Shown here piece after piece: positions 1 through 64,000 of a stretch of DNA of 64,000 nucleotides; positions within the stretch are counted from its first letter, which is position 1; each line of letters begins with the position of its first letter. The notes beneath the pieces were generated by a model. That model had not been told where the DNA came from. It made no database searches and saw only the letters and a list, made by a program, of their open reading frames with translations. Location: NCBI RefSeq assembly GCF_012295525.1, contig NZ_CP051167.1, positions 5,877,299 through 5,941,298 of the forward strand. Reading direction: 5' to 3'. The position numbers and the translations under genes are program-made. The stretch is from Oxynema aestuarii AP17. GTDB lineage: Bacteria; Cyanobacteriota; Cyanobacteriia; Cyanobacteriales; Laspinemataceae.

Positions 1-2564
1 GGAAAGGGGGGTGCTGGAGGATTTTCTCCAAGGGGTGAGTTCAAATTCACTCCCTCTAAGCCCCCCTTATTAAGGGGGGTTGGGGGGATTTCTCCCCCCA
101 GCAACTGCCGCATTTGCGACCAGTCCAGTTCGGTCACCGCGTCGGCCCTACCGTAGAATAACCAAGACAAACAGGCATTTTTCCCCGCCTCCGCGACGGC
201 GAAGGCGCGCCCGACCTCACCCCGTCGCACGCACAGATCCACCGTTAACTGCTTAAAATCGGCAAACTGGAGGGCGAGTTGGCGTTGCTTCCCGGGACTG
301 GGGCAACAGTCCACCAAACGGCGCACCAGATCGGTTCCCCGCCGTTGCAACTCCTGGGCCTGTTCGATTTCGTCGAAGCTCAGCAATAGGCGAATCAAGG
401 GGCGTAAAACTTCTAAATGTCTTTCGGGATAGGCGGTTTCCGTAAGGGTTTCGAGGGCGAGATTGTAATGTTCGAATGCAGTTCTTCTATCCGGATCGCG
501 GTTGGTGGCTTTTCGGCGCGATCGAAGGTCATAGAGATTGCCGATCGCAAAATGTAAAGTACCCCACCCTTCCGGATGGGTGTCTTTCTGGCAATACTTC
601 AACCCTTCTCGGTAAGTGAGCAATGCCCCTTCAAACCCTCTCTGGTTCAAATCTGGGTTGAGGAGAGCGAGGTCAGAGGGCAAATAGGGAGAATTTCGTC
701 TGTCTACCTGGTTTGCAGCCTGACCCCGCATAGCCCAAGCTTCCCACTTATCGCGTTTGAGGATTAAGGCTGCATCATATGAGGCGATCGCCTCCTCATA
801 TTGTCCTAAGTTATCCTGCGCTGCCCCTCGGTTGTTATAAGCCTCGGGGTAATCCGGTCGGAGGCGGATGGCTTCGTTGTATGAGGCGATCGCCTCCTCA
901 TATTGTCCTAAGTTATCCTGCGCTGCCCCTCGGTTGTTATAAGCCTCGGGGTAATCCGGTCGGAGGCGGATGGCTTCGTTGTATGAGGCGATCGCCTCCT
1001 CATATTGTCCTAAGTTACCCTGCGCATTCCCTCGGTTGAAATAAGCCTCGGGGTAATCCCGTCGGAGGCGGATGGCTTCGTTGTATGAGGCGATCGCCTC
1101 CTCATATTGTCCTAAGTTACGCTGCGCTGCCCCTCGGTTGTTATAAGCCTCGGGGAAATCCGGTCGGAGGCGGATGGCTTCGTTGTATGAGGCGATCGCC
1201 TCCTCATATTGTCCTAAGTTATCCTGCGCTGCCCCTCGGTTGTTATAAGCCTCGGGGTAATCCGGTCGGAGGCGGATGGCTTCGTTGTATGAGGCGATCG
1301 CCTCCTCATATTGTCCTAAGTTACGCTGCGCTGCCCCTCGGTTGTTATAAGCCTCGGGGAAATCCGGTCGGAGGCGGATGGCTTCGTTGTATGAGGCGAT
1401 CGCCTCCTCATATTGTCCTAAGTTACGCTGCGCTATCCCTCGGTTGTTATAAGCCTCGGGGTAATCCGGTCGGAGGCGGATGGCTTCGTTGTATGAGGCG
1501 ATCGCCTCCTCATATTGTCCTAAGTTACGCTGCGCTATCCCTCGGTTGTTATAAGCCTCGGGGTAATCCGGTCGGAGGCGGATGGCTTCGTTGTATGAGG
1601 CGATCGCCTCCTCATATTGTCCTAAGTTACGCTGCGCTGCCCCTCGGTCGTTATAAGCCTCGGGGAAATCCGGTCGGAGGCGGATGGCTTCGTTGTATGA
1701 GGCGATCGCCTCCTCATATTGTCCTAAGTTATCCTGCGCTGCCCCTCGCAGGGCATAAGCCTCGGGGTAATCCGGTCGGAGGCGGATGGCTTCGTTGCAT
1801 GAGGCGATCGCCTCCTCATATTGTCCTAAGTTATCCTGCGCTGCCCCTCGCAGGGCATAAGCCTCGGGGTAATCCGGTCGGAGGCGGATGGCTTCGTTGA
1901 ATGAGGCGATCGCCTCCTCATATTGTCCTAAGATATGCTGCATACCCCCTCGGTTGTAATAAGCCTCGGGGTAATCCGGTCGGAGGCGGATGGCTTCGTT
2001 GCATGAGGCGATCGCCTCCTCATATTGTCCTAAGTTAAACTGCTCCTTCCCTCGCTCAAACCACACCTGAGCCTCATCTTTCTCCTTCTCCCCCGCTTCT
2101 GAAACCTTCTCCTCCGGTTCTGCAACCTTCTCCCCCGGTTCTGCAACCTTCTCCCCCGGTTCTGCAACCTTCTCCCCCGGTTCTGAAACCTGGGCTAACA
2201 CTTCCCTACCAATTTTCGCGGCAAGTGCGCCCCATTCCTCCCCATAAAGTTCGCCAAACTGCACCATCCGCCGTGCTAGTTCTTGATGCTGGGTGGGATT
2301 GTCCGACAAGCGATTGGCGAAACCTTCCAACCAAGTCGTCCACTGCGAGGGTGCAATTCCTTTGGCGATGAGGAACCCCTTCATCTGTCCGCGACTGGCC
2401 CCCTGTTCCATCCAATCGAGCAAATGTAGAAATGTAGACTCCAATTCCGTCGCCGAGAAAGACGGACGCGGTGGTGAGGGCGGCGGAGTCGGGGTCGGTT
2501 TGTGCCACCATTGCCGCAGTCGGCGATAGAGTCCGGTCAGCCAGCGCCACAGTCGATGCAACAT
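1..2564 (-). CDS. TPR-repeat protein, probably the N-terminal two thirds of a TPR-CHAT-type protein; the C-terminus runs off the window start
   Basis: Reverse-strand translation from the ATG at ~2564 reads MLHRLWRW...FGELYGEEWGALAAKIG, then (EPGEKVA)x4, then about 12 canonical 34-aa TPR units (AEAYYNRG..LGQYEEAIASYNEAIRLRPDY), then a non-TPR region (…VAEAGKNACLSWLFYG…). That last region resembles the segment preceding CHAT domains. AGGA lies 9 nt upstream of the ATG and an in-frame TAG lies 6 codons upstream. The minus frame whose + triplets start at positions = 0 mod 3 has no stop in nt 1-330. The gene is absent from the ORF track because it has no in-window stop. Confidence 0.7.
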   Translation of the reverse strand, partial: MLHRLWRWLTGLYRRLRQWWHKPTPTPPPSPPRPSFSATELESTFLHLLDWMEQGASRGQMKGFLIAKGIAPSQWTTWLEGFANRLSDNPTQHQELARRMVQFGELYGEEWGALAAKIGREVLAQVSEPGEKVAEPGEKVAEPGEKVAEPEEKVSEAGEKEKDEAQVWFERGKEQFNLGQYEEAIASCNEAIRLRPDYPEAYYNRGGMQHILGQYEEAIASFNEAIRLRPDYPEAYALRGAAQDNLGQYEEAIASCNEAIRLRPDYPEAYALRGAAQDNLGQYEEAIASYNEAIRLRPDFPEAYNDRGAAQRNLGQYEEAIASYNEAIRLRPDYPEAYNNRGIAQRNLGQYEEAIASYNEAIRLRPDYPEAYNNRGIAQRNLGQYEEAIASYNEAIRLRPDFPEAYNNRGAAQRNLGQYEEAIASYNEAIRLRPDYPEAYNNRGAAQDNLGQYEEAIASYNEAIRLRPDFPEAYNNRGAAQRNLGQYEEAIASYNEAIRLRRDYPEAYFNRGNAQGNLGQYEEAIASYNEAIRLRPDYPEAYNNRGAAQDNLGQYEEAIASYNEAIRLRPDYPEAYNNRGAAQDNLGQYEEAIASYDAALILKRDKWEAWAMRGQAANQVDRRNSPYLPSDLALLNPDLNQRGFEGALLTYREGLKYCQKDTHPEGWGTLHFAIGNLYDLRSRRKATNRDPDRRTAFEHYNLALETLTETAYPERHLEVLRPLIRLLLSFDEIEQAQELQRRGTDLVRRLVDCCPSPGKQRQLALQFADFKQLTVDLCVRRGEVGRAFAVAEAGKNACLSWLFYGRADAVTELDWSQMRQLLGGEIPPTPLNKGGLEGVNLNSPLGENPPAPPF
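779..2045. repeat. About 12 tandem, near-identical 102-bp units, each encoding one 34-aa TPR on the minus strand
   Basis: The + strand ORF-track artefacts show M at exact 34-aa spacing (779, 881, 983, 1085…1799). Units differ only at a few positions (gttatcctg vs gttacgctg; cggttgttataagc vs cgcagggcataagc). Confidence 0.9.
2096..2192. repeat. 21-bp tandem repeat, about 4.5 units (ggttctgcaaccttctccccc), encoding (EPGEKVA)n in the TPR protein
   Basis: Direct reading of the sequence; perfect copies at about 2117, 2138 and 2159. Confidence 0.85.
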
Positions 2565-2851
2565 AGAGCTTTTCCTCTGCTATGCAGGACATTGAGACCC
2601 CCCTAAATCCCCCTTGGGACTTTCCTCGTTCTCCCCGCCATCCTCCCAACCATCCCCCCAACCCCCCTTTGAAAGGGGGGCGAAGGGGGAATAGGGGGCG
2701 GAGGGGGGATCGGCACCGTACCTCATCAGACGCCCAAGTGCTGTATTTATTTTATAAACCGTCTGTGAATAGCGCCAATAGATAAGGAGGCCGATGGATG
2801 CCGATTTTTACCGAAATCATACTATGGGAAGGATACGGCAGTGCCGTGTCC

Positions 2852-4411
2852 TTACAGGCGATCGCCCCAATCGGTTTCGGGACGCAGAACGGGGGGTTTA
2901 ATATCGCCGAGTCGTTGACCGCGTTCTAAAGCATATTCGATATACTTCTCCATCGGGCGGGAGACGCAACGGGCGACAGGGGGCGCGAGTTGACCCAGTT
3001 GGCGGGCGTAACGATATTGGGGATTGGTTTGTAAGGCCCGGTCTAAGTCCCGGGCGAGGTCTGCGGCCCGATCGCCCGCCGCCTCGTCCAGAAACAGAAT
3101 ATAATGAGGGCGATCGCGCAAGCACGGGGTCAGCATGGCGAAACCGCCAGGATGCAGGGGCTGCAGTTGCGCCCAGACGAAGGCTTCGGTCAATTTTTCC
3201 CCACACAAGTCGCTGACCAGTCCCGCCCGTCCGATAAATTCCAGTTGGGGCGTTTGTCCGTACCATCCCGTCACTCGCACTCGATCGCCCAAGTCGTAGC
3301 GATACAAACCGCCATCGGTGGTGACGACGACTCGATAGACCCCGCCACTTTCGACCTCGTGGACGAGGCGCGATCGCCCGTCCTCGCCGATAAATTCGTA
3401 AAAGCCGCTCTCTACGGCCAATACGGGCGACGGACACCCGGCGATCGGGATCGTCACTGCTGCCTCGGTTGCCAGCAACCCTTTTCCCTGGATCCACACG
3501 TGAGGAAAAGCCCCTTGCAAGGAACGCACAAAAGCGGCGGCACTGGCATCGGTCCAACAGCTAATCGTATCCAACTGCGGCCACAACTGGCGGGTATCGA
3601 TCGCCCCGGAGGCGAGCGATCGTGACACTAAGTGAGCGCGCTCCGGGTTCGGCGGCAGGGGCGGTAACCCGGGAACGGTGGTTCCCCGCGCCAAATCGCG
3701 CACCAGGCGATCGCCGTTTCCCTCGATTTCGGCGAGCAATTCCAGCAAAAACGTGGGACTCCACACGGAAATTAAGGCCAATTGGGGCGACGCCAGCAAG
3801 TATAAAGCCGTGAGATAGCGCCAGCGATCGATCGCGGCGATCGCGGCAATTTGCGGCGGAACGGCGAGCAACTGCACGATGTGAGGGGCGAGGCGATCGC
3901 CAAAATAGAGGGCGTCATTGCCCGTCGGAAGGGTCACCGGGCCGACAGTCGGGGATTGGGGGCGGGCGATCGGCGAAATCGCCCAATAGGTCGGACCGCA
4001 GGCGATTCCCGGGCGATGTGCGAGCAAATTGGCCAACCAGGGAAACAGCGCCCTCTGAAACGCCGCCAAACTCCCTCGGGTGTAGGGAATCAGCTTACTC
4101 CCGGAGGTACTGCCCCCGGTCACTTCAACGGCGATCGCCTCATCGGCGCACAAAACCCCGGTTTCCCCCGCCGCCATCCGAGCGATCGCCTCGGCGAGGT
4201 CCTCGTAGGTGTGAATCGGGACGCGATCGCGATAGTCCCGGTCGTCGGCGATCGTCCCAAAGCCGTACCGCCGCCCGATTTCAGTGGTTTGGTTGCGGGT
4301 GAGAAGGTCGTGGAGGCGCGATCGTTGCACGGCGATCGCGCGATCGGTTGCGTTCGAGAAATCGACCCAAAACGGATCGCAAGCGTCTCGAATAAATTGC
4401 CAGTTTTTCAC
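2852..4411 (-). CDS. GH3 (auxin-responsive promoter) family adenylate-forming protein
   Basis: 519-aa ORF with the VTGGSTSGSKLIPYT motif typical of the GH3 / acyl-adenylate superfamily, and a YEDLAEAIARMAAGETGVLCADEAIAVEVTGG N-terminal region. Confidence 0.6.
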   Translation of the reverse strand: MKNWQFIRDACDPFWVDFSNATDRAIAVQRSRLHDLLTRNQTTEIGRRYGFGTIADDRDYRDRVPIHTYEDLAEAIARMAAGETGVLCADEAIAVEVTGGSTSGSKLIPYTRGSLAAFQRALFPWLANLLAHRPGIACGPTYWAISPIARPQSPTVGPVTLPTGNDALYFGDRLAPHIVQLLAVPPQIAAIAAIDRWRYLTALYLLASPQLALISVWSPTFLLELLAEIEGNGDRLVRDLARGTTVPGLPPLPPNPERAHLVSRSLASGAIDTRQLWPQLDTISCWTDASAAAFVRSLQGAFPHVWIQGKGLLATEAAVTIPIAGCPSPVLAVESGFYEFIGEDGRSRLVHEVESGGVYRVVVTTDGGLYRYDLGDRVRVTGWYGQTPQLEFIGRAGLVSDLCGEKLTEAFVWAQLQPLHPGGFAMLTPCLRDRPHYILFLDEAAGDRAADLARDLDRALQTNPQYRYARQLGQLAPPVARCVSRPMEKYIEYALERGQRLGDIKPPVLRPETDWGDRL

Positions 4412-4485
4412 CTCGTTAAAATTGATACAACTTCACTTAATCTTTGCAACTATAACAGAGTTTTGTTCTCTCAAAATTCAATCTT

Positions 4486-4965
4486 ATGGCAGGAGTTCTT
4501 AAACTTAAGATTCACGAAAGTGGGGAAGAACTTAAAAATTTACTCGCCAAACAAAGCACGGCGCGCGGTCGAGAACGGATCCAAGCTTTGTATTTACTGA
4601 AAATTGGACAAGTTAAAACCCTCAAAGAATTGGCCATTTTGTTAGGTCGAGATACAGCCACCCTTTATCGCTGGTTTCAAAAATATAAAGCTAAGGGTTT
4701 AGACGGGATGTTAGAAGTTAAAAAAGGTCAAGGTCGCAAACCTGCAATTCCCTCAGAAGTGATGGATTCTTTGCGCGATCGCCTCCAAGAACCGAATGGC
4801 TTTCAAAGTTACGGCGAAGTCAAAACATGGCTGAAAGAAAAATTCGATATCGATGCGTCTTATAAGGTCGTTCACGAAGCCGTTCGCTACAAATTAAAAG
4901 TCAAGCTCAAAACTTCTCGTAAAAGGCGCCGCAAGCGCGATCGAGACGTCCAAAAGCGGGAATAA
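4486..4965 (+). CDS. IS630/Tc1-family transposase N-terminal HTH (orfA-like) protein, orphan with no DDE orfB
   Basis: 159 aa: …RIQALYLLKIGQVKTLKELAILLGRDTATLYRWFQKYKAKGLDGMLEVKKGQGRKPAIPSEV…YGEVKTWLKEKFDIDASYKVVHEAVRYKLKVKLK. This is the typical IS630 orfA HTH, the GL-D-PR-GRP linker and a basic tail. No DDE ORF follows. Confidence 0.6.
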   Translation: MAGVLKLKIHESGEELKNLLAKQSTARGRERIQALYLLKIGQVKTLKELAILLGRDTATLYRWFQKYKAKGLDGMLEVKKGQGRKPAIPSEVMDSLRDRLQEPNGFQSYGEVKTWLKEKFDIDASYKVVHEAVRYKLKVKLKTSRKRRRKRDRDVQKRE

Positions 4966-5060
4966 AGCCCCTCAAAAACGATCGCGTTTTCCAGACGCCC
5001 TCCCTCGTCTGAAAAATTGATTCGAGCTAAAAATAGGAGCAATAGCGGGCGATCGCCCGT

Positions 5061-5819
5061 TTAAAAAACCGACGTTTTTAAGTACGGATCTGCCGATTTC
5101 ATTCCTTCAAGAAATCCGCGTTTCGCGTGCGATCGCATATTCTCTTCGGTCAGTTCCATCAAACACACTAACTCGTCGCCGCGATCGTAATTGGGATTGC
5201 GTTCTAAAAAGTAACGAACGTCCGGTTTTTGTCGATATCCCGGCTTAATCTCCGCCCAAATTCCGCTTAAATGTCCCCGAGATGCCGGAAATTGAACTAA
5301 CCCGGTTTCCCGGCGATAGTTGTCGCCAAATTTTAAGATTGCTAAATAATCCATTAAGTCGCGCATCGCATCGGGGGTGGGAGATCTCCAGGTGGGATAA
5401 AAAGATTTCGCAAATACGGGTAAATAGCGATAGGTTCGATATCCTTTGACGATTAAAAACCAATAAAGCGGTAACTGAGGCAATTCAGCTTTAATTTGAC
5501 CCGCCAAGCGACACCACGCCAGGGGTAAGATTTGCTCTCCCCAGTAGGGGCGATCGATAATTGTATCACCGGAAAACAAAGCGCGTCTCGGTTGGTTTTC
5601 CCACTCGAAATCAATAATTTCTAGGGTGGTAAATCCTCGCAAGACTTGGGAACGATCTAATAAAAGAATGGCGCAGTGTTTGCGTGCTAAATCTTCCCTA
5701 AACAGAGACCAATTGGTGCCGCCGTAGTAGTTTTGATAAAGGTCGTACATTTGCCGACATTGTGCTTCGCAAAAGTCGGATTTGAAAATGACGCGATCGG
5801 TAAGTTTATTCATATTCAA
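5061..5819 (-). CDS. Hypothetical protein, 252 aa, W/Y-rich; no family recognised
   Basis: Clean ORF in a lower-GC region; no recognisable motifs (…PYWGEQILPLAWCRLAGQIKAELPQLPLYWFLIVKGYRTYRYLPVF…). Confidence 0.5.
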   Translation of the reverse strand: MNMNKLTDRVIFKSDFCEAQCRQMYDLYQNYYGGTNWSLFREDLARKHCAILLLDRSQVLRGFTTLEIIDFEWENQPRRALFSGDTIIDRPYWGEQILPLAWCRLAGQIKAELPQLPLYWFLIVKGYRTYRYLPVFAKSFYPTWRSPTPDAMRDLMDYLAILKFGDNYRRETGLVQFPASRGHLSGIWAEIKPGYRQKPDVRYFLERNPNYDRGDELVCLMELTEENMRSHAKRGFLEGMKSADPYLKTSVF

Positions 5820-6068
5820 TGAGAACGAGTTGCGGCATTCTCTAGTTCAAAAAAATGGCAAATTTCAAAAAAAATGGCAGATACATGAAAAAGGGATAGA
5901 CTTGACGATCGCCCTCCCCCTCTAAAAGGGTAAAATAAAGCTCGCGAGATTCAATTTAAAAGTTGTCAAAATTTGTCAAAATTAACGATTGAACTCGTGA
6001 TTTTAGGTTCCGTTCTCTCGCCCCGTTTTTACGAAGTCGATCCGAGTTCCGATTCCCGGAATCGGCGC

Positions 6069-6233
6069 CTAACTTTCCGAGGGGGAAGGAACCCGAATTT
6101 TGCGGATCAGTTCGCGAATGACATCGGTTTTCGTCCGTTTGTTGAGATCGCAGTAGGTTTCCAAGCGTTCGAGTTCGACTGCAGGGAGGCGAATGGTTAA
6201 AACTTTATCCGATAATCTTTTTTTATTAGACAT
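6069..6233 (-). CDS. Ribbon-helix-helix (CopG/Arc-like) small DNA-binding protein, about 54 aa
   Basis: Manual translation: MSNKKRLSDKVLTIRLPAVELERLETYCDLNKRTKTDVIRELIRKIRVPSPSES. The beta-strand LTIRLP followed by two helices is the RHH signature. Below the 60-aa ORF-track cutoff; coordinates +/-2. Confidence 0.55.
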   Translation of the reverse strand: MSNKKRLSDKVLTIRLPAVELERLETYCDLNKRTKTDVIRELIRKIRVPSPSES

Positions 6234-6797
6234 GATACTTCCAAAAGTAGTACAACTCTATTATGACGAGGGCTTCCACGAGCCGCAATAGCCCGACGCC
6301 TCGATGCGCCATCCCACGGCGGCGATCGCTCTCGACCCCATCGAACCCTGGGTGAGTTCAAAAGAGCGCATTTGTAGGCTTCCCGCTTTTATTTCAAAAT
6401 GTAAAATTAATGTCAATTAACTTTTATTTTTGTAAAGTTTTTCAACTCGATTGACGAGCCCTGGGCGGGTCAAAAGACAATCGACCCCAGCCTTGAATTG
6501 TGGGGAGCTAACGGGAATGGGATCCACAAAAGCTAGCTCGTTTGTACCCCGGGAACGATCGCGACACGGCGATCGCACTCCCCGATTGCTACCCGGCATC
6601 CGTTCGAGGCGATCGCCGCTTCAACGCTTGACGAGACAAGGATTTCGCAAGGATCGACCCCGCTAAACTCCGAGCGGCGATCGACCCCTTACCACGGCGG
6701 CGATCGCAGGGAGGCGATCGAAAAAAACGCCGACAAATTTTGTGTTATAGTTGCATCAGTTAATTTTTCCTTTATGACCATCGCATAATTCAATCAA

Positions 6798-7253
6798 ATG
6801 GCAAAGACCTTAAATTTAGATATCCAAGAAAGTGCCGAAGAACTTAAAGCCCTGCTCAAACAACAAACCAACGCCCAACGTAAAGAAAGAGTCCATGCTT
6901 TATATTTACTCAAATCCAATCAAGTCACCACATTAGAAGAACTCTCGAAACTGCTGGTCAGAGATACCTCAACCATTTATCGCTGGTTTCAAAAATACAA
7001 ACAAGAAGGGTTAGACGGATTGCTCAAGCTCTACGAACCCGCAGGCAGACCGATTACAATTCCCCAAGAAGCTTTAGATAAATTGCGCCTCAAGCTGCAA
7101 GAACCGGAAGCATTCAAAAATTATGGGGAGATTCAAATCTGGCTCAAAGAAGAATGCGGCGTCGAGGTCGATTATCACGTCGTCTATCGCGCCGTCCGCT
7201 ATAAATTTAAAGCCAAATTAAAAAGTTCTAAATCCAGCCGAAAAAAAAAATGA
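6798..7253 (+). CDS. IS630/Tc1-family transposase N-terminal HTH (orfA-like) protein, paralog of 4486..4965, orphan
   Basis: 151 aa, collinear with the 4486 ORF at roughly half identical positions (…ALYLLKSNQVTTLEELSKLLVRDTSTIYRWFQKYKQEGLDGLL…AGRPITIPQEA…YGEIQIWLKEE…VVYRAVRYKFKAKLK). No DDE ORF downstream. Confidence 0.6.
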   Translation: MAKTLNLDIQESAEELKALLKQQTNAQRKERVHALYLLKSNQVTTLEELSKLLVRDTSTIYRWFQKYKQEGLDGLLKLYEPAGRPITIPQEALDKLRLKLQEPEAFKNYGEIQIWLKEECGVEVDYHVVYRAVRYKFKAKLKSSKSSRKKK

Positions 7254-7359
7254 TCGCCGGGTTAGTTTAATAAAATAAACCGTCAGTCATCATCTTTGAG
7301 ATTGGATTGACAACCTATCGCCATTCCCATCTAGCGAATAGAGGAAGTTTACGATCGAA

Positions 7360-8247
7360 ATGTCTCAATTTATCAAAGGGGGGCAAGTCGCCTGGTTTCA
7401 CGACGAAGGACATCCCGCCGGAATCTTTCATACTTACGACCAGTTTAGCGGCATCGACGGGAGCGATCGCCCGCGCAAAATCCATATTTTCTTACCCCGA
7501 AACTACGAAACCAGCGAAGATCGCTATCCGGTGGTTTACATGAACGACGGTCATACCGCCTTTTTCCGGGCCGGATTGGCGCGTCAGTCCTGGCAAGTCG
7601 CCGAACGGTTGGGGGAATTGTACGATCGCGGTGCGATTCCGAAACTGCTCGTCGTCGCCGTGCATCCACTCGACCGCGATCGTGAGTATACACCCGATAT
7701 TACTCCCAGTCTCGAACCCTCCGGGTTGGAAACCTACGCACCCTATTTAGTCAATTCCGTCAAAGGATTTGTCGATCGCCACTACCGCACCCGACCGGAA
7801 AACTCACAAACGACCGTGGTAGGGGCGGGACGGGCCGGACTAGCCGCCTTTTACATCGCCTGTCGCTACGGCGATCGCATCGGCAATGGGGCGGCGATGT
7901 CCCCCTCATTTTTCGTCGGTTTGGAGCGCGACGAAGACCTGTTTACCTCCCTGTCGCGATCGCCCCTGCTCAAACTGACCGGATCGGCGTTGGCCGATCG
8001 CGCCCGTCGTCCCCGTCTGTGGCTGGATTGGGGCTTAGTCCGCGACGGCACGGATCACAACAGCGCCATCGAACGGCAGACGACCAAGCGCGGGCGAGAA
8101 ATGGCCGAGTTGTTGCAGTATAAATACGGCTATCTCCGCGATCGTGACTTATTCGTGCGGGAAGATCCCGAGGGAGAACATTGCGAGGCGTCGTGGTCGC
8201 GACGGTTTCCCGAAATGTTAAAAGCCTTCTACGAAAAGTCTCACTAA
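7360..8247 (+). CDS. Esterase-family (PF00756-like, enterochelin/siderophore-esterase-like alpha/beta hydrolase) protein; the nucleophile motif may be degenerate
   Basis: 295 aa; …IHIFLPRNYETSEDRYPVVYMNDGHTAF…LLVVAVHP… The expected GxSxG position reads GAGRAG. Confidence 0.5.
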   Translation: MSQFIKGGQVAWFHDEGHPAGIFHTYDQFSGIDGSDRPRKIHIFLPRNYETSEDRYPVVYMNDGHTAFFRAGLARQSWQVAERLGELYDRGAIPKLLVVAVHPLDRDREYTPDITPSLEPSGLETYAPYLVNSVKGFVDRHYRTRPENSQTTVVGAGRAGLAAFYIACRYGDRIGNGAAMSPSFFVGLERDEDLFTSLSRSPLLKLTGSALADRARRPRLWLDWGLVRDGTDHNSAIERQTTKRGREMAELLQYKYGYLRDRDLFVREDPEGEHCEASWSRRFPEMLKAFYEKSH

Positions 8248-8383
8248 ATATTAATCTTGGGGTGTGTCTACTTCCCCATTCAAGCCAACCGGGGACGAGG
8301 GGGCCGGGAACGATCGCATTTTGTCGTATACTACAAGACCTAGCGATCGCCTATCCGCTTTTCGACTGCTATCGTCCTTGCCC

Positions 8384-9562
8384 ATGATGCCCAACGATCC
8401 CTATATTTGGATAGACCGCGCCCTCGATGCCATTCACCGGGCGAATTGGTATCGATCGCCGCAAGCGATTAGCGCCCCCGGGGCCGTGGTGGAAATTCAA
8501 GGGCAACGGCTGCTCAATTTCGCCAGTAACGATTATTTAGGCTTGGCAGGCGATCGCCGTTTGGTAGAAGCCGCCGTCGCCGCCACCCGCACCTACGGAA
8601 CCGGAACCACCGGATCGCGCCTGATTACCGGACATCGACCCCTGCATCGGGAACTGGAACGGGCGATCGCCGATCTCAAGCAGACCGAAGATGCCTTAGT
8701 GTTCAGTTCCGGCTACTTGGCCAATCTCGGCACGATCGCCGCGTTAGTCGGCAAACGAGATTTAATCCTCGGCGATCGCTACAATCACTCCAGCCTCAAA
8801 AATGGGGCGATTCTCAGTGGGGCCACGGCGATCGATTATCCTCACGCCGAGCTGCCAGCCTTGCGCGAGCTGCTCTCACAACATCGAGACCAATATCGGC
8901 GCTGTTTGCTGGTCACCGACAGTATTTTTAGTATGGATGGGGATTTGGCGCCCCTGCCCGCCTTACTCGACCTCGCCGACGAGTTTAGCTGCATGTTGCT
9001 GGTAGACGAAGCCCACGCCACCGGGGTTTTAGGGGCAACGGGAGCCGGGGCGATCGAAGCGTGCGGCGGTCGGGAACGCCCCTCGATCCAAATGGGAACG
9101 TTGAGTAAAGCCCTCGGCAGTTTGGGGGGCTACGTGGCGGGTTCGCGTCAGGCGATCGACTTTTTGCGAAACCGCGCGCCGACCTGGATTTATACAACTG
9201 GCCTCTCCCCCGCAGATACGGCGGCGGCGATCGCCGCGATCGCGATCGTGCGCGACGAACCCGAACGGCGGGCCCGACTGTGGCAGAATGTCGCATCTCT
9301 CAAACAGGGACTGGAACGGGCCGGAATCGAAGGGGTGTTACCGTCCGATTCGCCGATTATTTGCATCCAGATGCGCGACGCCGCCACCGTTCTTGAAGCC
9401 GGACGACTGCTCAAAAAAGCGGGGATTTTAGTCGCTGCGGTGCGCCCCCCGACCGTACCGACCAGCCGCCTGCGCCTCACCGTGATGGCGAGTCACACTC
9501 CCGAACAGTGCGCGGCGCTGGTTGACCGCCTCAAAGGGTTGAAAGAACGGGGATTGGGGTGA
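8384..9562 (+). CDS. bioF: 8-amino-7-oxononanoate synthase (PLP-dependent)
   Basis: Class-II aminotransferase-like: [19 protein letters not shown], and the PLP-lysine motif [16 protein letters not shown]. The ORF-track ORF starts at 8264, but the likely start is MMPNDP (~8384), giving about 393 aa. Confidence 0.8.
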
Positions 9563-10779
9563 ATGGGGAGTGGGCGATCGCCCCGGGGCTAAAGGTCGAG
9601 CGCCAATTTATCCGGATTGAAGTCGAGATCGCGCTTAAGATCGTGATTAAATCCTCACAGCCATTAACAACCGTGAAATTCATTCAAAGTTTAGCGATCG
9701 CCCTGAGTCTGGCGATTTCCCTCGGCGGTCCCGTTCCCCAGGTGGGCGCCACTTTACCCGTCGGCGCGATCGCCCAAACCAGCGCCGGAGATTTCTTAGA
9801 AAGCGCGATCGAAAAGCTCGACCGTCGCGCTTACCAGGAGGCGATCGCCGATTTGGACAAGGCGATCGAACTCGATCCCGATTTAGTCTCGGCTTATGCG
9901 GCGCGCGGGATTGCCAAACATCACCTGCGAGATTTTGGCGGGGCGATCGCCGATTTTAGCGAAGTGCTAGAACGCAATCCCAGCGATGCTGAAATGCTGA
10001 CCCTGCGAGGGATTGACTATCTTTATCTGGGGGATTACGACCGGGCGATCGCCGACTTCGACCGGGCGATCGAGAGCGATGGCGAACAGGCAGATATCTA
10101 CATGCTGCGCGCCGACGCGCGATCGCAGAAACTGGCGCTGGAACAGGCCCCGGCGCAACGCTACGATGTCGTCATCGCCGATTACGACCGCGCGATCGCC
10201 CTCGACGGCGACAATCCCCGTTACTATCAGCGACGGGGACAAACTCGGGCTCGCTTGCGACAATCGGAAGCGGCGATCGCCGATTATACCCGGGCGATCG
10301 AGCTGCAACCGACCAACGCCAACCTCTACGTGTTGCGCGGTAACGCTTACGACGATGCAGCCAACTGGCAAAACGCCCTCGAAGACTATACCCGGGCGAT
10401 CGAACTCAATCCCGATTTAGGGGATGCGTATTACAATCGCGGCGTCGCTTACCGTCGCCTCAACCAGTGCGATCGGGCGATCGCCGACTATAGCAAAGCA
10501 CTCCAACTCGACCCCGACGATTTCGGCGCCTACCTCAATCGAGGGGTATGCCACGCCAGCATCAACCAACTCGATCGCGCGATCGCCGATTACAACCGGG
10601 CGATCGAACGAAATCCCAACCTCGGCGAAGCCTATTATAACCGCGCCCTCGCCCAACAGCAGCTCAACCAAATCGAAGCCGCCCGCGCCGACTTTGAAAA
10701 AGCCGCCGATCTTTATCAACAACAAGGACAAGAAACAAAACTGCGCGACGTGCTCAACGCCCTTCGTAACTTGCCCTAG
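9559..10779 (+). CDS. TPR-repeat protein, probably exported
   Basis: About 10 TPR units ([30 protein letters not shown]…, [29 protein letters not shown]…) with a hydrophobic N-terminal segment ([16 protein letters not shown]). Its ATG overlaps the bioF stop (GTGAATGG). Confidence 0.7.
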
Positions 10780-11035
10780 CCCTCGATCGCCTCTCGTCAG
10801 AACCCTTTTAAAAGTAACAGCAACTAACCGATCTATCTCCTATTCTTTCTGGTTGGCTATTCTCCTACAGCCGGGATTAAAATCAATAGGAATAGATTTG
10901 CATGTTCGTCGAATCAATTCTTCTGACTTCTGCTAAAATGAAATATGCTATGACATTGTAAACATCACATGAAACAAAAATCATCATAATTTCCACCATA
11001 ATTCAAATCTTAGCATTGATAATATCTCGTCGTGG

Positions 11036-12124
11036 TTGACAATGAAAAGAATTACCTTTGCAGATATTTTTGCTGGAATAGGAGGGTTTAGAATTGGCCT
11101 AGAGCGCTTGGGCTTTGAATGCCTTTATTCTTGTGAAAAAAACGAAGCTTGTCGGCAAGTTTACTTTGACAATTTTGGTGACTTGCCAGAAATGGATATC
11201 TCCGATATTGATTTTTCTAAAATTCCAGATGTCAATATTATAACGGCTGGGTTTCCCTGTCAACCCTTTAGTATTTGTGGAAAAAGAAAAGGATTTTCCG
11301 ATCGACGAGGCACTATTTTTTTCCATCTGTGTAATCTCTTACAAGCCAAAAAGCCGGATGTAGCAATTCTTGAAAATGTCAAACACTTGCTTCATTTAGA
11401 AAAAGGATCTGTTTTTGAAGAAATCATTACTACTCTGGAAGATTTAGATTACTTCGTTCGCTATAGTTTACTCAATGCCAAAGATTTTGGACTCCCTCAA
11501 AATAGGGAACGTGTTTTTATTGTCGCCTCCAAGCATAAGCCATTTAATTTTTCACGAATTAAACCAAAATTAAAGATTCCACAGCTTAAAGAATTCTTGT
11601 CAAAAACCGGAGACTTTCAATATATTGATGACTCTGAATATACTCTAATTAAGCATCCAAAACAACAAGATTCAGGATTGATCTTTGTTGGTTATCGTAA
11701 TAAAAGTATTTGGAAAAAAGGCATTCGTCCCCATACCGAACACTTATCTCGCGTTCACCGACAACCCAACCGAATTTATTCCGTGGAAGGGGTACATCCT
11801 ACTTTACCTTCACAAGAATCCTCCGGACGGTTTTTTATTTACTTACCAGAAGAGAATCGGGTACGTAAGCTAACCATTGAAGAATGTTATCGGATTATGG
11901 GGTTTCCAAAATCCTTTAAAAGAAATGCTAGTTTAAGTGAAGCCTATAAACAAATTGGAAACTCAGTGGCAACGAATGTTATTTATGAGTTAGGAAAAGA
12001 AATAATGGAACAAAAACTAACGGTTCCATGCTCAAAATTTAATAATAGAGCTCGAGGTTTTAAAAAATCAGAAAAACCGATTCAGCTTACGATACCAGGC
12101 TTGCGGTTAACTCACTGCAATTAA
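11036..12124 (+). CDS. DNA (cytosine-5)-methyltransferase, orphan (no adjacent REase or Vsr)
   Basis: Motif I FADIFAGIGGFRIG, motif IV GFPCQPFS, ENVKHLL, and C-terminal QIGNSVA. Lies in an AT-rich, HIP1-free island. Confidence 0.85.
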   Translation: MTMKRITFADIFAGIGGFRIGLERLGFECLYSCEKNEACRQVYFDNFGDLPEMDISDIDFSKIPDVNIITAGFPCQPFSICGKRKGFSDRRGTIFFHLCNLLQAKKPDVAILENVKHLLHLEKGSVFEEIITTLEDLDYFVRYSLLNAKDFGLPQNRERVFIVASKHKPFNFSRIKPKLKIPQLKEFLSKTGDFQYIDDSEYTLIKHPKQQDSGLIFVGYRNKSIWKKGIRPHTEHLSRVHRQPNRIYSVEGVHPTLPSQESSGRFFIYLPEENRVRKLTIEECYRIMGFPKSFKRNASLSEAYKQIGNSVATNVIYELGKEIMEQKLTVPCSKFNNRARGFKKSEKPIQLTIPGLRLTHCN

Positions 12125-12324
12125 AAAGTGCATGATTTTCGATCGTAAAAATATACGTAAAAATATAGAGATTTGAGGATCGTGGGCATTGCCCACCCTA
12201 CTTGTTTTGTTTTGTCTTAAGTTATAAGAAATTGGTGATTTTAGAACGTCGATCGCCAGTCATACCGAGGATTGACTGTTTTAGCGTTGAGGAGGCTGTT
12301 GCAGAGTTGATAACTCATCCATAA

Positions 12325-13722
12325 TTGCAAACTTGCGCTAGCGTAGAAAATGCAATTTCATGCGATCGCGAACTGTCCGTGTTTGAAAAGAACTGCTCGA
12401 TCCGACTCCTGACTTTACTGGGACTGCTACTTTCGCTCACCGCCTGCGCGAACACGCCGGGTTCCAAACAGTTAGAAGACTCCCTCGCCCCCGATCCCAA
12501 ACTGAAAGACAACCCCGAATTGCTCGGAGGTTCTACGCCGTCGCCCTCTCCCGGGGCCACTCCAACTCAACTCCCGGAAGATTTTCCGAGGGAAATTCCG
12601 CAATATAACAACGCCGAATTGCAAAGTGTCAGCCGCAGCACTTCGGAACGATCGTCGCCACAAACTGAGGAAACGCCTAGGGTAACGACCCTTTGGGAAA
12701 CGGGCGATCGCGGCGATCGCGTCCGGCAATTCTATCAAACCCATTTTGAAGAAAACCAGTGGGAAATTCTGCCGACACCTGCCACAGAAACCCAAGGCGA
12801 TCGCTCCGTGAGTGCGCGCAAAGATAACTTGCAAGTCACAGTGGAGATCGTCAGCCAACCGAGCGACACCCCCACCGAATTTAGCCTCACTTACGAGCTT
12901 GAGAGCGCCACCAGTACCGCTAAAACACCGGAAACCTCAAAAAGCTCGACAACAACTGAAAAGGCCACAGAGACAACATTAGAGACAATTACCGAACCCT
13001 TGCGCCCTTACGTGAGCGACTTGCAACAACTCGGGATCCTGTCCCTGAAAGCGACATCCAGCGACGCCGACGCCGACGCGTGGAATCAGGCGATCGCCCG
13101 AGCCCAATATGCCGAATGGCTGATCGCTGCCAACAATCGCTTTTTCGACAACCAACCGAGCAAACAAATTCGCCTCGCCACTCCCAGTACCCAACCTGCC
13201 TTTCAAGATGTTCCCGCCACCCATCCGCAATTTGCGGCGATTCAGGGATTGGCGGATGCGGGAATTATCCCGAGTTCGCTCACCGGAGAGAATACGGCGG
13301 TTAACTTCCGTCCGGACGCCCCATTATCGCGCGAAGATGCGATCGCCTGGAAAGTCCCCCTCGATTTTCGCCAAGGATTACCTAAAGCATCGGTAGAAGC
13401 GGTGCGAGAAGCGTGGGGGTTTCAAGATGTCCCGAAAGTCGATCCGGCGATTCTCCCGGCGATTTTGGCAGACTATCAAAATGGAGAATTATCGAACATC
13501 CGGCGCGCTTTCGGTTACACCCGTATTTTCCAACCGAAAAAAGAAGTAACGCGGGCGGAAGCGGCGGCGACCTTGTGGTATTTTGGCGATCGCAACGAGG
13601 GTTTATCCGCCACAGATGTTGTCAACCGTCAGCCGACCCCTCAAGCTAATCCCCAGACGGGCGATCGCACCAATGTTCGATCCTCCGAACCGCCAACCAC
13701 TCCAGAAAATCAAGAAAATTAA
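12325..13722 (+). CDS. Lipoprotein with C-terminal SLH (S-layer homology) domains
   Basis: Lipobox LLSLTAC; Pro/Thr/Ser-rich linker; SLH-like FQDVPATHPQFAAIQGLADAGIIP and FQDVPKVDPAILPAILADYQNGEL…RAEAAATLW. The true start may be internal. Confidence 0.6.
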   Translation: MQTCASVENAISCDRELSVFEKNCSIRLLTLLGLLLSLTACANTPGSKQLEDSLAPDPKLKDNPELLGGSTPSPSPGATPTQLPEDFPREIPQYNNAELQSVSRSTSERSSPQTEETPRVTTLWETGDRGDRVRQFYQTHFEENQWEILPTPATETQGDRSVSARKDNLQVTVEIVSQPSDTPTEFSLTYELESATSTAKTPETSKSSTTTEKATETTLETITEPLRPYVSDLQQLGILSLKATSSDADADAWNQAIARAQYAEWLIAANNRFFDNQPSKQIRLATPSTQPAFQDVPATHPQFAAIQGLADAGIIPSSLTGENTAVNFRPDAPLSREDAIAWKVPLDFRQGLPKASVEAVREAWGFQDVPKVDPAILPAILADYQNGELSNIRRAFGYTRIFQPKKEVTRAEAAATLWYFGDRNEGLSATDVVNRQPTPQANPQTGDRTNVRSSEPPTTPENQEN

Positions 13723-13770
13723 GCGATACTCGATCGGGTCGTTGATGAGGTCGTTGATGAGGTTCAAGGC

Positions 13771-14397
13771 GTGAATAAATGGCTGAATAAATGTCTGAAA
13801 ATTTGGCCGTTGCACCGTCAAAAAACGTGGCTGCTGTTGGCGATCGCCCTCCTGGCGATTCTCCTCGGCTATATTCCCCTTCGTTTGGCAATCACTCAAG
13901 TTCGAGTCAGCCAACCGCAAGCCATTTTTGTATTGGGTGGACATTACCGACGCATGACATTTGCCGCCGAATTTTGGCAGTCCCATCGCGATCTCGAGAT
14001 TTGGTTATCGGGAGTGACGCCGAAACCGTCTTTACAGAGAGTTTTTGCGAAAGCGAACATCCCCGATCGCGTCATCCATTACGAGCAATGTGCGACCGAT
14101 ACAGTGACTAATTTTACTTGCAATGTCGATCGCTTCGCTCGCGATAAGATGTGGCGAGTTTATCTGATTACTTCCGACTATCACATGCGGCGATCGCGCG
14201 CGATTGCGACCTTCATTTTCGGCAGTCGCGGCATCATTGCCACCCCGATCGTCGTTTCACACCAATCCCCAAAACCCCGAGAATCGATCTGGAAAGTCCT
14301 ACGCGATTGCGTGCGATCGATCCTCTGGTTGTTCACCGGGCGATCGGGAGCGAGTTTGAATCCAGATTTATCAAGAGAAATTACCATCAAAAGTTAA
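13771..14397 (+). CDS. DUF218 (YdcF/SanA/ElyC-like) family membrane-anchored protein
   Basis: N-terminal TM segment; DUF218 pattern IFVLGG…IWLSG…ATDTVTNF…YLITSDYHMRRSRAIA. Confidence 0.6.
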   Translation: MNKWLNKCLKIWPLHRQKTWLLLAIALLAILLGYIPLRLAITQVRVSQPQAIFVLGGHYRRMTFAAEFWQSHRDLEIWLSGVTPKPSLQRVFAKANIPDRVIHYEQCATDTVTNFTCNVDRFARDKMWRVYLITSDYHMRRSRAIATFIFGSRGIIATPIVVSHQSPKPRESIWKVLRDCVRSILWLFTGRSGASLNPDLSREITIKS

Positions 14398-14462
14398 CCG
14401 TTAAAATTCATAACCCGAGCATTACTTTCTAAATCTAAGAGACTGTTTGTAAAACCAATCTA

Positions 14463-14519
14463 GTAGGGGTTAGGTTACCAAACTCCTACTTCTCTAGAGT
14501 TTGGTGACCCAACCCCTAC
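14463..14519. repeat. Long near-perfect hairpin with a 23-bp stem (gtaggggttaggttaccaaactc / gagtttggtgacccaacccctac)
   Basis: Inverted repeat read directly; one mismatch and one G-U pair; 11-nt loop. No T-run follows. Confidence 0.7.
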
Positions 14520-14660
14520 AAGACACAATAGACTGTTGAGAGCGTTCGGATAACGCGATGGTAGCCACGTGTCGTTTGATGCTCCGGCGATTGCCGCCTC
14601 TCAAACCGGGCTGTTGATGTTTATTTTATAAACAGTCTCTAAAAGCTAAAATCTAAAATC

Positions 14661-15698
14661 ATGACCCACGATCGCCTATTCCAGCTCATTGAAGAACTCG
14701 TCTTGCATCACTCTCCCAGTGGGGTCGAAACCGAAATCGATAACTTACTCCTGCGCCGTTTTCAAGCATTAGGTTTAGACACGTGGCTGGATGAAGCAGG
14801 AAACGCGATCGCCAAAATACCCGGTCGAAATCCGCAACGGGCGATCGCCATTACGGGACATAAAGACGAAATTGGGGCGATCGTCAAAAGTCTCGGACCC
14901 GACGGACGCCTCGAAGTTCGCAAACTTGGCGGAACCTTTCCTTGGGTTTACGGCGAAGGGGTCGTCGATATTTTAGGCGATCGCCAAACCCTCAGTGGTA
15001 TTCTCAGCTTCGGATCCCGTCACATTTCCCACGAATCGCCCCAAAAAGCCCTCCAACAAGACATTGCCCTCCGTTGGGAAGATGCTTGGGTCGAAACCAA
15101 ATGCACCGCCGCCGAGTTACACGCCGCCGGGGTTCGTCCCGGAACCCGCGTCGTCGTCGGGAAACACCGCAAACGCCCGATCCGCCTCAAAGACTACATC
15201 GCCAGCTACACCCTCGATAACAAAGCCTCCGTCGCCATCCTCTTGCAACTCGCCGAACGAGTCAAACATCCCCCCGTCGATCTCTACTTAGTCGCCTCCG
15301 CCAAAGAAGAAGTCGGCGCCCTCGGCGCCCTATATTTCACCAATCGCCATCGCCTAGACGCCCTCATCGCCCTCGAAATTTGTCCCCTCGCCCCGGAATA
15401 TCCCATCGAAGACGGCGACGCCCCAGTGTTGCTGTCCCAAGACGGTTACGGCATTTACGACGAAGGCTTAAACGCCGAAATTCGCGCCGCCGCCGATCGC
15501 GCCGCCATTCCCCTACAATTGGCTGCGATTAGTGGTTTTGGCAGCGATGGATCCATCGCCATGAAATTCGGTCACGTCGCCCGCGCCGCCTGTCTGTCCT
15601 TCCCCACTCAAAACACCCACGGCTACGAAATCGCTCACCTCGGGGCGATCGCCCATTGCACTCGCATCCTCGAAAGCTGGTGCGAAACCGCCTCTTAA
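14661..15698 (+). CDS. M42 family (FrvX/glutamyl aminopeptidase-like) metallopeptidase
   Basis: 345 aa; N-terminal LIEELVLHHSPSGVETEI…AGNAIAKIPG; metal-ligand region ITGHKDEIGAIV; typical M42 length. Confidence 0.65.
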   Translation: MTHDRLFQLIEELVLHHSPSGVETEIDNLLLRRFQALGLDTWLDEAGNAIAKIPGRNPQRAIAITGHKDEIGAIVKSLGPDGRLEVRKLGGTFPWVYGEGVVDILGDRQTLSGILSFGSRHISHESPQKALQQDIALRWEDAWVETKCTAAELHAAGVRPGTRVVVGKHRKRPIRLKDYIASYTLDNKASVAILLQLAERVKHPPVDLYLVASAKEEVGALGALYFTNRHRLDALIALEICPLAPEYPIEDGDAPVLLSQDGYGIYDEGLNAEIRAAADRAAIPLQLAAISGFGSDGSIAMKFGHVARAACLSFPTQNTHGYEIAHLGAIAHCTRILESWCETAS

Positions 15699-15794
15699 TT
15701 TGGCATTCACCCAGCTAGAACGCTTAAAATCCTTGTCCGGCCTAGCTTTGAGCGAAGCGAACCCAAAAAATTCAAAAAAATTCCCGCTCGGGTG

Positions 15795-15800
15795 TTGACA
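15795..15800 (+). promoter_or_regulatory. Consensus -35 hexamer TTGACA upstream of tRNA-Glu copy 1; the spacer holds the perfect palindrome CTGAATtttATTCAG
   Basis: TTGACA about 45 nt upstream of the tRNA 5' end; the -10 candidate TACCTT is weak. Confidence 0.35.
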
Positions 15801-15844
15801 ACTGAATTTTATTCAGTTACCTTAACAAAGGTGCTGAAACACAA

Positions 15845-15917
15845 GCCCCCATCGTCTAGAGGCCTAGGACACCTCCCTTTCACGGAGGCGACGGGGATTC
15901 GAATTCCCCTGGGGGTA
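15845..15917 (+). tRNA. tRNA-Glu (anticodon UUC), 73 nt, CCA not encoded
   Basis: GCCCCCATCGTCTAGAGGCCTAGGACACCTCCCTTTCACGGAGGCGACGGGGATTCGAATTCCCCTGGGGGTA: 7-bp acceptor stem, D-loop TCTAGAGGCC, anticodon loop CTTTCAC, T-arm GGGGATTCGAATTCCCC. Confidence 0.92.
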
Positions 15918-15940
15918 CTTGAAACATTTCAGCATCGCTA

Positions 15941-15970
15941 AAGGCGCTTCCCACCGGGAGCGCCTTTTTC
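15941..15970 (+). terminator. Rho-independent terminator after tRNA-Glu copy 1
   Basis: AGGCGCTTCCC acc GGGAGCGCCT followed by TTTTTC. Confidence 0.6.
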
Positions 15971-16021
15971 AGTGGGGATCCAATCAAAAATCCCAATCCT
16001 AAAAAAAAGCAAAAAAAAGTT

Positions 16022-16027
16022 TTGACA
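16022..16027 (+). promoter_or_regulatory. Consensus -35 hexamer TTGACA upstream of tRNA-Glu copy 2
   Basis: TTGACA about 44 nt upstream of the tRNA; the -10 candidates TAGTGT / TAAAAG are weak. Confidence 0.3.
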
Positions 16028-16070
16028 TTTCCGAAATTTTCCGTTAGTGTAAAAGACGTGGCAAAGACAG

Positions 16071-16143
16071 GCCCCCATCGTCTAGAGGCCTAGGACACCT
16101 CCCTTTCACGGAGGCGACGGGGATTCGAATTCCCCTGGGGGTA
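16071..16143 (+). tRNA. tRNA-Glu (anticodon UUC), second identical copy
   Basis: The 73 nt are identical to 15845..15917. Confidence 0.92.
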
Positions 16144-16157
16144 CTAAGCCACAAAAA

Positions 16158-16202
16158 GAAGACATCCAGTTTTGGGTGTCTTCTTTTTTTCTTCTTTTTT
16201 TT
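16158..16202. terminator. Strong bidirectional rho-independent terminator between tRNA-Glu copy 2 (+) and rtcB (-)
   Basis: GAAGACAtccagttttgggTGTCTTC followed by TTTTTTTCTTCTTTTTTTTT on the + strand, with an A-rich run upstream for the minus strand. Confidence 0.7.
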
Positions 16203-16231
16203 GGAAGGAGAAAGCAGGAGGTCTCCCAGCT

Positions 16232-17413
16232 TCAGCCTTTCACGCACAACACCTGTTTGAGAGTGGCGACGACTTCGACTAAATCGGACTGCTGGGCCAT
16301 GACCCGATCGATGGGCTTGTAGGCGCCGGGAATTTCATCGATGACGCCTTTATCTTTACGACATTCTACCCCGTCGGTTTGAGCAACGAGATCGTCGAGG
16401 GTGAAAGATTTTTTCGCTTTGCTGCGCGACATCAGGCGTCCGGCGCCGTGGGAACAAGAGCAGTAACTTTCGGCATTACCTTTCCCTTTAACGATGTAAG
16501 ATTTCGCCCCCATCGAACCGGGAATAATACCGTAGTCGTTTTCTCGGGCGCGTACGGCGCCTTTTCGGGTGACGTAGACTTCGCGATCGAAATGAACCTC
16601 TTTCTCGGCGTAGTTGTGGTGACAGTTAACCACGAGTTTCGGTTGGAGGGGTTTGCCACCAGCGACCTGTTGTTCGACAATCCGCTTGAGGCGGTCCATC
16701 ATTACTTTGCGGTTGAAGCGGGCGTAATCTTGCGCCCACTGCAAATCGCGCCAGTAGGCGTCAAACTCGGGAGTCTTGGCGACGAAGTAAGCCAAATCGC
16801 GATCGGGAAGCTCGATCTGAGCTAATTTCGCTAGCTCTTTGGCGGTATCGATATGATATTGGGCGAGCATGTTGCCGATATGACGGGAACCGGAGTGCAA
16901 CATTAACCAAACGTTGTTGTCTTCGTCGAGACAGATTTCGATGAAGTGGTTACCGCCGCCGAGGCTTCCCATTTGTTTGAGGGCTTTACCTTCGAGACGG
17001 GCGACGCCGCGATGTAGATCTTTGAATTGGCGCCATCCCATCCAATTGGTCACGGAGGTTTCGACGTTTTTGTTTTCGTTGAAGCCGACGGGAATCGCGG
17101 CTTCGATCTGTTGGCGAATGGTTTTGAGTTTGCCGTCGAGACGATCGCCTGTAAACGGCATTTGTAGTGCCATCATGCCACAACCGATATCGACGCCGAC
17201 GGCGGCGGGAATCAAGGCTTCTTCCGTAGCGATGACGGAACCGACCAGGGCGCCTTTACCGAGGTGAACGTCGGGCATGAGGGCGACGTGTTTGAAGACG
17301 AAGGGTAAGGAGGCCACATTTTGGGCCATTTTCGATTCGAGATCGCCGAGTTGGTGTCCGGCCCAGGAGAGAACCGGACTGGGGGTTTTTAAGTTGAGGG
17401 TTTCGTAAGACAT
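16232..17413 (-). CDS. rtcB: RNA-splicing ligase RtcB
   Basis: 393 aa; RtcB signatures: VGVDIGCGM, GGGNHFIEI, NCHHNYA, and the C-terminal SCSHGAGR with catalytic His. Confidence 0.85.
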   Translation of the reverse strand: MSYETLNLKTPSPVLSWAGHQLGDLESKMAQNVASLPFVFKHVALMPDVHLGKGALVGSVIATEEALIPAAVGVDIGCGMMALQMPFTGDRLDGKLKTIRQQIEAAIPVGFNENKNVETSVTNWMGWRQFKDLHRGVARLEGKALKQMGSLGGGNHFIEICLDEDNNVWLMLHSGSRHIGNMLAQYHIDTAKELAKLAQIELPDRDLAYFVAKTPEFDAYWRDLQWAQDYARFNRKVMMDRLKRIVEQQVAGGKPLQPKLVVNCHHNYAEKEVHFDREVYVTRKGAVRARENDYGIIPGSMGAKSYIVKGKGNAESYCSCSHGAGRLMSRSKAKKSFTLDDLVAQTDGVECRKDKGVIDEIPGAYKPIDRVMAQQSDLVEVVATLKQVLCVKG

Positions 17414-17706
17414 GAGAACGGTGGAGAGTTGAGATTTTAGATTTTAGATTTTCTATGGTTGGGGTGGGCTTGGCGCGATCGCTCATTCACCGTGAGGACG
17501 ATCTCATCACAGCCTCGATAAGGTTTATAGGTGATTTTACTCCCTTAGAATTTAGGCCGATCGCCGCCCGCGTCCGCGACTATTTTTGTAGTTTTTCATC
17601 ATTTAAATTATCCAGGTCACATTAATACTACATTTATAATACACGATTCATACAAAAAGAGCCATCCGATCGCCGTGCGATCGCCAATGGCTCCACAATC
17701 GAGGAT

Positions 17707-17750
17707 CTAAAATCTAAAATCTAAAATCTAAAATCTAAAATCTAAAATTC
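17707..17750. repeat. Heptamer tandem array (AAAATCT)x6, STRR-like; an inverted partial array (AGATTTT)x3 lies at ~17427..17448
   Basis: Read directly from the sequence. Confidence 0.85.
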
Positions 17751-17764
17751 CCACAACTCCTCCC

Positions 17765-18409
17765 TCACTGGCGATCGAGCCAAATGGCGTGCAGTCCCGC
17801 CGCTTTAGCCCCTTCGTAATCTTCTTTATAACTATCGCCGATATGCCATGCCCGTTCGGGCTGACAGTCGTGTTTGCTCAACGCCACCTCGAAAATTTGG
17901 CGATCGGGCTTGGCGGCGCCGACTTCCGTGGACAGAGTAACCGAGGTAAAGAAATCGTCTAAATCGAGGGCTTGGAGGACGCGATAAAGCCGGGAGTCAA
18001 AATTAGAGAGAATCCCGAATTGAGTAGAACTTCCTTTCAAGCGTTCTAAAGTCCGGGGAACGTCGGGATAGACGAACCAGGGTTCAGCCGTAGCGAAATA
18101 AGCGAAAAGTTGCTTGAAAAACTCTTGAAAATTAGAAAATTGCTCGAACGCACCGATACGCTGAAACGTCGTCATCGAAATCGCTTCCCACCATTCAAAC
18201 TCTAACTGGGGAATTTGGCTGGGTTCGGCGTCGGGAAAAGCGGGGGGAGTCGAGGCGCGGAAACTTTCGGTAAAAGCGCGATCCAGGCGCTGGGAATCGA
18301 CGGTAACGCCGTAATCGCGGGCTAAACGGGCGTAAGTTTCGCCGACAGTCCCGCGAACGGCAAACAGGGTACCGACGGCATCGAAAAAAATAACTTGAGG
18401 CGCGTCCAT
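17765..18409 (-). CDS. HAD-superfamily hydrolase
   Basis: N-terminal FFDAVGTLF (motif I DxVGT); C-terminal WHIGDSYKEDYEGAKAAG (motif IV). Confidence 0.7.
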   Translation of the reverse strand: MDAPQVIFFDAVGTLFAVRGTVGETYARLARDYGVTVDSQRLDRAFTESFRASTPPAFPDAEPSQIPQLEFEWWEAISMTTFQRIGAFEQFSNFQEFFKQLFAYFATAEPWFVYPDVPRTLERLKGSSTQFGILSNFDSRLYRVLQALDLDDFFTSVTLSTEVGAAKPDRQIFEVALSKHDCQPERAWHIGDSYKEDYEGAKAAGLHAIWLDRQ

Positions 18410-18455
18410 GGGTCAGTTGTGAGAAATCAAAAAGGGGCGAATAGGGAGGAACAGA

Positions 18456-19679
18456 TTAATCGAGAGAAGAAACCGTGGCGCGGGTTTTAGCGATCGCCTC
18501 GCGCAGAGGTTGGGTCATCCAATTAAACGCAACTTTGAGCTGGTGGTCGAGGGTGGGTAAGCGATAGAGATACGCCAAACGACGGAAAACCACTGCCGCC
18601 TGACCGTCGATTTTGACTCCCAATCCGGTTAAGGTAGCGTTTTCGAGTCCTAACGTCATCATTTCGCCGAGATTTTGATATTTAAACGGCAGTAGGGGGC
18701 GATCGCTCATCGAAGCCCAGACATTCCACGCCACATAATCCGCTTGTTGGATCGCCACTTGCGCCGTGGCGGGGACGCTTTGACCGCTTGCGTCGTGACC
18801 GTCAGCCAGATCGCCGAGGGCAAAAATCTCCGGGCGATCGATCGCCTGTAACTCAGGAGTGACGCGCACTTGACCCCGTTGATTTTTCGCCAAATCCAGA
18901 GCGGCGATCGCCGGGGCTACCTTCGTGCCTACCGTCCACAAGACCACATCCACCGGGATTTCGTCGAGTTTACCTTTGTAGAGTAACGAAATCGTTTGCG
19001 GTCCGATCGCCTCGACCGTCGTTTCTAAATCGATCCAGATCCCGCGTTCGTCGAGGGCAGCTTTAGCCGTATTGCGGTTAAACTCCGTCGCCGCATTGAG
19101 AATGCGATCGCCTTGTTCTACCAGGCGCAAGCGACCCCGTTCGCCGAGGCGATCGGCCAATTTGCACGCCAATTCAACCCCACTGTACCCCGCGCCGACG
19201 ACCGCCACCCGAATTTTATCTTTCTCCGACGCTTCCAACAGGCGCAACCGTTCTTCGAGGCGGTACGCATCGTCAATCGTGCGAAACGGCAAAGCATATT
19301 CGCGACTACCGGGAACGAGATCCACCGGAGTTTCGCCGCCTAATGCCAGAACGAGGCGATCGTAAGGTAACTCGACATCTTCGAGGAGGCGAACGCGGCG
19401 ATTGTCCAGATCGATTCCCGCGACTGTCCCCTGATGAAAGTGCACGTTGGTATGGGACAGCAGTTCCGAAAACGGGGGCGCAATTTCCCAGGTTTGCAAT
19501 TCCCCAGAAATTAATTCGTACAGCAACGGGGCAAACAAAAACCGATCTCGACTGTCGATGAGAACGATCTCGGGTTTGTCCGATGGACTCCAAGGAAGCT
19601 GATGCAGGCGCAAAGCCGAGTATAACCCGCCAAAGCCCCCTCCCAGGATACAAATTCGCCGCGTAGTCTCTTGGGTCAT
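18456..19679 (-). CDS. ndbA: Type II NADH dehydrogenase (NDH-2, FAD/NAD(P)-binding oxidoreductase)
   Basis: RICILGGGFGGLY (dinucleotide-binding) and a second GxGxxG, VAVVGAGYSGVE. Likely start MTQETTRRICILGGG (internal to the 18456..19790 track ORF). Confidence 0.7.
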   Translation of the reverse strand: MTQETTRRICILGGGFGGLYSALRLHQLPWSPSDKPEIVLIDSRDRFLFAPLLYELISGELQTWEIAPPFSELLSHTNVHFHQGTVAGIDLDNRRVRLLEDVELPYDRLVLALGGETPVDLVPGSREYALPFRTIDDAYRLEERLRLLEASEKDKIRVAVVGAGYSGVELACKLADRLGERGRLRLVEQGDRILNAATEFNRNTAKAALDERGIWIDLETTVEAIGPQTISLLYKGKLDEIPVDVVLWTVGTKVAPAIAALDLAKNQRGQVRVTPELQAIDRPEIFALGDLADGHDASGQSVPATAQVAIQQADYVAWNVWASMSDRPLLPFKYQNLGEMMTLGLENATLTGLGVKIDGQAAVVFRRLAYLYRLPTLDHQLKVAFNWMTQPLREAIAKTRATVSSLD

Positions 19680-19983
19680 AATTACGTCACAAAGCCTTGC
19701 CAGCACGATCGTCTCTTCCAAGATAGCAGGGCGATCGCTACCCGTAGGGCTGGAGTAAAAGGAGGGTTGGAGAGGGGGCGATCGCCTCATCCGACCCCAA
19801 CGGCGAGCCCAACCTAGAGCAAATTTGGGATTTGACTCGCACCCGTTCGGAGGATCCCCCGAAAAATGCCCTCCACGAAGCTGATGCTGGCAATTGTGCC
19901 CATTCAGTGAAAATCGAGCCGTCTAAAGTGGAACGCTCGTGCCAAAATAAGGGTGTTATTTTTGCCCATTCTTAATTTACAAG

Positions 19984-21012
19984 ATGGCTCAGCTCAAAGA
20001 CATTGACCGCATTTCCTCTCTGAGCGCCGTTGCGCTCGACGAGAGTCTCACTCGCGAGATCCAGCAGCAATTGATCGAGTTAAAAATTCTCGATCCGCCC
20101 GTCGATGGCATTTTGGGACCTCTAACCACTGCGGCTTACCATCGCTTCCAAATTATCGCCGGGATTAAAGGGGAAGAGAATGCTCTCGGGCCGAGAACCG
20201 CTCGGGGTCTACTCGGAGCCAATCCGGATACGTTTCCTCGCAGCGCGATCGCCATCCGTGCGGTTAGAAATACCGTTTTTAAGCTAAGACCCTTACAATC
20301 AACCGATCTCAAACCCGAAGAACGTCTCGAAGTCAAAGACGGCGAGGGTTTTGTTTTAACCGATTACGAAGCAGGTCACCGCAGTCACTACCGCATTACT
20401 GTCAAGGAACCGATTAATAAAAGTTACGTTTGGTATGCCTTCGACCAACATGTCGAAATCCTTGAAAATGATAAGTTAGTCGCTACGCCATCGTACAAGC
20501 CGAAATCGGTTCAGCTCAACGTGCCGTATAAGTCCCAAAATGACAACTGGTACAATCCCGGCGGCTCTTGCAATGTCACTTCGATCGCCATGTGTCTCGA
20601 ATATCTGGGGGTTCCCAGATATGACTATCGCTTTAGCCAGTTTGAAGACGAGTTGTATCAGTGGTGTCTCGATCGCGGCTACAGTCGTCACAGTCCGGAA
20701 GATTTAGCCCGGGTCGTCCGCGACTACCGCCGCCGCGACGATTTTACCTACTGGGGGACGATCGAACGCTGTAAGGAACACCTGCGCGGTGGCAATCCTT
20801 GCGTGATTCACGGCTATTTCACCAGTTTCGGTCACATCATTGTTTTGGTCGGGTTTGACGACAACGGTTTTATCGTCCACGACCCTTATGGAGAATGGTT
20901 CCCCACGGGTTACGATCGCTGGCGATCGGGCGCCAATCTTCACTATTCTTACAATCTGATTAGCCGTCTGTGTATTGACGATCAGTTCTGGGTTCATTAC
21001 ATCAGCCGTTAG
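19984..21012 (+). CDS. Peptidoglycan-binding-domain protein with C-terminal C39-like (papain-fold) cysteine peptidase domain
   Basis: PG_binding_1-like LKILDPPVDGILGPLTTAAYHRFQ; the C-terminal NVPYKSQNDNWYNPGGSCNVTSIAMCLEYLG … IHGYFTSFGHIIVLVGFDD matches C39-like Cys/His motifs. Confidence 0.55.
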   Translation: MAQLKDIDRISSLSAVALDESLTREIQQQLIELKILDPPVDGILGPLTTAAYHRFQIIAGIKGEENALGPRTARGLLGANPDTFPRSAIAIRAVRNTVFKLRPLQSTDLKPEERLEVKDGEGFVLTDYEAGHRSHYRITVKEPINKSYVWYAFDQHVEILENDKLVATPSYKPKSVQLNVPYKSQNDNWYNPGGSCNVTSIAMCLEYLGVPRYDYRFSQFEDELYQWCLDRGYSRHSPEDLARVVRDYRRRDDFTYWGTIERCKEHLRGGNPCVIHGYFTSFGHIIVLVGFDDNGFIVHDPYGEWFPTGYDRWRSGANLHYSYNLISRLCIDDQFWVHYISR

Positions 21013-21239
21013 GATCGATCGTCCAGACCGAACCGACGCGATTGGCCAGGATAAGTTTTAACTCGGGCTAGGACTCGGACTTATCCCGGCGATCGCCCGG
21101 CGTAGGGAGTAGAATATCGTTCGGCGATCGGTCAACCCCTTAAGAATTCTTCACTCCTCTCTCCCTCTACTTCTTAGCTTGCTGTGGAGGCGGGCAAGAT
21201 GTCCGCCCCACGGATTTCTCAGTCCTGATTTTCCCCCTC

Positions 21240-21938
21240 ATGAGTAATAGCCATTTGATTATCTTGGGCCTCCTGTTATTGTTTGCGATCGCCCATAGCG
21301 GTTTAGCCGCCTTACGCCCAAAAGGAGAAAAGATCCTCGGTCCGAGACTGTACCGGATTGGCTTTGCTTTAGTCAGTTTGCCCCTCGCGGTTATCTTAAT
21401 TATCTATTTCTTCAATCACCGTTACGACGGCGTGCAGTTGTGGCAATTGCAAGGAGTTCCGGCGGTCCAACCGATCGTTTGGATTTTATCGGCGATTTCC
21501 TTTTTCTTCCTCTATCCGGCGACCTTCAACCTCCTCGAAATTGCTGCCGTCGCCAAACCCGAAGTTCACCTTTACGAAACCGGGATCGTCAGAATTTGCC
21601 GACATCCGCAAATGGTCGGTCAGGTGATTTGGTGTATTGCTCATACCTTATGGATCGGTAGTAGTTTTACCCTAGTCACCTCCTTGGGATTGGTACTACA
21701 TCACCTGTTCGGCGTCTGGCACGGCGATCGCCGCCTGGGCGCCCGCTACGGCGAAGCCTTTGAAGCGGTCAAAGCGCGTACCTCGATCGTCCCCTTTTTA
21801 GCGATCGCCCAAGGACGGCAAACCTTAGAGTGGAAAGAATTCATCCGTCCCGCCTATCTCGGCGTCACCGGGTTTATCGCCTTACTTTGGTGGGCCCATC
21901 CCCTGTTACTACGAGCGACCGCCAGCGTTCCCTGGTAA
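21240..21938 (+). CDS. NnrU-family (Z-ISO-like) integral membrane protein
   Basis: Polytopic protein; TGIVRICRHPQMVGQ matches the NnrU TGIYR.TRHP motif. Confidence 0.65.
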   Translation: MSNSHLIILGLLLLFAIAHSGLAALRPKGEKILGPRLYRIGFALVSLPLAVILIIYFFNHRYDGVQLWQLQGVPAVQPIVWILSAISFFFLYPATFNLLEIAAVAKPEVHLYETGIVRICRHPQMVGQVIWCIAHTLWIGSSFTLVTSLGLVLHHLFGVWHGDRRLGARYGEAFEAVKARTSIVPFLAIAQGRQTLEWKEFIRPAYLGVTGFIALLWWAHPLLLRATASVPW

Positions 21939-22243
21939 GGGTCTCGCCGAAGTGGGGTGCGAGGCGCTGCTCTAGGGGCGTTCGCCGCGCGATCGGCCAG
22001 TTTCCACTGAGGGCTTAAATGTTGCTACTTTGTGCAAACTCTGCATGGATTGAAGGCAGAATTTTCGCGAGAAAATTAAAAAGATCTCGCGAAAATTCTG
22101 CCCTCGCTCTCCGGACAAAATTTATGACCAACCCCGATAAAAAACTACATAAAATTGGTACCCTGGAATCACTCAAGCGATCCCAAATCGAGGTAGCATG
22201 ATCCCGGTATCGATCTGAAAAAACGATTCAACATCGAGGGATC

Positions 22244-22672
22244 ATGGTATTGTCGGTTAACGAGCAAACGTTTAAAAAAGAAGTTTTAGAAGCAACCTCC
22301 CTAGTTTTGGTTCATTTTTGGGCTCCGTGGTGCGGTCCGTGCCGGATGATCGAGCCGATCTTGAGTGCGTTCGAGCAAGAATGGGGAGAAAAGCTCAAGA
22401 TCGTCGGAATTAATGCAGACCTCAACTTAAAGCTCGCCAGTGCTTATCGGTTGAGTACCTTGCCCACCTTGATTCTGTTCGATCGCGGTCAAATCGTGCA
22501 TCGCGTCCAAGGATTGCAAAACCGCGACGAGTTATATGACGCCGTGCGTTCCTTCGTGACGCTCGATCGCTTTGCCCGTCGGCCCGAGTCGGTCTCGGAG
22601 GTCGCGCAGGAGGGACTCGGCGAAACGATCGCCCCCGGTTCGCTCCCCAATTTAGTCAGCACCCCGCTCTAA
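22244..22672 (+). CDS. Thioredoxin-family protein with about 35-aa C-terminal extension
   Basis: Active site WAPWCGPCR; the last about 8 codons and the stop lie inside the structured repeat (copy A). Confidence 0.8.
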   Translation: MVLSVNEQTFKKEVLEATSLVLVHFWAPWCGPCRMIEPILSAFEQEWGEKLKIVGINADLNLKLASAYRLSTLPTLILFDRGQIVHRVQGLQNRDELYDAVRSFVTLDRFARRPESVSEVAQEGLGETIAPGSLPNLVSTPL

Positions 22673-23090
22673 AGAGACGGGGCTTCGTGCCTCTCCTTTA
22701 GTAGGGGCGTTTCGCGAAACGTAGGTAGGGGCGTTTCGCGAAACGCCCCTACCCAGCCTAAACCCTTCGAGGGCTACGTTATCGGTAAGGGTTAAAGTTC
22801 CTACCTTGGGATCCGTCGCCAGTCCCCTGCTCTAGAACCAAGCCGTTAAACCGTCGTACTAGGGGTAAGACCGTGCGGTTTGGAAAGTACCGACCGATAA
22901 CATTGGCGAGGCGCTATGACGCCGTGTACTTTAGGTGGCTCCGGCTCACAGGAGCGAGGGAAAAGTGCACCTCTTTTTGCTCCCCCACGAGGGGACGGCG
23001 ATTAAAACCGCCCGTGTCGTTTTTCCTCCCTGCGCTAAAGCGACAGGGTTTCCAAACAAGAGCGAAGATTTTCCGTGAACATTAGTGCTT
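22647..23090 (+). ncRNA. Structured ~440-nt repeat, copy A; candidate novel ncRNA or MITE-like element
   Basis: About 90% identical to 37347..37775, with indels and compensatory stem changes (ccctg…caggg vs ccccg…cgggg). Contains perfect hairpins (gtaggggcgtttcgcg aaacgcccctac; agcccttcgagggct); copy A has a 28-nt internal duplication. The short internal ORFs differ by frameshifts and many nonsynonymous changes. Confidence 0.45.
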
Positions 23091-23499
23091 AGTCCCCGAC
23101 CAAACCTCAGTAATAAATGCACTAAGATTGACAAGCTCTCCAGGTTAGTGGTTCGGAAACGTCAGGGGTCTGTCTTTTCACCCTCCCGATCTCGCTGTCG
23201 AACTCGACTCGCTTCGAGTTCGACGAGGTAGGCGTCCGCTCTCAATAAGTCCCGAGATGCCACTAGAGATGAGATGGCAACGTTAACCCCACCCAGTCTC
23301 AATTGGGGTGGGGTTCTTAACGCCAGGCGATCGCGATCCCGAATGCCGACAACTGACAAACTGACGAGTAACTTCTGACTGACGAGATCCCAGCCCCAGA
23401 CAACCGTTCGCAGGATTTCCAACTCCCGACTGCCGAGTGTGTGTCAAAATGTTAACGATTCCCCGTACTAAATAAAGAAGTATTAACTAGGCATCAGAG

Positions 23500-25569
23500 A
23501 TGGAAGCAATCTATCAGTATGCCTGGCTGATTCCAGTCCTGCCATTGGCAGGAGCGATGCTGGTCGGTCTAGGTCTGATTTCTTATAACCAAGCGACAAA
23601 TCGCCTCCGGCAAATCAACGCCATTGCGATCGTGTCCCTTTTGGGTATGTCTACAGTCTTGTCTTTCGCCTTACTGTGGAGCCAAATTCAAGGACACGAA
23701 CCGTACCTTCGCACCCTCGAATGGGCGGCAGCCGGAAATTTTCACCTGACGATGGGCTACACCATCGACCACCTGTCGGCCTTGATGCTAGCCGTAGTGA
23801 CGACGATCGCCTTTCTGGTGATGGTCTACACCGACGGTTACATGGCTCACGACGGCGGCTACGTGCGGTTTTATGCGTACTTGAGCCTATTTAGCTCTTC
23901 GATGTTGGGGTTGGTCATCAGTCCCAACTTGGTACAAGTTTATATTTTCTGGGAACTGGTCGGCATGTGTTCCTACTTGCTGATCGGGTTCTGGTACGAT
24001 CGCCAAGCGGCTGCCGATGCCTGTCAAAAAGCCTTCGTCGTCAACCGTGTCGGCGACTTCGGCTTGCTGTTGGGAATGCTCGGACTCTATTGGGCGACCG
24101 ATAGCTTTGACTTTCAAATTATCGGCGATCGCCTCCAAGACCTGGTACAGTCCGGCAACCTCGGCGCCGGAATTGCCGCGATCTTCGCGATCTTGGTCTT
24201 CCTCGGTCCAGTTGCCAAGTCTGCCCAATTCCCCTTACACGTCTGGCTTCCCGACGCGATGGAAGGTCCGACGCCGATCTCGGCCCTCATTCACGCCGCT
24301 ACCATGGTCGCCGCCGGAGTCTTCCTGATCGCCCGCATGTATCCGGTGTTCGAGCCGATCCCGGTGGTCATGGACACGATCGCCTGGACCGGATGCTTTA
24401 CCGCCTTCCTCGGCGCCACGATCGCCCTGACCCAGAACGATATCAAAAAAGGACTCGCCTATTCCACCATTTCCCAACTCGGCTACATGGTCATGGCGAT
24501 GGGGGTCGGCGCTTACGGCGCCGGACTGTTCCACCTGATGACCCACGCCTATTTCAAAGCGATGCTCTTCCTCTGCTCCGGTTCGGTCATCCACGGCATG
24601 GAAGGCGTCGTCGGTCACGACCCGATTCTCGCTCAAGACATGCGCTTGATGGGCGGCTTACGCAAATACATGCCGATTACCGCCGCCACCTTCGCGATCG
24701 GAACCCTCGCCATTTGCGGGATTCCTCCCTTCGCCGGATTCTGGTCTAAAGACGAAATCCTCGGCGCCGCCTTAGAAGCCAACCCGGCCCTGTGGCTGAT
24801 CGGCTGGCTGACCGCCGGAATGACCGCCTTCTACATGTTCCGGATGTACTTCCTCACCTTTGAAGGCCCCTTCCGAGGCAACGAAACCCACATCCGCAAA
24901 GAACTGCTCGAAGAAGCCGCCAGCATGGAAGCCGAACCCGCCCTCGCCTTCGGTCCGGGCGCGATGGATCCGAAAGAACTCGAAAGCGGTCACGACAGTC
25001 ACGGGCATCATAGTGAATTCCCGCACGAATCTCCCCTGACGATGACCCTTCCCTTGATGGCCCTCGCCGTTCCGTCGATCTTCATCGGTCTGTTGGGAAT
25101 GCCGTTTGCCAACTACTTCGAGCAATTCATTCACGCCCCCAACGAAAGCCTCGCCGAAGTCCTCGAACATGCGGAAGAATTCGAGTTGAGTCACTTCGTG
25201 GTTGAAGCGGGCGCCTCGGTCGGCATCGCCTTAATCGGCATTACCGTAGCGTCGTTGATGTACCTCAGCCGCAAGATCGATGTCGGGGCGATCGCCGACA
25301 AAATTCGCCCCCTCTACAACTTCTCGCGCAACAAATGGTACTTCGACGAAATCTATAACTTGCTCTTCGTCATCGGTTCGCGCCGCTTGGCCCGTCAAGT
25401 CCTCGAAGTGGACTATCGCATCGTCGATGGCGCCGTCAACCTCACCGGATTGATCGCCGTCATTAGCGGTGAAGGCTTGAAATACTTCGAGAACGGACGC
25501 GCCCAATTCTACGCCCTGATCGTCTTTGTCGCCGTTCTTGGGTTGGTCATTCTCTCTGGAATCACCTAA
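23500..25569 (+). CDS. ndhF: NAD(P)H-quinone oxidoreductase subunit 5 (NDH-1 NdhF, F1-like by length)
   Basis: 689 aa polytopic protein; MEAIYQYAWLIPVLPLAG start and proton-pumping antiporter-like motifs throughout. Confidence 0.9.
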   Translation: MEAIYQYAWLIPVLPLAGAMLVGLGLISYNQATNRLRQINAIAIVSLLGMSTVLSFALLWSQIQGHEPYLRTLEWAAAGNFHLTMGYTIDHLSALMLAVVTTIAFLVMVYTDGYMAHDGGYVRFYAYLSLFSSSMLGLVISPNLVQVYIFWELVGMCSYLLIGFWYDRQAAADACQKAFVVNRVGDFGLLLGMLGLYWATDSFDFQIIGDRLQDLVQSGNLGAGIAAIFAILVFLGPVAKSAQFPLHVWLPDAMEGPTPISALIHAATMVAAGVFLIARMYPVFEPIPVVMDTIAWTGCFTAFLGATIALTQNDIKKGLAYSTISQLGYMVMAMGVGAYGAGLFHLMTHAYFKAMLFLCSGSVIHGMEGVVGHDPILAQDMRLMGGLRKYMPITAATFAIGTLAICGIPPFAGFWSKDEILGAALEANPALWLIGWLTAGMTAFYMFRMYFLTFEGPFRGNETHIRKELLEEAASMEAEPALAFGPGAMDPKELESGHDSHGHHSEFPHESPLTMTLPLMALAVPSIFIGLLGMPFANYFEQFIHAPNESLAEVLEHAEEFELSHFVVEAGASVGIALIGITVASLMYLSRKIDVGAIADKIRPLYNFSRNKWYFDEIYNLLFVIGSRRLARQVLEVDYRIVDGAVNLTGLIAVISGEGLKYFENGRAQFYALIVFVAVLGLVILSGIT

Positions 25570-25666
25570 AGTTGTTTCGGGTTCTTCGTTCGTTTTCGCG
25601 GCGAACCCCATTCCCCGGCGGACGGGGAACCTCGAACCGACGAACTATCATCCATCCTGAACACAT

Positions 25667-27238
25667 ATGGCTGATTTTCCCTGGCTGACAACTATTATTC
25701 TGTTACCGATCGCGGCGACCTTGCCCCTGCCGTTCTTGCCGGACAAAGACGGCAAAACGGTACGCTGGTACGCCCTGATCGTCGGGTTAATCGACTTTGC
25801 CTTAATCGTCTACGCCTTTTGCACCCAATACGAGCTGGGCAATCCAGACCTCCAACTTTTTGAAAGTTACTCCTGGGTCGCCCCCCTCGATCTGAATTGG
25901 TCCGTGGGCGCCGATGGCTTGTCGATGCCCCTGATTATCCTGACCGGGTTCATCACCACCCTGGCGATGCTCGCCGCGTGGCCCGTCACCCTCAAACCCA
26001 AACTGTTTTACTTCCTAATGCTGGCCATGTACGGCGGTCAAATCGCCGTGTTTGCCGTGCAGGACATGCTGTTGTTTTTCTTGGTTTGGGAACTGGAGTT
26101 AATCCCGGTTTACCTGCTGCTGTCGATTTGGGGCGGTAAAAAGCGCCTCTACGCAGCGACTAAGTTCATTCTCTACACCGCAGGGGGTTCCCTGTTTATC
26201 TTGATTGCCGCCTTGGCGATGGCCTTTTACGGCGATACGGTCACTTTCGACATGAGCGCGATCGCCGCCAAAGATTACGCCATTAACGCCCAATTGCTGC
26301 TCTACGCGGCCTTTTTCATCGCCTACGCCGTCAAGTTACCGATTTTTCCCTTACACACCTGGCTCCCCGACGCCCACGGCGAAGCGACGGCTCCCGTTCA
26401 CATGCTCCTCGCCGGAATTCTCCTCAAAATGGGCGGTTATGCCTTAATTCGCATGAACGCCGGGATGCTCCCCGACGCCCACGCGATTTTTGCTCCCGTG
26501 TTAGTCATTCTCGGCGTCGTCAATATCGTCTACGCGGCGCTGACTTCCTTCGCCCAACGCAACCTCAAGCGCAAGATCGCTTATTCGTCGATTTCCCACA
26601 TGGGATTCGTCCTCATCGGTCTCGGTTCGTTTACCGATTTGGGACTGAGTGGGGCCGTGTTGCAAATGGTCTCCCACGGGTTGATCGGGGCGAGTTTGTT
26701 CTTTATGGTGGGGGCGACTTACGATCGCACTCACACCCTGATGCTCGACGAAATGGGCGGCGTCGGTCAAAAAATGCGCAAGTCTTTCGCCATGTGGACG
26801 ACCTGTTCCCTGGCGTCTTTGGCCCTGCCGGGAATGAGTGGTTTTGTGGCCGAATTGATGGTTTTTGTGGGATTTTCGAGCAGCGACGCTTACAGCACCC
26901 CGTTTAAGGTGGTCGTCGTCTTCTTGGCGGCGGTCGGCGTCATTTTGACCCCGATTTACCTCCTCTCGATGCTGCGCGAGATGCTCTACGGTCCGGAGAA
27001 TAAGGAGTTGATCGAACACGAAGCTTTGGTCGATTCGGAACCGCGCGAGGTGTTTATTATCGCGTCGCTGTTGGTTCCGATTATCGGGATCGGCTTGTAT
27101 CCGAAGTTGGTCACCCAGATTTACGATGCGACCACGGTGCAGTTGACCGCGAGATTGCGCGACTCGGTGCCGAGTTTGGGTAAGGGGACTTCGATCGCCT
27201 CGACCCCTTTACAAGCGCCCGCGATCGGCGATCGTTAG
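25667..27238 (+). CDS. ndhD: NAD(P)H-quinone oxidoreductase subunit 4 (NDH-1 NdhD, D1-like by length)
   Basis: 523 aa; [15 protein letters not shown]… antiporter-like subunit. Confidence 0.85.
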
Positions 27239-27425
27239 CTATCTTGTTCGCAACCATCCGATAGCACGAGGACAGGTGACCCCGCCTGTCCTTTCGTGTT
27301 TCTCGTTCGGTCTTTTTTTATGTTTTACTTGCAATTTCTAATGGCGAAATTTCCCCGATCGCCCACTCCCCATCCAACCCTCAATCTAAACTCTAAACTC
27401 CAAGTTTCTAAACTCCAAATTTCCC

Positions 27426-29063
27426 TCAATCCACCTCTAACGGACCGATCCCGCGATCGGGGACGTAGTGACTCATCTCTTGCACTAATTCCGTATCTTT
27501 AGACGCCGTTCGCGCCCCTGCTTCCGCCGCCCAATGCTTGAGATCTTCGATTTGGCTGCGCACGATCGCCGCAAGCGGAACTGTTTCCTCAATTGCGCGC
27601 AAGATATCTTCCGTGGAAAAATCCCGGCGTTGTCCGTTCTCCACCCGCGCGAACGCTCGATGCATTCCATCGACGATCGCCTGTTCGATTTCGGCGCCGC
27701 TAAAATTCTTCGCCTGAGTCGCCAGCAAAGCTAAATCGAATTCTCGCAAGCGCGACGGGCGCAATCGTTGCAAGTGTACTTTAAAAATTGCTTGCCGTTC
27801 CTCGAAATTGGGCAAATTAATAAAGAAAATTTCGTCAAATCGACCTTTTCGCAGTAACTCCGCAGGCAAAATTCGCACGTTGTTCGCCGTCGCCACGATA
27901 AACACCGGGGCGCTTTTTTCCTGCATCCAGGTAATCAACGACCCGAACACCCGGCGCGAAGTCCCCGAGTCCCCGTCGGTTCCACTGGAAATATTGCCGA
28001 AGGCTTTGTCGATTTCGTCGATCCAGAGGATACACGGGGCGATCGCCTCTGCAAGCTGGATCATCTGTCTCACTCGCGATTCACTTTCCCCGACAATTCC
28101 GCCGAACAGGCGCCCGCTATCCAACCGCAACAAGGGTAAACGCCATTCGTGGGCGATCGTTTTCGCCGAGAGGGACTTTCCCGTTCCCTGAATTCCCACC
28201 AGCAACACCCCTTTCGGATTCGGTATTCCGTAGCGCCGCGCCTCCTCGGTGAACACGTCCCGACGCATTCGCACCCACTGTTTTAAATTCTCCAATCCCC
28301 CCACGCTTTTGAGGGATTCTCGGGCGGTGAAAAACTCTAAAATCCCCGTCTGGCGGATAGTTTGGCGCTTCTCATCGAGCACCCCTTCGATGTCGGTTTC
28401 GTTGACTTCCTGTTTCGCCGCCAGCGCCAGGGCTAACACGCGCTGAATCCGGGCGCGACTCAATCCCTGACAGGCTTTCACCAGTTGTTCCCGCGCCACG
28501 GGGCTGAGTTTGAGCTTGTCCGGAGAGACGAGACGGGAGAGGAGATAGTCGATTTCCCGTTCGTTGGGGAGGGGAAAGTCGATGACGGTGACTTCTTCGC
28601 GCAGTTCCTCGGGGATGGCGAGCTCGTGACTGGTGAGAATGGCGGTTTTGCGCGATCGCTTTAACTCCCGGGTTAAGTTGCGCAATTCGCGCACTACCGG
28701 GGTATTACTACTGACGTGGGGGTTTTTTAAAATCGGGTGCAAGTCGCGCAGGACGAACAGGGTGTTATCTTGCGGCGGCGCCTTCGCCACCCGGTCTAAC
28801 GCCGCCATCACCGACCCTTTCGCCGATCCGTTGTCACTCCAACCGCGCACTAAATCCCACCACAACAATTGTCGGCGATCGAGGCGTTTTGCCACTTGGG
28901 CGAGCACTTCTTCGACGGGTTCTTCTTCGACGGCGACGATATACAGCAAGGGATAGCGCGCCCGAATCATTAAATCCAGTCGGGAAATCAGGGGCGCGTG
29001 AGGACTGCTTTCACCGCCGAGTACGGCGTCGGAGGGGGTCGGGTTTTGGGGAGTTCGTTGCAT
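27426..29063 (-). CDS. ycf46: Ycf46-like AAA+ ATPase
   Basis: N-terminal RARYPLLYIVAVEEE domain plus a C-terminal AAA module (GVLLVGIQGTGKS Walker A, ILWIDEID Walker B, arginine finger). The track ORF extends to 29126; the likely start is the internal M at ~29063. Confidence 0.6.
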   Translation of the reverse strand: MQRTPQNPTPSDAVLGGESSPHAPLISRLDLMIRARYPLLYIVAVEEEPVEEVLAQVAKRLDRRQLLWWDLVRGWSDNGSAKGSVMAALDRVAKAPPQDNTLFVLRDLHPILKNPHVSSNTPVVRELRNLTRELKRSRKTAILTSHELAIPEELREEVTVIDFPLPNEREIDYLLSRLVSPDKLKLSPVAREQLVKACQGLSRARIQRVLALALAAKQEVNETDIEGVLDEKRQTIRQTGILEFFTARESLKSVGGLENLKQWVRMRRDVFTEEARRYGIPNPKGVLLVGIQGTGKSLSAKTIAHEWRLPLLRLDSGRLFGGIVGESESRVRQMIQLAEAIAPCILWIDEIDKAFGNISSGTDGDSGTSRRVFGSLITWMQEKSAPVFIVATANNVRILPAELLRKGRFDEIFFINLPNFEERQAIFKVHLQRLRPSRLREFDLALLATQAKNFSGAEIEQAIVDGMHRAFARVENGQRRDFSTEDILRAIEETVPLAAIVRSQIEDLKHWAAEAGARTASKDTELVQEMSHYVPDRGIGPLEVD

Positions 29064-29473
29064 TGAGGATCGGATGAAACCAATCCTATTGTAGGAACAG
29101 ACCGGGGAAGTCAGGAATAGGAGCAATGGACGACTTTAGCGATCGCCCTCGACTGGATAGCGATCTCGATTGGTTAGTTGATGTTTCCATAGATGCAAGT
29201 TTGTTCGCTCGGTTGCGCGTGCAACACTACTGAGCAGATCTTTTAACTTGCTCGATTAATTTGCGAACGGTAAATACTTTAAAAGAGCATTTACCCAAAC
29301 CTATATTCAATCAAATTAAATGAAGTGATTCCCATCATTTAAAACTTAACTTGAGTCGATTTTCAATCCGCCCACTTCATTGAAAACCCATTTCATCTCC
29401 ATTTCATATTTATTTGTCAGAGTAAGAACAACTTGCCAAAGTTCCTCGATACCTTACTCCCGACAACAAACCG

Positions 29474-31015
29474 ATGAAACCTCGAACTTCATGGCGTCGA
29501 TGGGGTGCGATCGCCCTCAGTACCGTGTTAGCCTTAAGCTTAGGTAGCCGCGCGATCGCCGAACGACGCAACCTCGTTTCCCACCCGCGCACCCCCTACC
29601 GCCTCGCCTTCTACAACCGCCACAACCGTAGCTATCGTGTCGCCGGGGCGCTGCACTTCGCCCACAGCAAACTGCACGACGTTTTATTACTCACTCCCTT
29701 CAAAAATCACAGCGCCGAAGACGCCAAACTCTACGCCGAAATTATCGATTTTTACAACAATCCGCCGCGTATCGAACCCTCCATGGAACTGTACGCCCCC
29801 TACAGCGCCCGTGCAACTTGGCGGTTATTTCTCACTATCGATTCGATTCACCTCCTCCACGAGATGACCGAGGATATTATGTCCGATGCGGATATTCCTT
29901 GGAACCAGAAAGGAAAAGCCCTCTACGAAGCCTACGAATACTACAAATCCACCTATTCCGACATCGCCCTCAGTCCCGCGCCCCTAGATGTCACCATGCG
30001 CCGCGCCGCCGTGATGATGAAGCCCTACTTCAGCCTCACGCGCAACTACTATCCCCAATCGAATAACTTTTTCTATGCAGCACACTGGTGGCACCCCGCC
30101 GTTTACGAATCGATGATGGTCAGTGGGAACGACAGCGAACAGGACGCCACGATGCAACGGATGGAAGACTTATTTCAAGCGCAAGTCGTCCCCGACCCGC
30201 CATTGAGGATGATTTTATCCCGCGAAGGAATGCCGCGTTACAGTCGCCTCTCTCCGGAAACGGCGAACATTTTCGATAACCTGCACATGCTGCACGGGAT
30301 TACATACGATATTTTCGCCTATGACGGATGGACTGTGGAAGAAAAACGCGCCGAACTCTATCGCGTTCTCGATGCAATGAGTTATCAGCCCGGAGATGAA
30401 AAATTGGTGCGTAAATTTACGACACCCAAGCCAGAAATTAACCCGTTAGTTTATGACCAGTGGGTGAAAAGTCCCGAAGGCGCGATGAGTCAGATGATGT
30501 TAGAAATGCTCGATGAAATGATGCCGATGATGGCGAATTCTTCTGGCGTACACGGACACCAGACTCACGCCAATAGGGAAACGTCGCAACCTCATGATTC
30601 CCACGATGAAGAGGGTGAAAATCATGACAACCATGACGGTCATCGCGGTCATGGGAATGATGAGAATCATCATCAAGATGACGATCGCGATCGTCAGGCT
30701 AACTCTAATCTTTCCGAGATGACAATGTCCGCAGAAATGCAGGAGATGCACGAGCAATTACGGACGCAATTAAAACTTAAGTTAACTCCCGGAATTCAAG
30801 AGGGCGAAATTCCCGGATCGTTTGCAGATGCAATGCACGCGATGATGCCAGGGATGGAGATGTCTTCTCATTCGATGAAGGCGGGAGAGTCCAATCCGAA
30901 GATGGTAGAAATGATGCTAGAAGGATGGCGTCAGAAATACGGAGATTTAGCGGATATTGAGGGAATTGATATGGAACGCGATCCGTCTCCCTCCGAGTTA
31001 TCTCGTAGAGAGTAA
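29474..31015 (+). CDS. Secreted protein with novel N-terminal domain and C-terminal His-rich plus Met-rich (MxxM) metal-binding-like tail
   Basis: Signal peptide MKPRTSWRRWGAIALSTVLALSLGSRAIA; His-rich stretch HGHQTHANRETSQPHDSHDEEGENHDNHDGHRGHGNDENHHQDDD; Met-rich motifs MMLEMLDEMMPMM, MHAMMPGMEMSSHSM, MVEMMLEGW. Confidence 0.7.
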   Translation: MKPRTSWRRWGAIALSTVLALSLGSRAIAERRNLVSHPRTPYRLAFYNRHNRSYRVAGALHFAHSKLHDVLLLTPFKNHSAEDAKLYAEIIDFYNNPPRIEPSMELYAPYSARATWRLFLTIDSIHLLHEMTEDIMSDADIPWNQKGKALYEAYEYYKSTYSDIALSPAPLDVTMRRAAVMMKPYFSLTRNYYPQSNNFFYAAHWWHPAVYESMMVSGNDSEQDATMQRMEDLFQAQVVPDPPLRMILSREGMPRYSRLSPETANIFDNLHMLHGITYDIFAYDGWTVEEKRAELYRVLDAMSYQPGDEKLVRKFTTPKPEINPLVYDQWVKSPEGAMSQMMLEMLDEMMPMMANSSGVHGHQTHANRETSQPHDSHDEEGENHDNHDGHRGHGNDENHHQDDDRDRQANSNLSEMTMSAEMQEMHEQLRTQLKLKLTPGIQEGEIPGSFADAMHAMMPGMEMSSHSMKAGESNPKMVEMMLEGWRQKYGDLADIEGIDMERDPSPSELSRRE

Positions 31016-31078
31016 TTGCTTGAAATATCTTTCCTGTAAATTGGCTATAAATTCGGATTTGGGGAGTTATTTAAAACA

Positions 31079-31864
31079 GTGAAAAGCATGAAATCTCGGT
31101 TGTGGCCGATCGCGCCTTCCGTGCTGGCTATTTTAACGGGAGTAATCGCAGGATTGGGAATCTCAAAAGGGGCGATCGCTGCCGACCATCTTAACTTAGA
31201 GGAAGGACTTCCCGCCGAAGTCGAAGATGCGTATCCCCTCGGTTTTGGTGGCTTTGAATTTCAAGGAGTGTTCCATTACGATCGCGTTGAAGGTGAAGAT
31301 ATTTTTACCCTCGATCCTCGTTTAGAATGGGGTTTTGCTCGCAACTGGCAGGCAAAACTATCAGTTCCTGTCGTCCTCGGATCGGAAGAAAATGATATTG
31401 GCGATATCTCTGCAGAAGTTTTTTATAACTTTAATACGGAGACGTTAAGCACTCCGGCGATCGCCCTTTCCGCAAGTGCCGATTTCCCTACAGGTTCCGA
31501 TAGTGAAGGTATCGATCCAACTTTAAAATTATTAGTCACAAAAAGTATTGGAACTGGCAACAATCTCGATCGCCTGCACTTAAATCTTGGTTGGACTTAT
31601 AATAGCGAACAGCAAGATAACGAGCGGCAAAATGCTCTTTCGGTTGCATTAGGATACAGTCGTCGGTTGGGGTCGGAAACTATTTTAGTTTCGGATATTG
31701 TTTTCGAGCAGGAAAAAGAGGAAGATGCCGAAATATACTTAATCGAACTCGGCGTTCGTCACCAACTCTCTCCCCTCAATGTTTTAGCCATTGGCGCGGG
31801 AGTCGGACTCGGCGAAGAATCTCCTGATTTACGCATAACTGCAGGATTTCAACAGTCGTTTTAA
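31079..31864 (+). CDS. Outer-membrane beta-barrel protein (transporter-like)
   Basis: Signal peptide; alternating amphipathic strands; terminal aromatic …ITAGFQQSF. Confidence 0.55.
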   Translation: MKSMKSRLWPIAPSVLAILTGVIAGLGISKGAIAADHLNLEEGLPAEVEDAYPLGFGGFEFQGVFHYDRVEGEDIFTLDPRLEWGFARNWQAKLSVPVVLGSEENDIGDISAEVFYNFNTETLSTPAIALSASADFPTGSDSEGIDPTLKLLVTKSIGTGNNLDRLHLNLGWTYNSEQQDNERQNALSVALGYSRRLGSETILVSDIVFEQEKEEDAEIYLIELGVRHQLSPLNVLAIGAGVGLGEESPDLRITAGFQQSF

Positions 31865-32092
31865 AGCAAAGTCAAGTATTTTATCGCCGTTCTTAAAGTC
31901 CTTCTTTATCTCCTCCAATCTGTCATTTCTGTTGGGATAGGAATGACAGATTGCCAATCTTGTCGGTCAGAGGTTCTGACTCGAAGATTGTAACAATTTT
32001 TTAACTCACTGCATTTATTGTCCTCAGTTTCTGAGGTATGCTTCTGAGATATACTCGCTCAGCAGATTTATTGCAGTTGCTTTGGTGATATC

Positions 32093-32371
32093 GTGTTGAT
32101 TAATAAAGCTAGATTGCGTCAATTGCATCGTACTCTAGCCCCCATCATGGTTTTTCCTCTTCTCCTGACTTTAATTACCGGATTTGCTTTTCAATTTGCC
32201 GCACTTAATGATAAAAGTAGCGAATTTCTCTGGTTACTCGATCTCCATCGCGGTAAATTTGGCAGAATTGATTTACAAATGATTTACCCTTTTCTTAATG
32301 GGCTGGGTTTATTAACTTTAGTGATGACTGGGGTATTGATGTGGTTGCAAATTCCACCGCGTCGAAGTTAA
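32093..32371 (+). CDS. PepSY-associated-TM-like small membrane protein
   Basis: 92 aa; two TM helices flanking DLHRGKFG. Confidence 0.4.
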   Translation: MLINKARLRQLHRTLAPIMVFPLLLTLITGFAFQFAALNDKSSEFLWLLDLHRGKFGRIDLQMIYPFLNGLGLLTLVMTGVLMWLQIPPRRS

Positions 32372-32619
32372 TTCAATCAAATAAAGAGCAATTATCAACC
32401 ATCGTTGTAACCCTAGAGAGATGAAATTTTAACCCGATTTTCCCCTAGATAAATGCGAGGTAGGTGGGTGAATTTTTTATGGTAATGATAGCTTAAATCG
32501 AAGGAGTAAAATGATAAAAATTAGACGGAATACTCGTTTTTTAGTTGAGAAAACTTGCAAGATGTCTGCACCACAGGTTTAATGCTTATGATTTTTGTAT
32601 GTTTCTTTCTTGCTGTTAT

Positions 32620-33318
32620 ATGAAACTACTGTTAGTTGAAGATGAACCCGATCTCGGATCTGCGATTAAACGCACTTTAACTCAGGAGGCTTATGTTGTC
32701 GATTGGTTGCAAGATGGATGCGAAGCCTGGAGCTATTTAGAAACGGATTGGACGCAATATACTCTGGCTATTGTTGATTGGTTGTTACCGGGTTTATCTG
32801 GTTTGGAATTGTGCAAGCGATTGCGTCGCCAAAATAGTCCGTTACCCGTGCTGATGTTGACGGCGAAAGATACGGAAGCGGATAAGGTGGAAGGGTTGGA
32901 TGCTGGCGCGGATGATTATTTAGTCAAGCCATTTGGGATGGCGGAGCTATTGGCGCGGTTGCGGGCGCTGCAGCGACGATCGCCTCAATTGCAAGTCCAA
33001 CCTTTACAAGTGGGAAATCTAAGGTTGGATTACACCAAAAAATCGTTATTTTATCGGGAAAGTTCGGGAAAAGATCGCGAAATTTCGTTAACGAATAAGG
33101 AGTTTCAGTTATTGGAATATTTTATGCGCCATCCCAACCAAATTCTCGATCGCGATCGCATTTTATCCCAACTGTGGGAGGTCGGTGCAGAACCGGAAAG
33201 TAATGTGGTCGCCGCTCAAATTCGCTTGTTACGTCGCAAGTTATCTCAATGTCAATATCCGGAGTTTATTGAGACGGTTTATGGATTGGGGTATCGCTTC
33301 AATTCCGATCGCTGCTAA
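32620..33318 (+). CDS. OmpR-family response regulator (REC + winged-helix)
   Basis: MKLLLVEDEPDLG, phospho-acceptor region IVDWLLPGLSG, LTAKD; C-terminal trans_reg_C LTNKEFQLLEYFMRHPNQ…YGLGYRF. The track ORF starts at 32545; MKLLLVEDE is the likely start. Confidence 0.8.
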   Translation: MKLLLVEDEPDLGSAIKRTLTQEAYVVDWLQDGCEAWSYLETDWTQYTLAIVDWLLPGLSGLELCKRLRRQNSPLPVLMLTAKDTEADKVEGLDAGADDYLVKPFGMAELLARLRALQRRSPQLQVQPLQVGNLRLDYTKKSLFYRESSGKDREISLTNKEFQLLEYFMRHPNQILDRDRILSQLWEVGAEPESNVVAAQIRLLRRKLSQCQYPEFIETVYGLGYRFNSDRC

Positions 33319-33556
33319 TGGTTGACGATCGTGTTAATTTTTGTAAAAAATACGATTTTGTCGCGATTTTTTTGGTTTTGGCTCTTGTTTTTGACCGTCG
33401 CTTCTGGTAAAATTTTATATTATAATCGGGATCTTGACAAAAAAATTAAATTTAGTTATATCTCCATTATCTAAAATAATAGCATGAAATCAAGTTTTCC
33501 GCGCAAGAATTTTCCCTACTTTTTTAGCCACCAAGCGCCCTACAATCTACAATCCT

Positions 33557-34939
33557 ATGAATCCCCATCCCTTATTCCAAAAAACGCGCTGGCGGTTGGC
33601 GTGTTGGTATGCCGGAGTTATGGGAATCATCTTGAGTTTGTCCGGGTTTGGGGTTTACGAGGCGATCGCCCACGCCCATCGGATGACCCTCGATCGCGAA
33701 TTGGAATCGGTCGCGGGAACCTTGCACGACACCTTAGAAACGGTATTAGAAACTCCAGGACAGCTAGAAAGCGACGCCCTGAGATTTTTACCGGAACTGT
33801 GCCTGAGTGGGGTTTCGTGCGCGATCGCCCCCGGAAAAGAACCGATTCTCGGATCCCTGACCCAAAATCACTACTATTTGCGCCTGCTCGATCGGTCAGG
33901 AAGACCGATCGCCGTCGCCGGAGTGCTACCGGAAGGCTTGCAGATCCCGCCACCGCAGGTCCGATGGCAGACGATCGCCGATCCGACCGCGACGGGGCGC
34001 TATCACCAACTCTCACAAATGCTGCACACCCGCGACGGCCAAAATTGGGGATACTTGCAATTGGGGCGATCGCTCGAAGAATGGGACAACTACCTGCGGG
34101 CCGTCCGCATCGTCCTCATCCTCGGTTTACCCGTCGCCCTCGGCTTTACCGTCGTCGCCGGATGGATTCTCGCCGGAGTGGCGATGCAACCGATTTACCA
34201 CTCCTACCGCCACATCCAACAATTTACCGCCGATGCGGCCCACGAACTGCGAACGCCCCTCGCCGCCATTCGCGCCACTGTCGAAACCACCTTGCGATCG
34301 CCCGTTTTGAACGAAAACGACGCCCGCGAAACCCTCAACAGCGTCGAACGGCAAAACCTGAGACTGTCCGCCTTAGTGACCGATTTACTGTTGCTCTCGC
34401 GACTCGATCGCCAACAAGCACCGGAAAAACGACAACGGTGCAGCCTCGACGACTCGATCTCCGACGTGGTCGAAGAACTCGCCCCGTTGGCGATCGCCGC
34501 CGAGGTGCAATTGCGCGCCCAATTCAACGGGGATCTCCCCTGTGACGTCTGGGGTCACGAATCCCAACTGTATCGAGTGCTGTCCAACTTGGTCGCCAAT
34601 GCGATTCAATATACCCCCGCCGGGGGCGAAGTCGTCGTGAAGCTAGACAGTACCCCCCACTGGGCGATCGTCCGGGTCGTCGATACGGGAATCGGTATTC
34701 CTCCCGAACAACGAGGGCGCATTTTCGATCGCTTCTACCGGGTTCGCAACGATCGCTCCCGCCATACCGGAGGATCGGGATTGGGATTGGCGATCGTGCG
34801 GGCGATCGTTCAAAGTCACCAGGGGACGATCGACGTGGAAAGCGCCATCGGTCGAGGGAGTACCTTTACATTGAAATTACCCCGCGATCGCAAAACGGCG
34901 GCGATTTCATCGCAATTTCATCCTTGTTTGACAGAATAG
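33557..34939 (+). CDS. Sensor histidine kinase with about 150-aa periplasmic sensor domain
   Basis: Two TM segments; HisKA H-box AAHELRTPLAAI; HATPase N (NLVANAIQYT), G1 (DTGIGI), G2 (GGSGLGLAIV). Confidence 0.8.
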   Translation: MNPHPLFQKTRWRLACWYAGVMGIILSLSGFGVYEAIAHAHRMTLDRELESVAGTLHDTLETVLETPGQLESDALRFLPELCLSGVSCAIAPGKEPILGSLTQNHYYLRLLDRSGRPIAVAGVLPEGLQIPPPQVRWQTIADPTATGRYHQLSQMLHTRDGQNWGYLQLGRSLEEWDNYLRAVRIVLILGLPVALGFTVVAGWILAGVAMQPIYHSYRHIQQFTADAAHELRTPLAAIRATVETTLRSPVLNENDARETLNSVERQNLRLSALVTDLLLLSRLDRQQAPEKRQRCSLDDSISDVVEELAPLAIAAEVQLRAQFNGDLPCDVWGHESQLYRVLSNLVANAIQYTPAGGEVVVKLDSTPHWAIVRVVDTGIGIPPEQRGRIFDRFYRVRNDRSRHTGGSGLGLAIVRAIVQSHQGTIDVESAIGRGSTFTLKLPRDRKTAAISSQFHPCLTE

Positions 34940-35009
34940 AACTCAAGACATCGTCGGGGCGATCGCCAATTCCATTATTGTCCATCTTGGAAGCACCGAC
35001 CGCAATCTC

Positions 35010-35345
35010 GTGAACACCGAATTCAAACCGTCTCCAATCCTTGCCCTGACTCTAGCAACGATCGCCTCGGGAGCGATCGCGATCCAGTCCCCCGAGGCGA
35101 TCGCCCACGCCCCGAAATATCACCAGCGCTCTGAAAGTGAATCGAGTCCCTCGACCTCCCCTAAACCCGCATCCCAGAACGGATCCGAACCCTCTCAAGA
35201 CCCGACAGCCACCGTCGCCAGCCCTCACTCACCACGGACCGAACAGGGGAACTTACACCCGGGATGGAAAGAATCGGTTTTGGGTCTCCTATTCGGCGGT
35301 TACGGTCTTTTAGTCTGGCTCAAACAGCACCTGCATCAACCATGA
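35010..35345 (+). CDS. Small Ser/Pro-rich protein with N-terminal signal and C-terminal TM (doubtful)
   Basis: ORF only; low-complexity composition; overlaps the start of the next gene. Confidence 0.25.
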   Translation: MNTEFKPSPILALTLATIASGAIAIQSPEAIAHAPKYHQRSESESSPSTSPKPASQNGSEPSQDPTATVASPHSPRTEQGNLHPGWKESVLGLLFGGYGLLVWLKQHLHQP

Positions 35346-36337
35346 ACCACTCTTGTTTCTTTCGGATCGCCCGCTCGACGGCGATCGCCCTGTTCGCCGG
35401 AACTCTTACCCTGGGATGTTCGCCACGTCCCGAACTGCAGACGTTTTATCCGGCGCCGATGCCTTCTCCCTCGGTCCCGGCGACGCCGACGCGATCGCCC
35501 GCCGAACTCGCAGCACTGACCCGCGCCCCCAACTGGCAGCAGGACAACCACGTTCACGCCCTCGGCGTCGATCCGGACAATCCCGAAGTTCTCTACATTG
35601 CCACTCATTACGGCTTGGTACGACGCAGCGAAGACGGACAGTGGTATTGGGTCGGCGACGATCGCTCGGATTATATGGGATTTGCCGTGGATCCGGGCGA
35701 TCGCGACCGCTTTTATATGAGCGGACACCCGCCGACCGGAGGGAATTTGGGATTTCGAGTCACCGAGAATCGCGGTAAAGATTGGAAAACCGAGTCGATG
35801 TCCGGAGTAGATTTCCACGCGATCGCCGTCGCCCCGGCAGATCCGAAAACGATTTACGGATGGGCGACCTCCGGAGAAGTCGGCTTTTTCGTTTCCCGCG
35901 ATCGCGGTCAAACCTGGACCGAACTGCGACCGATCGGCTTGGAAGAGATGCCCTTTAATTTAATCGTGGATCCCGCTCGCCCGGATCGGGTATTTGCTAC
36001 GACCCGGGCGGGATTGTACCAAAGCAATAATAGCGGTCGCAACTGGGCGTTAGTCCCCAACACCGACACGGCGCCGATCGTCGGTCTCGCCGTTCTCGAA
36101 GACGGGACGGAAAGTACCCTCTACGGCTATCGCTTGCTCGACTCGGCTCCGGGACTGTATCGCAGTAACAATGGCGGTCAAACTTGGGAAACCTTCGGGG
36201 AAGGCATTGAAGGCATCGTCGTGCATTTGGTGCAGGCGCCGGGAAATTCCCAAATCCTTTATGCCGCGAACCAGGACAATGGTATCTTCCAATCGAGAGA
36301 TCGCGGCGCCACCTGGACGGCGATCGCGACTCCCTAG
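35342..36337 (+). CDS. Lipoprotein with BNR/sortilin-like beta-propeller (Ycf48-like fold) repeats
   Basis: Lipobox LTLGCS; repeated S.D.G.TW motifs (SEDGQWYW, TENRGKDWK, SRDRGQTWT, SNNSGRNWA, SNNGGQTWE, SRDRGATWT). Confidence 0.6.
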   Translation: MNHSCFFRIARSTAIALFAGTLTLGCSPRPELQTFYPAPMPSPSVPATPTRSPAELAALTRAPNWQQDNHVHALGVDPDNPEVLYIATHYGLVRRSEDGQWYWVGDDRSDYMGFAVDPGDRDRFYMSGHPPTGGNLGFRVTENRGKDWKTESMSGVDFHAIAVAPADPKTIYGWATSGEVGFFVSRDRGQTWTELRPIGLEEMPFNLIVDPARPDRVFATTRAGLYQSNNSGRNWALVPNTDTAPIVGLAVLEDGTESTLYGYRLLDSAPGLYRSNNGGQTWETFGEGIEGIVVHLVQAPGNSQILYAANQDNGIFQSRDRGATWTAIATP

Positions 36338-36356
36338 CCACTGAGTCCCGATTGGG

Positions 36357-36806
36357 TTAACGGGAGGGCAACAGGTCTGCTCGATCGCCGCCCCGTGCTT
36401 GCACGCGCAACGGATCGAATCCAGGTCCGGCGATCGCCCGTGCGGGATCCGCGACCGACAGGCGATCGGCAACGGCGGGGGTCAGGGATTCGGAGATCGT
36501 GGTCTGTTCGACGAACGAGAGGCGATCGCGGCGATCGGGCAATGTTACGCTCCGAGAAGTCGGGAACGGGGAACGGTCAATCTCGCATTGCCCCGCCGGA
36601 GCGAAGGTGATGCGGGGAGAAAGGCGCTGTTCGGTTGTGGCGATCGGACGGATCTCGATCCGGATCTGAAGGGAGTGGCGGGACAATGCGGGTAAAAATA
36701 GAGTGGCCAGGACGATCGCGCTCGTACACAACGTCGCCTGGTACAGATTGCTCCAACTCATCCCCTTAGACCTCCATTGGGATGGCTTCATTGCTTCCAT
36801 CCCCAA
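36357..36806 (-). CDS. Hypothetical ORF (doubtful; possible small secreted protein if it starts at the internal MSWSNLY…)
   Basis: ORF only. Confidence 0.2.
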   Translation of the reverse strand: MGMEAMKPSQWRSKGMSWSNLYQATLCTSAIVLATLFLPALSRHSLQIRIEIRPIATTEQRLSPRITFAPAGQCEIDRSPFPTSRSVTLPDRRDRLSFVEQTTISESLTPAVADRLSVADPARAIAGPGFDPLRVQARGGDRADLLPSR

Positions 36807-37346
36807 TTGTTCCGATCTCGCGCCGCTAAATTCATCGGCATTTGAATAAAGTCTTGCTCAACGTTGACCGCCATCACCGATCTCGATCGAGCGGATCGAG
36901 TCTTATTTAAGTCAGTATATAACGCCTTTCGATCGGAAATCATCCCCGATTTCTTGGATTTTTGTAAAGTTTAGATGGCGATCGACCCGCAATTTTCGAC
37001 CTCCTCCATCCAGGGCAATTACTAATCGATGGCGATCGCCCTTTTTCGGCGGCGCCCTAGTTATTTGGCCGTTATTTGGCCGTCGATGGCGCCGCGCGAT
37101 CGACGGGAGCAAGGCCCGATTCCGTGAAATGGGGTCGAGTGACTGTAGGCAGATCGGGGAACTGTTACAATATTGAGCCGCGATCGCCCCTCTCCTAGGG
37201 CCACCCCCGGCCTTGAGGAAGGGCGAATTGCCACATCTTACATAAATTAGCTAACTTGAATGAGACATCGTTCAGGTTGATGGTAAAGATGGAATATTAT
37301 ATAGAAGTCCCCTCGATCGCATGTAGAGTTAACCGACAGAGGATTA

Positions 37347-37775
37347 GGGTCAGCACCCCGCTCTAAAGAGACGGGGCTTCGTCCCTCTCCTTTCGTAGGG
37401 GCGTTTCGCGAAACGCCCCTACCCAGCCTAAGCCCTTCAAGGGCTACGTTATCGGTAAGCGTTAAAGTTCCTACCTTGGAATACGTCGCCAGTCCCCTGC
37501 TCTAGAACCAAACCGTTAAACCGTCGTCCGAGGGGTAAGACCGTGCGGTTTGGGAACTACCGACCGATAACATTGGCGAGGCGCTATGACGCCGGGCACT
37601 TTAGGTGGCTCCGGCTCACCGGAGCAAGCGAAAACTGCACCTCTTTTCGTTCCCCCCACGAGGGGACGGCGATTAAAACCGCCCGTGTCGTTTTTCCTCC
37701 CCGGTCTGAAGACACGGGGCTTCTAAACTTACCGGAGATTTCGTGAGAATCCAATGATGTCCCTCGACTCCAAAT
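37347..37775 (+). ncRNA. Structured ~440-nt repeat, copy B; ends at or overlaps the start codon of the NB-ARC gene
   Basis: See copy A; its 3' part (…ggagatttcgtgagaatcc) runs into the ATG at 37754. Confidence 0.45.
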
Positions 37776-39151
37776 ACCAGGAATTTCTCGACGCACAGGC
37801 CAAACATCACGCTTTATCTCATGCGGAATGGGAAGCCCTCAATTTAGCCGTAACAGGTCACGAAATTAGTGCCATTGCCGAACAACTGCACGTCCGACCG
37901 GAAGCGATCCGCCAGCGACTGAGTCAAATCTACCAAAAATTTAACATTCAAGGACGCGGCCCGGTCAAACTGGCGAAACTGCAAAAACTCCTGCAGCAGC
38001 GCTACCAAGAACATTGTATCGCCCGCGAAGCGGAACTAGGAAGTTGCTGCTGCGATCGCCTCGGGAGCGCCATTCCCCAGGATTGGGGCAACGCGCCCGA
38101 TCTGAGTAGCTTTTACGGACGCGAGGCGGAACTGGCCACTCTAAAGCGCTGGATCGTTGGCGATCGCTGTCGCTCGATCTCCATTTTAGGACTGGGTGGC
38201 ATCGGTAAAACCAGCTTGGCGATCGCCGCCGTCAAAGAAGTTCTCGAAGCGGGAAACTTCGACACGCTCATTTGGCGATCGCTCTCCCACGCACCGACCC
38301 CAGAAACTTTACTCGACGACCTGTTGCTGCGTTTCTATCCAGAAACCTTCGATCCGCCTGCGGCGATCGCCACCAAAATGACCCTCGTCATCGAAGGGTT
38401 GCGATCGCGGCGCTGCTTAATCGTCTTGGACGACGTCGAAACCATTTTACGCCCTGGCGACCGTCTCGGACGCTACCAAAGCGGCTACGAGGTCTACGGA
38501 CAACTGTTTCAACGCGTCGGAGAATCGCCCCATCAAAGTACCTTCCTGATTCTCTCTCAAGAAAAACTGCGAGAAATCTCCTTACTCGCCGGACCGAATC
38601 AACCGGTGCGCTTGCTCAAACTCGACGGACTCAAACTCGAAGATGCCCGACAATTGCTCCAGGAAAAACACCTGAGCGGACAACCGGAACATTGGCAAGA
38701 GTTAATCGATAATTATCGCGGCAATCCCCTCGCTTTAAAAATTGTCGCCACGACGATTCAAGAAGTGTTTGGTTGCAGCGTGGATCGCTTTATAAAATAC
38801 AAAACCTTGGTGATTAAAGACCTGTTTCTCGAAGTACTCGAACGACAATTCGAGCGTTTATCTCCCTTGGAACAAAAAATTGTTTTTTATTTAGCACAGA
38901 ATCAATATCCGCATTCTTTAGAACAAATTCACCTGCAAATGAAAACCACGAACTTGAGTCATTCCGACTTAATCGAACCGTTGGAATCCCTAAGCGGGCG
39001 ATCGCTGATCGAAAAAACCAAAAATCACGAAACCCACGAACCCCTGTTTACCCTCCAACCCGTGATTCGCAAATATGCGATCAAATACCACCTCGCCGAA
39101 ATGGAAGTCAGCGAGAGTGAGGGCGCCGCGATCGAACCGACCCGGTTATAA
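37754..39151 (+). CDS. STAND-type NTPase: N-terminal LuxR/GerE HTH plus NB-ARC domain, with no C-terminal repeat sensor
   Basis: HTH LSHAEWEALNLAVTGHEISAIAEQLHVRPEAIRQRLSQIYQKF; P-loop ILGLGGIGKTSLAIA; Walker B CLIVLDDVE; GNPLALKIV (GxP motif). Confidence 0.75.
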   Translation: MMSLDSKYQEFLDAQAKHHALSHAEWEALNLAVTGHEISAIAEQLHVRPEAIRQRLSQIYQKFNIQGRGPVKLAKLQKLLQQRYQEHCIAREAELGSCCCDRLGSAIPQDWGNAPDLSSFYGREAELATLKRWIVGDRCRSISILGLGGIGKTSLAIAAVKEVLEAGNFDTLIWRSLSHAPTPETLLDDLLLRFYPETFDPPAAIATKMTLVIEGLRSRRCLIVLDDVETILRPGDRLGRYQSGYEVYGQLFQRVGESPHQSTFLILSQEKLREISLLAGPNQPVRLLKLDGLKLEDARQLLQEKHLSGQPEHWQELIDNYRGNPLALKIVATTIQEVFGCSVDRFIKYKTLVIKDLFLEVLERQFERLSPLEQKIVFYLAQNQYPHSLEQIHLQMKTTNLSHSDLIEPLESLSGRSLIEKTKNHETHEPLFTLQPVIRKYAIKYHLAEMEVSESEGAAIEPTRL

Positions 39152-39464
39152 GATCCAGCCGACGGCGATAGGAGGAGTCGCGCACGCGAAAGCGCCGTGC
39201 TAATCCTCCTCGTTCGACGCTCTCCCCTACGACTCTCCCCCCATATGCTGCGACGCACCAAGCCCCCGACTATACTTTACGATCGCGCGACCGTCGCATC
39301 TCCGCCGCCCCTACTTTTCGCCGCTCCCTACGGTTAGCCTCTCACGGTGGCTACTACTATTTTAAAAAGTTAGAATAGTTATATATTTTCAACCCCTTCT
39401 CGATGGTGTCGTTTCTCTAGCTAATTTTTCGGTGAAATGCTTTTGTAACCATTTCCCTTAATAT

Positions 39465-41156
39465 GTGAAATACTGTATCAATCCAGCCTGTCAACACCGT
39501 CAAAATTCCGATGCTGCCCTATCCTGTCAGGGATGCGGCACCGATTTGCTCGTGGGCGGACGCTATCGCCTGCTCCAGCCATTGCGATCGCTCGAAGGTC
39601 ATTACCCCACGGAACTGTTCGAGGTAGACGATCGCGGTACCCCCAAAGTAATGAAAGTGCTGGTACAACGGCGCCCGGAAGCGATCGAGATGTTCGAGCG
39701 CGAAGCCCTGACCTTACAATCCATCCAGGCTCCGGGGATTCCTCGGGTGGAACTCGACGGCTTCTTTAGCGTCTCCCTCCCCGACAGCACGCGCCCGGTG
39801 TACTGCTTGGTCATGGAAAAAATCGACGGCGAAACCCTAGAGCAGTGGTCCGCGCGTTGGGGCAAACTCCCCCAACGCCTCGCCCTCAACTGGCTCAGAC
39901 AGCTCATCGCCATTTTAGATTTACTGCACGGGAACGGCTGCTTTCACCGCGATATCAAACCCTCGAATATTATTTTGCAACCGGACGGTCAACTGGCGTT
40001 GATCGACTTCGGTTCCGTTCGCAACGTCACCGATACCTACCTGGCGAAACTCAAAGGTGGACTCGCCGTGACCAGCGTCATTTCCGGCGGCTATACCCCA
40101 CCGGAACAAATCGAAGGGAAAGCCCTCCCTCAATCGGATTTTTTCGCCCTCGGGCGCACCTTCGTCCACTTGCTTACAGGTCAATCCCCCGTCGATTTAC
40201 CCTCCAATCCCAAAACGGGGAGGCTGATTTGGCGCGATCGCGCCGAACAGGTTTCCAAACCCCTCGCGGATTTTATTGACGAGTTGATGGCGCCGTTGCC
40301 CCGCCAGCGCCCTCAAGATACCGCCAGTATCAGACGTTACTTGAGCCGTCGGGGTTTGTGGCTGCATAGTATATTGGGGATGCTGCGATCGCCCCAGATG
40401 AAATATAGCCTTCTCGGACTGTTGGCCTTCGCGCTCTTGTATCGGTTCTCTTTCCCTACCCAAGCGCAATATTACTACGATCGCGGTCTCGAAGCCTACC
40501 GACAGAAAGAGTACGAACGCGCCCGCCATTATTACGAACAAGCCCTTGAATTCCATCCTACCGATCCGAAAATTTATAATAATTTAGGATTGTTGTGCGC
40601 TAAGGAATTTGACTGGGCTTGCGCTCAAGAAAACTATCAAAAAGCCTTGGATCTCAATCCAGACAATCCATTCACTCAGTATAATTTGGGGGGACTTTAC
40701 GACGATTCCGGCAACTTCGAGCAAGCCGAACGCTTGTACCGTCTTGCTAGCGAATCCCCCAATCCGGTGACCGCCCACGCCTTGAGCGATTTAGCGCGGA
40801 TGCACATTTTACAAGGGGATACCGAAGCGGCGATCGCCTTGAGCGAACGGGGGTTAAAAGCAACCGACCGTCCTAAAGTTAGGGCGGCATTATATAAAAA
40901 TCTAGGTTGGGCGTTCTGGATCGAAAACGATTACGCCCGCGCCGAATCGCACCTGCGAGCGGCGATCGCCGCCAACCCCGAACGGAGCGACAGTTACTGT
41001 TTGCTCGCCCAAGTTCTCGAAGCTCAAGGCGATCGCGACCCCCCCCTCATGTATTGGCAAAATTGCCTAAAGCAGAACCCCCGCATTCAATTAGACCTGC
41101 TCGCTTGGCAAACCCTCGCCCGCCAACGACTGAACCAGGCGCGAGGCGATCGTTAA
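39465..41156 (+). CDS. Ser/Thr protein kinase with N-terminal zinc-ribbon and C-terminal TPR repeats
   Basis: CINPACQHRQNS…CQGCGT; catalytic loop HRDIKPSNIIL; DFGS; TPR units after a TM segment. Confidence 0.8.
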   Translation: MKYCINPACQHRQNSDAALSCQGCGTDLLVGGRYRLLQPLRSLEGHYPTELFEVDDRGTPKVMKVLVQRRPEAIEMFEREALTLQSIQAPGIPRVELDGFFSVSLPDSTRPVYCLVMEKIDGETLEQWSARWGKLPQRLALNWLRQLIAILDLLHGNGCFHRDIKPSNIILQPDGQLALIDFGSVRNVTDTYLAKLKGGLAVTSVISGGYTPPEQIEGKALPQSDFFALGRTFVHLLTGQSPVDLPSNPKTGRLIWRDRAEQVSKPLADFIDELMAPLPRQRPQDTASIRRYLSRRGLWLHSILGMLRSPQMKYSLLGLLAFALLYRFSFPTQAQYYYDRGLEAYRQKEYERARHYYEQALEFHPTDPKIYNNLGLLCAKEFDWACAQENYQKALDLNPDNPFTQYNLGGLYDDSGNFEQAERLYRLASESPNPVTAHALSDLARMHILQGDTEAAIALSERGLKATDRPKVRAALYKNLGWAFWIENDYARAESHLRAAIAANPERSDSYCLLAQVLEAQGDRDPPLMYWQNCLKQNPRIQLDLLAWQTLARQRLNQARGDR

Positions 41157-41216
41157 CCGACCGTCCACTTGCTTTCCTTATTTCCATCCATCCCATCTCT
41201 GGAGGCAGAATAGTCG

Positions 41217-42131
41217 ATGAAACTCACTGGCTACCTCGGTTTGTGCGTCCAAACCCTTTTCGGACTGATTCAGTTTTTCGAGATCGCCCAACCCTTGAGA
41301 GCGATCGAGCATTCTCCGTCCCTGGCGGGCAACCTAACGACCGATTCCTGTCAGCGAATCGGACGGGTCTTGAGAGCGAACGACAATTCCCTGATGTCCG
41401 CCGAAAATACTGCCCTATGCGTCGAAACCGTCATCCAAACTCCCCCCGGTCGTCAATTGAGCGCCCTTTGCTTTGAGAATCTCGAAACCGTCGTGATTCC
41501 GGCAGGTCAGACTTGGCACGGTGGCGATCTGTGTCCCCCGGTTGCTCTCGTCTGCGACGAGGAACGCGGCTGCGCCCCTGAAGATCCGCGCAGCCCGGAA
41601 GAGCTACAAGACAGTCCCAGAATTGTCAGCCCGTACAACACGGCCTCGATCGACGATCGCCCTACCTTCTCCTGGAAGCACATCGCGGGAGTCGATTACT
41701 ATATCTTGAGAGTAGAAGATTTAAGCGGTAGCGACCAGAACCGAGAAAGCCGCTACACCCCCTCCGCCATGACAACGGGGGATCCGATCGAATTTCAATA
41801 TCCTTTTGACAAGCCTTTAACCCCAGGCAATGAATATATCACCACGGTCGAAGGGATTAGCAATACCAGCGATCGCCGGATCGTCAGATCGAGGAGTTAC
41901 TTAAAAATGCTCGACCGCAAAACCCACAGCCAGATCGATCGCGCGATCGCCCAACTCGACCGTCTCGACCTTTCCCCCCGCGAACAACTGCTCGACCGCC
42001 ACGCCATTTATATTAGCCACGAGTTGTTCGATCTCGCGATCGTCATGCTCGAAAACTGGATCGCAGACCATCCCCACGATTCCGAGATCGTCGGCTTACT
42101 TGAAGACCTCAAAAAAAACCAACAGATTTAG
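41217..42131 (+). CDS. Hypothetical Cys-rich protein, possibly exported
   Basis: ORF with a hydrophobic N-terminus; no family recognised. Confidence 0.45.
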   Translation: MKLTGYLGLCVQTLFGLIQFFEIAQPLRAIEHSPSLAGNLTTDSCQRIGRVLRANDNSLMSAENTALCVETVIQTPPGRQLSALCFENLETVVIPAGQTWHGGDLCPPVALVCDEERGCAPEDPRSPEELQDSPRIVSPYNTASIDDRPTFSWKHIAGVDYYILRVEDLSGSDQNRESRYTPSAMTTGDPIEFQYPFDKPLTPGNEYITTVEGISNTSDRRIVRSRSYLKMLDRKTHSQIDRAIAQLDRLDLSPREQLLDRHAIYISHELFDLAIVMLENWIADHPHDSEIVGLLEDLKKNQQI

Positions 42132-42191
42132 ATGTAAAATCTACAATCTACAATCTACAATTCCCAATTTTTTACACAGTTACGATCGCTC

Positions 42192-44912
42192 TCAATGCCA
42201 GTCTCCCGCGAGAATAAATGCCGCCCAATAGTAAGGTAAATGATAGTTTTGGTCGCGATATTGGGGATCGTGTAAAAACGTTAGTTGAGTCTGACGCAAC
42301 GCCTCCGCTTTCGTGAGGTTTGACTGGCGCCAATGGCGGTAAAACTCGCGCATGAATAACGCCGTCGAACCGTCGGCGACCTTCCACAAACTGGCTAAGG
42401 TACTGCGCGCCCCGGCTTGAACCGCGACCCCGGCTAGACCCAAACCGCCGCGACGGTCAGATTTCGCCGTTTCACAGGCACTCAAGACCAGTAAATCGAT
42501 CGGAAAAAGACTACTTTCGATCCGGCGTCGGACGAAGCGATCGAATTGACGGACGTTAATCGGGTCGTCGAAGGCGAGAATAAAGGTCTTTTGAGGATCC
42601 GAACTGAATTCACCGTGAGTGGCAATGTGAACGATCGAAAAATCGGCGTGATTGATTTGTTTTTCAAAAGCATCGCGGGTAAAGTCTTCGTCCAAAAGAA
42701 TCTTGCTGTCGCCGATTTCTGCTTGTACTTCCTGTAATTCTCTCTTTACCGCCGGGAGTTCGTCGAAGTTCGTTCCAAAACTCGGACCGTTTCTAACTCC
42801 TGCCAATAAACCCCGGGGTTCGGACGAAGTTGGGGGCGGATTCGAGTCGAGCTGCGATCGCAAACTAAACGCCAAGCTATATTTTTCAATTAAATATTGG
42901 CCTTGTTCGTCTTGCAACATGGCCATCGGAATAGTTTGTAGCAAACTGTCAGTAACAAACACTAAAGTTCCCGAATCGGGCAAGAGATCGCGAGTGGGTT
43001 GAATTAAAAGTTGGTAGAGTTCGCGAGCGGCTTTAGCGATTTGTTCTTGGTTAATACGAGGATTCAGTGAATACTCTTCTATAAAAAAATTTAAAGATTT
43101 AATTTGTCGTTTGACCGCCTGCCATGGGACTGAGTAATAGTAAAATTGCCGTTCGGAAGCATCGGGAACCTTGACTACGATCGCGATCGAATTGTACTTT
43201 TCTAAGACGATCGCGTACAGAATGGCTGCAGGGTTGTCTTGGAGGTCGGAGTCGGGCTGACTTTCGATCGATAAATCACAACCGAGAAAATTTTCTAATT
43301 CGGCCAACCCGAAGCGATCGATGAGTTGAGCCACGGTTGCGAGTCGATCTTCAAAGGGTTCCCATTTCAAAAGGACAAAAATATAGTCTTCATAAATATC
43401 TCGGACGGTTTCTTGAAAAGAAAACTGTACTTCTCTTTCTAGGGAAAGTAAATCTTGGCGAACTTGCTCTACTTGTTCGACTGCCATTTCGTAAGCGGCG
43501 ATCGCCATGGGAATTTCTCCGAGACTGTAGGCGATATTTCCTAACTGTTGTTGCCAGCGATAGCTCAGTTCTGGAGCGGCGATCGCTTCCGACAGTACCA
43601 CCGCTCGTTCGGTCCATTCTCGGGCGAGATTCAAGTTACTGTGTTTCTGGTAGAACATCCCCATCAGACCGGAGGCATAAATCTCGGTCTGAGTATGGTT
43701 CAATTGGCGAGATGCGCCCAGAGCTAACTCGATTTGGGCGATCGCCTCGCGACTGTATTGGCGATCGCCCCATTGCATTAAAGTATGGGCAAAATTGAGC
43801 CGCGCGTAGATTTCCTCAATCGCCGATAAGCCGGAAAATAATAACGGATCGGCGACTAACTGCTCCACGGTCGGTTCGATTTGAGCGTCGAGCTGGCGCC
43901 ACTCCTGAGTCAGGATCGCATTGTCATCCTGTCCGGCACCTTCCTCCTTCAACCACTCGGCGATCTCGACGAGCAAACTCAAGGCATTGAACAGCGCTTG
44001 AGAGCGGGTGCCGTTGGCACTTTCCCACTCATTCTCCCTTCGTCCTATACGGCGATAACGCTCCAGGGTTCCCTTACCCAATTCGATCGCTTTGATGCGA
44101 TCGCTGGATTGTTCGGTACGGTCGTAAAAACTGCGCTGGCGATTGTATCGCGCTCGTTGGGTGTTCGCCAAGCTCAGTTCGATAATAGCGATCTCCCGAC
44201 CCGAGCTCCACGATCTCGCCAGTTTCAGGGCTTGTTGCAACACCGTTTCCGATGCTTTCAATTTGCCGATCTCGCGCAAGATTTCCCCCAAATTCTGTAA
44301 GGCGAGCTTCTCGATTGCCGTGGAAAGACCGCAGTGCGACTCCGTACAAGCCAACTCGAACCCATCCTCTGTTTGGGCTTCACACAAAAGATCGCCCCCC
44401 TCAATCGGGAGAATCCCAACTAATACTTTACAAGCACGACGATATTGACCTTGGGTTTGGAAAACTACACTTTGGTTGATCTGGCTTCCTACGATCCCGT
44501 CACGATCGCCCAACTGGCGATACAGTCGTTCCGCTTCTTGCCACAACTCTAAGGCTTTTTGGTAGTTGCCCCGGGCAAAGTATTGGTGTCCCTCCCGGGT
44601 TAACAGGCGAGCTTGACGCCGCCATTGGGAGGACGGCGCGATCGTTTGCACCCGAAGCAGTTCCGAAGTGAGCGGGTTCGGGACGAACGGCAATGCGATC
44701 GCGCGTTGAGTCATTCCTTCGCCAAAAATTGTCCAGAGGAACAGGGCGGTTCCTCCCGCGATCGAAATAGAACGTATCCTAGCGCACCCCCGACGCTCCA
44801 GCCAAGGTTCTAGCATCTGAAATTTATAACAACCCCTGAATTGTCTAGAATCAGTCAACAGCGCACTTCTGACCCCTACTTGGCGCGATCGCCTCAGAAG
44901 TGACCGAACCAC
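42192..44912 (-). CDS. TPR-repeat plus CHAT-domain (caspase-like protease) protein
   Basis: 906 aa; TPR units in the N-terminal two thirds; C-terminal CHAT with HIATHGEF (His) and LLVLSACETA (Cys) catalytic dyad motifs. Confidence 0.8.
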   Translation of the reverse strand: MVRSLLRRSRQVGVRSALLTDSRQFRGCYKFQMLEPWLERRGCARIRSISIAGGTALFLWTIFGEGMTQRAIALPFVPNPLTSELLRVQTIAPSSQWRRQARLLTREGHQYFARGNYQKALELWQEAERLYRQLGDRDGIVGSQINQSVVFQTQGQYRRACKVLVGILPIEGGDLLCEAQTEDGFELACTESHCGLSTAIEKLALQNLGEILREIGKLKASETVLQQALKLARSWSSGREIAIIELSLANTQRARYNRQRSFYDRTEQSSDRIKAIELGKGTLERYRRIGRRENEWESANGTRSQALFNALSLLVEIAEWLKEEGAGQDDNAILTQEWRQLDAQIEPTVEQLVADPLLFSGLSAIEEIYARLNFAHTLMQWGDRQYSREAIAQIELALGASRQLNHTQTEIYASGLMGMFYQKHSNLNLAREWTERAVVLSEAIAAPELSYRWQQQLGNIAYSLGEIPMAIAAYEMAVEQVEQVRQDLLSLEREVQFSFQETVRDIYEDYIFVLLKWEPFEDRLATVAQLIDRFGLAELENFLGCDLSIESQPDSDLQDNPAAILYAIVLEKYNSIAIVVKVPDASERQFYYYSVPWQAVKRQIKSLNFFIEEYSLNPRINQEQIAKAARELYQLLIQPTRDLLPDSGTLVFVTDSLLQTIPMAMLQDEQGQYLIEKYSLAFSLRSQLDSNPPPTSSEPRGLLAGVRNGPSFGTNFDELPAVKRELQEVQAEIGDSKILLDEDFTRDAFEKQINHADFSIVHIATHGEFSSDPQKTFILAFDDPINVRQFDRFVRRRIESSLFPIDLLVLSACETAKSDRRGGLGLAGVAVQAGARSTLASLWKVADGSTALFMREFYRHWRQSNLTKAEALRQTQLTFLHDPQYRDQNYHLPYYWAAFILAGDWH

Positions 44913-45051
44913 AGAATCGGTTCTTTACTCTAGTTGATGACTGGCTATCAATATTTTCTCAGGCTTTTTCTGGGCTGGGGAGAACTTGCAACCGTTTGAA
45001 ATGTGCGATATCGAGATCTTGCCGATTGAGAATCACGAAACCCAATCCCTC

Positions 45052-45255
45052 TCAACCATCGGGAAACTGCCAGCAGCACAAATGCTCGACATCCGAACTG
45101 CCACACTCCGGACAATCCGCCTCTTCTGAAGAATCCACCCATTCGGCATCGCAACGGCGACAGTGGCAGAAAATGTTATTGCGATTGGCCTGTTCGATCC
45201 CCTGTTGCCATTCTTTGAGACCTTCGGAGTCGAACATTTTGGGAATTTCAGACAT
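45052..45255 (-). CDS. Small zinc-ribbon protein (CxCxxC … CPEC), 67 aa
   Basis: MSEIPKMFDSEGLKEWQQGIEQANRNNIFCHCRRCDAEWVDSSEEADCPECGSSDVEHLCCW. The 4-Cys arrangement suggests zinc binding. Lies directly upstream of and co-oriented with the CHAT gene. Confidence 0.4.
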   Translation of the reverse strand: MSEIPKMFDSEGLKEWQQGIEQANRNNIFCHCRRCDAEWVDSSEEADCPECGSSDVEHLCCWQFPDG

Positions 45256-45396
45256 TTCTCGAACTCGGGTAGATTTTAGATTGTAGATCTAAGATTTTAA
45301 GTTTTAGAGTTTATTGATTAGATCTCAAATTTTAATTACAAATTGCAAAGCGGGCAAGGATGCCCGCCCCTTTTCTAACTCCTGGCTTCTGCCTCC

Positions 45397-47043
45397 CTAT
45401 ACCGTCAATTCCAAACAAGCGGCCAAATCTTCATCCGGCGTCGAAATTGCTTTGAGGCCATATTTTTTCGATAACAACCCAAACACATTCGGCGAAATAA
45501 ATGCGGGCAACGTCGGACCCAAGCGGATATTTTCGATGCCGAGATATAACAAGGTCAGCAAAATCGCCACCGCTTTTTGTTCGTACCACGAGAGAATCAT
45601 CGACAACGGCAACTGATTGACCTCGACCCCGAAGGCATTCGCCAATCCCAAGGCAATCTGCAGGGCCGAATAGGCATCGTTACACTGTCCCACGTCCATC
45701 AGTCGCGGAATGCCGCCGATCTCGCCGAGGTCTTTGTCGAAAAAGCGGAATTTTCCGCAAGCTAAGGTCAAAACTACGCAATCGGACGGCACTTTTTCGA
45801 CTAATTCCGTGTAGTAATTGCGGGTCGGTTTGGCCCCGTCGCAACCGCCGACGAGGAAGAAATGACGGATTTTACCTTGTTTGACTGCTTCGACGACTTC
45901 TCCCGCCACGCTTAAGACTGCATTGCGCGCAAATCCAGTCATCACTTGACGGGAATCGCCCGTTTCGGTAAAGCCGGGTAAATTTTGGGCGATCGCAATT
46001 AACGCCGCGAAATCGTCATTTTTGATATGAGGCAAGTCGGGCCACCCCACCGGACCGAGAGTATAGACTCGATTTTTATAACTCTCGTGAGGGGGCATCA
46101 AACAGTTGGTGGTCATCAGAATCGGACCGGGAAAGGCGGCGAATTCTTTGGTTTGATTCTGCCACGCCGTCCCGTAGTGACCGTACAGGTGCGGGTATTT
46201 TTGTTTCAAACCGGGATAACCGTGGGCGGGCAGCATTTCGCCGTGGGTGTAGATCGAGATGCCCGTTGCTTCGGTTTGTTGTAACAAGTGTTCCAGGGCT
46301 TTGAGGTCGTGACCGGAGACTAAAATCGCTTTACCGACGCGCGGACCGAGGGGAACGGCGGTGGGGACGGGATGACCGTAGGTTCCGGTATTGCCCGCGT
46401 CGAGGAGTTCCATGGTCCGCAGGTTAATTTCGCCGAGTTTGAGGGCGAGATCGACCCAATCGTCCAAGGTTAGATCGTTGCGGTCGAGGGCGGCTAAGGC
46501 TTCGTGACAGAAGGCGTAAACGCGATCGTCTTCTTGGGATAATTCTCGGGCGTGGTAGGCGTAGGCGGCGATCCCTTTGAGTCCGTAGAGGACGGTTAAT
46601 TTTAAGGAGAAGATATCGACGTCGATCGCCGCTTTGGAGATAAATTCGTATTCGAGGTCTCGTCCTTGTTGGATTAACTCGTCGAGTCCGGTGGCGGGTT
46701 GGAAAGTGGCGGCGCCTTCGGGAATCGTCGCTTGGGGGGCGATCGCCTGTAACTGCTGTTTTAAGCCGTCTCTCAAGGCGATCGCGCGATCGATATAATT
46801 GACGAAGCTTTGCGGGTCGAAATTGACGTTCGTTAAGGTGGCGAATAGGGTTTCGCAACTGAAGCGGTCGGCGTCGCGATCGATGATACCGTAGTCGCGG
46901 GCGGCGATCGCCACCTGTCCCAATCCGCGTAAACTATGAATTAATAAGTCTTGTAAGGCGTCGAGTTCGGGGCTTTTCCCACAGGCGCCCCACTGATAAC
47001 ATCCTTCGCCTCGGCTGGTTTGTTCGCATTGGGTACAATACAT
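45397..47043 (-). CDS. hcp: Hydroxylamine reductase / hybrid-cluster protein
   Basis: N-terminal MYCTQCEQTSRGEGCYQWGACGK cysteine cluster; 548 aa; Hcp/CODH-fold motifs. Confidence 0.9.
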   Translation of the reverse strand: MYCTQCEQTSRGEGCYQWGACGKSPELDALQDLLIHSLRGLGQVAIAARDYGIIDRDADRFSCETLFATLTNVNFDPQSFVNYIDRAIALRDGLKQQLQAIAPQATIPEGAATFQPATGLDELIQQGRDLEYEFISKAAIDVDIFSLKLTVLYGLKGIAAYAYHARELSQEDDRVYAFCHEALAALDRNDLTLDDWVDLALKLGEINLRTMELLDAGNTGTYGHPVPTAVPLGPRVGKAILVSGHDLKALEHLLQQTEATGISIYTHGEMLPAHGYPGLKQKYPHLYGHYGTAWQNQTKEFAAFPGPILMTTNCLMPPHESYKNRVYTLGPVGWPDLPHIKNDDFAALIAIAQNLPGFTETGDSRQVMTGFARNAVLSVAGEVVEAVKQGKIRHFFLVGGCDGAKPTRNYYTELVEKVPSDCVVLTLACGKFRFFDKDLGEIGGIPRLMDVGQCNDAYSALQIALGLANAFGVEVNQLPLSMILSWYEQKAVAILLTLLYLGIENIRLGPTLPAFISPNVFGLLSKKYGLKAISTPDEDLAACLELTV

Positions 47044-47109
47044 GACGCTTGTCTCCTGATTCGCTTTCCTCTGCTTATCCCCACTCTAGAATCGCGATCG
47101 CGGCGTGAC

Positions 47110-47125
47110 CTTGACTTAAGTCAAG
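47110..47125. promoter_or_regulatory. Perfect 16-bp palindrome CTTGACTTAAGTCAAG (TTGAC-N4-GTCAA, Crp/Fnr-type box) in the hcp / regulator divergent intergenic region
   Basis: Read directly; lies between hcp (-) and the Crp/Fnr gene (+). Confidence 0.55.
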
Positions 47126-47162
47126 AACTGATTTTTTCCAGGTTGTTTTCTCTCAATTTCCG

Positions 47163-47876
47163 ATGAAACCCGCCGAATCTTCTCTTGCCGAACTCGTCCA
47201 ATTTTTGGCGACCACCCAACTTTTTGAGGGTCTTCCTCTCGAAGACATCGAAGCGTTAGCGGCGATCGCGGTTCAAAAAATGTATCGCAAAGGTGAGATT
47301 TTATTTTGGGAAGGCGATCGTGGGATTGGCTTTTTTGTTTTAATTCGAGGTCGGGTTAAGGTTTTTAAACAATCGGCGGAAGGCAAAGAACAAATTTTAG
47401 GCATTTTTGCGACCGGGGAGCATTTCGCCGAAGTTCCCGCCTTTGACGGCCAAGCTTTTCCGGCTTCGTCGGCGACGTTGGAGCAAACTCACGTTTTATT
47501 TTTTCCGAGGGTTGCGTTTTTTCAGTTAATGCAAGATCGACCGACGTTAGCGATGAATTTGTTATCGGTTTTTGCTCGAAAGCTGCGCCGTTTTAGCCGC
47601 GCGATCGAGAGTTTATCGTTAAAAGAAGTTCCGCAACGGTTGGCGGCGTATTTACTTTATTTAAATGAGTCGTCGGGCGATCGCGCTACGATGGAGTTGG
47701 ATATTACCAAAGGACAATTAGCCGCTTTTTTAGGCACGATTCCGGAAACGCTTTCCCGGGTTTTCGCCCGTTTGGTCGCCGAAGGGGCGATCGCGATCGA
47801 CGGTTCGACGATTACCTTGTTAAATCGAGATAGGTTAATCGCTCTGGCTGAGGGTCGGGTTAAACTTAAAAGTTAA
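47163..47876 (+). CDS. Crp/Fnr-family transcriptional regulator (HcpR-like by context)
   Basis: cNMP-binding-like fold (…GEILFWEGDRGIGFFVLIRGRVKVF…) plus C-terminal HTH (ITKGQLAAFLGTIPETLSRVFARL). Confidence 0.75.
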   Translation: MKPAESSLAELVQFLATTQLFEGLPLEDIEALAAIAVQKMYRKGEILFWEGDRGIGFFVLIRGRVKVFKQSAEGKEQILGIFATGEHFAEVPAFDGQAFPASSATLEQTHVLFFPRVAFFQLMQDRPTLAMNLLSVFARKLRRFSRAIESLSLKEVPQRLAAYLLYLNESSGDRATMELDITKGQLAAFLGTIPETLSRVFARLVAEGAIAIDGSTITLLNRDRLIALAEGRVKLKS

Positions 47877-48308
47877 TGATTCTTCGATCTTTTTAAGTCA
47901 TAAGCTGCTTCTCTTTTAAAATGCACAGGTGTAAGGAAGCGATCGTGTTTCCTGCAACATCGGAACAACTATAGCAATCCTAAATGATTTGTAACCTATG
48001 TAGGGAGCAAGATGCTCCCACTCCCAGGGGTTTCAGGTGGATCGCCCTGACTCGACTGATTTAGGAATGCTATAGATGATAGTTTTAGGAACATTATTGA
48101 CTTAAATCATGTACAGTGATTCTCGCAAAGATGCGATAATTTGAGGGGAGGGAAGCTCGCACTCCTAGATCCATGGCGATCTATCTACCTCATACATCCG
48201 AGAAACACTATATTTTAAATGTTTAATAGCTTAAAAACCTCGGCAGGAGTTTATCGAGTTTGCTCCTGCCTACATCTGTTTTATCGATCGCCCTAACTTC
48301 TAAATCCT

Positions 48309-48575
48309 TCAAACTTCCGGACGAGAAGCGGCGAGTTCGGCTTTGGCTTCGGAAACCAGTTCTTTACTGCCTTCATAAGCGACAATACCGCCTTTAACTG
48401 CCGTTTTGGCGATCGCCTTACCTGCTTTTTTGACGGCGGGAATGGCGATCGGAGCGACGACGAGGGCGCCGAGTGTTCCTAATAAAATCCATCCCATCCC
48501 CGGCACCGGACAGCGAAGCCCAAACGGACAAGTTCTCGCTAATTCTTCGCCGAATTCATATTCCCATTTCATCAT
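48309..48575 (-). CDS. Small membrane protein, 88 aa, immediately upstream of and co-oriented with the P-type ATPase
   Basis: ORF with a TM segment WILLGTLGALVVAPIAIPAV and a CPFGLRCPVPGMGW motif; a terminator-like hairpin plus T-run lies downstream on the minus strand (~48240-48275). Confidence 0.4.
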   Translation of the reverse strand: MMKWEYEFGEELARTCPFGLRCPVPGMGWILLGTLGALVVAPIAIPAVKKAGKAIAKTAVKGGIVAYEGSKELVSEAKAELAASRPEV

Positions 48576-48609
48576 GTCTTTATCCTCAAATTAGTCCTCT
48601 TTTTACGGC

Positions 48610-50886
48610 TTAATTATCCCTACCTTTAAGTAAGGGGCGCAGTCCGTTGACCCCAGCCGCGATCGCCGATCCGTTATGGACCACCGCCGCCGCTAACGGA
48701 TGAAGTCCTACGGTCGTTGCTAACAATAAAGCCGCCACATTTGGAATCACCGAAAGTCGGGTATTTTCACCGATCAATTGCTGGGTTTGTTGGGCTAGGG
48801 CGATCGCCTTGACCAGACTCTCTAAATTGTTTTCCATCAACACCACGTCCGCCGTTTCCCGGGCCACTTCGGATCCTTCGCCAAAGGACACGGAAACATC
48901 CGCATAAGCCAACGCTGCCGAGTCATTAATCCCGTCGCCGACAAACGCCACCGTTTTTCCCGATTCGTGCAGTTCGCGAACCACCGCAGCTTTTTGTTCC
49001 GGGAAGGCGTCGGCGTGAATGTTCTCCGTGGCGATCCCCAATTGTGAGGCAACGGTAACGGCCCGTTGGCGGCAATCTCCGGTGAGAATGTGAATGTCGA
49101 TCCCTTGCGCCTGCAAGGCTTGAATCGTCCCTTTCGTTTCGGGACGTAAGGGGTCGGTATATTCGATCGCCCCGAGTAATTCACCATTGCTGGCGACGTA
49201 AATCGCCGCCGATCCGCGCAAGTCGGGATACACTTCATAGATCCGTTCTAGGTCGATCTGTTCCTTCGCCATGAAGCGATCGCAGCCGACGCGAACCTCT
49301 TCTCCCTCAATTATAGCCCGCACGCCGAGACCGACTTGATAATCCCAGCCATCGCGCTCTAACGCCTCTACCCCGCATTCTTGGGCGTAATTGAGCAGTG
49401 CACAGGCGATCGGATGCGTGAGGCGTCGTTCCGCAGTGGCGGCGAAAGCTAACAACCGTCGTGGGTCGGCACCGTGGATCGTTCTCACTCCAGTGACGAC
49501 GACATCTCCCTGAGTGAGCGTCCCGGTCTTGTCAAACACCACGGCATCTACGTGAGCCAGTTGTTCCAAACTGCGCCCGCTTCGGATGAGGATGCCGCGC
49601 CGTGCTGCCGCACTCATCGACGCCAGTACCGTAGTCGGCACGGAAACGCGAATCCCGGTCATAAAATCGAGGGTCAGAATTGCTGCGGCTCTCGCCATGC
49701 TTCCCGTCACGACTAAGACCCCGGTCGAGAACGCGAAGGCGGGCAAAATCGCTTTGTCGGCCAGTTGGGCCGCGTAGTTTTCCATGCGCGTATCGCCGAC
49801 GGGAGCCTCTCGGACGAGGGTGATACTTTGTCCGGCGCGAGTATCCAGACCGGTTTTCTCGGTCAGGATATACAAATGACCTTCGCGTACCAACGTAGAG
49901 GCATAGACCGGATCGCCGACCGATCGCCGCACGGGAACCGACTCGCCTGTGAGTTTTTGCTGGTCGATCGTGGCTTGACCCCGGAGGATCGATCCGTCGA
50001 TCGGGATTTGTTCGCCGGGATAGACGATGACTGTATCCCCGGGACGGACGCGATCGAGGGCGATTTGCACTTTCATCCCGTCCCGTTCTACCCAGACGAC
50101 GCGATCGAGGGAATCGATCAATTCCGAGGCGTGGCGGGTCGTACTGCGGGCGGTGCGATCGCGGATCAGGTCCCCGAGTTTGTGCAGTAACAAGATCGTC
50201 GAAGGGGTGAGCGGATTGCCCTGTAACGTCGTCAGGGTCAGGGCCATCAAGTCGAGACAGTCGATGTTAATCCGCTTATCTTGCCACAAACTTTCGAGGG
50301 CTTTTTGCGCTACGGGCAGACTTCCGACGGCGATCGTCCCGACCACGGCTAGGGTCGGAATCGGCAACCCCATCGGTCCGGCGAGCAAGGCGAGGAGGCT
50401 GGCGACCAGGGGCAATTTCAGTTCGGACCAGGCGCTTTCCGCCTCCCCGTCGCCGTCAGCTCCCGGCGCCGGGACGATCGCCGTCGCCGCCAAGTCGATC
50501 AAGTTGCCCAAATGCTGCTGCATCTCCTCTACGGAAACGCGATCGCCGTGATAGTGGAGGGCGACGGACATCGCCTGGGGTTTCATGCGGACCTCGGTGA
50601 TGTACTCGTCAGCTTCGAGCAACATTTGCAATCGGTAGACGTAATGAGCGTCGCAACCGAGGCGAGGTAACCGCAACCGCAACCGCCCGGGAATACTGTG
50701 AATCACTTGATGGGGAATCCCCGGGCGCGCAGTCCGTGTTGACGGAGTTTGAACGGGGGAAATCGGTGAGTGCAGCGCTTCGCTATTGTCAAGGGCTTGG
50801 TCGATGGATTTGACCAGTGCGAGTGACCCTTTTTGCCTTGCGACTTTTTGTTGAGACTTGAAATGGACTGCGAGGGCTGCTGCCAT
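48610..50886 (-). CDS. P-type ATPase, P1B-like (heavy-metal-type) architecture but without a canonical CPx motif or CxxC metal-binding domain
   Basis: TGES (KLTGESVPV), DKTGTLT, GDGINDSAAL, TGD motifs. TM segments flank the ATP-binding domain. The position aligned to CPC reads SVPTT. The N-terminus has an HMA-like region without Cys pairs (IHSIPGRLRLRLP). Confidence 0.7.
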   Translation of the reverse strand: MAAALAVHFKSQQKVARQKGSLALVKSIDQALDNSEALHSPISPVQTPSTRTARPGIPHQVIHSIPGRLRLRLPRLGCDAHYVYRLQMLLEADEYITEVRMKPQAMSVALHYHGDRVSVEEMQQHLGNLIDLAATAIVPAPGADGDGEAESAWSELKLPLVASLLALLAGPMGLPIPTLAVVGTIAVGSLPVAQKALESLWQDKRINIDCLDLMALTLTTLQGNPLTPSTILLLHKLGDLIRDRTARSTTRHASELIDSLDRVVWVERDGMKVQIALDRVRPGDTVIVYPGEQIPIDGSILRGQATIDQQKLTGESVPVRRSVGDPVYASTLVREGHLYILTEKTGLDTRAGQSITLVREAPVGDTRMENYAAQLADKAILPAFAFSTGVLVVTGSMARAAAILTLDFMTGIRVSVPTTVLASMSAAARRGILIRSGRSLEQLAHVDAVVFDKTGTLTQGDVVVTGVRTIHGADPRRLLAFAATAERRLTHPIACALLNYAQECGVEALERDGWDYQVGLGVRAIIEGEEVRVGCDRFMAKEQIDLERIYEVYPDLRGSAAIYVASNGELLGAIEYTDPLRPETKGTIQALQAQGIDIHILTGDCRQRAVTVASQLGIATENIHADAFPEQKAAVVRELHESGKTVAFVGDGINDSAALAYADVSVSFGEGSEVARETADVVLMENNLESLVKAIALAQQTQQLIGENTRLSVIPNVAALLLATTVGLHPLAAAVVHNGSAIAAGVNGLRPLLKGRDN

Positions 50887-51379
50887 GATTTCCCCCTAAG
50901 ATTTGTCAATTGAACTTAGGTTAACTGAAGGTTAATTTCTTCTGAATTCAGTTTAATTCTCTGGGCCATAGAAAAGCAATTTTGTAATAGTTTGTAAGCT
51001 TTGATTTTTATTAAAAATCATTTTCGTTAACGGGCGATCGTTCTCGTTTGCCTCCCCTTGAAATTTGGGGTCGCGACGGGGGACTTGACGGCACAAAGCT
51101 AGATTTATCGAGGGTTTTCAGCCAAGCTACCCCTAAATTTCAACCCCGGCAAAGGGCGATCGCCTCTGCGGAAAAATTGCCTCGATACAGGGCTGTGATT
51201 TACTTTTTTGCCAAAAAATAGAGAAGGATTGCAAGTAGAAAACTTTGTCAATAACGCCAAGATTACAGAGATTTTCTTAAAAATTCTATAAGTTTGGGGT
51301 TAGGTTCCAGGGATTTTAACCGAAGCGACTACGATTTACTCGACCCCCCAAACCTTGCCAGTTATCCCCAGTTTTCGGC

Positions 51380-52966
51380 TTAGTGTAATTTGGCGATCGC
51401 CGAGCGCTCTACCAGTAATTCCCCGGTTAAAATATCGCGAACTGTCACTAACAACACCCGCATTTCGTCAATTTCAAATTGAACGGCGATGCGATCGAAA
51501 CCAACTTGTCCGGGGGGGTCGAGATGGGCGATACACACATCGGGATCCCGTCCTTGTAGGGAGCGAAATTGAGTCTGTTTTTGCAGCGCCGTGCTGCTCA
51601 TTTGACCTTCGGGGTCGAAAATCACCTCGGCTGCGGTAATTTCGGCGACTTCGCCAATATCCAGGCGAATTTCCCGTTGTCCTTCCACGGCGACTTGCAA
51701 AACCAACGGGCGATCGCCTGCGGTGGGATAGGAGGTTCCTTGTTCAAAAATCGGCCAATAAGAATAACTTTTACTATACGGTTCCCACAGTCGGATCGCG
51801 TAACTGTGGCGCAAATAGTCTTCAATTTTAACGTGGCGTTCGAGGGCTAAAGCACCATGGGCGACCGCTTCAAACGGCTTGTCTATTTTGACTTTCTGCC
51901 GTCCGAAATAAGAAATTATCAACTGAGCGATCGCGGGAATCAAACAACTGCCGCCGACTAATAAAACCCGTTCGATCTCCCGTTTGCTAATCCCTTTACT
52001 CGTGGCGATCGCTAGCACTTCGTCGATCGCCTCGCGCAAGCGATCGAGTAAACCTTTGCGTTCTAAAAGCTCTTCTAACTGCTGGCGGCTCAATTCAATT
52101 TTATAGGCTTGAAAGGTTTCCTCGTCAAACCAACTTTCTCGAACCATTTCTGTTTGAGAAAGCCGAATTTTCAAACGTTCGGCAATTTCGAGTAACTGCA
52201 ACCACCCCATTTCGCCGACTTGCGATCGATTCGATCCGATCTGACGCAAATAATCTTCCACGATCCAGCGATCGATATCTTCTCCGCCGAGATAGGCGTC
52301 GAACTTGGCGATCGCTTGCGCCCGAACCGTGGACGGGTCGCGATCTCGGGCGCCCCATTCCACGGTGCGAACTAAGCTCAAATCCAGAGTTCCGCCGCCG
52401 AAATCGACGACCAGGACGACGGCGCCGGGTGTTTGCAGGGCATATCCCAACGCCGCCGCCGTAGACTCGTCTACCACTTGCACCGATCCGACGCCGAGAA
52501 CTTCCCCCATCCCTCGTATCCATTCTAAATAGCGGTCGAAGGCGCCGACGGGAACGGTAAAAATGGCGCGGGTCGGGTCGATTCCCAGGCGGTGCAGTTC
52601 TTCCCAGATGGCCAGAAAAAACCGTTGGGCGATCGCCTGCGGGGTGTAGGCGATGCCGTCGATTTGGCGCGGCGGCGGCTGGAAGTCGGCCACCAGAGCG
52701 CGTTTGAAGCTACGAAACAGGCGATCGGGGTCGGCGGCGTCCAAGCGGCGCGATCGCACCGCTTGACCGAAGGTGAGTTGTTGGTTCTCGCCGCAAAAAA
52801 CCAGGGAGGGAATCACGGGAATTTCGTGGCGATCGCCGGAGCCGCGATGGAGGACGAAGCTGCGCGAAAGTCCTTCAAATTTAAGGGTTTCTGGGGTTTT
52901 GCGGTCGGGGCTGAGAATGCTGACGACGGTGTTGCTCGTGCCGAAGTCGATCGCGACTGCTGTCAT
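51380..52966 (-). CDS. Noncanonical short Hsp70-family protein (DnaK-like ATPase, about 528 aa)
   Basis: N-terminal AIDFGTSNT (phosphate-1); LVVDFGGGTLD (phosphate-2); ERLK; LVGGSCLIPAI (adenosine motif). The substrate-binding domain is shorter than in DnaK. Confidence 0.8.
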   Translation of the reverse strand: MTAVAIDFGTSNTVVSILSPDRKTPETLKFEGLSRSFVLHRGSGDRHEIPVIPSLVFCGENQQLTFGQAVRSRRLDAADPDRLFRSFKRALVADFQPPPRQIDGIAYTPQAIAQRFFLAIWEELHRLGIDPTRAIFTVPVGAFDRYLEWIRGMGEVLGVGSVQVVDESTAAALGYALQTPGAVVLVVDFGGGTLDLSLVRTVEWGARDRDPSTVRAQAIAKFDAYLGGEDIDRWIVEDYLRQIGSNRSQVGEMGWLQLLEIAERLKIRLSQTEMVRESWFDEETFQAYKIELSRQQLEELLERKGLLDRLREAIDEVLAIATSKGISKREIERVLLVGGSCLIPAIAQLIISYFGRQKVKIDKPFEAVAHGALALERHVKIEDYLRHSYAIRLWEPYSKSYSYWPIFEQGTSYPTAGDRPLVLQVAVEGQREIRLDIGEVAEITAAEVIFDPEGQMSSTALQKQTQFRSLQGRDPDVCIAHLDPPGQVGFDRIAVQFEIDEMRVLLVTVRDILTGELLVERSAIAKLH

Positions 52967-52984
52967 GACAAATGTCTGGATGGT

Positions 52985-53509
52985 TTAGTCGATCCCTGGC
53001 GGTAAGGTCCGGCTGACTTTCGCCGGACACAAGATGCGATCGCCCTGACGGTACCCGATAAAGCGAATGTAAACCAGTTCCCCCGGTTGGATGCTGTCGG
53101 TATCGGCTTGATGCCATTGAGGATTGTAACCGACTCGTTCCCACGGCGTCCCGATCGCCTCGTATCCCCAGTTTTCTAAAACCGTTGCTAGGGGAGTAAA
53201 TAAAGCGATTAAATTTCGCGCCGGAAGGTCGGGTTTTTCCCGGGCGAATTGACACGCACTCGGGTATTGAGTCAGCAAACTTTGCAATTGCTCGAAGGTG
53301 TCTCGATGCACTTGTGCGGTAATCTGCTGTTGCTGGTCGGACAATTGGGCGCGCAAGCGATCGCATTGTCGTCGCAACTGCTCTACTTCGTCGGAGATCG
53401 CCGTTGGGTCGGGGGCGGCTTCGCTTTCTTTTTTTAACGTAGAAATTAGCGCCAAACTGATAACAAACAGAACCCCACCGAAGGCGAACAAATTCGGATC
53501 TTCAACCAC
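52985..53509 (-). CDS. GrpE-like nucleotide-exchange-factor protein
   Basis: Coiled-coil QLRRQCDRLRAQLSDQQQQ; C-terminal LENWGYEAIGTPWERVGYNPQWHQAD…PGELVYIRFIGYRQGDRILCPAKV resembles the GrpE beta-domain. Confidence 0.6.
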   Translation of the reverse strand: MVEDPNLFAFGGVLFVISLALISTLKKESEAAPDPTAISDEVEQLRRQCDRLRAQLSDQQQQITAQVHRDTFEQLQSLLTQYPSACQFAREKPDLPARNLIALFTPLATVLENWGYEAIGTPWERVGYNPQWHQADTDSIQPGELVYIRFIGYRQGDRILCPAKVSRTLPPGID

Positions 53510-53518
53510 GGAAATCCC

Positions 53519-53746
53519 TTATTCCTCCTGTCGGATCGAGGCGGTGCGATCGCCCGTCAAGTTTTCATACCCCTCTTGGCGATCGTGGTAGTATTCTGGC
53601 AATAACTCCCGCGATTTCACCTGACCGAGTGCCGCTTCTAATCCGGCGGTGATTTCCGTACAACGCGTCCCGGACCCCTCGATCGCGGTTTCGATCGTGT
53701 TGCCGTCTTTCCCAATCCGATATTCAATTTTTTGATATTCTGCCAT
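53519..53746 (-). CDS. DUF2997-like small protein
   Basis: MAEYQKIEYRIGKDGNTIETAIEGSGTRCTEITAGLEAALGQV…PEYY matches my recollection of the DUF2997 pattern (EI.FRIGKDG…G..G..C…LE.ALG). The track ORF starts at 53788. Confidence 0.45.
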   Translation of the reverse strand: MAEYQKIEYRIGKDGNTIETAIEGSGTRCTEITAGLEAALGQVKSRELLPEYYHDRQEGYENLTGDRTASIRQEE

Positions 53747-53833
53747 AGAGAGAACTCCAAAACTTTCTGTCCCCTTCGCCCTCGCCAACGAGGGTAGAGG
53801 CTGTCTCTAGTTTACGGAAGTTCTCAGGATTTT

Positions 53834-54193
53834 TCACGCCCAGAAGCCGCCTTCAGGAAAGAAGGGAACCGCTTTCCCCTGTTTTTTCTCCCGCTTGCGG
53901 TTGTGATTTTCCAGTTCGCCGTGGGCGTGAGTTAACAACTCAAAAACTGATTCCCGCGAGTGGTTGAGCTTGAAAAATTTGAGATCTCCCGCTACCGTTA
54001 ACGGGGCGACAAAGGCAATGGAAGCCACTAAACCTCTTTGAATCGGTTTCCAAGTCAACAGTGAAAACATTTTTAAAACGTCCCTAAAATCTAAAGTGCC
54101 AACCGCCTGCAAGGCGTTCGATCGGTGGGCTGCAGCTTTTTTAAATATTGATTGAAGAATTCTTATGATTAATATTAGGTTATCTCTATGCAC
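53834..54193 (-). CDS. Hypothetical small protein; the true start may be the internal MFSLLTWKPI…
   Basis: ORF only; operon position after the DUF2997-like gene. Confidence 0.3.
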   Translation of the reverse strand: MHRDNLILIIRILQSIFKKAAAHRSNALQAVGTLDFRDVLKMFSLLTWKPIQRGLVASIAFVAPLTVAGDLKFFKLNHSRESVFELLTHAHGELENHNRKREKKQGKAVPFFPEGGFWA

Positions 54194-54309
54194 CCTTCAA
54201 GGATGGCACAAAAATATTCACAATCCTTGACATTATTTTATAATATGAGTCGCACTTTTGGATGCAATTCAAGGTATAATAGAGAGTTGGCTCTCTCAGG
54301 AAGAGCGAT

Positions 54310-55104
54310 TTAGGGGGTTGGGTGAGCCTGGCACGGGATTTCCCAAGGGCGAAGCTGGCGGGTGGTTGGGGTATCGGGAATCGGCCACCCCACACAGGTC
54401 GGCTGACGGTAAATTCGTTGCAGGGTATTGAGGTCCCGTGGGGAAATTCCCGGCGGTCGGGAGACTTGCGAGAAATACATCACGTCGGTCTGGCGATCGC
54501 TGTGTCCCCAGATACCCAAAGCGTGACCGAGTTCGTGGCGGGCGGCAGCTTTGAGATAATCCCCGGTTTGAGTGGGACTCAGGAAAATTTCGCAGTGATG
54601 GGTGAGGATTCGCCTCCCGGAGTCGGGGCGATCGCCAATTTGGTAGCGGGTTTGCGCCGATCGCGCCCGCAACAGTTCCCCGGTGGGCGACAGGCGCACG
54701 GGAGGACGGCGCGACCAGATCGTAATATCGGCGCCTTCGGGGTCGCCAACGAGGGTTAAGGGAAAATAGGCGCTCCATTCGGCCACTACTTCGCCAACCC
54801 CCTCGTTCCAGTCGCGCGATCGCGGCAAGTTCGGCGCCAGGGGTTCGATATAAACGGTAACCGGAAAGCGGGACCAAACGAGATAGCCGACATCGAGGGG
54901 GACGACTTCGGAGAAATAGTCACCGCGATCGCTCTCGTCGTACCATCGAGCGAGGGCTGGGGGCAGGGGATGGGGACGGGCGACGATCGCCCCGGACGCC
55001 TCGGAACCGGGAACGCGCAGGGCCGCCGCCGCGATCGCCCAACTCCAACAAACGAGAGCGACCGCCAGGGCGGCGATCGCCGTTTTCTTCCTCAGCCAAC
55101 TCAT
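54310..55104 (-). CDS. Secreted matrixin-like (M10 metzincin) zinc metalloprotease
   Basis: HELGHALGIWGHSD (HExxHxxGxxH) followed by a Met-turn candidate DVMYF; N-terminal signal/TM MSWLRKKTAIAALAVALV. The track ORF extends to 55134. Confidence 0.7.
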   Translation of the reverse strand: MSWLRKKTAIAALAVALVCWSWAIAAAALRVPGSEASGAIVARPHPLPPALARWYDESDRGDYFSEVVPLDVGYLVWSRFPVTVYIEPLAPNLPRSRDWNEGVGEVVAEWSAYFPLTLVGDPEGADITIWSRRPPVRLSPTGELLRARSAQTRYQIGDRPDSGRRILTHHCEIFLSPTQTGDYLKAAARHELGHALGIWGHSDRQTDVMYFSQVSRPPGISPRDLNTLQRIYRQPTCVGWPIPDTPTTRQLRPWEIPCQAHPTP

Positions 55105-55137
55105 TGCACGAAGCCGCGATCGCCGACTTGGCAAAAC

Positions 55138-55368
55138 CTAGCCCAACCATCCGGCGCTTAACACGATCGTTGTTCCCATAAACACGATCGTCAGCCCCCA
55201 GGTAATCCGGTTGAGGCTCGTTTCCGCACTTTTGGCGCTGGTAAACAGTTGGGCTTGTCCGCCAATCCCACCAATACCGTCGCCTTTGGGGCTGTGCAGC
55301 AACACCAAAATAATTAAGGCGATCGCCGAAACCAGCCAAATAATTTCTGTCAGTTGGGTGATGGTCAT
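55138..55368 (-). CDS. secG: Preprotein translocase subunit SecG
   Basis: 76 aa, two TM segments; LLHSPKGDGIGGIGG glycine-rich loop typical of SecG. Confidence 0.75.
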   Translation of the reverse strand: MTITQLTEIIWLVSAIALIILVLLHSPKGDGIGGIGGQAQLFTSAKSAETSLNRITWGLTIVFMGTTIVLSAGWLG

Positions 55369-55485
55369 AATTGCTACTGCTCAACAATGCTCGTTATCGA
55401 TCTCGATCCGCCAGGGATCCAAACAGCCCGAGCCTCCCAAAACTAGGGAGGCATTACGAGTCACTCGCTCGGTTCGCGATCGCGC

Positions 55486-57084
55486 CTACAGCGAAATCTC
55501 GACGGGTTTGCGACTCGGTTGGAACTTAACCCGACTCGAAACAATCATAGAACGTCCGGTCATCTCTGGCGGTTGCGGCAGACCCAAAATCTCCAAGATC
55601 GTCGGGGCAATATCCGCCAGACAGCCGTCCTCGCGCAAGGCGACTTCCGTTCCGTGTCCCGGAATCTTCAAGCCTTCCCCTTCCACCAAGATAAAGGGAA
55701 CGGGATTGGTCGTGTGGGCGGTCCAGGGATTACCTTGTTCGTCTTGCATATATTCGGCATTGCCGTGATCCGCAATAATAATCGCCGTTCCACCCCGACG
55801 GGAGATCCCCGCCAGTAAGCGTCCGATATTGCGATCGACCGTTTCGATCGCCTGAATTGCCGCCTCAATTTGCCCCGTATGACCGACCATATCCGGGTTG
55901 GCGTAGTTGATCGCCACAAAAGAATAGATCCCGCGATCGATCGCGGCGAGGGCGGTGTCCGTCACCGTATCCGCCGACATTTCCGGCTGTCGGTCGTAGG
56001 TCGCCACCATCGGCGAGGGGATTAATTCGCGGTCTTCCCCTTCAAACGGTTCTTCCAGACCGCCATTAAAGAAATAGGTGACGTGAGCGTACTTCTCGGT
56101 TTCTGCGGTACGGAATTGTCGCAAACCGCGATTGGAAATTACCTCGCCGAGAATCTGACTGAGATTTTGTGGCTCGAAGGCGACCAACACCGGGAGTTCG
56201 CTGTCGTATTGGGTGAAGGTGACGAAGTTCAAGGGCTTAATCTGCTCGCGCTCGAACTCGTCAAAGGCCGGATCCACAAAAACTTGAGTGAGCTGTCTGG
56301 CGCGATCGGGTCGGAAGTTGAAGAAAATGACGCCATCCCCCGCTTCTACCGCCCCGGGGGCGATCCGCGTCGGCATCACAAATTCGTCGGTGATCTCTTC
56401 GGCATAAGATTGCTCTAACAACTCGATCGCCGATCGCCCGTCCCCCGGTCCGTCTTGGGTCATGACTCTATACGCTTTTTCGGCTCGATCCCAACGGCGA
56501 TCGCGGTCCATCGCGTAGTAACGACCGCTCACCGTGACGATTTTACCCACGCCAATACGCGCGATCGCCTCCTCGATTTGCCCGACCGTCTCTATCCCTG
56601 ACGTCGGCGAGGTATCTCGACCGTCCGTAATCGCGTGAATGCAAACGTCTGAAATCTGCTGTGCTTTTGCTAAATCCAGCAATCCGATTAAGTGGCTGAT
56701 ATGGGAATGAACCCCGCCTTCGGAACACAGACCGATTAAATGGAGTTTTCCTCCGCTTGCTTTGACCTCATGACAGACTTTCACGAGAGCGGGATTACTC
56801 AGCAAGGAACCATCTTCGACGGCATCCGTAATCCGCATCAACTCTTGTTTGACAATCCGTCCGGCCCCGATGTTCATGTGGCCGACTTCCGAATTGCCCA
56901 TTTGACCTTCTGGCAGCCCGACAGCTTTCCCCGAGGTTTTGATTAGGGTACTCGGGTAGGTCTCCCAAAGGCTGTCCATCACGGGTGTATTGGCAGCAGC
57001 AATGGCATTTCCTTCAGTTGAGTCACTGTAGCCCCAACCGTCTAAAATGACTAGCACCACCGGAGATATAGGTGCTTGCGCCAT
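55486..57084 (-). CDS. gpmI: 2,3-bisphosphoglycerate-independent phosphoglycerate mutase
   Basis: 532 aa; VLVILDGWG, SEVGHMNIGAGR (catalytic Ser), ADHGN. Confidence 0.9.
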   Translation of the reverse strand: MAQAPISPVVLVILDGWGYSDSTEGNAIAAANTPVMDSLWETYPSTLIKTSGKAVGLPEGQMGNSEVGHMNIGAGRIVKQELMRITDAVEDGSLLSNPALVKVCHEVKASGGKLHLIGLCSEGGVHSHISHLIGLLDLAKAQQISDVCIHAITDGRDTSPTSGIETVGQIEEAIARIGVGKIVTVSGRYYAMDRDRRWDRAEKAYRVMTQDGPGDGRSAIELLEQSYAEEITDEFVMPTRIAPGAVEAGDGVIFFNFRPDRARQLTQVFVDPAFDEFEREQIKPLNFVTFTQYDSELPVLVAFEPQNLSQILGEVISNRGLRQFRTAETEKYAHVTYFFNGGLEEPFEGEDRELIPSPMVATYDRQPEMSADTVTDTALAAIDRGIYSFVAINYANPDMVGHTGQIEAAIQAIETVDRNIGRLLAGISRRGGTAIIIADHGNAEYMQDEQGNPWTAHTTNPVPFILVEGEGLKIPGHGTEVALREDGCLADIAPTILEILGLPQPPEMTGRSMIVSSRVKFQPSRKPVEISL

Positions 57085-58265
57085 ACTCAGTCACCCTTTC
57101 TTTTGTGATTTCTCCGCAATGATAGCATCTCCTCCGGGTATCCTCCAATCGGCTCGGATTCGGCAGCGTCGGTTCCTACAGGTCGGGGAGGTCGGTTGGA
57201 GCGGCGAACTGTACGGTTCGGATCGGGGAGGGGGTTTGGGGTGGCGTCGTTTACACGGCTCGGCTGCTTTTCCCGATCTGGGGTGGACTCGTTCGTGGTT
57301 TTTTCAATTGCTTTAACCCGAAATATGGTGCGTCATCGAACGACGCGCGATCGCCTTCAAAAGTGAACCGATCGCGGCGATTTTTTGGTGCTTGCCGACT
57401 CGATTTCGGGGAAAACAGAATCCATTTTAAGGTTGAAATATCCAGATTAAAGCGTATTCCTTTCGAGGGCGATCGCTCTCTAAAAAATAGATAATTTTCT
57501 TCCGGCTCGATCGCCCGTCATTCTTGGCGTTTGGAAAGGAGGAGATCGGCGATCGCCACGTCGGATCCCACGGTTTTAAAATAGAGTCGTCGTTCGTTGA
57601 ATTCTCACGTGAAATAGCGCACCCGATCGGGTCGTTATTCGGCGATCGCGATCGGGCTAAAGGTAAGGGGCTTAGGGGAGTCGATCTCCCTCCCCTCCCG
57701 GCAATCTCCCGAGCGATCGCCCCCGAGATCGAAACCAACGGCGATCGCCGCCGCAACCGTTGCCAAAAAACACCCCACGATTTTATTTTGACTTGCAAAA
57801 CTATCGAGTTTTAAAAAGCTCGGAAAGTCCGGTTGAAACGGAATTTAAACCCGAACAAACCATGACCTCCGGTGCAAAAAATGAAGGGGCGATCGCCGGG
57901 GAGAGAGAGGGAGGAACCAGGGCGAGGCGATCGGCGCGAAACCTCAGCTAGCCGCCGATCGAAGCCGCCCCTCAACAGGAGCCAAACCCGATCGATTCGA
58001 TCGCAATCCTTACAGATCGGGAACGAGATCGATTCAGATTAATTGACAAAAATGATTAAAACTTCTAATCGATCGAAATTTTCCTCGATTCCTATTGGCG
58101 GGTTCGGTCTGAAATCGCCGCCAAGCGGTCATTTGCCGAGAGAAATCTTATCCGTTGTAACAGACGATCGCCCCCGATTGAAGGGGGAATCTTTAAGAAA
58201 TTGCGATCGCCCGGTACGATTCCGAGATAGGATCGATGTTAATTTTAATTACAGCCTCTTGTCTG

Positions 58266-58670
58266 ATGATGTCCATAAAGAAAATATTCTCCCGCCTGTT
58301 CGCCTTAGTTTTAGTGGTAGCGATCGCTTTAGTCGGTTGTTCCAGTAGTGGGAGCCTCACGGGAAACTACCAACAAGATACCCTCGCCTTAGTTGACAGT
58401 CTGCGAACGGCGATCGAACTACCGGAAGACGCCCCCGAGAAAAAAACTGCCCAAGCCGAAGCGCGCGATCGGATTAACGAATTTTTCTCCCGTTACCGTC
58501 GCGATCCTTCCGTTTCCAAACAGGTGTCATTTACTACCATGCGAACGGCGATCGACAGCTTGGCCGGACATTATAACTCTTACCCGAATCGTCCGATTCC
58601 GAGCAAATTAAAAAAACGACTCGAACAAGAATTCCGACAAGTTGAATCTGCAATCCAACGAGGCGCCTAA
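58266..58670 (+). CDS. psb27: Photosystem II lipoprotein Psb27
   Basis: Lipobox LVGCSS; LTGNYQQDTLALVDSLRTAIELPEDAP…INEFFSRYRR…FTTMRTAIDSLAGHYNSYPNRPIPSKLKKRLEQEF is collinear with Synechocystis Psb27. The track ORF starts at 58236. Confidence 0.8.
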   Translation: MMSIKKIFSRLFALVLVVAIALVGCSSSGSLTGNYQQDTLALVDSLRTAIELPEDAPEKKTAQAEARDRINEFFSRYRRDPSVSKQVSFTTMRTAIDSLAGHYNSYPNRPIPSKLKKRLEQEFRQVESAIQRGA

Positions 58671-59298
58671 AACTGACGGCGAGGGAAGCGCCCGAAGCAG
58701 CCGCTCGAGCGCCTTCTCTCCCTCGAATTCGTTCGTCCGTCATCGGCTCGACCCATTGAGAGCGAGCGTCCTGACCTCATTTGGTTCGACTCCCTCACAC
58801 CGAGCCAGTCTTCTCCATCACCACCTGCACCCATCGAGCGCACGGCTGAACTGCAGACCAAATAATCCGGTTTCGATCGCAAGCAGTGGGAACAGATCGA
58901 CAGGAACTCGGGGTGCCACCGTTCATCAATTCGATCTGTTCGATCGCGCAAAACAGCTTTTCCCTTGCTCGAAACCGCCACCGCAAGGGTGGCGATCGTC
59001 CATCGACCCCTCATTGTGGTTTGTCGCACTGGCGTCCGACCTCAATCGAGGTTCGTCCCTGGGGAACAGACTGACAAGATGAATCGTTTCACGATCTCTG
59101 GCATAACCGAACGACCCCATTAAATTTTCCCGTGTCCTTCTCGGATGCCCCCAATGCAGCAACTGGAGGCGATCGCGAACCTCCCCACCCCCACCGTTCG
59201 GACATCGACCCGATGGGTGCGATCGTTGTGGATTCCCAAATGCTGCGACGGCTGCGCGATCCGAGCGTCTGCCCAAATCACTCAATTGTCTAACTGCG

Positions 59299-60819
59299 AT
59301 GCAACACTGGCGATCTTTGTACGGCGCTCTCGCCGGACTCCTCATAAGTACCTCCCTCATCCCCCCGGCATTCAGTCAAGTCTCGAATGCCCAAGGTGGC
59401 CCGACCTGTCAAGCCACTGCCGAACAAATTGCCGAAAAAGATCGATTGCGGCAAGCCGCCCTCTCTGGCGACGAGACAGCCCGCCAAGCTTACCAAGCCT
59501 TTCTCGAAGCCGAAGGCAAACGCCTCGACGAATGCCGCAACAAAACCTGGCCCCAAGATCAAGCCCTCTGGTTGAGACTGTATCCGTGTGACGCCCAACC
59601 CGGACAACTTGACGCCTTACTCGATCGCGTCGTCAACAAAGGATACAACAAAGTTTTTGTCGAATATTTCTATGACGGACAGGTCTTATTACCTGCCACC
59701 GACAACCCCACCCCTTGGCCCTCGGTCATCCGCACCCCGGGCTACGAAAATGTCGATTTATTAGCGGAATCCATCGAAAAAGGCCGGGAACGTGGTTTAG
59801 AAGTCTACGCTTGGCTGTTTACCCTCAATTTCGGCTATACCTACTCCCAAATGGAAGACCGACAAGGGGCTCTAGCGCGCAACGGCGAAGGTCAAACTAC
59901 CCTCAGTATCAACCAAGACCCCGCCTTACACGACCAAGTGGGAGCCAGTCACGCCAATCATGCCTTTATCGATCCCTACAGTCCTCAAGCCAGACGGGAC
60001 TACAGTTGGCTGATTGACGAAGCCCTCGAACGTCAACCCGATGGCGTCTTGTTCGATTACGTCCGCTACCTGCGCGGTACGGGTCCGGCCTCTGTAGTCT
60101 CCAAACCTTCCGATTTGTGGATTTACAGTCAGGCGTCCCAACAAACCCTCCTGCAACGCGGCATGAATCAAAAGGGACGGGAATTAATTCGCCGTTTTAT
60201 CACTCAGGGATACATCAGTGTTGGGGATATCGAAGAAGTCGATAAAATGTATCCCAACGAAGTCGAACCCCTCTGGCACGGTCGCACCCCACCGACGACC
60301 AAAACCCTCGCCCCCCCTGCCCAAAGACAGCCGCTTTTGCAATGGGAACTGTGGTATCTCAGTGTAGCCCACGCCGTCCAAGGGGTTCTCGATTTTGTCG
60401 ATGCGGCTGCCGAACCGATTAAAGAGCAAGGACTTGCCGCCGGAACGGTCTTTTTCCCGGGGGGCAATCGCCCGGTCGGTGACAAAGGATTCGACTCTCG
60501 CCTCCAGCCTTGGGATCGCTTCCCCGCTTGGATGGAGTGGCATCCGATGGCCTATGCCAATTGCGGCGATCCCTCCTGTATTATGGATGAAATTCAGCGC
60601 GTCGTCAGCATGGCCCCTGAAGGCACACAGGTGATTCCCGCCTTAGCCGGGGATTGGGGACAGTCCGTGAGTAATCGTCCGTCTCTGGAAGCCCAAATGT
60701 TTGCCTTGCAACGTCAGTTTGGGTCTAAAATTAATTCGGTCAGTCACTTTGCCTATTCTTGGCAAGAACCGGACTCCGATCGCGATCGCAAATTCTGTCA
60801 GCTTCCATCGCCTCAATAA
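59299..60819 (+). CDS. Exported glycoside-hydrolase-like family 10 (GHL10 / DUF187) protein
   Basis: Signal peptide; VVNKGYNKVFVEYFYDGQVLLP; GLEVYAWLFTLNFG; FIDPYSPQARRDYSWLIDEALERQPDGVLFDYVRY. Confidence 0.55.
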   Translation: MQHWRSLYGALAGLLISTSLIPPAFSQVSNAQGGPTCQATAEQIAEKDRLRQAALSGDETARQAYQAFLEAEGKRLDECRNKTWPQDQALWLRLYPCDAQPGQLDALLDRVVNKGYNKVFVEYFYDGQVLLPATDNPTPWPSVIRTPGYENVDLLAESIEKGRERGLEVYAWLFTLNFGYTYSQMEDRQGALARNGEGQTTLSINQDPALHDQVGASHANHAFIDPYSPQARRDYSWLIDEALERQPDGVLFDYVRYLRGTGPASVVSKPSDLWIYSQASQQTLLQRGMNQKGRELIRRFITQGYISVGDIEEVDKMYPNEVEPLWHGRTPPTTKTLAPPAQRQPLLQWELWYLSVAHAVQGVLDFVDAAAEPIKEQGLAAGTVFFPGGNRPVGDKGFDSRLQPWDRFPAWMEWHPMAYANCGDPSCIMDEIQRVVSMAPEGTQVIPALAGDWGQSVSNRPSLEAQMFALQRQFGSKINSVSHFAYSWQEPDSDRDRKFCQLPSPQ

Positions 60820-60978
60820 TATATTTTCCCAAATTCAACCCTTAAGGGGGTCGATCCGAGGGAGACTGTAGGTCTCCCTTGGATTTTTGCGTGCAAACTT
60901 GGTCAAACGCCGATTTTAGGCTTAAATCTGGTAAATTATCAAGTGAATTACATTTCAAAAAGTTGACGCGATCGGCTC

Positions 60979-61416
60979 ATGCGCTTGACCCACAATTTCT
61001 TAAAAATTGAAACGGGCGAAGGAATTTGCATCTATAACATTACGCCGCAAATTCAAGAACTCGTCGAAAAACACGGCATCAGACAGGGAAATGTCACCGT
61101 TATTTCTCAGCATACCACCACGGCTTTAACCATCAATGAAGCCGAAGAACGATTGCTCGAAGATATTAAAACGTATCTCAAAAAATTAGCTCCCCCGGAA
61201 GATCGATATTTACATAACGACCTTCATTTACGCGACGTTCCCGAAGACGAACCGATTAACGCTCATTCTCATTTAATGGCAATGACCATGGGAACGACGG
61301 AAACTATCCCAATTCTTAACGGTAAATTAGCGTTAGGAACCTGGCAATCGGTGTTGTTATTAGAGTTAGACGGACCGCGCACGCGCAAGGTTTTAGTACA
61401 ATTCTGGGGAGAATAA
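60979..61416 (+). CDS. YjbQ / UPF0047 family (secondary thiamine-phosphate synthase-like) protein
   Basis: 145 aa; ITPQIQELVEK…GNVTVISQHTTTALTINEAE…HLMAMTMGTTETIPILNGKLALGTWQSV. Confidence 0.7.
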   Translation: MRLTHNFLKIETGEGICIYNITPQIQELVEKHGIRQGNVTVISQHTTTALTINEAEERLLEDIKTYLKKLAPPEDRYLHNDLHLRDVPEDEPINAHSHLMAMTMGTTETIPILNGKLALGTWQSVLLLELDGPRTRKVLVQFWGE

Positions 61417-61521
61417 ATCGATCGCCGATCGCGATCTAAAAAAATAAAGGTTCAACTCTAAAATCACAATGTCCAATTAAAATATAAAACTAAACTGCCC
61501 CATTAAAATTCTTGCGCTCTA

Positions 61522-62841
61522 ATGAATCACGTTCGCTCCTGGGTCGCGCGTTCTCCCCAAACCCTCCTGAAAGTCGGATCGATCGCCGTGCTGACGATCG
61601 CCGCCTTGGGAGTCGCCAGTTGTCAGGCTACACCGGAAGCAGGCTCCACCCCAGGGGGACGAGGCAACCCGGAACGCACCGAGAACAACCAACCGATCGC
61701 CGTCGATATTGCGCTCGCCGAACGGCAGCCCTTACGAGAACCGATCCAATATACCGGAACGACGCGCCCGGTAGAGGAAGTGAGCTTGCGATCGCGCGCC
61801 GAGGGACAATTACTCGACTTGAGAGCCGATGTCGGCGATTTCGTCACCCAGGGCGAAATTCTCGGACGCATTGACGATACCTTAGCCGTCGCCGACGTGG
61901 TTGAGGCGGAAGCGGAACTGGCGGCCCTGCAAGCGGAAGTCCAACGGTTGCAAGCGGCGGTCCGCGACGCGCGATCGCAAGTCGAAAGCATCCGCCTCGA
62001 CCTGGAACAAGCGGAAAACGACGCCGAACGCCTCCAGTGGCTTTACGAAGAAGGGGCCTTGTCCGAACAAGAAGCGGAACGAGCCCGAACCTTAGCGCGC
62101 ACGACCCGCCAAGATTTAGAAGCGGCGAGAGAGCGGATCGGCACCCAGGAAAAAGCGGTAGAAGCGGCTCAAAAGCGGGTTTTGGCCCAAGAAGCGGTGC
62201 TGGCGGGATTGCGATCGCGCCGAAACTACAGCGTGTTGACGGCCCCCGTCTCGGGTTCGGTGGTCGAACGGTTGGTGGATCCCGGGAGTTTCGTACAAAC
62301 AGGCGGCGAAATTCTCAAAATCGCCGATTTCAGCCGCTTGGAGGTCGTCGTCAACCTTTCCGAACTAAAACTCAATCAAATTCGTGCCGGACAAACGGTT
62401 AACGTGCGTTTAGATGCATTTCCCGAAGATAGCTTTTTCGGCGAGATTTCGCGGATTTCTCCCGCCGCCAACGCCGAAACCCGTCAAATTCCCGTAGAGA
62501 TTATCTTGGATAATACCGATCGCCGCCTCGCCAGTGGCTTGTTGGCGCGGGTGAGTTTTGAAGCGGGCCGCACCCAGTCGGTGGTGTTACCCGAAAGTGC
62601 CTTGCAGACTGGAGAAACCCGGGCGAGATCGCTGCGCGAAGGCAGTGAGGCGACGGTGTTCGCGATCGTCGAAAACGAGCAATCGCCTCGGGTTGAGGCG
62701 CGTCCGGTGGTCATTGGGGAGCGGGTCGATGGCAAAGTGGAAATTCGCGCGGGCTTGGAATCGGGGGAACGGGTGGTCGTCAGAAGTAGTAAACCCTTGA
62801 AGGACGGCGATCGCGTGCGCCCCAGCATCCTGTCCGAATGA
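61522..62841 (+). CDS. Efflux RND periplasmic adaptor (membrane-fusion protein, HlyD family)
   Basis: N-terminal lipoprotein-like signal (LTIAALGVASCQA); long coiled-coil hairpin (AEAELAALQAEVQRLQAAV…); beta-barrel and MP domains (VLTAPVSGSVVERLVDPGSFVQTGGEILKIAD). Confidence 0.75.
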   Translation: MNHVRSWVARSPQTLLKVGSIAVLTIAALGVASCQATPEAGSTPGGRGNPERTENNQPIAVDIALAERQPLREPIQYTGTTRPVEEVSLRSRAEGQLLDLRADVGDFVTQGEILGRIDDTLAVADVVEAEAELAALQAEVQRLQAAVRDARSQVESIRLDLEQAENDAERLQWLYEEGALSEQEAERARTLARTTRQDLEAARERIGTQEKAVEAAQKRVLAQEAVLAGLRSRRNYSVLTAPVSGSVVERLVDPGSFVQTGGEILKIADFSRLEVVVNLSELKLNQIRAGQTVNVRLDAFPEDSFFGEISRISPAANAETRQIPVEIILDNTDRRLASGLLARVSFEAGRTQSVVLPESALQTGETRARSLREGSEATVFAIVENEQSPRVEARPVVIGERVDGKVEIRAGLESGERVVVRSSKPLKDGDRVRPSILSE

Positions 62842-63209
62842 GCGATCTGGACTCGGAACACAGGGCGATCGCCCGGATATTGATGTAGATCGCGCATCGA
62901 TTATATCTGCTTTTTGCATAATAATGCCCGATTTTGCTACTCTCGCTACAACTTTTCGCAGGTAAAAATGGGATTTCTACAAATATTAAGACGGGGTTAA
63001 AACGATTCTTGAGGAATCGATAACCTTTTGCTCGAAAGGTTACCAAGATTTCGATCGTTCGGCGATCGTGGACGGCGGTTCGCCAAAGCGATCTCAAACT
63101 AATTTTTAACAGCAAAACCGTTGAATCATTGGTGACCCAGTCAGCATAAAGCTGCCTTTATTTTTGTAGACTTCCTCTCATTTACACTGTAGAAATTTGT
63201 CGCCCTGCA

Positions 63210-64000
63210 ATGTCACAATTCTCCCTAAAGTCTTTGGCCACTCCTCTCTCGATCGCCGGGTTTGCTCTTCTAGGTGCGACTGTTTATCTCGATGGGGCGA
63301 TCGCCGCTCCCCCCTCGCTTCACCGTGCAACTGAATCGCAAAATCTGTTCCGACAAGGCGATCTCAACTCCCCCATCAGCCAGGAATTCGCTCCCCTCGA
63401 TCGCGTCAACTCCGTCAGCGACTTGAGCGATGTTAGCCCCAACGATTGGGCCTTCCAAGCCCTCCAATCCCTCGGCGAACGCTATCAATGTTTGCTCGCC
63501 TATCCCGACGGCAGCTATCGCGGCGATCGCGCCCTCACCCGCTACGAATTCGCCGCCGGACTCAATACCTGCTTAGACCGCATCCAAGTCCTCATCGAGG
63601 AAAACATTAGCGCGCTTTCCCCCGAAGACCTCGCCCAACTGCGCCGTCTTCAAGAAGAATTTGCCGCCGAACTCGCCACCCTCCGAGGTCGGGTCGATGC
63701 CCTCGAAGTTCGCACCGCCGAACTCGAAGCCAATCAATTTTCCACCACCACCAAACTCGTCGGCGAAGCCATCTTTAACCTCGCCGACAGTTTCAGCGAA
63801 AACGACGAGAGCCAATTCGCCTTCAGCCAACGGGTTCGCCTCAACTTCGTCACCAGCTTTAGCGGTAAAGATAGCCTCATTACCCGCCTCGAATTCGGCA
63901 ACATCGGCAACTCTTTCGCCGACGAAATCGGCACCAATGAAGGGCGCTACGCCTACGACGGCGCCGGAGATAATGTCGTGCGCCTCAACCGACTGCACTA
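63210..64000 (+). CDS. SLH-domain outer-membrane porin (OprB/SomA-like), N-terminal part; continues past the window end
   Basis: Manual translation from the ATG at ~63210: signal peptide, SLH motif (VSPNDWAFQALQSLGERYQCLLAYPDGSYRGDRALTRYEFAAGLNTCLDRI), coiled-coil (LAQLRRLQEEFAAELATLRGRVDALE), then beta-barrel start (TTKLVGEAIFNL). No stop before 64000. Confidence 0.7.
   Translation, partial: MSQFSLKSLATPLSIAGFALLGATVYLDGAIAAPPSLHRATESQNLFRQGDLNSPISQEFAPLDRVNSVSDLSDVSPNDWAFQALQSLGERYQCLLAYPDGSYRGDRALTRYEFAAGLNTCLDRIQVLIEENISALSPEDLAQLRRLQEEFAAELATLRGRVDALEVRTAELEANQFSTTTKLVGEAIFNLADSFSENDESQFAFSQRVRLNFVTSFSGKDSLITRLEFGNIGNSFADEIGTNEGRYAYDGAGDNVVRLNRLH

Follow-up and report, generated by a model that had tools for sequence, protein, structure and literature searches.

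Two-component systems of the cyanobacterial RppA/RppB family include the copper system CopRS and the nickel system NrsRS of Synechocystis. In that organism RppA and RppB are the products of sll0797 and sll0798, that is NrsR and NrsS, which control the Ni-dependent induction of nrsBACD (PMC4284471), and RefSeq also gives the names rppA and rppB to copR and copS of plasmid pSYSX. The published CopR site matches the direct repeat TTCAT-N6-TTCAT, which occurs as well between nrsRS and nrsBACD (PMC4182526). Synechocystis RppA has further been reported to respond to the redox state of plastoquinone, and to bind the chlG, crtB and crtP promoters (PMC11663576). In the COG4313 family of outer-membrane channels, the members of known role carry hydrophobic molecules (trichlorophenol for TcpY, sphingosine for SphA), and the Pput2725 structure binds detergent (PMC4493636).

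The locus analysed here lies in a 64 kb stretch of Oxynema aestuarii DNA, called the window below. ORF calls and Pfam/NCBIfam matches over 29474-36337 confirmed the gene order proposed by an earlier, sequence-only reading: the six genes it listed are present, but it had overlooked a 111-aa protein with a signal peptide and a transmembrane (TM) segment, at 35010-35345. The features are as follows.

29378..29410, + strand: putative RppA/CopR-type operator, TTCAT-N6-TTCAT, ahead of the HM513 gene
29474..31015, + strand: HM513 gene, secreted His/Met-rich protein, 513 aa
30301..33285, no strand: low-GC3 block, from a two-boundary likelihood scan
31088..31864, + strand: outer-membrane beta-barrel gene, PF13557, COG4313 family
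31916..31953, + strand: hairpin, 15-nt arms and 8-nt loop
32093..32371, + strand: PepSY_TM-like small protein gene, 92 aa, PF03929
32620..33318, + strand: rppA, OmpR/PhoB-type response regulator (RR), REC and Trans_reg_C domains, CopR/NrsR family
33319..33556, + strand: RR-HK spacer, 238 nt, GC 0.32
33557..34939, + strand: rppB, sensor histidine kinase (HK), CopS/NrsS family, HisKA and HATPase_c domains
34903..34921, + strand: second TTCAT-N6-TTCAT box, within the 3′ tail of rppB
35010..35345, + strand: gene of a small exported Ser/Pro-rich protein, 111 aa, C-terminal TM segment
35342..36337, + strand: BNR/Asp-box beta-propeller gene, NCBIfam F510_1955

Most likely, the locus serves metal homeostasis, copper being favoured, and is centred on an RppA/RppB pair of the CopRS/NrsRS type. 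The best joint explanation, to which we assign a probability of about 0.6, is that of an RppAB metal locus driving an HM513/barrel unit and a propeller unit, in which the low-GC block would be an old recombination patch. The rppA product matched the NCBIfam RppA model NF041734 with 401.9 bits (cut-off 250), and the rppB product matched the RppB model NF041735 with 656 bits (cut-off 400). Since both pass these equivalog cut-offs, the pair is, as judged by profile, a full member of the RppA/RppB family. The earlier reading had proposed a periplasmic metal module, CopRS-like but made of non-canonical proteins; this is supported for the module and for the unusual effectors, but the regulatory pair is canonical. 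The rppA product is 100% identical to the entry 'RppA [Oxynema aestuarii]'. The rppB product has two TM segments and a periplasmic domain of ∼150 aa, with two conserved Cys and one conserved His; its DHp helix and sensor-domain motifs are kept family-wide. In 11 of 12 relatives the two genes are only 2-31 nt apart, and here they are 238 nt apart; other long spacers are found in loci L007 (343 nt) and L176 (437 nt).

An OmpR-type direct-repeat box had been anticipated upstream of 29474. An exact repeat is found there, at 29392-29407, ∼70-83 nt upstream of the HM513 ATG at 29474, and a third, weaker repeat unit with 11-bp phasing begins at 29378. The presence of this known CopR/NrsR box ahead of the first gene (PMC4182526) agrees with a CopRS-like module. 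The window contains 2 exact TTCAT-N6-TTCAT motifs where 0.14 would be expected; each lies on the + strand, 70-105 nt ahead of a gene of that strand. The second, at 34906-34921, lies ∼90-105 nt upstream of the small-protein/beta-propeller operon, in a 3′ tail of rppB that is not conserved. Both boxes are also present in two other Oxynema genomes. More widely, 9 of 11 cyanobacterial loci have a box 49-85 nt ahead of their HM513 homologue (L093 lacks it), as against none of 66 non-cyanobacterial loci. On a Pseudanabaena plasmid, a box stands ahead of a DUF305-F510_1955 operon.

The RppAB switch probably controls the adjoining HM513/barrel pair. Going beyond the sequence level, we infer from family membership that the kinase would sense periplasmic metal and then phosphorylate RppA, which would bind the observed repeats and turn on two units. 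One would be the operon beginning with HM513 and the COG4313/FapF-type barrel, probably extending into the PepSY_TM-like protein and rppAB, as in copMRS; the other would comprise the small membrane protein and the F510_1955 beta-propeller.

Within the first unit, the 92-aa protein has two TM segments and matches the C-terminal TM region of PepSY_TM (31.9 bits, cut-off 28.8). Homologues with 52-63% identity adjoin the HM513 pair in loci L082, L090, L092 and L085, and the protein co-occurs with RppAB in this subclade. The 228-nt spacer 3′ of the barrel gene, which is the most divergent stretch among Oxynema strains, holds the hairpin, possibly a terminator, an attenuator or a processing site; no T-run follows it, and a consensus scan made no terminator call.

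In the second unit, the 111-aa protein gave no match to any Pfam or NCBIfam family, and its stop codon overlaps the propeller start by 4 nt. The propeller, a probable lipoprotein by its sequence, belongs to the NCBIfam 'F510_1955 family glycosylhydrolase' (227.9 bits, cut-off 175). This family is found repeatedly in metal-resistance islands: it adjoins DUF305 and RND genes on the Pseudanabaena plasmid, DUF305 and a P-type ATPase on a Rhodococcus plasmid, and MerR regulators, a multicopper oxidase and DUF305 on a Gloeocapsa plasmid. A small ORF, comparable in size and position only, precedes the F510_1955 gene on the Gloeocapsa plasmid. In the two other Oxynema genomes (2 of 3 overall) an IS605 OrfB insertion splits the propeller gene, which argues that the second unit is dispensable.

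The AT-richness that the sequence-only reading had seen in the barrel, PepSY and RR genes was borne out, with GC3 values of 0.39, 0.33 and 0.46 against a window median of 0.59; the HK and propeller genes stand at 0.66 and 0.63. The likelihood scan delimited one block of ∼3 kb (2-LL intervals 30289-30373 for the left boundary and 33255-33631 for the right one), within which GC3 is 0.425 over 816 codons, compared with 0.659 over the 1189 codons outside; its 2dLL was 108, whereas permutations gave no more than 20. The stretch first placed at about 31020-33480 is therefore real, but its left edge lies ∼700 nt further left and falls within the HM513 gene, around codons 272-300. The right edge falls at the end of rppA, in the RR-HK spacer or in the first 75 nt of rppB. 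As described earlier, the kinase gene is GC-rich and HIP1-dense (GC 0.58, 6 sites, 4.3 per kb). Composition is thus not uniform, but the block is HIP1-poor rather than HIP1-free: GCGATCGC occurs at 31172, 31457 and 33152, which makes 3 sites where the window rate predicts 9.8 (Poisson P = 0.012). The GC3 gap of 0.20 between RR and HK is the largest seen, being at most 0.07 in 12 relatives and up to 0.135 in others. By dinucleotide signature, the HK-propeller stretch departs from the window more than the block does.

Partial replacement by transfer at the RR/HK pair, as initially suggested, is plausible but unproven: the sharp GC3 block speaks for it, but the trees are without conflict and the search for a donor was negative. 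With 21-23 RR/HK pairs per tree, RR and HK were placed in the same clade and neither had a supported different sister, so that the two are congruent as far as resolution goes. The segments of the HM513 gene on either side of the breakpoint have identical nearest relatives, and the collections searched contained no donor above 76% protein or 69% DNA identity. A recent event is disfavoured, since three Oxynema genomes carry the block (the profiles of L172 and L173 are equal to this one). The block would rather be an old patch, acquired through homologous recombination with a colinear module from a cyanobacterium of lower GC before the three known Oxynema genomes diverged, with crossovers falling within the most conserved coding stretches. 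A swapped RR would remain cognate with the HK, because the partner-recognition surfaces are almost invariant: the DHp helix of the HK and alpha-1 of the RR hardly vary throughout the family.

The same agreement of trees, equal relatives across the intragenic boundary, missing donor and fixation in three genomes would also be expected if the mosaic were no scar of transfer. The module would then be native, and the block due to local mutation or selection (AT-rich regulatory spacers encroaching on genes under weak constraint, for example, or repair that differs by region) or simply to ordinary genome heterogeneity. This account is possible, though we tend to doubt it. In its favour, about a fifth of the ORFs of the window have a GC3 below 0.49, the barrel gene lies 0.06-0.18 under the HM gene in several relatives, RR-HK gaps of 0.11-0.135 occur in other lineages, and the block does hold three HIP1 sites. 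Other low-GC islets in the window indicate that mosaicism is not peculiar to this locus, but these are a DNA methylase and fragments of transposases, typical imported DNA. Moreover, the step is sharp, and its left edge cuts a gene whose protein sequence is strongly constrained; relatives show no drop in GC3 from the 5′ to the 3′ part of the HM gene; the kinase, likewise a low-expression gene, has a host-like GC3; and the RppAB family is frequent on plasmids (rppAB-type genes on 56 plasmid records).

HM513 is an all-alpha, secreted, His/Met-rich protein, with no Pfam or NCBIfam match in profile searches and no fold relative in the PDB; its family is without annotation and highly conserved. The barrel (PF13557, 34.2 bits, cut-off 22) has a signal peptide, a C-terminal Phe and a conserved acidic/His N-terminal segment, ADHxNLEEGLPxEVEDAYP. 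In Foldseek, its AF2 model (pLDDT 85) matched FapF best (E 7e-11, TM 0.66-0.69), and also the COG4313 structure of Pput2725, 4RL8 (E 6e-7, TM 0.57-0.63). In 76 of 84 loci from multiple phyla, the gene that directly follows the HM513 homologue encodes a barrel, and 6 of the remaining 8 loci are truncated by a contig end. P0283 and P0324 each combine the barrel and the HM core in one protein. This near-obligate adjacency and the natural fusions show, as far as genome organisation can, that the two proteins make up a single functional unit. Among 37 non-cyanobacterial loci, the immediate neighbours of the pair include DUF4396 (6), CsoR-type repressors (6), Csp (5), P-type ATPase (4), DUF305 (4), multicopper oxidase (2), MerR (2) and YHS (2); single HM513 loci also show multicopper oxidase, Csp, DUF305, P-type ATPase, DUF411 and RND genes.

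The pair could instead consist of a metal-dependent enzyme and a channel that takes up or exports an organic substrate, either hydrophobic or polymeric (for example a copper-chelating metabolite, a quinone or phenolic, or an envelope lipid), induced by copper regulons as a secondary stress response. The hydrophobic roles of TcpY and SphA and the detergent bound by Pput2725 fit such a channel, as does the likeness to FapF, a polypeptide exporter. The 95 invariant columns of the HM513 family, with His, Asp and Glu clustered on four helices, are more in keeping with an enzyme than with a plain binding protein, and in distant homologues the core domain is joined to a PQQ-type propeller or to DUF2231. 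We nevertheless consider this unlikely: the Met-rich C-terminal segments, and the HMA (CopZ-like) domain encoded immediately upstream of some barrels and joined onto them in some gene calls, point to direct contact with metal; the pair fills the PcoA/PcoB slot in colinear loci; and the neighbourhood counts revealed no recurring biosynthetic or catabolic genes.

The neighbouring genes alone make copper the most likely cognate metal, in a family that also includes the nickel sensor NrsRS. A less probable reading still is that RppAB is an NrsRS orthologue sensing Ni(II), with HM513 and the barrel buffering or exporting nickel (or cobalt, or zinc). The RppA/RppB names and the TTCAT repeat, both shared with the nrs system, would fit, and so would the His/Asp-rich insert of Oxynema HM513 (∼residues 372-415), which would be compatible with Ni or Zn as much as with Cu. 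CsoR-family genes are found among the neighbours, and this family includes Ni/Co sensors such as InrS and RcnR. Yet the insert is lineage-specific, being absent from most family members, whereas the conserved C-terminal segments are Met-rich, typical of Cu(I) sites; the neighbours across phyla are those typical of copper (Csp, DUF305/CopM, multicopper oxidase, YHS, DUF411, HMA-type domain); PcoA/PcoB-type genes adjoin the closest RR relatives; and nickel-specific genes (nrsD type, urease, hydrogenase, Nik) occurred in none of the loci examined. That RppAB is mainly a redox or light regulator incidentally placed near envelope genes, in the original sense of RppA ('regulator of photosynthesis- and photopigment-related gene expression') and as its plastoquinone response and binding to pigment gene promoters in Synechocystis might suggest, is very improbable, since the periplasmic sensor domain is conserved with that of copper-binding CopS, the operator precedes envelope genes and is kept there across cyanobacteria, and metal genes dominate the neighbourhoods.

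In a comparison with the system of pSYSX, the rppA product is 66.5% identical to CopR, the rppB product 49.7% identical to CopS over its full length, and copM and copB of pSYSX are each preceded by a box identical in type. The HM513/barrel pair would be the envelope counterpart, non-homologous, of PcoA/PcoB (CopA/CopB): the periplasmic Met/His-rich metalloprotein would bind or convert copper, and the 12-stranded barrel would pass or hold metal at the outer membrane. The analogy departs from the characterised COG4313 channels, which take up hydrophobic organic molecules and not metals (PMC4493636). It is the closest RR relatives that suggest it, for PcoA/PcoB-type genes occupy in them the slot held here by HM513 and the barrel. 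In L176, the order is a multicopper oxidase, CopB (PF05275), a PepSY_TM homologue (68% identical) directly upstream of the RR (75%), a long gap and the HK; L174 has a similar layout. By this analogy, a widespread yet unstudied pair, next to a metal-sensing switch of known kind, appears to replace the classical copper-resistance pair PcoA/PcoB.

The locus consists of seven genes. It had been described from sequence alone as a CopRS-like metal module with non-canonical components, and our analysis supports this: it is a known kind of switch with a conserved operator, and its probable output is a widespread, uncharacterised two-protein envelope unit found where other loci have PcoA/PcoB. All the genes named in the sequence-only reading are present, but that reading had overlooked a small one (the sixth below, absent from its list). 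The genes are:

29474-31015, plus strand: secreted 513-aa His/Met-rich protein, called HM513 here, no match in Pfam or NCBIfam
31088-31864, plus strand: outer-membrane barrel, PF13557
32093-32371, plus strand: 92-aa two-TM protein, matching the last TM region of PepSY_TM
32620-33318, plus strand: OmpR-type response regulator (RR), NCBIfam RppA
33557-34939, plus strand: sensor kinase (HK), NCBIfam RppB
35010-35345, plus strand: 111-aa exported, membrane-anchored protein
35342-36337, plus strand: BNR beta-propeller, NCBIfam F510_1955 family

The 92-aa protein is devoid of a PepSY domain: its match to PF03929 PepSY_TM (31.9 bits, cut-off 28.8) covers profile positions 256-294 of 295 only, i.e. 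one TM region. No gene for an RND pump, a membrane-fusion protein or an outer-membrane factor of the Cus/CopBAC/NrsBAC type was found within 27.4-39.2 kb. Promoter and terminator scans gave no enrichment compared to shuffled sequences, and neither was informative. The Rfam scan placed no RNA family within the locus; to its right, a full-length HEARO RNA is found at 37349-37590 on the plus strand (RF02033, 107.6 bits, gathering score 83), flanked by a minus-strand 149-aa ORF and a LuxR-NB-ARC STAND gene. This RNA looks solitary, as no IscB/HNH-type ORF adjoins it. To the left, and divergent from the locus, an AAA+ ATPase gene (minus strand, ~27300-27440 and 27426-29126) is the conserved neighbour in three Oxynema genomes, AP17, Oxynema sp. 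CENA135 (locus L172) and a related metagenome contig (L173). Beyond this gene everything differs: the window has ndhD there, L173 has DUF488 genes, and CENA135 encodes a peptidase M1, which means that synteny breaks at the left of the locus.

The response regulator matches PF00072 and PF00486, and its score against the RppA model NF041734 is 401.9 bits (cut-off 250), the next family, PhoB, reaching 191. The kinase scores 656 bits against the RppB model NF041735 (cut-off 400) over residues 6-442 of 460. It is made of two TM segments, a periplasmic sensor domain, HisKA and HATPase_c, and the motifs of its sensor domain, including two Cys and a membrane-proximal His, are common to CopS and 20 other members. 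The RR gene precedes the HK gene on the same strand, as expected for the family, with a spacer of 238 nt, versus 2-31 nt in 11 of 12 relatives. Identities with CopR and CopS of the Synechocystis plasmid pSYSX are 66.5% and 49.7%, respectively.

The names RppA and RppB were first given to Synechocystis sll0797/sll0798, which form the nickel sensor NrsRS (PMC4284471). In RefSeq, copR and copS of pSYSX, located downstream of the DUF305 gene copM and upstream of the RND genes copBA, are also named rppA and rppB, and this pair is an experimentally defined copper system (strain table, PMC4182526). The names thus cover a family with both copper and nickel systems, the NCBIfam equivalog names merging Cu, Ni (and 'redox') systems, and therefore they do not reveal the metal. 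Systems renamed in this way by RefSeq were noted on pSYSX (L087, 5382-7419) and on Nostoc PCC 7120 pCC7120beta (L086). Output genes beside rppAB vary by lineage in the loci of Laspinema, Oscillatoria and Waterburya (L002-L014); effector sets found beside the pair are RND and Csp, DUF305 and P-type ATPase, multicopper oxidase and CopB, or HM513 and a COG4313 barrel. The rppAB pair seems to be the fixed part, around which effector cassettes can be exchanged.

The earlier reading had suggested looking for an OmpR-type direct repeat upstream of 29474 and of 31079. The first one is present: CATTTCATCTCCATTTCAT, at 29389-29407, contains the motif TTCAT-N6-TTCAT (box 1, 29392) in front of the HM513 gene; a further, weaker unit, phased by 11 bp, starts at 29378. 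No box was found before 31079, which is just 63 nt past the upstream stop, and this makes co-transcription of HM513 and the barrel most likely. When both strands of the 64-kb window were scanned, exactly two copies of the motif were detected, for 0.14 expected. Box 2 (34906-34921) lies in the non-conserved 3′ tail of rppB, ~90-105 nt upstream of the operon encoding the small protein and the propeller. Both boxes are kept in the two other Oxynema genomes. The same repeat is found upstream of copM and copB on pSYSX; it is a published putative CopR site, also present between nrsRS and nrsBACD (PMC4182526). In 9 of the 11 cyanobacterial loci, an exact box precedes the HM513 homologue by 49-85 nt, and a tenth has it at the same place with one mismatch. 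None of the 66 non-cyanobacterial loci has a box upstream of its HM513 homologue. Finally, an autoregulatory box was searched for upstream of rppA: there was no full box, and one half-site was read from the sequence at ~32420 on the minus strand.

The propeller of the operon behind box 2 scores 227.9 bits against NF045728 F510_1955 (cut-off 175), with Pfam matches to BNR and Sortilin-Vps10. Its F510_1955 homologues adjoin metal genes on several plasmids: in Pseudanabaena these are DUF305 and RND genes, in Rhodococcus DUF305 and a P-type ATPase, and in Gloeocapsa MerR regulators, a multicopper oxidase and DUF305. The DUF305-F510_1955 operon of the Pseudanabaena plasmid has a TTCAT-N6-TTCAT box ahead of it. 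Together with the conserved second box, these plasmid neighbourhoods point to the propeller as a probable regulon member in Oxynema. The gene is intact in AP17, but it is dispensable, since an IS605-family OrfB/TnpB insertion splits it in CENA135 (L172, 15102-16316) and in the metagenome contig (L173, 14710-14988), at ~35560 in the window. A literature search on F510_1955 returned no link to metals and nothing on function, and the name 'glycosylhydrolase' given to a family without described function may therefore mislead.

What is most valuable here is the HM513/barrel pair rather than the GC mosaic. The protein collection contains 485 relatives of HM513, each of them annotated 'hypothetical', and identity remains at 42-78% even in Acidobacteriota, Planctomycetota, Gemmatimonadota, Verrucomicrobiota and Methylobacter. 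When 32 members were aligned, 95 columns proved invariant, among which nine His (HxxHxxxHD, DxxHxxH, HWWH, HMxH) distributed on four helices. In the same alignment the C-terminal Met-rich segments are conserved, and the His/Asp-rich insert of Oxynema is lineage-specific. The AlphaFold model is all-helical, with a pLDDT of 87. Neither Pfam (E <= 0.01) nor NCBIfam gave any match, and no cupredoxin or multicopper-oxidase domain was detected; the best PDB hits had an E of 1 and a TM of 0.11 with Foldseek, and an E of 0.72 in a sequence-profile search. HM513 has a confident predicted structure, with no relative among those solved.

Two assignments were tried for HM513 and rejected. A PcoA-type periplasmic multicopper oxidase does not agree with the all-helical model, nor with the lack of a Pfam or PDB structural match. 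A relative of DUF305/CopM was discarded as well, as hhalign of the family against four DUF305 proteins gave a probability of 0.3%, and no Pfam match exists. The ~280-aa core carrying the His cluster also occurs in other architectures, in the distant homologues P0283, P0324, P0281 and P0341: it is found behind a PF13557 barrel, before a DUF2231 membrane domain, or before a PQQ-type beta-propeller.

A barrel homologue was found directly downstream in 76 of the 84 loci encoding an HM513 family member, and in 6 of the 8 others the contig end cuts the locus off. In P0283 and P0324, which are more distant members, barrel and HM core are part of one polypeptide. The only Pfam match of the barrel is PF13557 (34.2 bits, cut-off 22). 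An N-terminal signal sequence and a terminal '...QQSF' were read from its sequence, and its AF2 model (pLDDT 85) has 12-13 strand segments, the segment ahead of the first strand being placed at low confidence. Foldseek returned E values of 6e-7 to 4RL8 and 7e-11 to FapF. Within the subfamily, identity is 48-65% across phyla, and an acidic/His N-terminal motif is invariant. Known COG4313-type members handle hydrophobic organics or a polypeptide, hydrophobic transport being known for only two of them (PMC4493636). A literature search on Phenol_MetA_deg with copper yielded nothing on function.

The barrel was also considered as a member of the CopB/PcoB family (PF05275). This was rejected, as it matches PF13557 only, and PcoB (7PGE) is a distant, generic hit (rank 43, TM 0.45-0.55). 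In some annotations, the barrel gene also includes a CopZ-like HMA domain. A true fusion was discarded in this case, since in one such protein, P0472, the HMA domain is followed by the signal peptide of the barrel itself; the merged calls may therefore reflect an adjacent copZ-like gene upstream, and count as adjacency evidence only.

Which metal does the system handle? In 37 non-cyanobacterial metagenome loci, the immediate neighbours of HM513/barrel are enriched in DUF4396, CsoR-type repressors, Csp copper-storage proteins, P-type ATPases, DUF305, multicopper oxidases, MerR regulators and YHS domains, and individual loci additionally encode DUF411 or RND pumps. A literature search on DUF4396 found nothing on its function. 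The rppAB neighbourhoods of the Laspinema and Waterburya relatives contain CusB/CusA-type RND genes and Csp. These gene neighbourhoods are consistent with one another and suggest copper, by association. Nickel is possible, given that the RppA/RppB family includes NrsRS and that the Oxynema HM513 insert is His-rich; NrsRS, however, goes with an RND/MFS nickel exporter, whereas none is found near the Oxynema pair, whose genomic associations favour copper.

The strongest indication comes from two loci, L176 and L174, which encode the proteins nearest to the RR and the PepSY-like protein of Oxynema. In L176, the order is multicopper oxidase, CopB (PF05275), PepSY_TM-like protein (68% identical), RR (75%), a 437-nt gap, and HK; in L174, it is multicopper oxidase, CopB, RR. 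L176 is colinear with the Oxynema locus and has a PcoA/PcoB-type pair in the HM513/barrel slot, so that HM513/barrel can be read as having taken the place of PcoA/PcoB in a copper regulon, without homology between the two pairs.

A more far-reaching possibility, to which we give a probability of about 0.35, is that HM513 and its dedicated COG4313-type barrel form an unrecognised two-part copper envelope machine, present from cyanobacteria to Acidobacteriota, Planctomycetota, Gemmatimonadota and methanotrophs. Its fold would have no solved relative, and PcoA/PcoB would have given way to it repeatedly as the output of copper regulons. The nine-His cluster on four helices would be a new (multi)copper site, and the barrel a metal-gated passage through the outer membrane. 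Several independent lines suggest a copper role: the near-obligate adjacency, the natural fusions, the copper-gene neighbourhoods in many phyla, and the conserved CopR-type operator in cyanobacteria, to which is added the occupation of the PcoAB slot in colinear loci. Copper handling at the diderm outer membrane is poorly understood, PcoB/CopB included, and HM513/barrel offers a conserved, testable pair.

We now turn to base composition. The window has a mean of 52.7% GC and 2.9 HIP1 sites per kb, and its GC3 has a median of 0.59 and a 10th percentile of 0.43. Along the locus, GC3 is 0.62-0.70 in the first 900 nt of the HM513 gene, 0.45-0.49 in its last 640 nt, 0.39 in the barrel gene, 0.33 in the PepSY-like gene, 0.46 in the RR gene, 0.66 in the kinase gene and 0.63 in the propeller gene. 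A likelihood scan of the third codon positions of all seven genes, with permutations as a control, detected a single low-GC3 block at 30301-33285 (boundary intervals 30289-30373 and 33255-33631). GC3 is 0.425 inside and 0.659 outside, with a 2dLL of 108, versus at most 20 in the permutations. The block starts within the HM513 gene and ends at the RR/kinase junction. The AT-rich stretch noticed earlier is thus real, but its left edge is ~700 nt further left than first placed, inside the HM513 gene. It had also been called HIP1-free, which is incorrect, as HIP1 sites are found at 31172, 31457 and 33152; the block is HIP1-poor (3 sites versus 9.8 expected, P = 0.012).

Elsewhere in the window, the other low-GC islets are typical imported genes, namely a C5 cytosine DNA methyltransferase (11036-12124, plus strand, GC3 0.27, no HIP1) and IS630-like HTH ORFs (4486-4965 and 6798-7253, both plus strand, GC3 0.39-0.42). 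A 102-bp tandem repeat at 778-2037 (12.4 copies, 95% identity) has one HIP1 site per unit and overlaps an ORF with a weak DUF7056 match; it is followed by five copies of a 21-bp repeat at 2084-2191.

Partial replacement by transfer, which the sequence-only reading had put forward, is plausible from the composition, which is its sole basis. We somewhat favour an old recombinational replacement as the origin of the block. Its left edge is located where HM513 is most conserved (FDNLHMLHGITYDIFAY), and its right edge at the conserved RR C-terminus or kinase N-terminus; homologous recombination with a colinear module could plausibly have crossed over at both edges. A cause other than transfer appears less likely. 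RR-kinase GC3 differences of 0.11-0.135 do occur elsewhere, which speaks for such a cause or is neutral, but the difference here is 0.20 with a spacer of 238 nt, when most relatives show at most 0.07 and 2-31 nt. The GC3 step is also sharp, and no drop in GC3 from the 5′ to the 3′ part of the HM gene is seen in relatives. In addition, a C5 DNA methylase and IS630-like fragments make up the remaining low-GC islets of the window, and rppAB-type genes (such a kinase) are found on 56 plasmid records.

The recombinational replacement was then confronted with phylogenies of RR and HK. In NJ trees of 21 and 23 pairs, both Oxynema proteins fell in the same clade (263/300 and 151/300 bootstraps, respectively), and neither had a supported different sister; this conflict test is weak, because resolution inside the clade is poor. 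Segment-wise comparison of HM513 gave the same nearest relatives on either side of the breakpoint. Searches for a donor found none in these collections: they reached 76% identity for the best foreign RR among proteins, at most 69%, in the RR gene only, by blastn against 72,556 plasmids, and at most 58% for HK relatives in the genome-representative scan. The dinucleotide signature of the block is at the ~90th percentile, and does not discriminate, since the HK-propeller stretch deviates more.

The block is common to all three Oxynema genomes. Strain-to-strain identity is patchy inside it, at 81-95%, versus 97-99% in the flanks, which fits either a faster evolution of AT-rich spacers or continued recombination. 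At 31640-32240, CENA135 is the outlier, at 81-88% (L172/L173 comparison), and at 32240-32700, AP17 departs (~91%) from the other two, which barely differ from each other. This patchy identity hints at continuing recombination among Oxynema strains.

In HK-RR pairs, partners recognise each other through the DHp helix of the kinase and the alpha-1 helix of the regulator. Both helices are almost invariant throughout the family, so that, if they play this part here, a swapped-in RR would stay cognate. The block is a small, clean case for studying the exchange of parts of a two-component regulon without breaking partner specificity.

Among known systems, CopRS of Synechocystis sp. PCC 6803 (copMRS, copBAC; Hik31/Rre34; Giner-Lamia et al. 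2012, cited in PMC4182526) resembles the Oxynema pair in its RR/HK family and RefSeq names, in the kinase architecture with a periplasmic sensor, in the gene for a periplasmic His/Met-rich protein ahead of the regulator genes, and in the TTCAT direct-repeat operator, ~60-120 nt upstream of the first gene of target operons. It differs by its effectors, the DUF305 protein CopM and the RND system CopBAC, instead of which Oxynema has an unannotated all-alpha protein and a COG4313 barrel. The copR and copS genes overlap, whereas those of Oxynema are 238 nt apart, and the Oxynema alpha-1 and DHp residues are slightly unlike those of CopRS, and match most other cyanobacterial RppAB pairs. Synechocystis NrsRS (sll0797/sll0798, nrsBACD), described as an OmpR-type system that senses a metal and regulates itself (Lopez-Maury et al. 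2002, cited in PMC4284471), is the pair after which the NCBIfam models are named, and the Oxynema proteins pass both cut-offs; it also has the TTCAT repeat in its promoter region, as in the Oxynema locus.

On the output side, the F510_1955 'glycosylhydrolase' family is a recurrent member of metal islands, its plasmid members in cyanobacteria and actinobacteria adjoining metal genes as in Oxynema. The COG4313/PF13557 channels (Pput2725, TcpY, SphA) and FapF share with the Oxynema barrel the Pfam family, ~12 predicted strands and an N-terminal segment before strand 1; compared to them, the Oxynema barrel belongs to a distinct, tightly conserved subfamily, with its own N-terminal motif, an obligate partner gene and a metal context. 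Finally, in the proteobacterial PcoRS-PcoAB and CopRS-CopAB systems, and in L176 and L174, a gene for a periplasmic Met-rich protein is directly followed by a gene for a 12-stranded outer-membrane barrel, beside an OmpR-type two-component system, an arrangement also seen in Oxynema. The two pairs share this layout without homology, HM513 being all-alpha and its barrel belonging to PF13557 instead of PF05275.

Follow-up and report, generated by a model that had tools for sequence, protein, structure and literature searches.

The structured repeat that occurs as copies A and B in a 64,000-nt stretch of Oxynema aestuarii AP17 DNA (hereinafter the window) matches the HEARO RNA family and ends in the termini of ISC transposons. 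Specifically, we hold with a probability of about 80% that both copies are protein-less, non-autonomous transposons of the ISC branch of IS200/IS605, that they carry an omega-RNA gene, and that they would be mobilised in trans and would supply a guide in trans. The preliminary description of this DNA had read copy B as the structured leader of the downstream STAND regulator gene; this "structured leader" is better annotated as an orphan HEARO/omega-RNA transposon insertion.

Two orphan HEARO copies in the window

The two copies are ~93% identical over ~400 nt, which is far above chance. A search of the whole window with Rfam gave two HEARO (RF02033) matches, and these are exactly copies A and B. 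The two-copy structured repeat proposed earlier is therefore real. Copy B matches the model with 107.6 bits (E=3.3e-21) and copy A with 106.4 bits at 22724-22920 (E=6e-21), each over model positions 1-211 of 211. The gathering score of RF02033 is 83, and both Oxynema copies exceed this cut-off over the full model. HEARO is the omega RNA, which serves as guide-RNA scaffold for the IscB and IsrB nucleases of ISC transposons (IS200/IS605 superfamily; Meers et al.; Hirano et al. 2022, PMC9581776; Goltsman et al.). Given the first Rfam result, a group II intron remnant, a riboswitch, a tmRNA and RNase P were all dropped as candidates. The features of both loci are collected in Table 1.

No iscB lies downstream of either copy; copy B is followed by a LuxR/NB-ARC gene and copy A by an ndhF-like gene. 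A tblastn search of the 64-kb window with two cyanobacterial IscB and two TnpB proteins found no homologue of either. Because the next ORFs are not iscB and the tblastn search of the window was blank, copies A and B are orphans. HEARO copies without an ORF have already been described as a variant, and the absence of iscB makes a copy an orphan but does not exclude it from the family.

Table 1. Coordinates of the features discussed (window numbering)
Feature	Position	Strand	Evidence
Complete iscB-less ISC element, copy B (394 nt)	37349..37742	+	CENA135 empty site; blastn breakpoints; relatives 65-68% identical over full length
iscB-less ISC element, copy A (420 nt)	22655..23074	+	A/B alignment; L053 empty site; Rfam HEARO
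HEARO/omega-RNA scaffold, copy B (element positions 1-242)	37349..37590	+	Rfam RF02033
5' flank of copy B, would-be guide segment if transcribed from upstream	37329..37348	+	Analogy with IscB systems
Middle segment, copy B: hairpin GCUCCGG/CCGGAGC and second stem	37591..37667	+	Found only in the iscB-less family
3' terminus, copy B: hairpin GGCGATTAAAACCGCC (37668-37683), bulged hairpin (37699-37719), GGAG (37734-37737)	37668..37742	+	
Target motif GTGA of copy B, native, TAM-like	37743..37746	+	Present in CENA135 empty site
Target motif GTGA of copy A	23075..23078	+	Present in L053 empty site
Thioredoxin-like ORF, last 5 codons and stop now from copy A	22244..22672	+	Pfam Thioredoxin E=5e-26
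GerE/LuxR HTH and NB-ARC (STAND) gene, 465 aa	37754..39151	+	Pfam NB-ARC E=3e-13, GerE E=9e-5

Empty sites define the element ends and the target motif

Copy B is absent from the orthologous site of Oxynema sp. CENA135 (L023), which is syntenic with the window. The CENA135 empty site reads ...GAGGATTAAG/GTGAGAATCCAATGATG... (a slash marks the insertion point), and the filled site in the window is ...GAGGATTAGG/GTCAGC...394 nt...GGAGATTTC/GTGAGAATCCAATGATG; the blastn breakpoints between the two fall at 37350 and 37743. Similarly, copy A is absent from a metagenomic Oxynema relative (L053), where the empty site is ...CCCCAATTTA/GTGAACATTAG... and the filled site of the window is ...CCCCAATTTA/GTCAGC...GATTTTCC/GTGAACATTAG. 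The two empty sites are independent, the junctions are seamless, and a target-site duplication is absent at both loci. Both loci are thus polymorphic for presence and absence among close Oxynema relatives, a pattern in which insertion in the window and precise excision in the relatives look the same.

Both copies lie directly 5' of GTGA and begin with GTCA, with a 2-nt GT sliding ambiguity at each junction. Because relatives inserted at ATGA still start with GTCA, we set the boundary as GTCA.../RTGA. The likeness of copies A and B beyond this boundary (GTGAAC versus GTGAGA) reflects the common target motif and lies outside the element. We compared 16 independent insertion sites, 8 of iscB-less and 8 of IscB-bearing elements. 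The 5'-GTCA terminus and the /RTGA flank are present at all 16, the flank being ATGA at 12 and GTGA at 4. Published ISC elements have the targets GT/GA and N/ATGA, a 5'-GTCA terminus and subterminal hairpins, and make no target duplication (Kapitonov et al. 2016, PMC4810608). The commonest flank in our set, ATGAA, is the reverse complement of TTCAT, a motif common to GstTnpA and GstIscB (Meers et al.).

The same comparisons showed other differences between the strains. L053 has an extra 58 nt (GACGTCGATGG...GACTGTCAA) between the copy A site and ndhF, missing at window 23141, so that the copy A-ndhF intergenic region is polymorphic for a second small indel. CENA135 carries a 1.4-kb TnpB-type, IS605B-like element (L023 6811-8210) at window 35559/35560, where it splits a BNR/Sortilin-repeat gene that is whole in the window (35264-36337). 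O. aestuarii and CENA135 each have one IS200/IS605-type insertion that is missing from the other, less than 2 kb apart. The presence/absence polymorphism of the TnpB-type element so close by indicates that elements of the IS200/IS605 type are mobile in the Oxynema lineage.

Architecture of the element

Judged from the aligned sequences, the element consists of a 5' end with the HEARO gene, a family-specific joint of ~75 nt and a 3' end of ~75-90 nt; it keeps both transposon ends but lacks iscB. The hairpin at the 5' end (GTCAGCACCCCGC...GACGGGGC) belongs to the HEARO model. The middle segment is kept in five iscB-less relatives (L007, L008, L033, L036 and L015), with compensatory changes in its stem at alignment columns 105-132, and no counterpart of this ~75-nt segment was seen among the IscB-bearing elements compared.

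The 3' end connects the repeat with protein-coding transposons. Specifically, the last ~90 nt of copy B align with the stretch from the iscB stop codon to RTGA in IscB-bearing elements of Scytonema, Nostoc, Trichormus and Calothrix plasmids (L025, L054, L056 and L059). The common features are, in order, the hairpin GGCGAWTAAAWYCGCC, a bulged-A hairpin, TTTCC, a purine-rich GGAG/GAGG, a T-run and the flank. Compensatory changes are found in 5 of the 8 pairs of the bulged hairpin (seven copies), and subterminal hairpins of the bulged type are the kind recognised by Y1 transposases (Kapitonov et al. 2016, PMC4810608). The alignment of the 3' end with the termini that follow iscB indicates that the repeat is derived from an ISC transposon and has no iscB. 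Seamless insertion at a 4-nt target, subterminal hairpins and termini common to protein-coding relatives place it among the ISC/IS200-IS605 elements.

Another type of 3' terminus follows iscB in L026, L055, L057 and L058, namely a long hairpin (...cattcctc...gaggaatgg...) and then GGAGGTTTAG/ATGA. This terminus is not alignable with the 3' terminus of the iscB-less family. The existence of two unalignable types indicates that the same HEARO/IscB core has been joined to at least two kinds of end.

Relatives in other cyanobacteria argue against an inert RNA

Relatives were sought by scanning genome and metagenome collections with the invariant 18-mer GATAACATTGGCGAGGCG; most matches arose by chance, and the true elements numbered 5 in genomes and 2 in metagenomes. 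The 18-mer had no match in the viral collection, where a second pattern found one iscB-less copy (L060). The iscB-less relatives come from a Calothrix MAG (L007, L008), a Richelia MAG (L015), metagenome contigs (L033, L036) and an IMG/VR contig (L060), and they are 65-68% identical to copy B over its whole 394 nt. Their HEARO scores of 126-158 bits fall in a range similar to that of IscB-linked cyanobacterial copies (123-155 bits); with the Oxynema copies included, the iscB-less scores span 106-158 bits, so the orphan copies retain the fold. In addition, the core of the Oxynema copies is 70-77% identical to HEAROs directly upstream of annotated iscB in Nostocales plasmids. The copy in the viral collection (L060 1883-2268, - strand, IMGVR_UViG_3300016466_000674) is an iscB-less HEARO of 146 bits on a contig classed as viral; it is flanked by co-oriented genes, and its insertion point is directly in front of the ATG that opens a 75-aa ORF.

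These relatives bear on the question of whether the repeat is a selfish PATE/REP-like miniature transposon, whose RNA is inert and whose HEARO fold is kept only by the youth of the copies. Several features of the Oxynema copies fit such an element: iscB is missing from the window, copy A contains a 24-nt tandem duplication (22701-22724 and 22725-22748) as well as a mismatch in a conserved stem of its HEARO match, and no copies in the set score lower against the HEARO model than those of Oxynema (about 107 bits). However, the iscB-less family is 65-68% identical between genera, yet its members retain full-length HEAROs of 126-158 bits, and the 24-nt duplication falls in the SL1 region, which is dispensable for IsrB activity (Hirano et al. 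2022, PMC9581776). A fold that is kept at this inter-genus identity points to selection on the RNA itself in its orphan form, not on the ends alone. We therefore consider an inert miniature transposon unlikely, and the conservation of the fold suggests that the RNA of iscB-less copies is under selection.

Copies A and B can be compared with several known systems. They resemble the HEARO/omega RNA (RF02033) in their full-length model match and 5'-GUCA start, but unlike the omega RNAs of IscB and IsrB they are not followed by iscB or isrB, have an extra ~75-nt hairpin segment before the 3' end, and have an enlarged SL1. They share with ISC transposons the 5'-GTCA terminus, the subterminal hairpins, the lack of duplication and the GT/GA or N/ATGA target (Kapitonov et al. 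2016, PMC4810608), although ISC transposons as defined encode IscB and are 1.3-1.7 kb long, whereas copies A and B are ~0.4 kb long and encode no protein. Like PATE/REP-type derivatives of IS200/IS605, they are short and non-autonomous, have both Y1-type ends and are presumably moved in trans; unlike classic PATE/REP, which have paired hairpins only, they keep a complete guide-RNA gene. By the description in Hirano et al. 2022 (PMC9581776), they are also like the standalone omega RNAs of Altae-Tran et al. 2021, in which the scaffold has no adjacent nuclease gene.

Copy B is a probable insert in the LuxR/NB-ARC leader

The window does contain the quoted sequence ...ggagatttcgtgagaatcc with the ATG at 37754 behind it. 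Contrary to the earlier description, copy B stops short of this start codon, and 11 native nucleotides, GTGAGAATCCA, intervene; the same 11 nt are present in the CENA135 empty site. The CENA135 orthologue of the LuxR/NB-ARC protein has the same start and the same length (465 aa) and is 97% identical. Upstream of copy B, the next gene (36357-36806, - strand) runs divergently. Upstream-gene read-through into copy B is thus not expected, and the promoter is assumed to lie within 36807-37348 (542 nt). A scan of the + strand from 36700 to 37900 for consensus sigma-70 promoters found none, although the scan is crude and cyanobacterial promoters are often off consensus. Given this arrangement, copy B would lie between the LuxR/NB-ARC promoter region and the final 11 nt of the leader.

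The position of copy B had raised the idea that it controls the LuxR/NB-ARC gene in cis, as a riboregulator or a long structured 5' UTR. The element lies in sense orientation 11 nt before the ATG and is strongly structured (fold z-score -4.8), and if the promoter is upstream, the element is within the leader and a side effect on expression is probable. But the orthologous leader in CENA135, which precedes a 97% identical protein, lacks the element, so that the element is not conserved in this leader. It is also found at the 3' end of the unrelated thioredoxin-like gene (copy A) and beside unrelated genes in other genera, and it matches the full model of a known guide-RNA family. A riboregulator is thus very improbable, and the idea that the element is a leader belonging to the STAND gene does not hold, since it is missing from the CENA135 orthologue and occurs in the end of the thioredoxin-like gene. 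Instead, we infer that copy B is an incidental 394-nt structured insert in the LuxR/NB-ARC leader, not a dedicated regulator. O. aestuarii (filled) and CENA135 (empty) offer a natural test of how a guide-RNA insert 11 nt before a start codon affects expression.

A further contig with sequence from this region, L061 (Logan SRR35642146, 6,968 nt), encodes a kinase product identical to that of the window. The contig begins inside the LuxR/NB-ARC gene, and the copy B region lies off the contig.

Copy A supplies the end of a thioredoxin-like gene

Copy A lies between the thioredoxin-like ORF and an ndhF-like ORF (23500-25569). The distance of ~400 bp to ndhF given earlier agrees with the 425 nt that separate the end of copy A from the ndhF-like ORF. 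The product of the thioredoxin-like ORF is 100% identical to an O. aestuarii thioredoxin, and its C-terminus is read from the element. Specifically, the protein in the window ends in ...PNLVSTPL, and the protein of the L053 empty allele ends in ...PNLVNISV. For an empty allele, the window's own flank predicts ...PNLVNISA, which is one residue off the L053 terminus.

Insertions favour start codons and the sense orientation

In agreement with the preliminary description, copies A and B share the + strand with the genes that follow them. The bias in orientation or position that the description had named as a check among further copies also exists: the element is co-oriented with the next downstream gene at 12 of the 16 insertion sites (one-sided binomial ~0.04), and at 6 of the 16 a real co-oriented gene begins with the flanking ATG. 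The start-codon sites precede ORFs of 151 aa (L033), 100 aa (L015) and 75 aa (L060) and annotated coding sequences of 88 aa (L026), 82 aa (L055) and 328 aa (parB; L056). Copy B itself is a near miss of this pattern. Its flanking GTG opens a four-codon frame (VRIQ), the TGA stop of which overlaps the ATG at 37754.

At the parB site (L056 1266-2868, Trichormus variabilis ATCC 29413 plasmid C), parA and parB flank a complete IscB element. The parA frame extends 28 nt into the HEARO, and the ATG of parB belongs to the ATGA target right after the element. This arrangement suggests insertion at an ATGA stop-start overlap within an operon.

Position and orientation biases are explained by target choice and host transcription, not by riboregulation. 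The position bias arises because the RTGA target contains a potential start codon. The sense-orientation bias arises because the omega RNA needs transcription from outside, which favours transcribed units (Meers et al.). The omega RNA of IscB elements has also been reported to be co-oriented with the upstream gene (Meers et al.). Intragenic insertions are presumably lost.

The same biases could come from a mobile element that brings an outward-facing promoter to the downstream gene, as the element shares the direction of that gene at 12 of 16 sites and directly adjoins its start codon at 6. Against promoter delivery, the crude consensus sigma-70 scan of the + strand (36700-37900) found no promoter, these elements depend on incoming host transcription according to published work (Meers et al.), and the insertions between parA and parB or in a gene end (L056, copy A) fit read-through. 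We regard promoter delivery as highly unlikely. The earlier choice between a riboregulator and a mobile promoter element is thus kept in one respect, that the repeat is a mobile structured RNA; the riboregulator is contradicted by the empty orthologous leader and by the occurrence of the element at unrelated loci, and promoter delivery gains no support from the crude + strand scan and conflicts with published findings on these elements.

Returning to target choice and host transcription, GGAG or GAGG is found 4-8 nt from the element end at most sites, and it could serve as a ribosome-binding site for the downstream ATG. We tentatively raise the possibility, which we think may well not hold, that the ISC/HEARO family is adapted to sense docking at start codons or ATGA overlaps. 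RTGA would then act as a start codon and GGAG/GAGG as a replacement ribosome-binding site, so that the guide RNA would be made without silencing the downstream gene; the iscB-less form would be a portable leader and guide module conserved between genera, not a product of decay. Start-codon docking is not stated in Kapitonov et al. 2016 (PMC4810608) or Meers et al., and the original HEARO paper (Weinberg et al. 2009) may have it. That one third of the sampled insertions lie exactly on start codons suggests a possible route to host transcription that spares the downstream gene.

Proposed mechanism

Earlier publications already cover the RNA family, the transposon family, the target motif, the reliance on host transcription and the occurrence of standalone omega RNAs. 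Applied to copies A and B, these findings lead to the following model. A Y1 (TnpA) transposase encoded elsewhere would move the element in trans. The element would have no promoter of its own, and its RNA would come from host-side transcription, which would enter copy A from the thioredoxin-like gene and would start, for copy B, in the LuxR gene's own promoter region (within the 542-nt region upstream). IscB systems have their guide on the 5' side of the scaffold, beyond the transposon end (Meers et al.; Hirano et al. 2022, PMC9581776), and the transcripts of copies A and B would likewise carry the 5' flank as guide.

An IscB encoded elsewhere would then be directed to cut the empty allele, that is, the flank followed by GTGA (for copy B, ACAGAGGATTAGG/GTGAG). 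Repair after cleavage would copy the element back and lead to its retention. Retention by cleavage of the empty allele has been shown for IscB elements (Meers et al.), and a role in trans has been proposed for the standalone omega RNAs of Altae-Tran et al. 2021 (cited by Hirano et al. 2022, PMC9581776). By analogy with these systems, we infer a trans-guide step that would engage an IscB partner in O. aestuarii.

Other features of the window

The window contains two arrays with a 102-nt period. The array at 635-2171 has 13 copies that are about 90% identical, and the array at 9801-10619 consists of 8 degenerate, GCGATCGC-rich copies. A period of 102 nt corresponds to repeats of 34 residues, which suggests coding repeats of the TPR type. 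Two tRNA-Glu(UUC) genes (15845-15918 and 16071-16144, + strand) lie 226 nt apart and have equal Rfam tRNA scores; the 83-nt stretches spanning the two genes are 98% identical.

Follow-up and report, generated by a model that had tools for sequence, protein, structure and literature searches.

Related Systems

AfsK of Streptomyces phosphorylates AfsR, a SARP-NB-ARC-TPR regulator, and PknH of Mycobacterium, a single-pass receptor kinase, phosphorylates EmbR, the product of the adjacent gene. CED-4 of C. elegans is a sensor-less NB-ARC protein that is governed by a partner protein. Many clan CD proteases (metacaspases, gingipains, clostripain, separase) cut after Arg or Lys, and Csx29 of the type III-E Craspase is a TPR-CHAT protein that acts as a site-specific regulatory protease and not as a bulk degrader. 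The anti-phage kinase PD-T4-6 is a single-gene system, and two-partner secretion (TPS) systems are the basis of contact-dependent inhibition. The CHAT protease HetF of Anabaena (HetF-PatU3) is also reported to be a site-specific regulatory enzyme and not a bulk degrader (PMC9457339). NB-ARC, CHAT and STK are usual components of conflict systems in multicellular bacteria (Kaur et al. 2020; PMC7159879).

The locus in the Oxynema window (the whole 64-kb stretch of DNA analyzed) contains a Hanks-type kinase paired with a regulator that bears a predicted HTH, as seen for AfsK-AfsR and PknH-EmbR. The regulator shares the NB-ARC ATPase with AfsR, and the kinase shares the single-pass receptor form, as predicted, with PknH. 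The predicted HTH is LuxR/sigma-r4-like, whereas that of AfsR is of the SARP type, and the protein has neither the TPR sensor of AfsR nor the FHA domain of EmbR. The kinase carries a 4-Cys prefix and a TPR array predicted to be extracytoplasmic, unlike AfsK and PknH, and no CHAT, fn3 or TPS module is known to be linked to the two described pairs. Membership in the AfsK/AfsR system was considered and rejected, as the kinase scores 43 bits with the NCBIfam AfsK model (cut-off 1300) and the regulator lacks both SARP/BTAD and TPR domains. The resemblance lies in a possible common way of working, not in membership.

A Conserved Gene Order Across Cyanobacteria

The five open reading frames picked out in the sequence-only reading are real, with their domains, and are located as listed in Table 1. 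Four of them, encoding the STAND protein, the kinase, P304 and CHAT, form a cassette with the order STAND>STK>P304> <CHAT, in which the CHAT gene converges on the other three.

Table 1. Positions of genes, domains and catalytic residues of the locus within the Oxynema window.
Feature	Position (nt)	Strand	Details
STAND NTPase, sensor-less	37754..39151	+	465 aa
STAND HTH bundle, predicted, LuxR/sigma-r4-like	37769-37939	+	aa 6-62; N-terminal
STAND NB-ARC, NBD-HD-WHD	38123-39055	+	aa 124-434; after long helix and flexible linker
Ser/Thr kinase, receptor-type	39465..41156	+	563 aa; Pkinase E 1.5e-26, 93.8 bits
Kinase 4-Cys zinc-ribbon prefix	39471-39548	+	aa 3-28; NCBIfam NF045510
Kinase Hanks domain		+	about aa 35-295; Pkinase
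Kinase transmembrane segment, predicted	40404-40454	+	aa 314-330; hydrophobicity
Kinase TPR array, predicted extracytoplasmic	40464-41099	+	aa 334 to about 545
P304, predicted secreted partner protein	41217..42131	+	304 aa; signal-like N-terminus
P304 six-Cys beta domain	41349-41573	+	aa 45-119
P304 motif in flexible linker	41583-41597	+	D-P-R-S-P with invariant basic R125
P304 fn3-like sandwich	41622-41909	+	aa 136-231
P304 four TPR-like helices	41916-42119	+	aa 234-301
CHAT, predicted secreted TPR-CHAT protease	42192..44816	-	874 aa from ATG 44816
CHAT full ORF	42192-44912	-	906 aa, to GTG 44912
CHAT domain	42201-43034	-	Pfam PF12770
CHAT catalytic His766	42615-42617	-	906-aa ORF numbering
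CHAT catalytic Cys813	42474-42476	-	906-aa ORF numbering
Zinc-ribbon ORF	45052..45255	-	67 aa; CxxC...CxxC

The sequence-only reading had taken the genes for a functional cluster and had let this proposal stand or fall with the conservation of gene order in relatives. The order is clearly conserved, and the proposal holds for these four genes. The same order and orientation were found at 22–55% identity in Planktothrix, Phormidium, Kamptonema, Coleofasciculus and metagenomes, across cyanobacterial orders, and on at least 37–47 cyanobacterial plasmids (Nostoc, Acaryochloris, Leptolyngbya, Nodularia and Fischerella). Besides Oxynema, the order is present in two Planktothrix loci (L011 and L016). 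Each of the four loci that were found independently via the P304 family has it as well (Phormidium, Kamptonema and two metagenome contigs, one of which ends inside the upstream gene), and P304-family genes occurred only after a cassette kinase in the 85 loci anchored on the STAND gene. With the 56 plasmids that carry a full-length kinase orthologue as base, CHAT is located 0.9–1.4 kb downstream of the kinase on the opposite strand in at least 47 and a P304-like gene lies between the two in at least 43. Many cyanobacterial lineages have the cassette, and a single strain often carries several copies of it. It is intact in N. punctiforme (pNPUN01, NPUN_RS34060-34080), Leptolyngbya boryana and Trichormus variabilis ATCC 29413. 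It is not tied to filamentous or colonial forms, as had been suggested, since the unicellular Acaryochloris has several copies.

The gap between the STAND stop and the kinase start has a median of 16.5 bp in the relatives, where four pairs overlap and the gene pair is often translationally coupled. At 313 bp the gap in the Oxynema window is atypically long. A repeat check identified no second copy of this spacer within the window, and a promoter and terminator scan gave consensus-level sites slightly more often than shuffled sequence, none of which was interpretable.

Genes for STK, TPR, CHAT and NB-ARC proteins are very numerous in filamentous cyanobacteria, and these abundant families could have come to lie side by side by chance, without any functional link. 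Most STAND homologues do have other neighbors, e.g., the 1180-aa Nostoc forms, which have their own repeats and no adjacent kinase. However, the identical order and orientation at such low identities, the restriction of P304-family genes to a place behind the cassette kinase in the STAND-anchored loci and the operon-like spacing in relatives refute this explanation, to which we give next to no credence. The clustering is far beyond chance, with one order repeated across many genera and dozens of plasmids. Those short STAND forms that are nearest to the Oxynema protein in the tree are almost all followed by the gene of the cassette kinase.

No published description of the cassette was found in a literature search, judging from titles and abstracts, and term searches of Kaur et al. 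(2020; PMC7159879) and of the CyRepA1 paper gave none of the relevant terms. The cassette thus appears to be previously undescribed. It joins a eukaryote-like receptor kinase, the core of an NLR-type ATPase and a predicted exported caspase-family protease in one conserved unit of 4–6 genes.

Genes Flanking the Cassette

The 67-aa zinc-ribbon gene had been counted as part of the cluster, which could not be upheld. The encoded protein gives only weak zinc-ribbon or HypA-like matches, and an identical protein is restricted to Oxynema-like assemblies, where the order is invariably hcp>ZnR67>CHAT; compared with Oxynema CENA135 the gene has a single synonymous change. It is absent from all 85 comparison loci, and no 67-aa gene is present at this place in the four P304-anchored loci. 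As a candidate cassette member it was therefore rejected, and we regard it as a lineage-specific neighbor between hcp and CHAT.

In the relatives, a gene for a TPS exoprotein precedes CHAT at the position of the zinc-ribbon gene, and a gene for TpsB, the Omp85/ShlB transporter, is also present in Nodularia, Fischerella and Leptolyngbya cassettes. When the 64-kb window was searched by tblastn, neither three TPS proteins nor two TPS queries used later gave a TPS gene, and two TpsB queries were likewise negative. Most other cassettes have the TPS gene whereas the Oxynema copy does not, and the latter may therefore be a partial or receiver-only version.

A second TPR-CHAT gene had been proposed at the start of the window. 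The TPR part stands, as the reading frame 3–2564 on the minus strand contains 13 TPRs, but no CHAT domain was seen in the 854 residues inside the window; the frame extends beyond the window edge.

The STAND Protein

Analysis with Pfam gave an NB-ARC match for the STAND protein (E 3e-13, 49.9 bits, cut-off 23.5). The GerE HTH (PF00196) remained just below threshold (22.4 bits, cut-off 23.5, E 9e-5), while the HTH region of the NCBIfam MalT model matched with an E of 1.6e-5. PF00196 is carried by 47 of the 120 best STAND homologues. The plasmid STAND proteins have no detected HTH, yet their N-termini align with the HTH region of the Oxynema protein. The AF2 model (pLDDT 86.6) has a helical HTH bundle at residues 6–62 followed by NBD (124–305), HD (311–349) and WHD (356–434). 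Walker A (G146–T153, with G146, G149, G151, K152 and T153) and D226 of Walker B are invariant in the family, and the GxP motif GNPL (323–326) is invariant or nearly so. With Walker A, Walker B, GxP and NBD-HD-WHD all present, the protein belongs to the NB-ARC/AP-ATPase clade. Its catalytic motifs are intact and the enzyme looks active. An exact-sequence database look-up returned no record of the protein.

C-terminal sensor repeats (TPR, WD40 or LRR), which are typical of the STAND family though not obligatory, are absent from the Oxynema protein. This had been noted from the sequence and is confirmed by the AF2 model, in which the chain ends at residue 465, one helix past the WHD. Foldseek matched the model to plant NLRs and CED-4 (E 1e-11 to 1e-13, about 1e-11 for CED-4, one of the best structural matches). 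CED-4 also has an N-terminal effector followed by NBD-HD-WHD and no repeat sensor. Its effector, a CARD, turns on a caspase located in the same compartment, whereas the cassette protein has a predicted HTH effector and the caspase-family protease is predicted to be exported.

The Receptor-Type Kinase

In the kinase, the beta3 Lys, the alphaC Glu, the HRDxKxxN loop and the DFG motif of Hanks-type kinases are all present, and K64, E80, HRD161–163, K165, N168 and DFG181–183 are invariant in 24 of 24 orthologues. The canonical Gly-rich loop GxGxxG is absent, and a motif PLRxL(D/E)..T(D/E)(I/V)FEV is conserved across the cassette kinases instead. The catalytic residues are thus intact and the enzyme looks active, though activity is not certain because the canonical Gly-rich loop is missing from the family. 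The N-terminal zinc ribbon matches the NCBIfam model 4Cys_prefix_kin (NF045510) with 36.6 bits (cut-off 24), and C4, C9, C21 and C24 are kept in 22–23 of the 24 orthologues. Several Pfam TPR models match the C-terminal part. In 23 of 24 orthologues a hydrophobic stretch lies between the kinase domain and the TPR array, and K/R are mostly more frequent on its kinase side. This stretch has a low hydrophobicity in the Oxynema protein (1.51 over 17 aa) and includes an Arg.

The kinase domain including the 4-Cys prefix (aa 1–294) also matches the PADLOC model PDLC04051 for PD-T4-6 (E 2e-102). In contrast to the single-gene PD-T4-6 system, the cassette kinase is a receptor with a predicted transmembrane segment and TPR array, encoded within the conserved unit.

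P304 and the CHAT Protease

The third protein of the cassette, P304, had been described as Cys-rich and without an assigned family, which is borne out by the lack of any Pfam or NCBIfam match and by six conserved Cys residues within its 75-aa N-terminal domain. These Cys residues would fit a disulfide-bonded exported domain, and signal-like N-termini were found in 24 of 28 family members. The linker behind this domain is a low-confidence region in the structural model and contains the invariant R/K. A word-indexed homologue search with P304 as query gave only two near-identical matches and a search with the family profile seven; the family itself was recovered by exhaustive HMMER search.

In the cassettes of Floridaenema and Microseira the place of P304 is taken by a true DUF928 gene (E 1e-47 to 1e-51). 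We considered P304 as a member of DUF928 (PF06051), a candidate that was rejected with all matches below threshold. The Oxynema protein has no match to DUF928 even at E 10 (gathering threshold 26 bits), its Planktothrix orthologue scores 24 bits against the threshold of 26, and only 6 of the 28 family members match at E up to 0.01 (best 4e-5). Alignment of P304 with a true DUF928 protein by hhalign gave a probability of 0.2. Cassette position and overall architecture of the two are analogous. The DUF928/CHAT/TPS/ShlB neighborhoods also resemble the cassette in having a secreted CHAT protein beside a small secreted beta-sandwich protein and TPS genes, but P304 falls below the DUF928 threshold and the window lacks TPS and TpsB. 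A literature search gave no paper with both DUF928 and CHAT; the one paper found to mention DUF928 is a survey of prokaryotic WD40 proteins.

The CHAT domain matches its Pfam model with an E of 1.7e-64 (218.5 bits, cut-off 24), in addition to TPR_12 and TPR_MalT matches. The ATG at 44816 is likely the true start, and this 874-aa form is called in the Oxynema CENA135 and JGI assemblies. The dyad of H766 and C813 is invariant in 15 of 15 orthologues, all of which also have an N-terminal hydrophobic signal or anchor sequence. The dyad is thus intact and the enzyme looks active. A comparison with PDB sequences gave only generic TPR matches and no solved CHAT structure. The His/Cys dyad is shared with HetF and Csx29, and the combination of TPR and CHAT with Csx29. 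Both of these act in the cytoplasm, in contrast to the cassette protein with its signal or anchor sequence, and no CRISPR genes are present at the Oxynema locus. The convergent arrangement of CHAT and P304 is conserved in the P304-anchored loci and on the plasmids. Between two Oxynema genomes these are the two fastest-evolving genes (dN 0.068 for P304 and 0.051 for CHAT, 0.002–0.023 for the other genes compared); dN/dS is 0.44 for P304 and below 1 for every gene compared.

Predicted Topology and a Possible Signaling Route

A cytoplasmic location is predicted for the STAND protein and an extracytoplasmic one for the TPR array of the kinase, P304 and CHAT; the compartment of the exported parts may be the thylakoid lumen instead of the periplasm. 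The sequence-only reading had suggested that the TPR arrays of the kinase or of CHAT could supply the missing STAND sensor in trans, and had assigned NB-ARC, CHAT and STK to a signaling and cell-death toolkit. With the TPR arrays and CHAT predicted on one side of the membrane and STAND on the other, both a sensor in trans and direct death signaling from STAND to CHAT, as in a classical NLR-to-caspase pathway, are unlikely.

A broader version of the second idea is an NLR-like conflict, abortive-infection or programmed-cell-death system, in which STAND, together with the kinase, would detect an invader and trigger CHAT, so that the cell is killed or arrested. The component types listed by Kaur et al., the PADLOC match of the kinase, the multiple and plasmid-borne copies and the fast evolution of P304 and CHAT are all consistent with it. 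However, besides the topology, which makes direct activation of CHAT by STAND implausible, the STAND effector looks like an HTH, unlike the death or adaptor domains of such systems, and the protein has no sensor repeats for invader recognition. As profiles, the PD-T4-6 models are generic for Ser/Thr kinases, the other four proteins have no system-specific PADLOC match (STAND and CHAT give weak generic matches only), and no dN/dS value reaches 1. We consider a conflict system unlikely.

Our preferred reading, which we put forward tentatively, is that the widespread cassette, present in the window as a chromosomal copy lacking TPS, is most likely a trans-envelope signaling module. AfsK-AfsR, PknH-EmbR and CED-4 are precedents for parts of this route. 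Starting from the observed domain content, intact catalytic motifs, gene order and predicted topology, we infer who cleaves whom, the phosphorylation of STAND by the kinase and transcription as the output. A periplasmic or surface signal would be generated or processed jointly by the predicted exported products CHAT and P304, to which other genomes add a TpsA-like exoprotein, in some cases accompanied by TpsB. P304 is a plausible CHAT substrate, with a candidate cut at the invariant Arg/Lys of its flexible linker. The single-pass receptor kinase would sense the signal via its extracytoplasmic TPR array, and its cytoplasmic kinase domain and 4-Cys ribbon may then phosphorylate the sensor-less HTH-NB-ARC ATPase encoded by the adjacent gene. 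Phosphorylation could gate the nucleotide-dependent switching or oligomerization of STAND, leading to DNA binding and a transcriptional output. If this signaling model is true, the cassette contains a bacterial NB-ARC switch that is run in trans by a kinase and not by its own sensor, and a CHAT protease that acts outside the cytoplasm. The cassette in any case offers testable function candidates for the P304 family, which has no Pfam entry, for the 4-Cys-prefix kinases and perhaps for DUF928.

Linkage to CyRepA1 on Plasmids

Among the matches listed, the kinase gene lies 2.2–5.7 kb from CyRepA1 in 37 of the 39 plasmids that have both genes, where about 8% would be expected by chance. The cassette is present on 37 of 43 CyRepA1 plasmids of at least 100 kb and on 2 of 17 smaller ones, again among the matches listed. 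This linkage is left unexplained by a plain signaling model.

The plasmid data could mean that the cassette is a replicon-linked megaplasmid module, serving maintenance, copy-number coupling, plasmid competition or TPS-based surface recognition, with the Oxynema copy as a captured, TPS-less form; we find this rather improbable. In addition to the proximity and size distribution, it would account for several co-resident plasmids of one strain each having a copy, and the role of TPS systems in contact-dependent inhibition would suit it. In Nodularia and PCC 7120 the STAND gene also points the same way as a small gene and CyRepA1, and in Acaryochloris and Leptolyngbya the linkage extends to CyRepA1-like genes that are highly diverged. 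Against this, the copies in the Oxynema window, where no CyRepA1 gene was found, and in Planktothrix, Phormidium and Kamptonema have no rep gene nearby; at least those of Oxynema and Phormidium are on Mb-scale contigs and therefore look chromosomal. The Nostoc plasmids are interrelated, and common descent instead of selection may account for the adjacency. How a periplasmic protease would reach replication control is not obvious, and the PCC 7120 copy is interrupted by TnpB and yet the plasmid persists.

In its fullest form this alternative describes an unrecognized trans-envelope system, a copy of which megaplasmids keep beside the replication gene and which would pass surface or kin information on to replication, maintenance or competition, a possibility we rate as low. 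A periplasmic or surface TPS-CHAT-fn3 module would be read by the receptor kinase and the sensor-less STAND DNA-binding ATPase, with the chromosomal copy of Oxynema as a captured 'receiver' that lacks TPS. On large Nostoc-type plasmids the cassette stands beside CyRepA1 almost without exception, pointing to an unrecognized backbone function of megaplasmids, which would bear on cyanobacterial plasmid biology and vector design.

Open reading frames of the cassette

The five open reading frames that the sequence-only reading had claimed are all present where it placed them. The N-terminus of the STAND protein scores 22.4 bits as a GerE-type HTH, just below the cut-off of 23.5, and matches the HTH region of MalT (E 1.6e-5). 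An AlphaFold model (23 homologues, pLDDT 86.6) has a helical HTH bundle (aa 6–62), a long helix, a disordered linker and then NBD, HD, and WHD, with plant NLR NB-ARC modules and CED-4 as its top structural matches. The chain stops one helix after the WHD, which bears out the earlier statement that it has no C-terminal sensor repeats. Its Walker A and Walker B motifs and its GxP motif are all invariant or close to it.

The kinase matches the NCBIfam 4-Cys prefix with 36.6 bits (cut-off 24) and K64, E80, HRD, K165, N168, and DFG are kept in 24 of 24 orthologues. In place of the usual GxGxxG loop for ATP binding, the cassette kinases have a conserved PLRxL(D/E)..T(D/E)(I/V)FEV motif (aa 35–60 in the window, 39465–39740, and in orthologues), and the other catalytic residues are all invariant. 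Assignment as an AfsK equivalog was rejected. Domain-library searches gave zero matches for P304, the 304-aa protein between kinase and CHAT, and its membership of DUF928 was rejected. The CHAT protein probably starts at ATG 44816 (874 aa), matching the Oxynema gene calls, and its H766 and C813 are kept in 15/15 orthologues. No relative among solved structures was found for it by sequence.

Features of the window
Feature	Position	Strand	Description
TPR ORF	3–2564	-	854 aa, runs off window start; 13 TPR units
GH3 family protein	2852–4411	-	519 aa; all three GH3 domains, N-terminal domain E 6.5e-42
tRNA-Glu(TTC), two copies	15845–15918, 16071–16144	+	Identical anticodon and Rfam score; 150 bp apart
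HEARO RNA	37349–37728	+	Rfam RF02033, 107.6 bits; IscB omega-RNA family
STAND protein	37754–39151	+	465 aa; NB-ARC E 3e-13
Kinase	39465–41156	+	563 aa; 4-Cys prefix, Hanks kinase domain, TPR array
P304	41217–42131	+	304 aa
CHAT protein	42192–44912	-	TPR-CHAT; CHAT E 1.7e-64
Zinc-ribbon ORF	45052–45255	-	67 aa; CxxC...CxxC; weak zinc-ribbon matches

Conservation across genomes

The closest genome, Oxynema sp. CENA135, has a 97% identical STAND protein and the same gene order. A scan by STAND alignment, with one genome per species, gave 80 loci, and in about a quarter of them a 4-Cys kinase lies directly 3' of the STAND gene. Almost all short STAND forms that fall nearest the window copy in a neighbour-joining tree precede a full-length kinase, while the 1180-aa forms from Nostoc have C-terminal repeats of their own and no adjacent kinase. 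The spacing from STAND stop to kinase start in relatives is operon-like (median 16.5 bp, with overlap in four pairs); the 313-bp gap in the window is an outlier among them.

When a P304-family profile was run against all ORFs of 85 loci, members were found only directly after the cassette kinase (Oxynema, Planktothrix, Coleofasciculus, and Geitlerinema). As an independent check, four loci anchored on P304 relatives were examined (Phormidium nigroviride, Kamptonema sp. UHCC 0994 and two metagenome contigs). All four have the kinase and a P304-like gene facing a CHAT gene and a gene for a two-partner secretion (TPS) domain protein on the opposite strand, and STAND is directly 5' of the kinase in all three that reach far enough upstream. 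The P304 position is held by a true DUF928 gene in Floridaenema and Microseira. Chance clustering of the cassette genes is excluded.

The earlier reading had proposed a five-gene cluster. Conservation as a cassette holds for four of its genes; the zinc-ribbon ORF is found only in Oxynema-like assemblies, always between hcp and CHAT; in other genomes a TPS exoprotein gene occupies its position. Neither a two-partner secretion system nor any single TPS, TpsB or CyRepA1 (plasmid replication) gene was found in the 64-kb window.

The cassette on plasmids

A tblastn survey of PLSDB identified full-length kinase orthologues (35–46% identity) on 56 plasmids, all cyanobacterial. As one best place was taken per record, the counts are lower bounds: CHAT is 0.9–1.4 kb downstream of the kinase on the opposite strand on at least 47 of the 56, with a P304-like gene in between on at least 43. 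Conversely, the kinase is no more than 3.5 kb away from 43 of 44 P304-like genes on plasmids. A TPS gene accompanies the cassette in the annotated regions of Nostoc sp. C057, N. punctiforme pNPUN01, PCC 7120 alpha, Acaryochloris pREB2, Leptolyngbya boryana, Nodularia, and Fischerella; three of these seven also have a TpsB/Omp85 transporter gene.

Linkage to CyRepA1 is strong. Kinase and CyRepA1 are 2.2–5.7 kb apart in 37/39 plasmids with both genes listed (about 8% expected by chance), and the cassette is on 37/43 listed CyRepA1 plasmids of at least 100 kb vs. 2/17 smaller ones, although many of the counted plasmids are mutually related and so are not independent events. The linkage also holds in Acaryochloris and Leptolyngbya, where the CyRepA1-like genes are very divergent. 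This adjacency suggests, as one alternative, a replicon-linked function. In some plasmids STAND is divergent from the kinase (Nodularia pUHCC0039a, locus L096, 1929–7985; PCC 7120 alpha, locus L092, 1–5389) and co-directional with CyRepA1 and a small gene (annotated as FinO-like in Nodularia); this layout resembles a shared transcription unit of STAND, small protein and Rep.

Co-resident plasmids of a single strain can each have a copy, e.g., four in Nostoc sp. C057 and four in C052. Since unicellular Acaryochloris has several copies, the cassette is not tied to the filamentous or colonial habit with which it had been associated. On pCC7120alpha of the model strain Nostoc sp. PCC 7120 (L092, record 245494–248706) a TnpB insertion splits the kinase into a stand-alone 4-Cys prefix ORF and, after TnpB, the remaining kinase. 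The split has probably inactivated this copy, and may be the reason for the lack of a reported phenotype.

Predicted topology and function

In 23 of 24 orthologues a hydrophobic segment (aa 311–360) lies after the kinase domain, and K/R are richer on its kinase side in 20/23. CHAT orthologues (15/15) and P304 relatives (24/28) have an N-terminal hydrophobic segment. From these segments and the K/R bias, we predict that the TPR array of the kinase lies outside the cytoplasm together with CHAT and P304, in the periplasm or perhaps in the thylakoid lumen, and that the STAND protein and kinase domain are cytoplasmic. Such a topology argues against two earlier proposals, that TPR arrays complement STAND in trans and that STAND activates CHAT directly.

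As with every functional statement on the cassette, we infer its role, and a trans-envelope signalling module is the best-supported reading. Exported CHAT and P304 (elsewhere with the TpsA-like exoprotein) would set a periplasmic or surface state. P304 might be cut at R125, a guess made because many clan CD proteases favour Arg/Lys at P1. The receptor kinase would read that state through its TPR array and then act on the product of the adjacent gene, the sensor-less HTH-NB-ARC switch. Precedents for such kinase- or partner-controlled regulators are AfsK-AfsR, PknH-EmbR, and partner-controlled CED-4.

A role in conflict or defence is another, less likely alternative. It is favoured by the PADLOC PD-T4-6 kinase model, which matches at 2e-102, and by the divergence of P304 and CHAT, the highest among the genes compared between the two Oxynema genomes (dN 0.068 and 0.051; other compared genes 0.002–0.023). 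Values of dS are 0.15–0.21 for kinase, P304 and CHAT and intermediate for STAND (0.09), vs. 0.024–0.028 for the adjacent hcp, zinc-ribbon and crp genes. These raised values suggest that alleles at the cassette (41217–44816 against the CENA135 locus) have recombined or are older. GC of the CHAT region is 0.48 vs. ≈0.54.

The cassette belongs to known groups only through its individual domain families. Full-text searches of the literature turned up no paper that seems to describe it, and a large survey of NTP-dependent conflict systems has no hemagglutinin, POTRA, two-partner or DUF928 in its text. We rate as novel the joining of a receptor kinase on a STAND regulator to an exported CHAT/TPS module, from parts of known kinds; a new kind of megaplasmid-linked system is a minority reading.

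Other features of the window

The HEARO RNA is ≈160 bp 5' of the STAND start codon, and no IscB/HNH ORF adjoins it. The ≈400-bp element has a second copy at 22655–23057 (+; 86.6% identical) and is missing from the STAND-upstream site in CENA135, which aligns up to its beginning. It looks like a non-autonomous mobile element that inserted recently into the STAND promoter region.

At the window start a second TPR-CHAT-like gene had been proposed; TPR units are there, but no CHAT domain lies within the window. Twelve of the 13 units come from a tandem repeat of 102 bp (12.4 copies, 95% matching), and five copies of a 21-bp repeat encode (EPGEKVA)n; the repeats lie at 778–2037 and 2084–2191. Coding repeats so nearly identical point to a recent expansion or to a region prone to assembly errors.

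A BNR/Sortilin-type repeat gene (35264–36337, +) is intact in the window and split by an IS605-family OrfB/TnpB insertion in CENA135 (locus L001, 6515–8985). GH3 is the family of the plant auxin and jasmonate amido synthetases.
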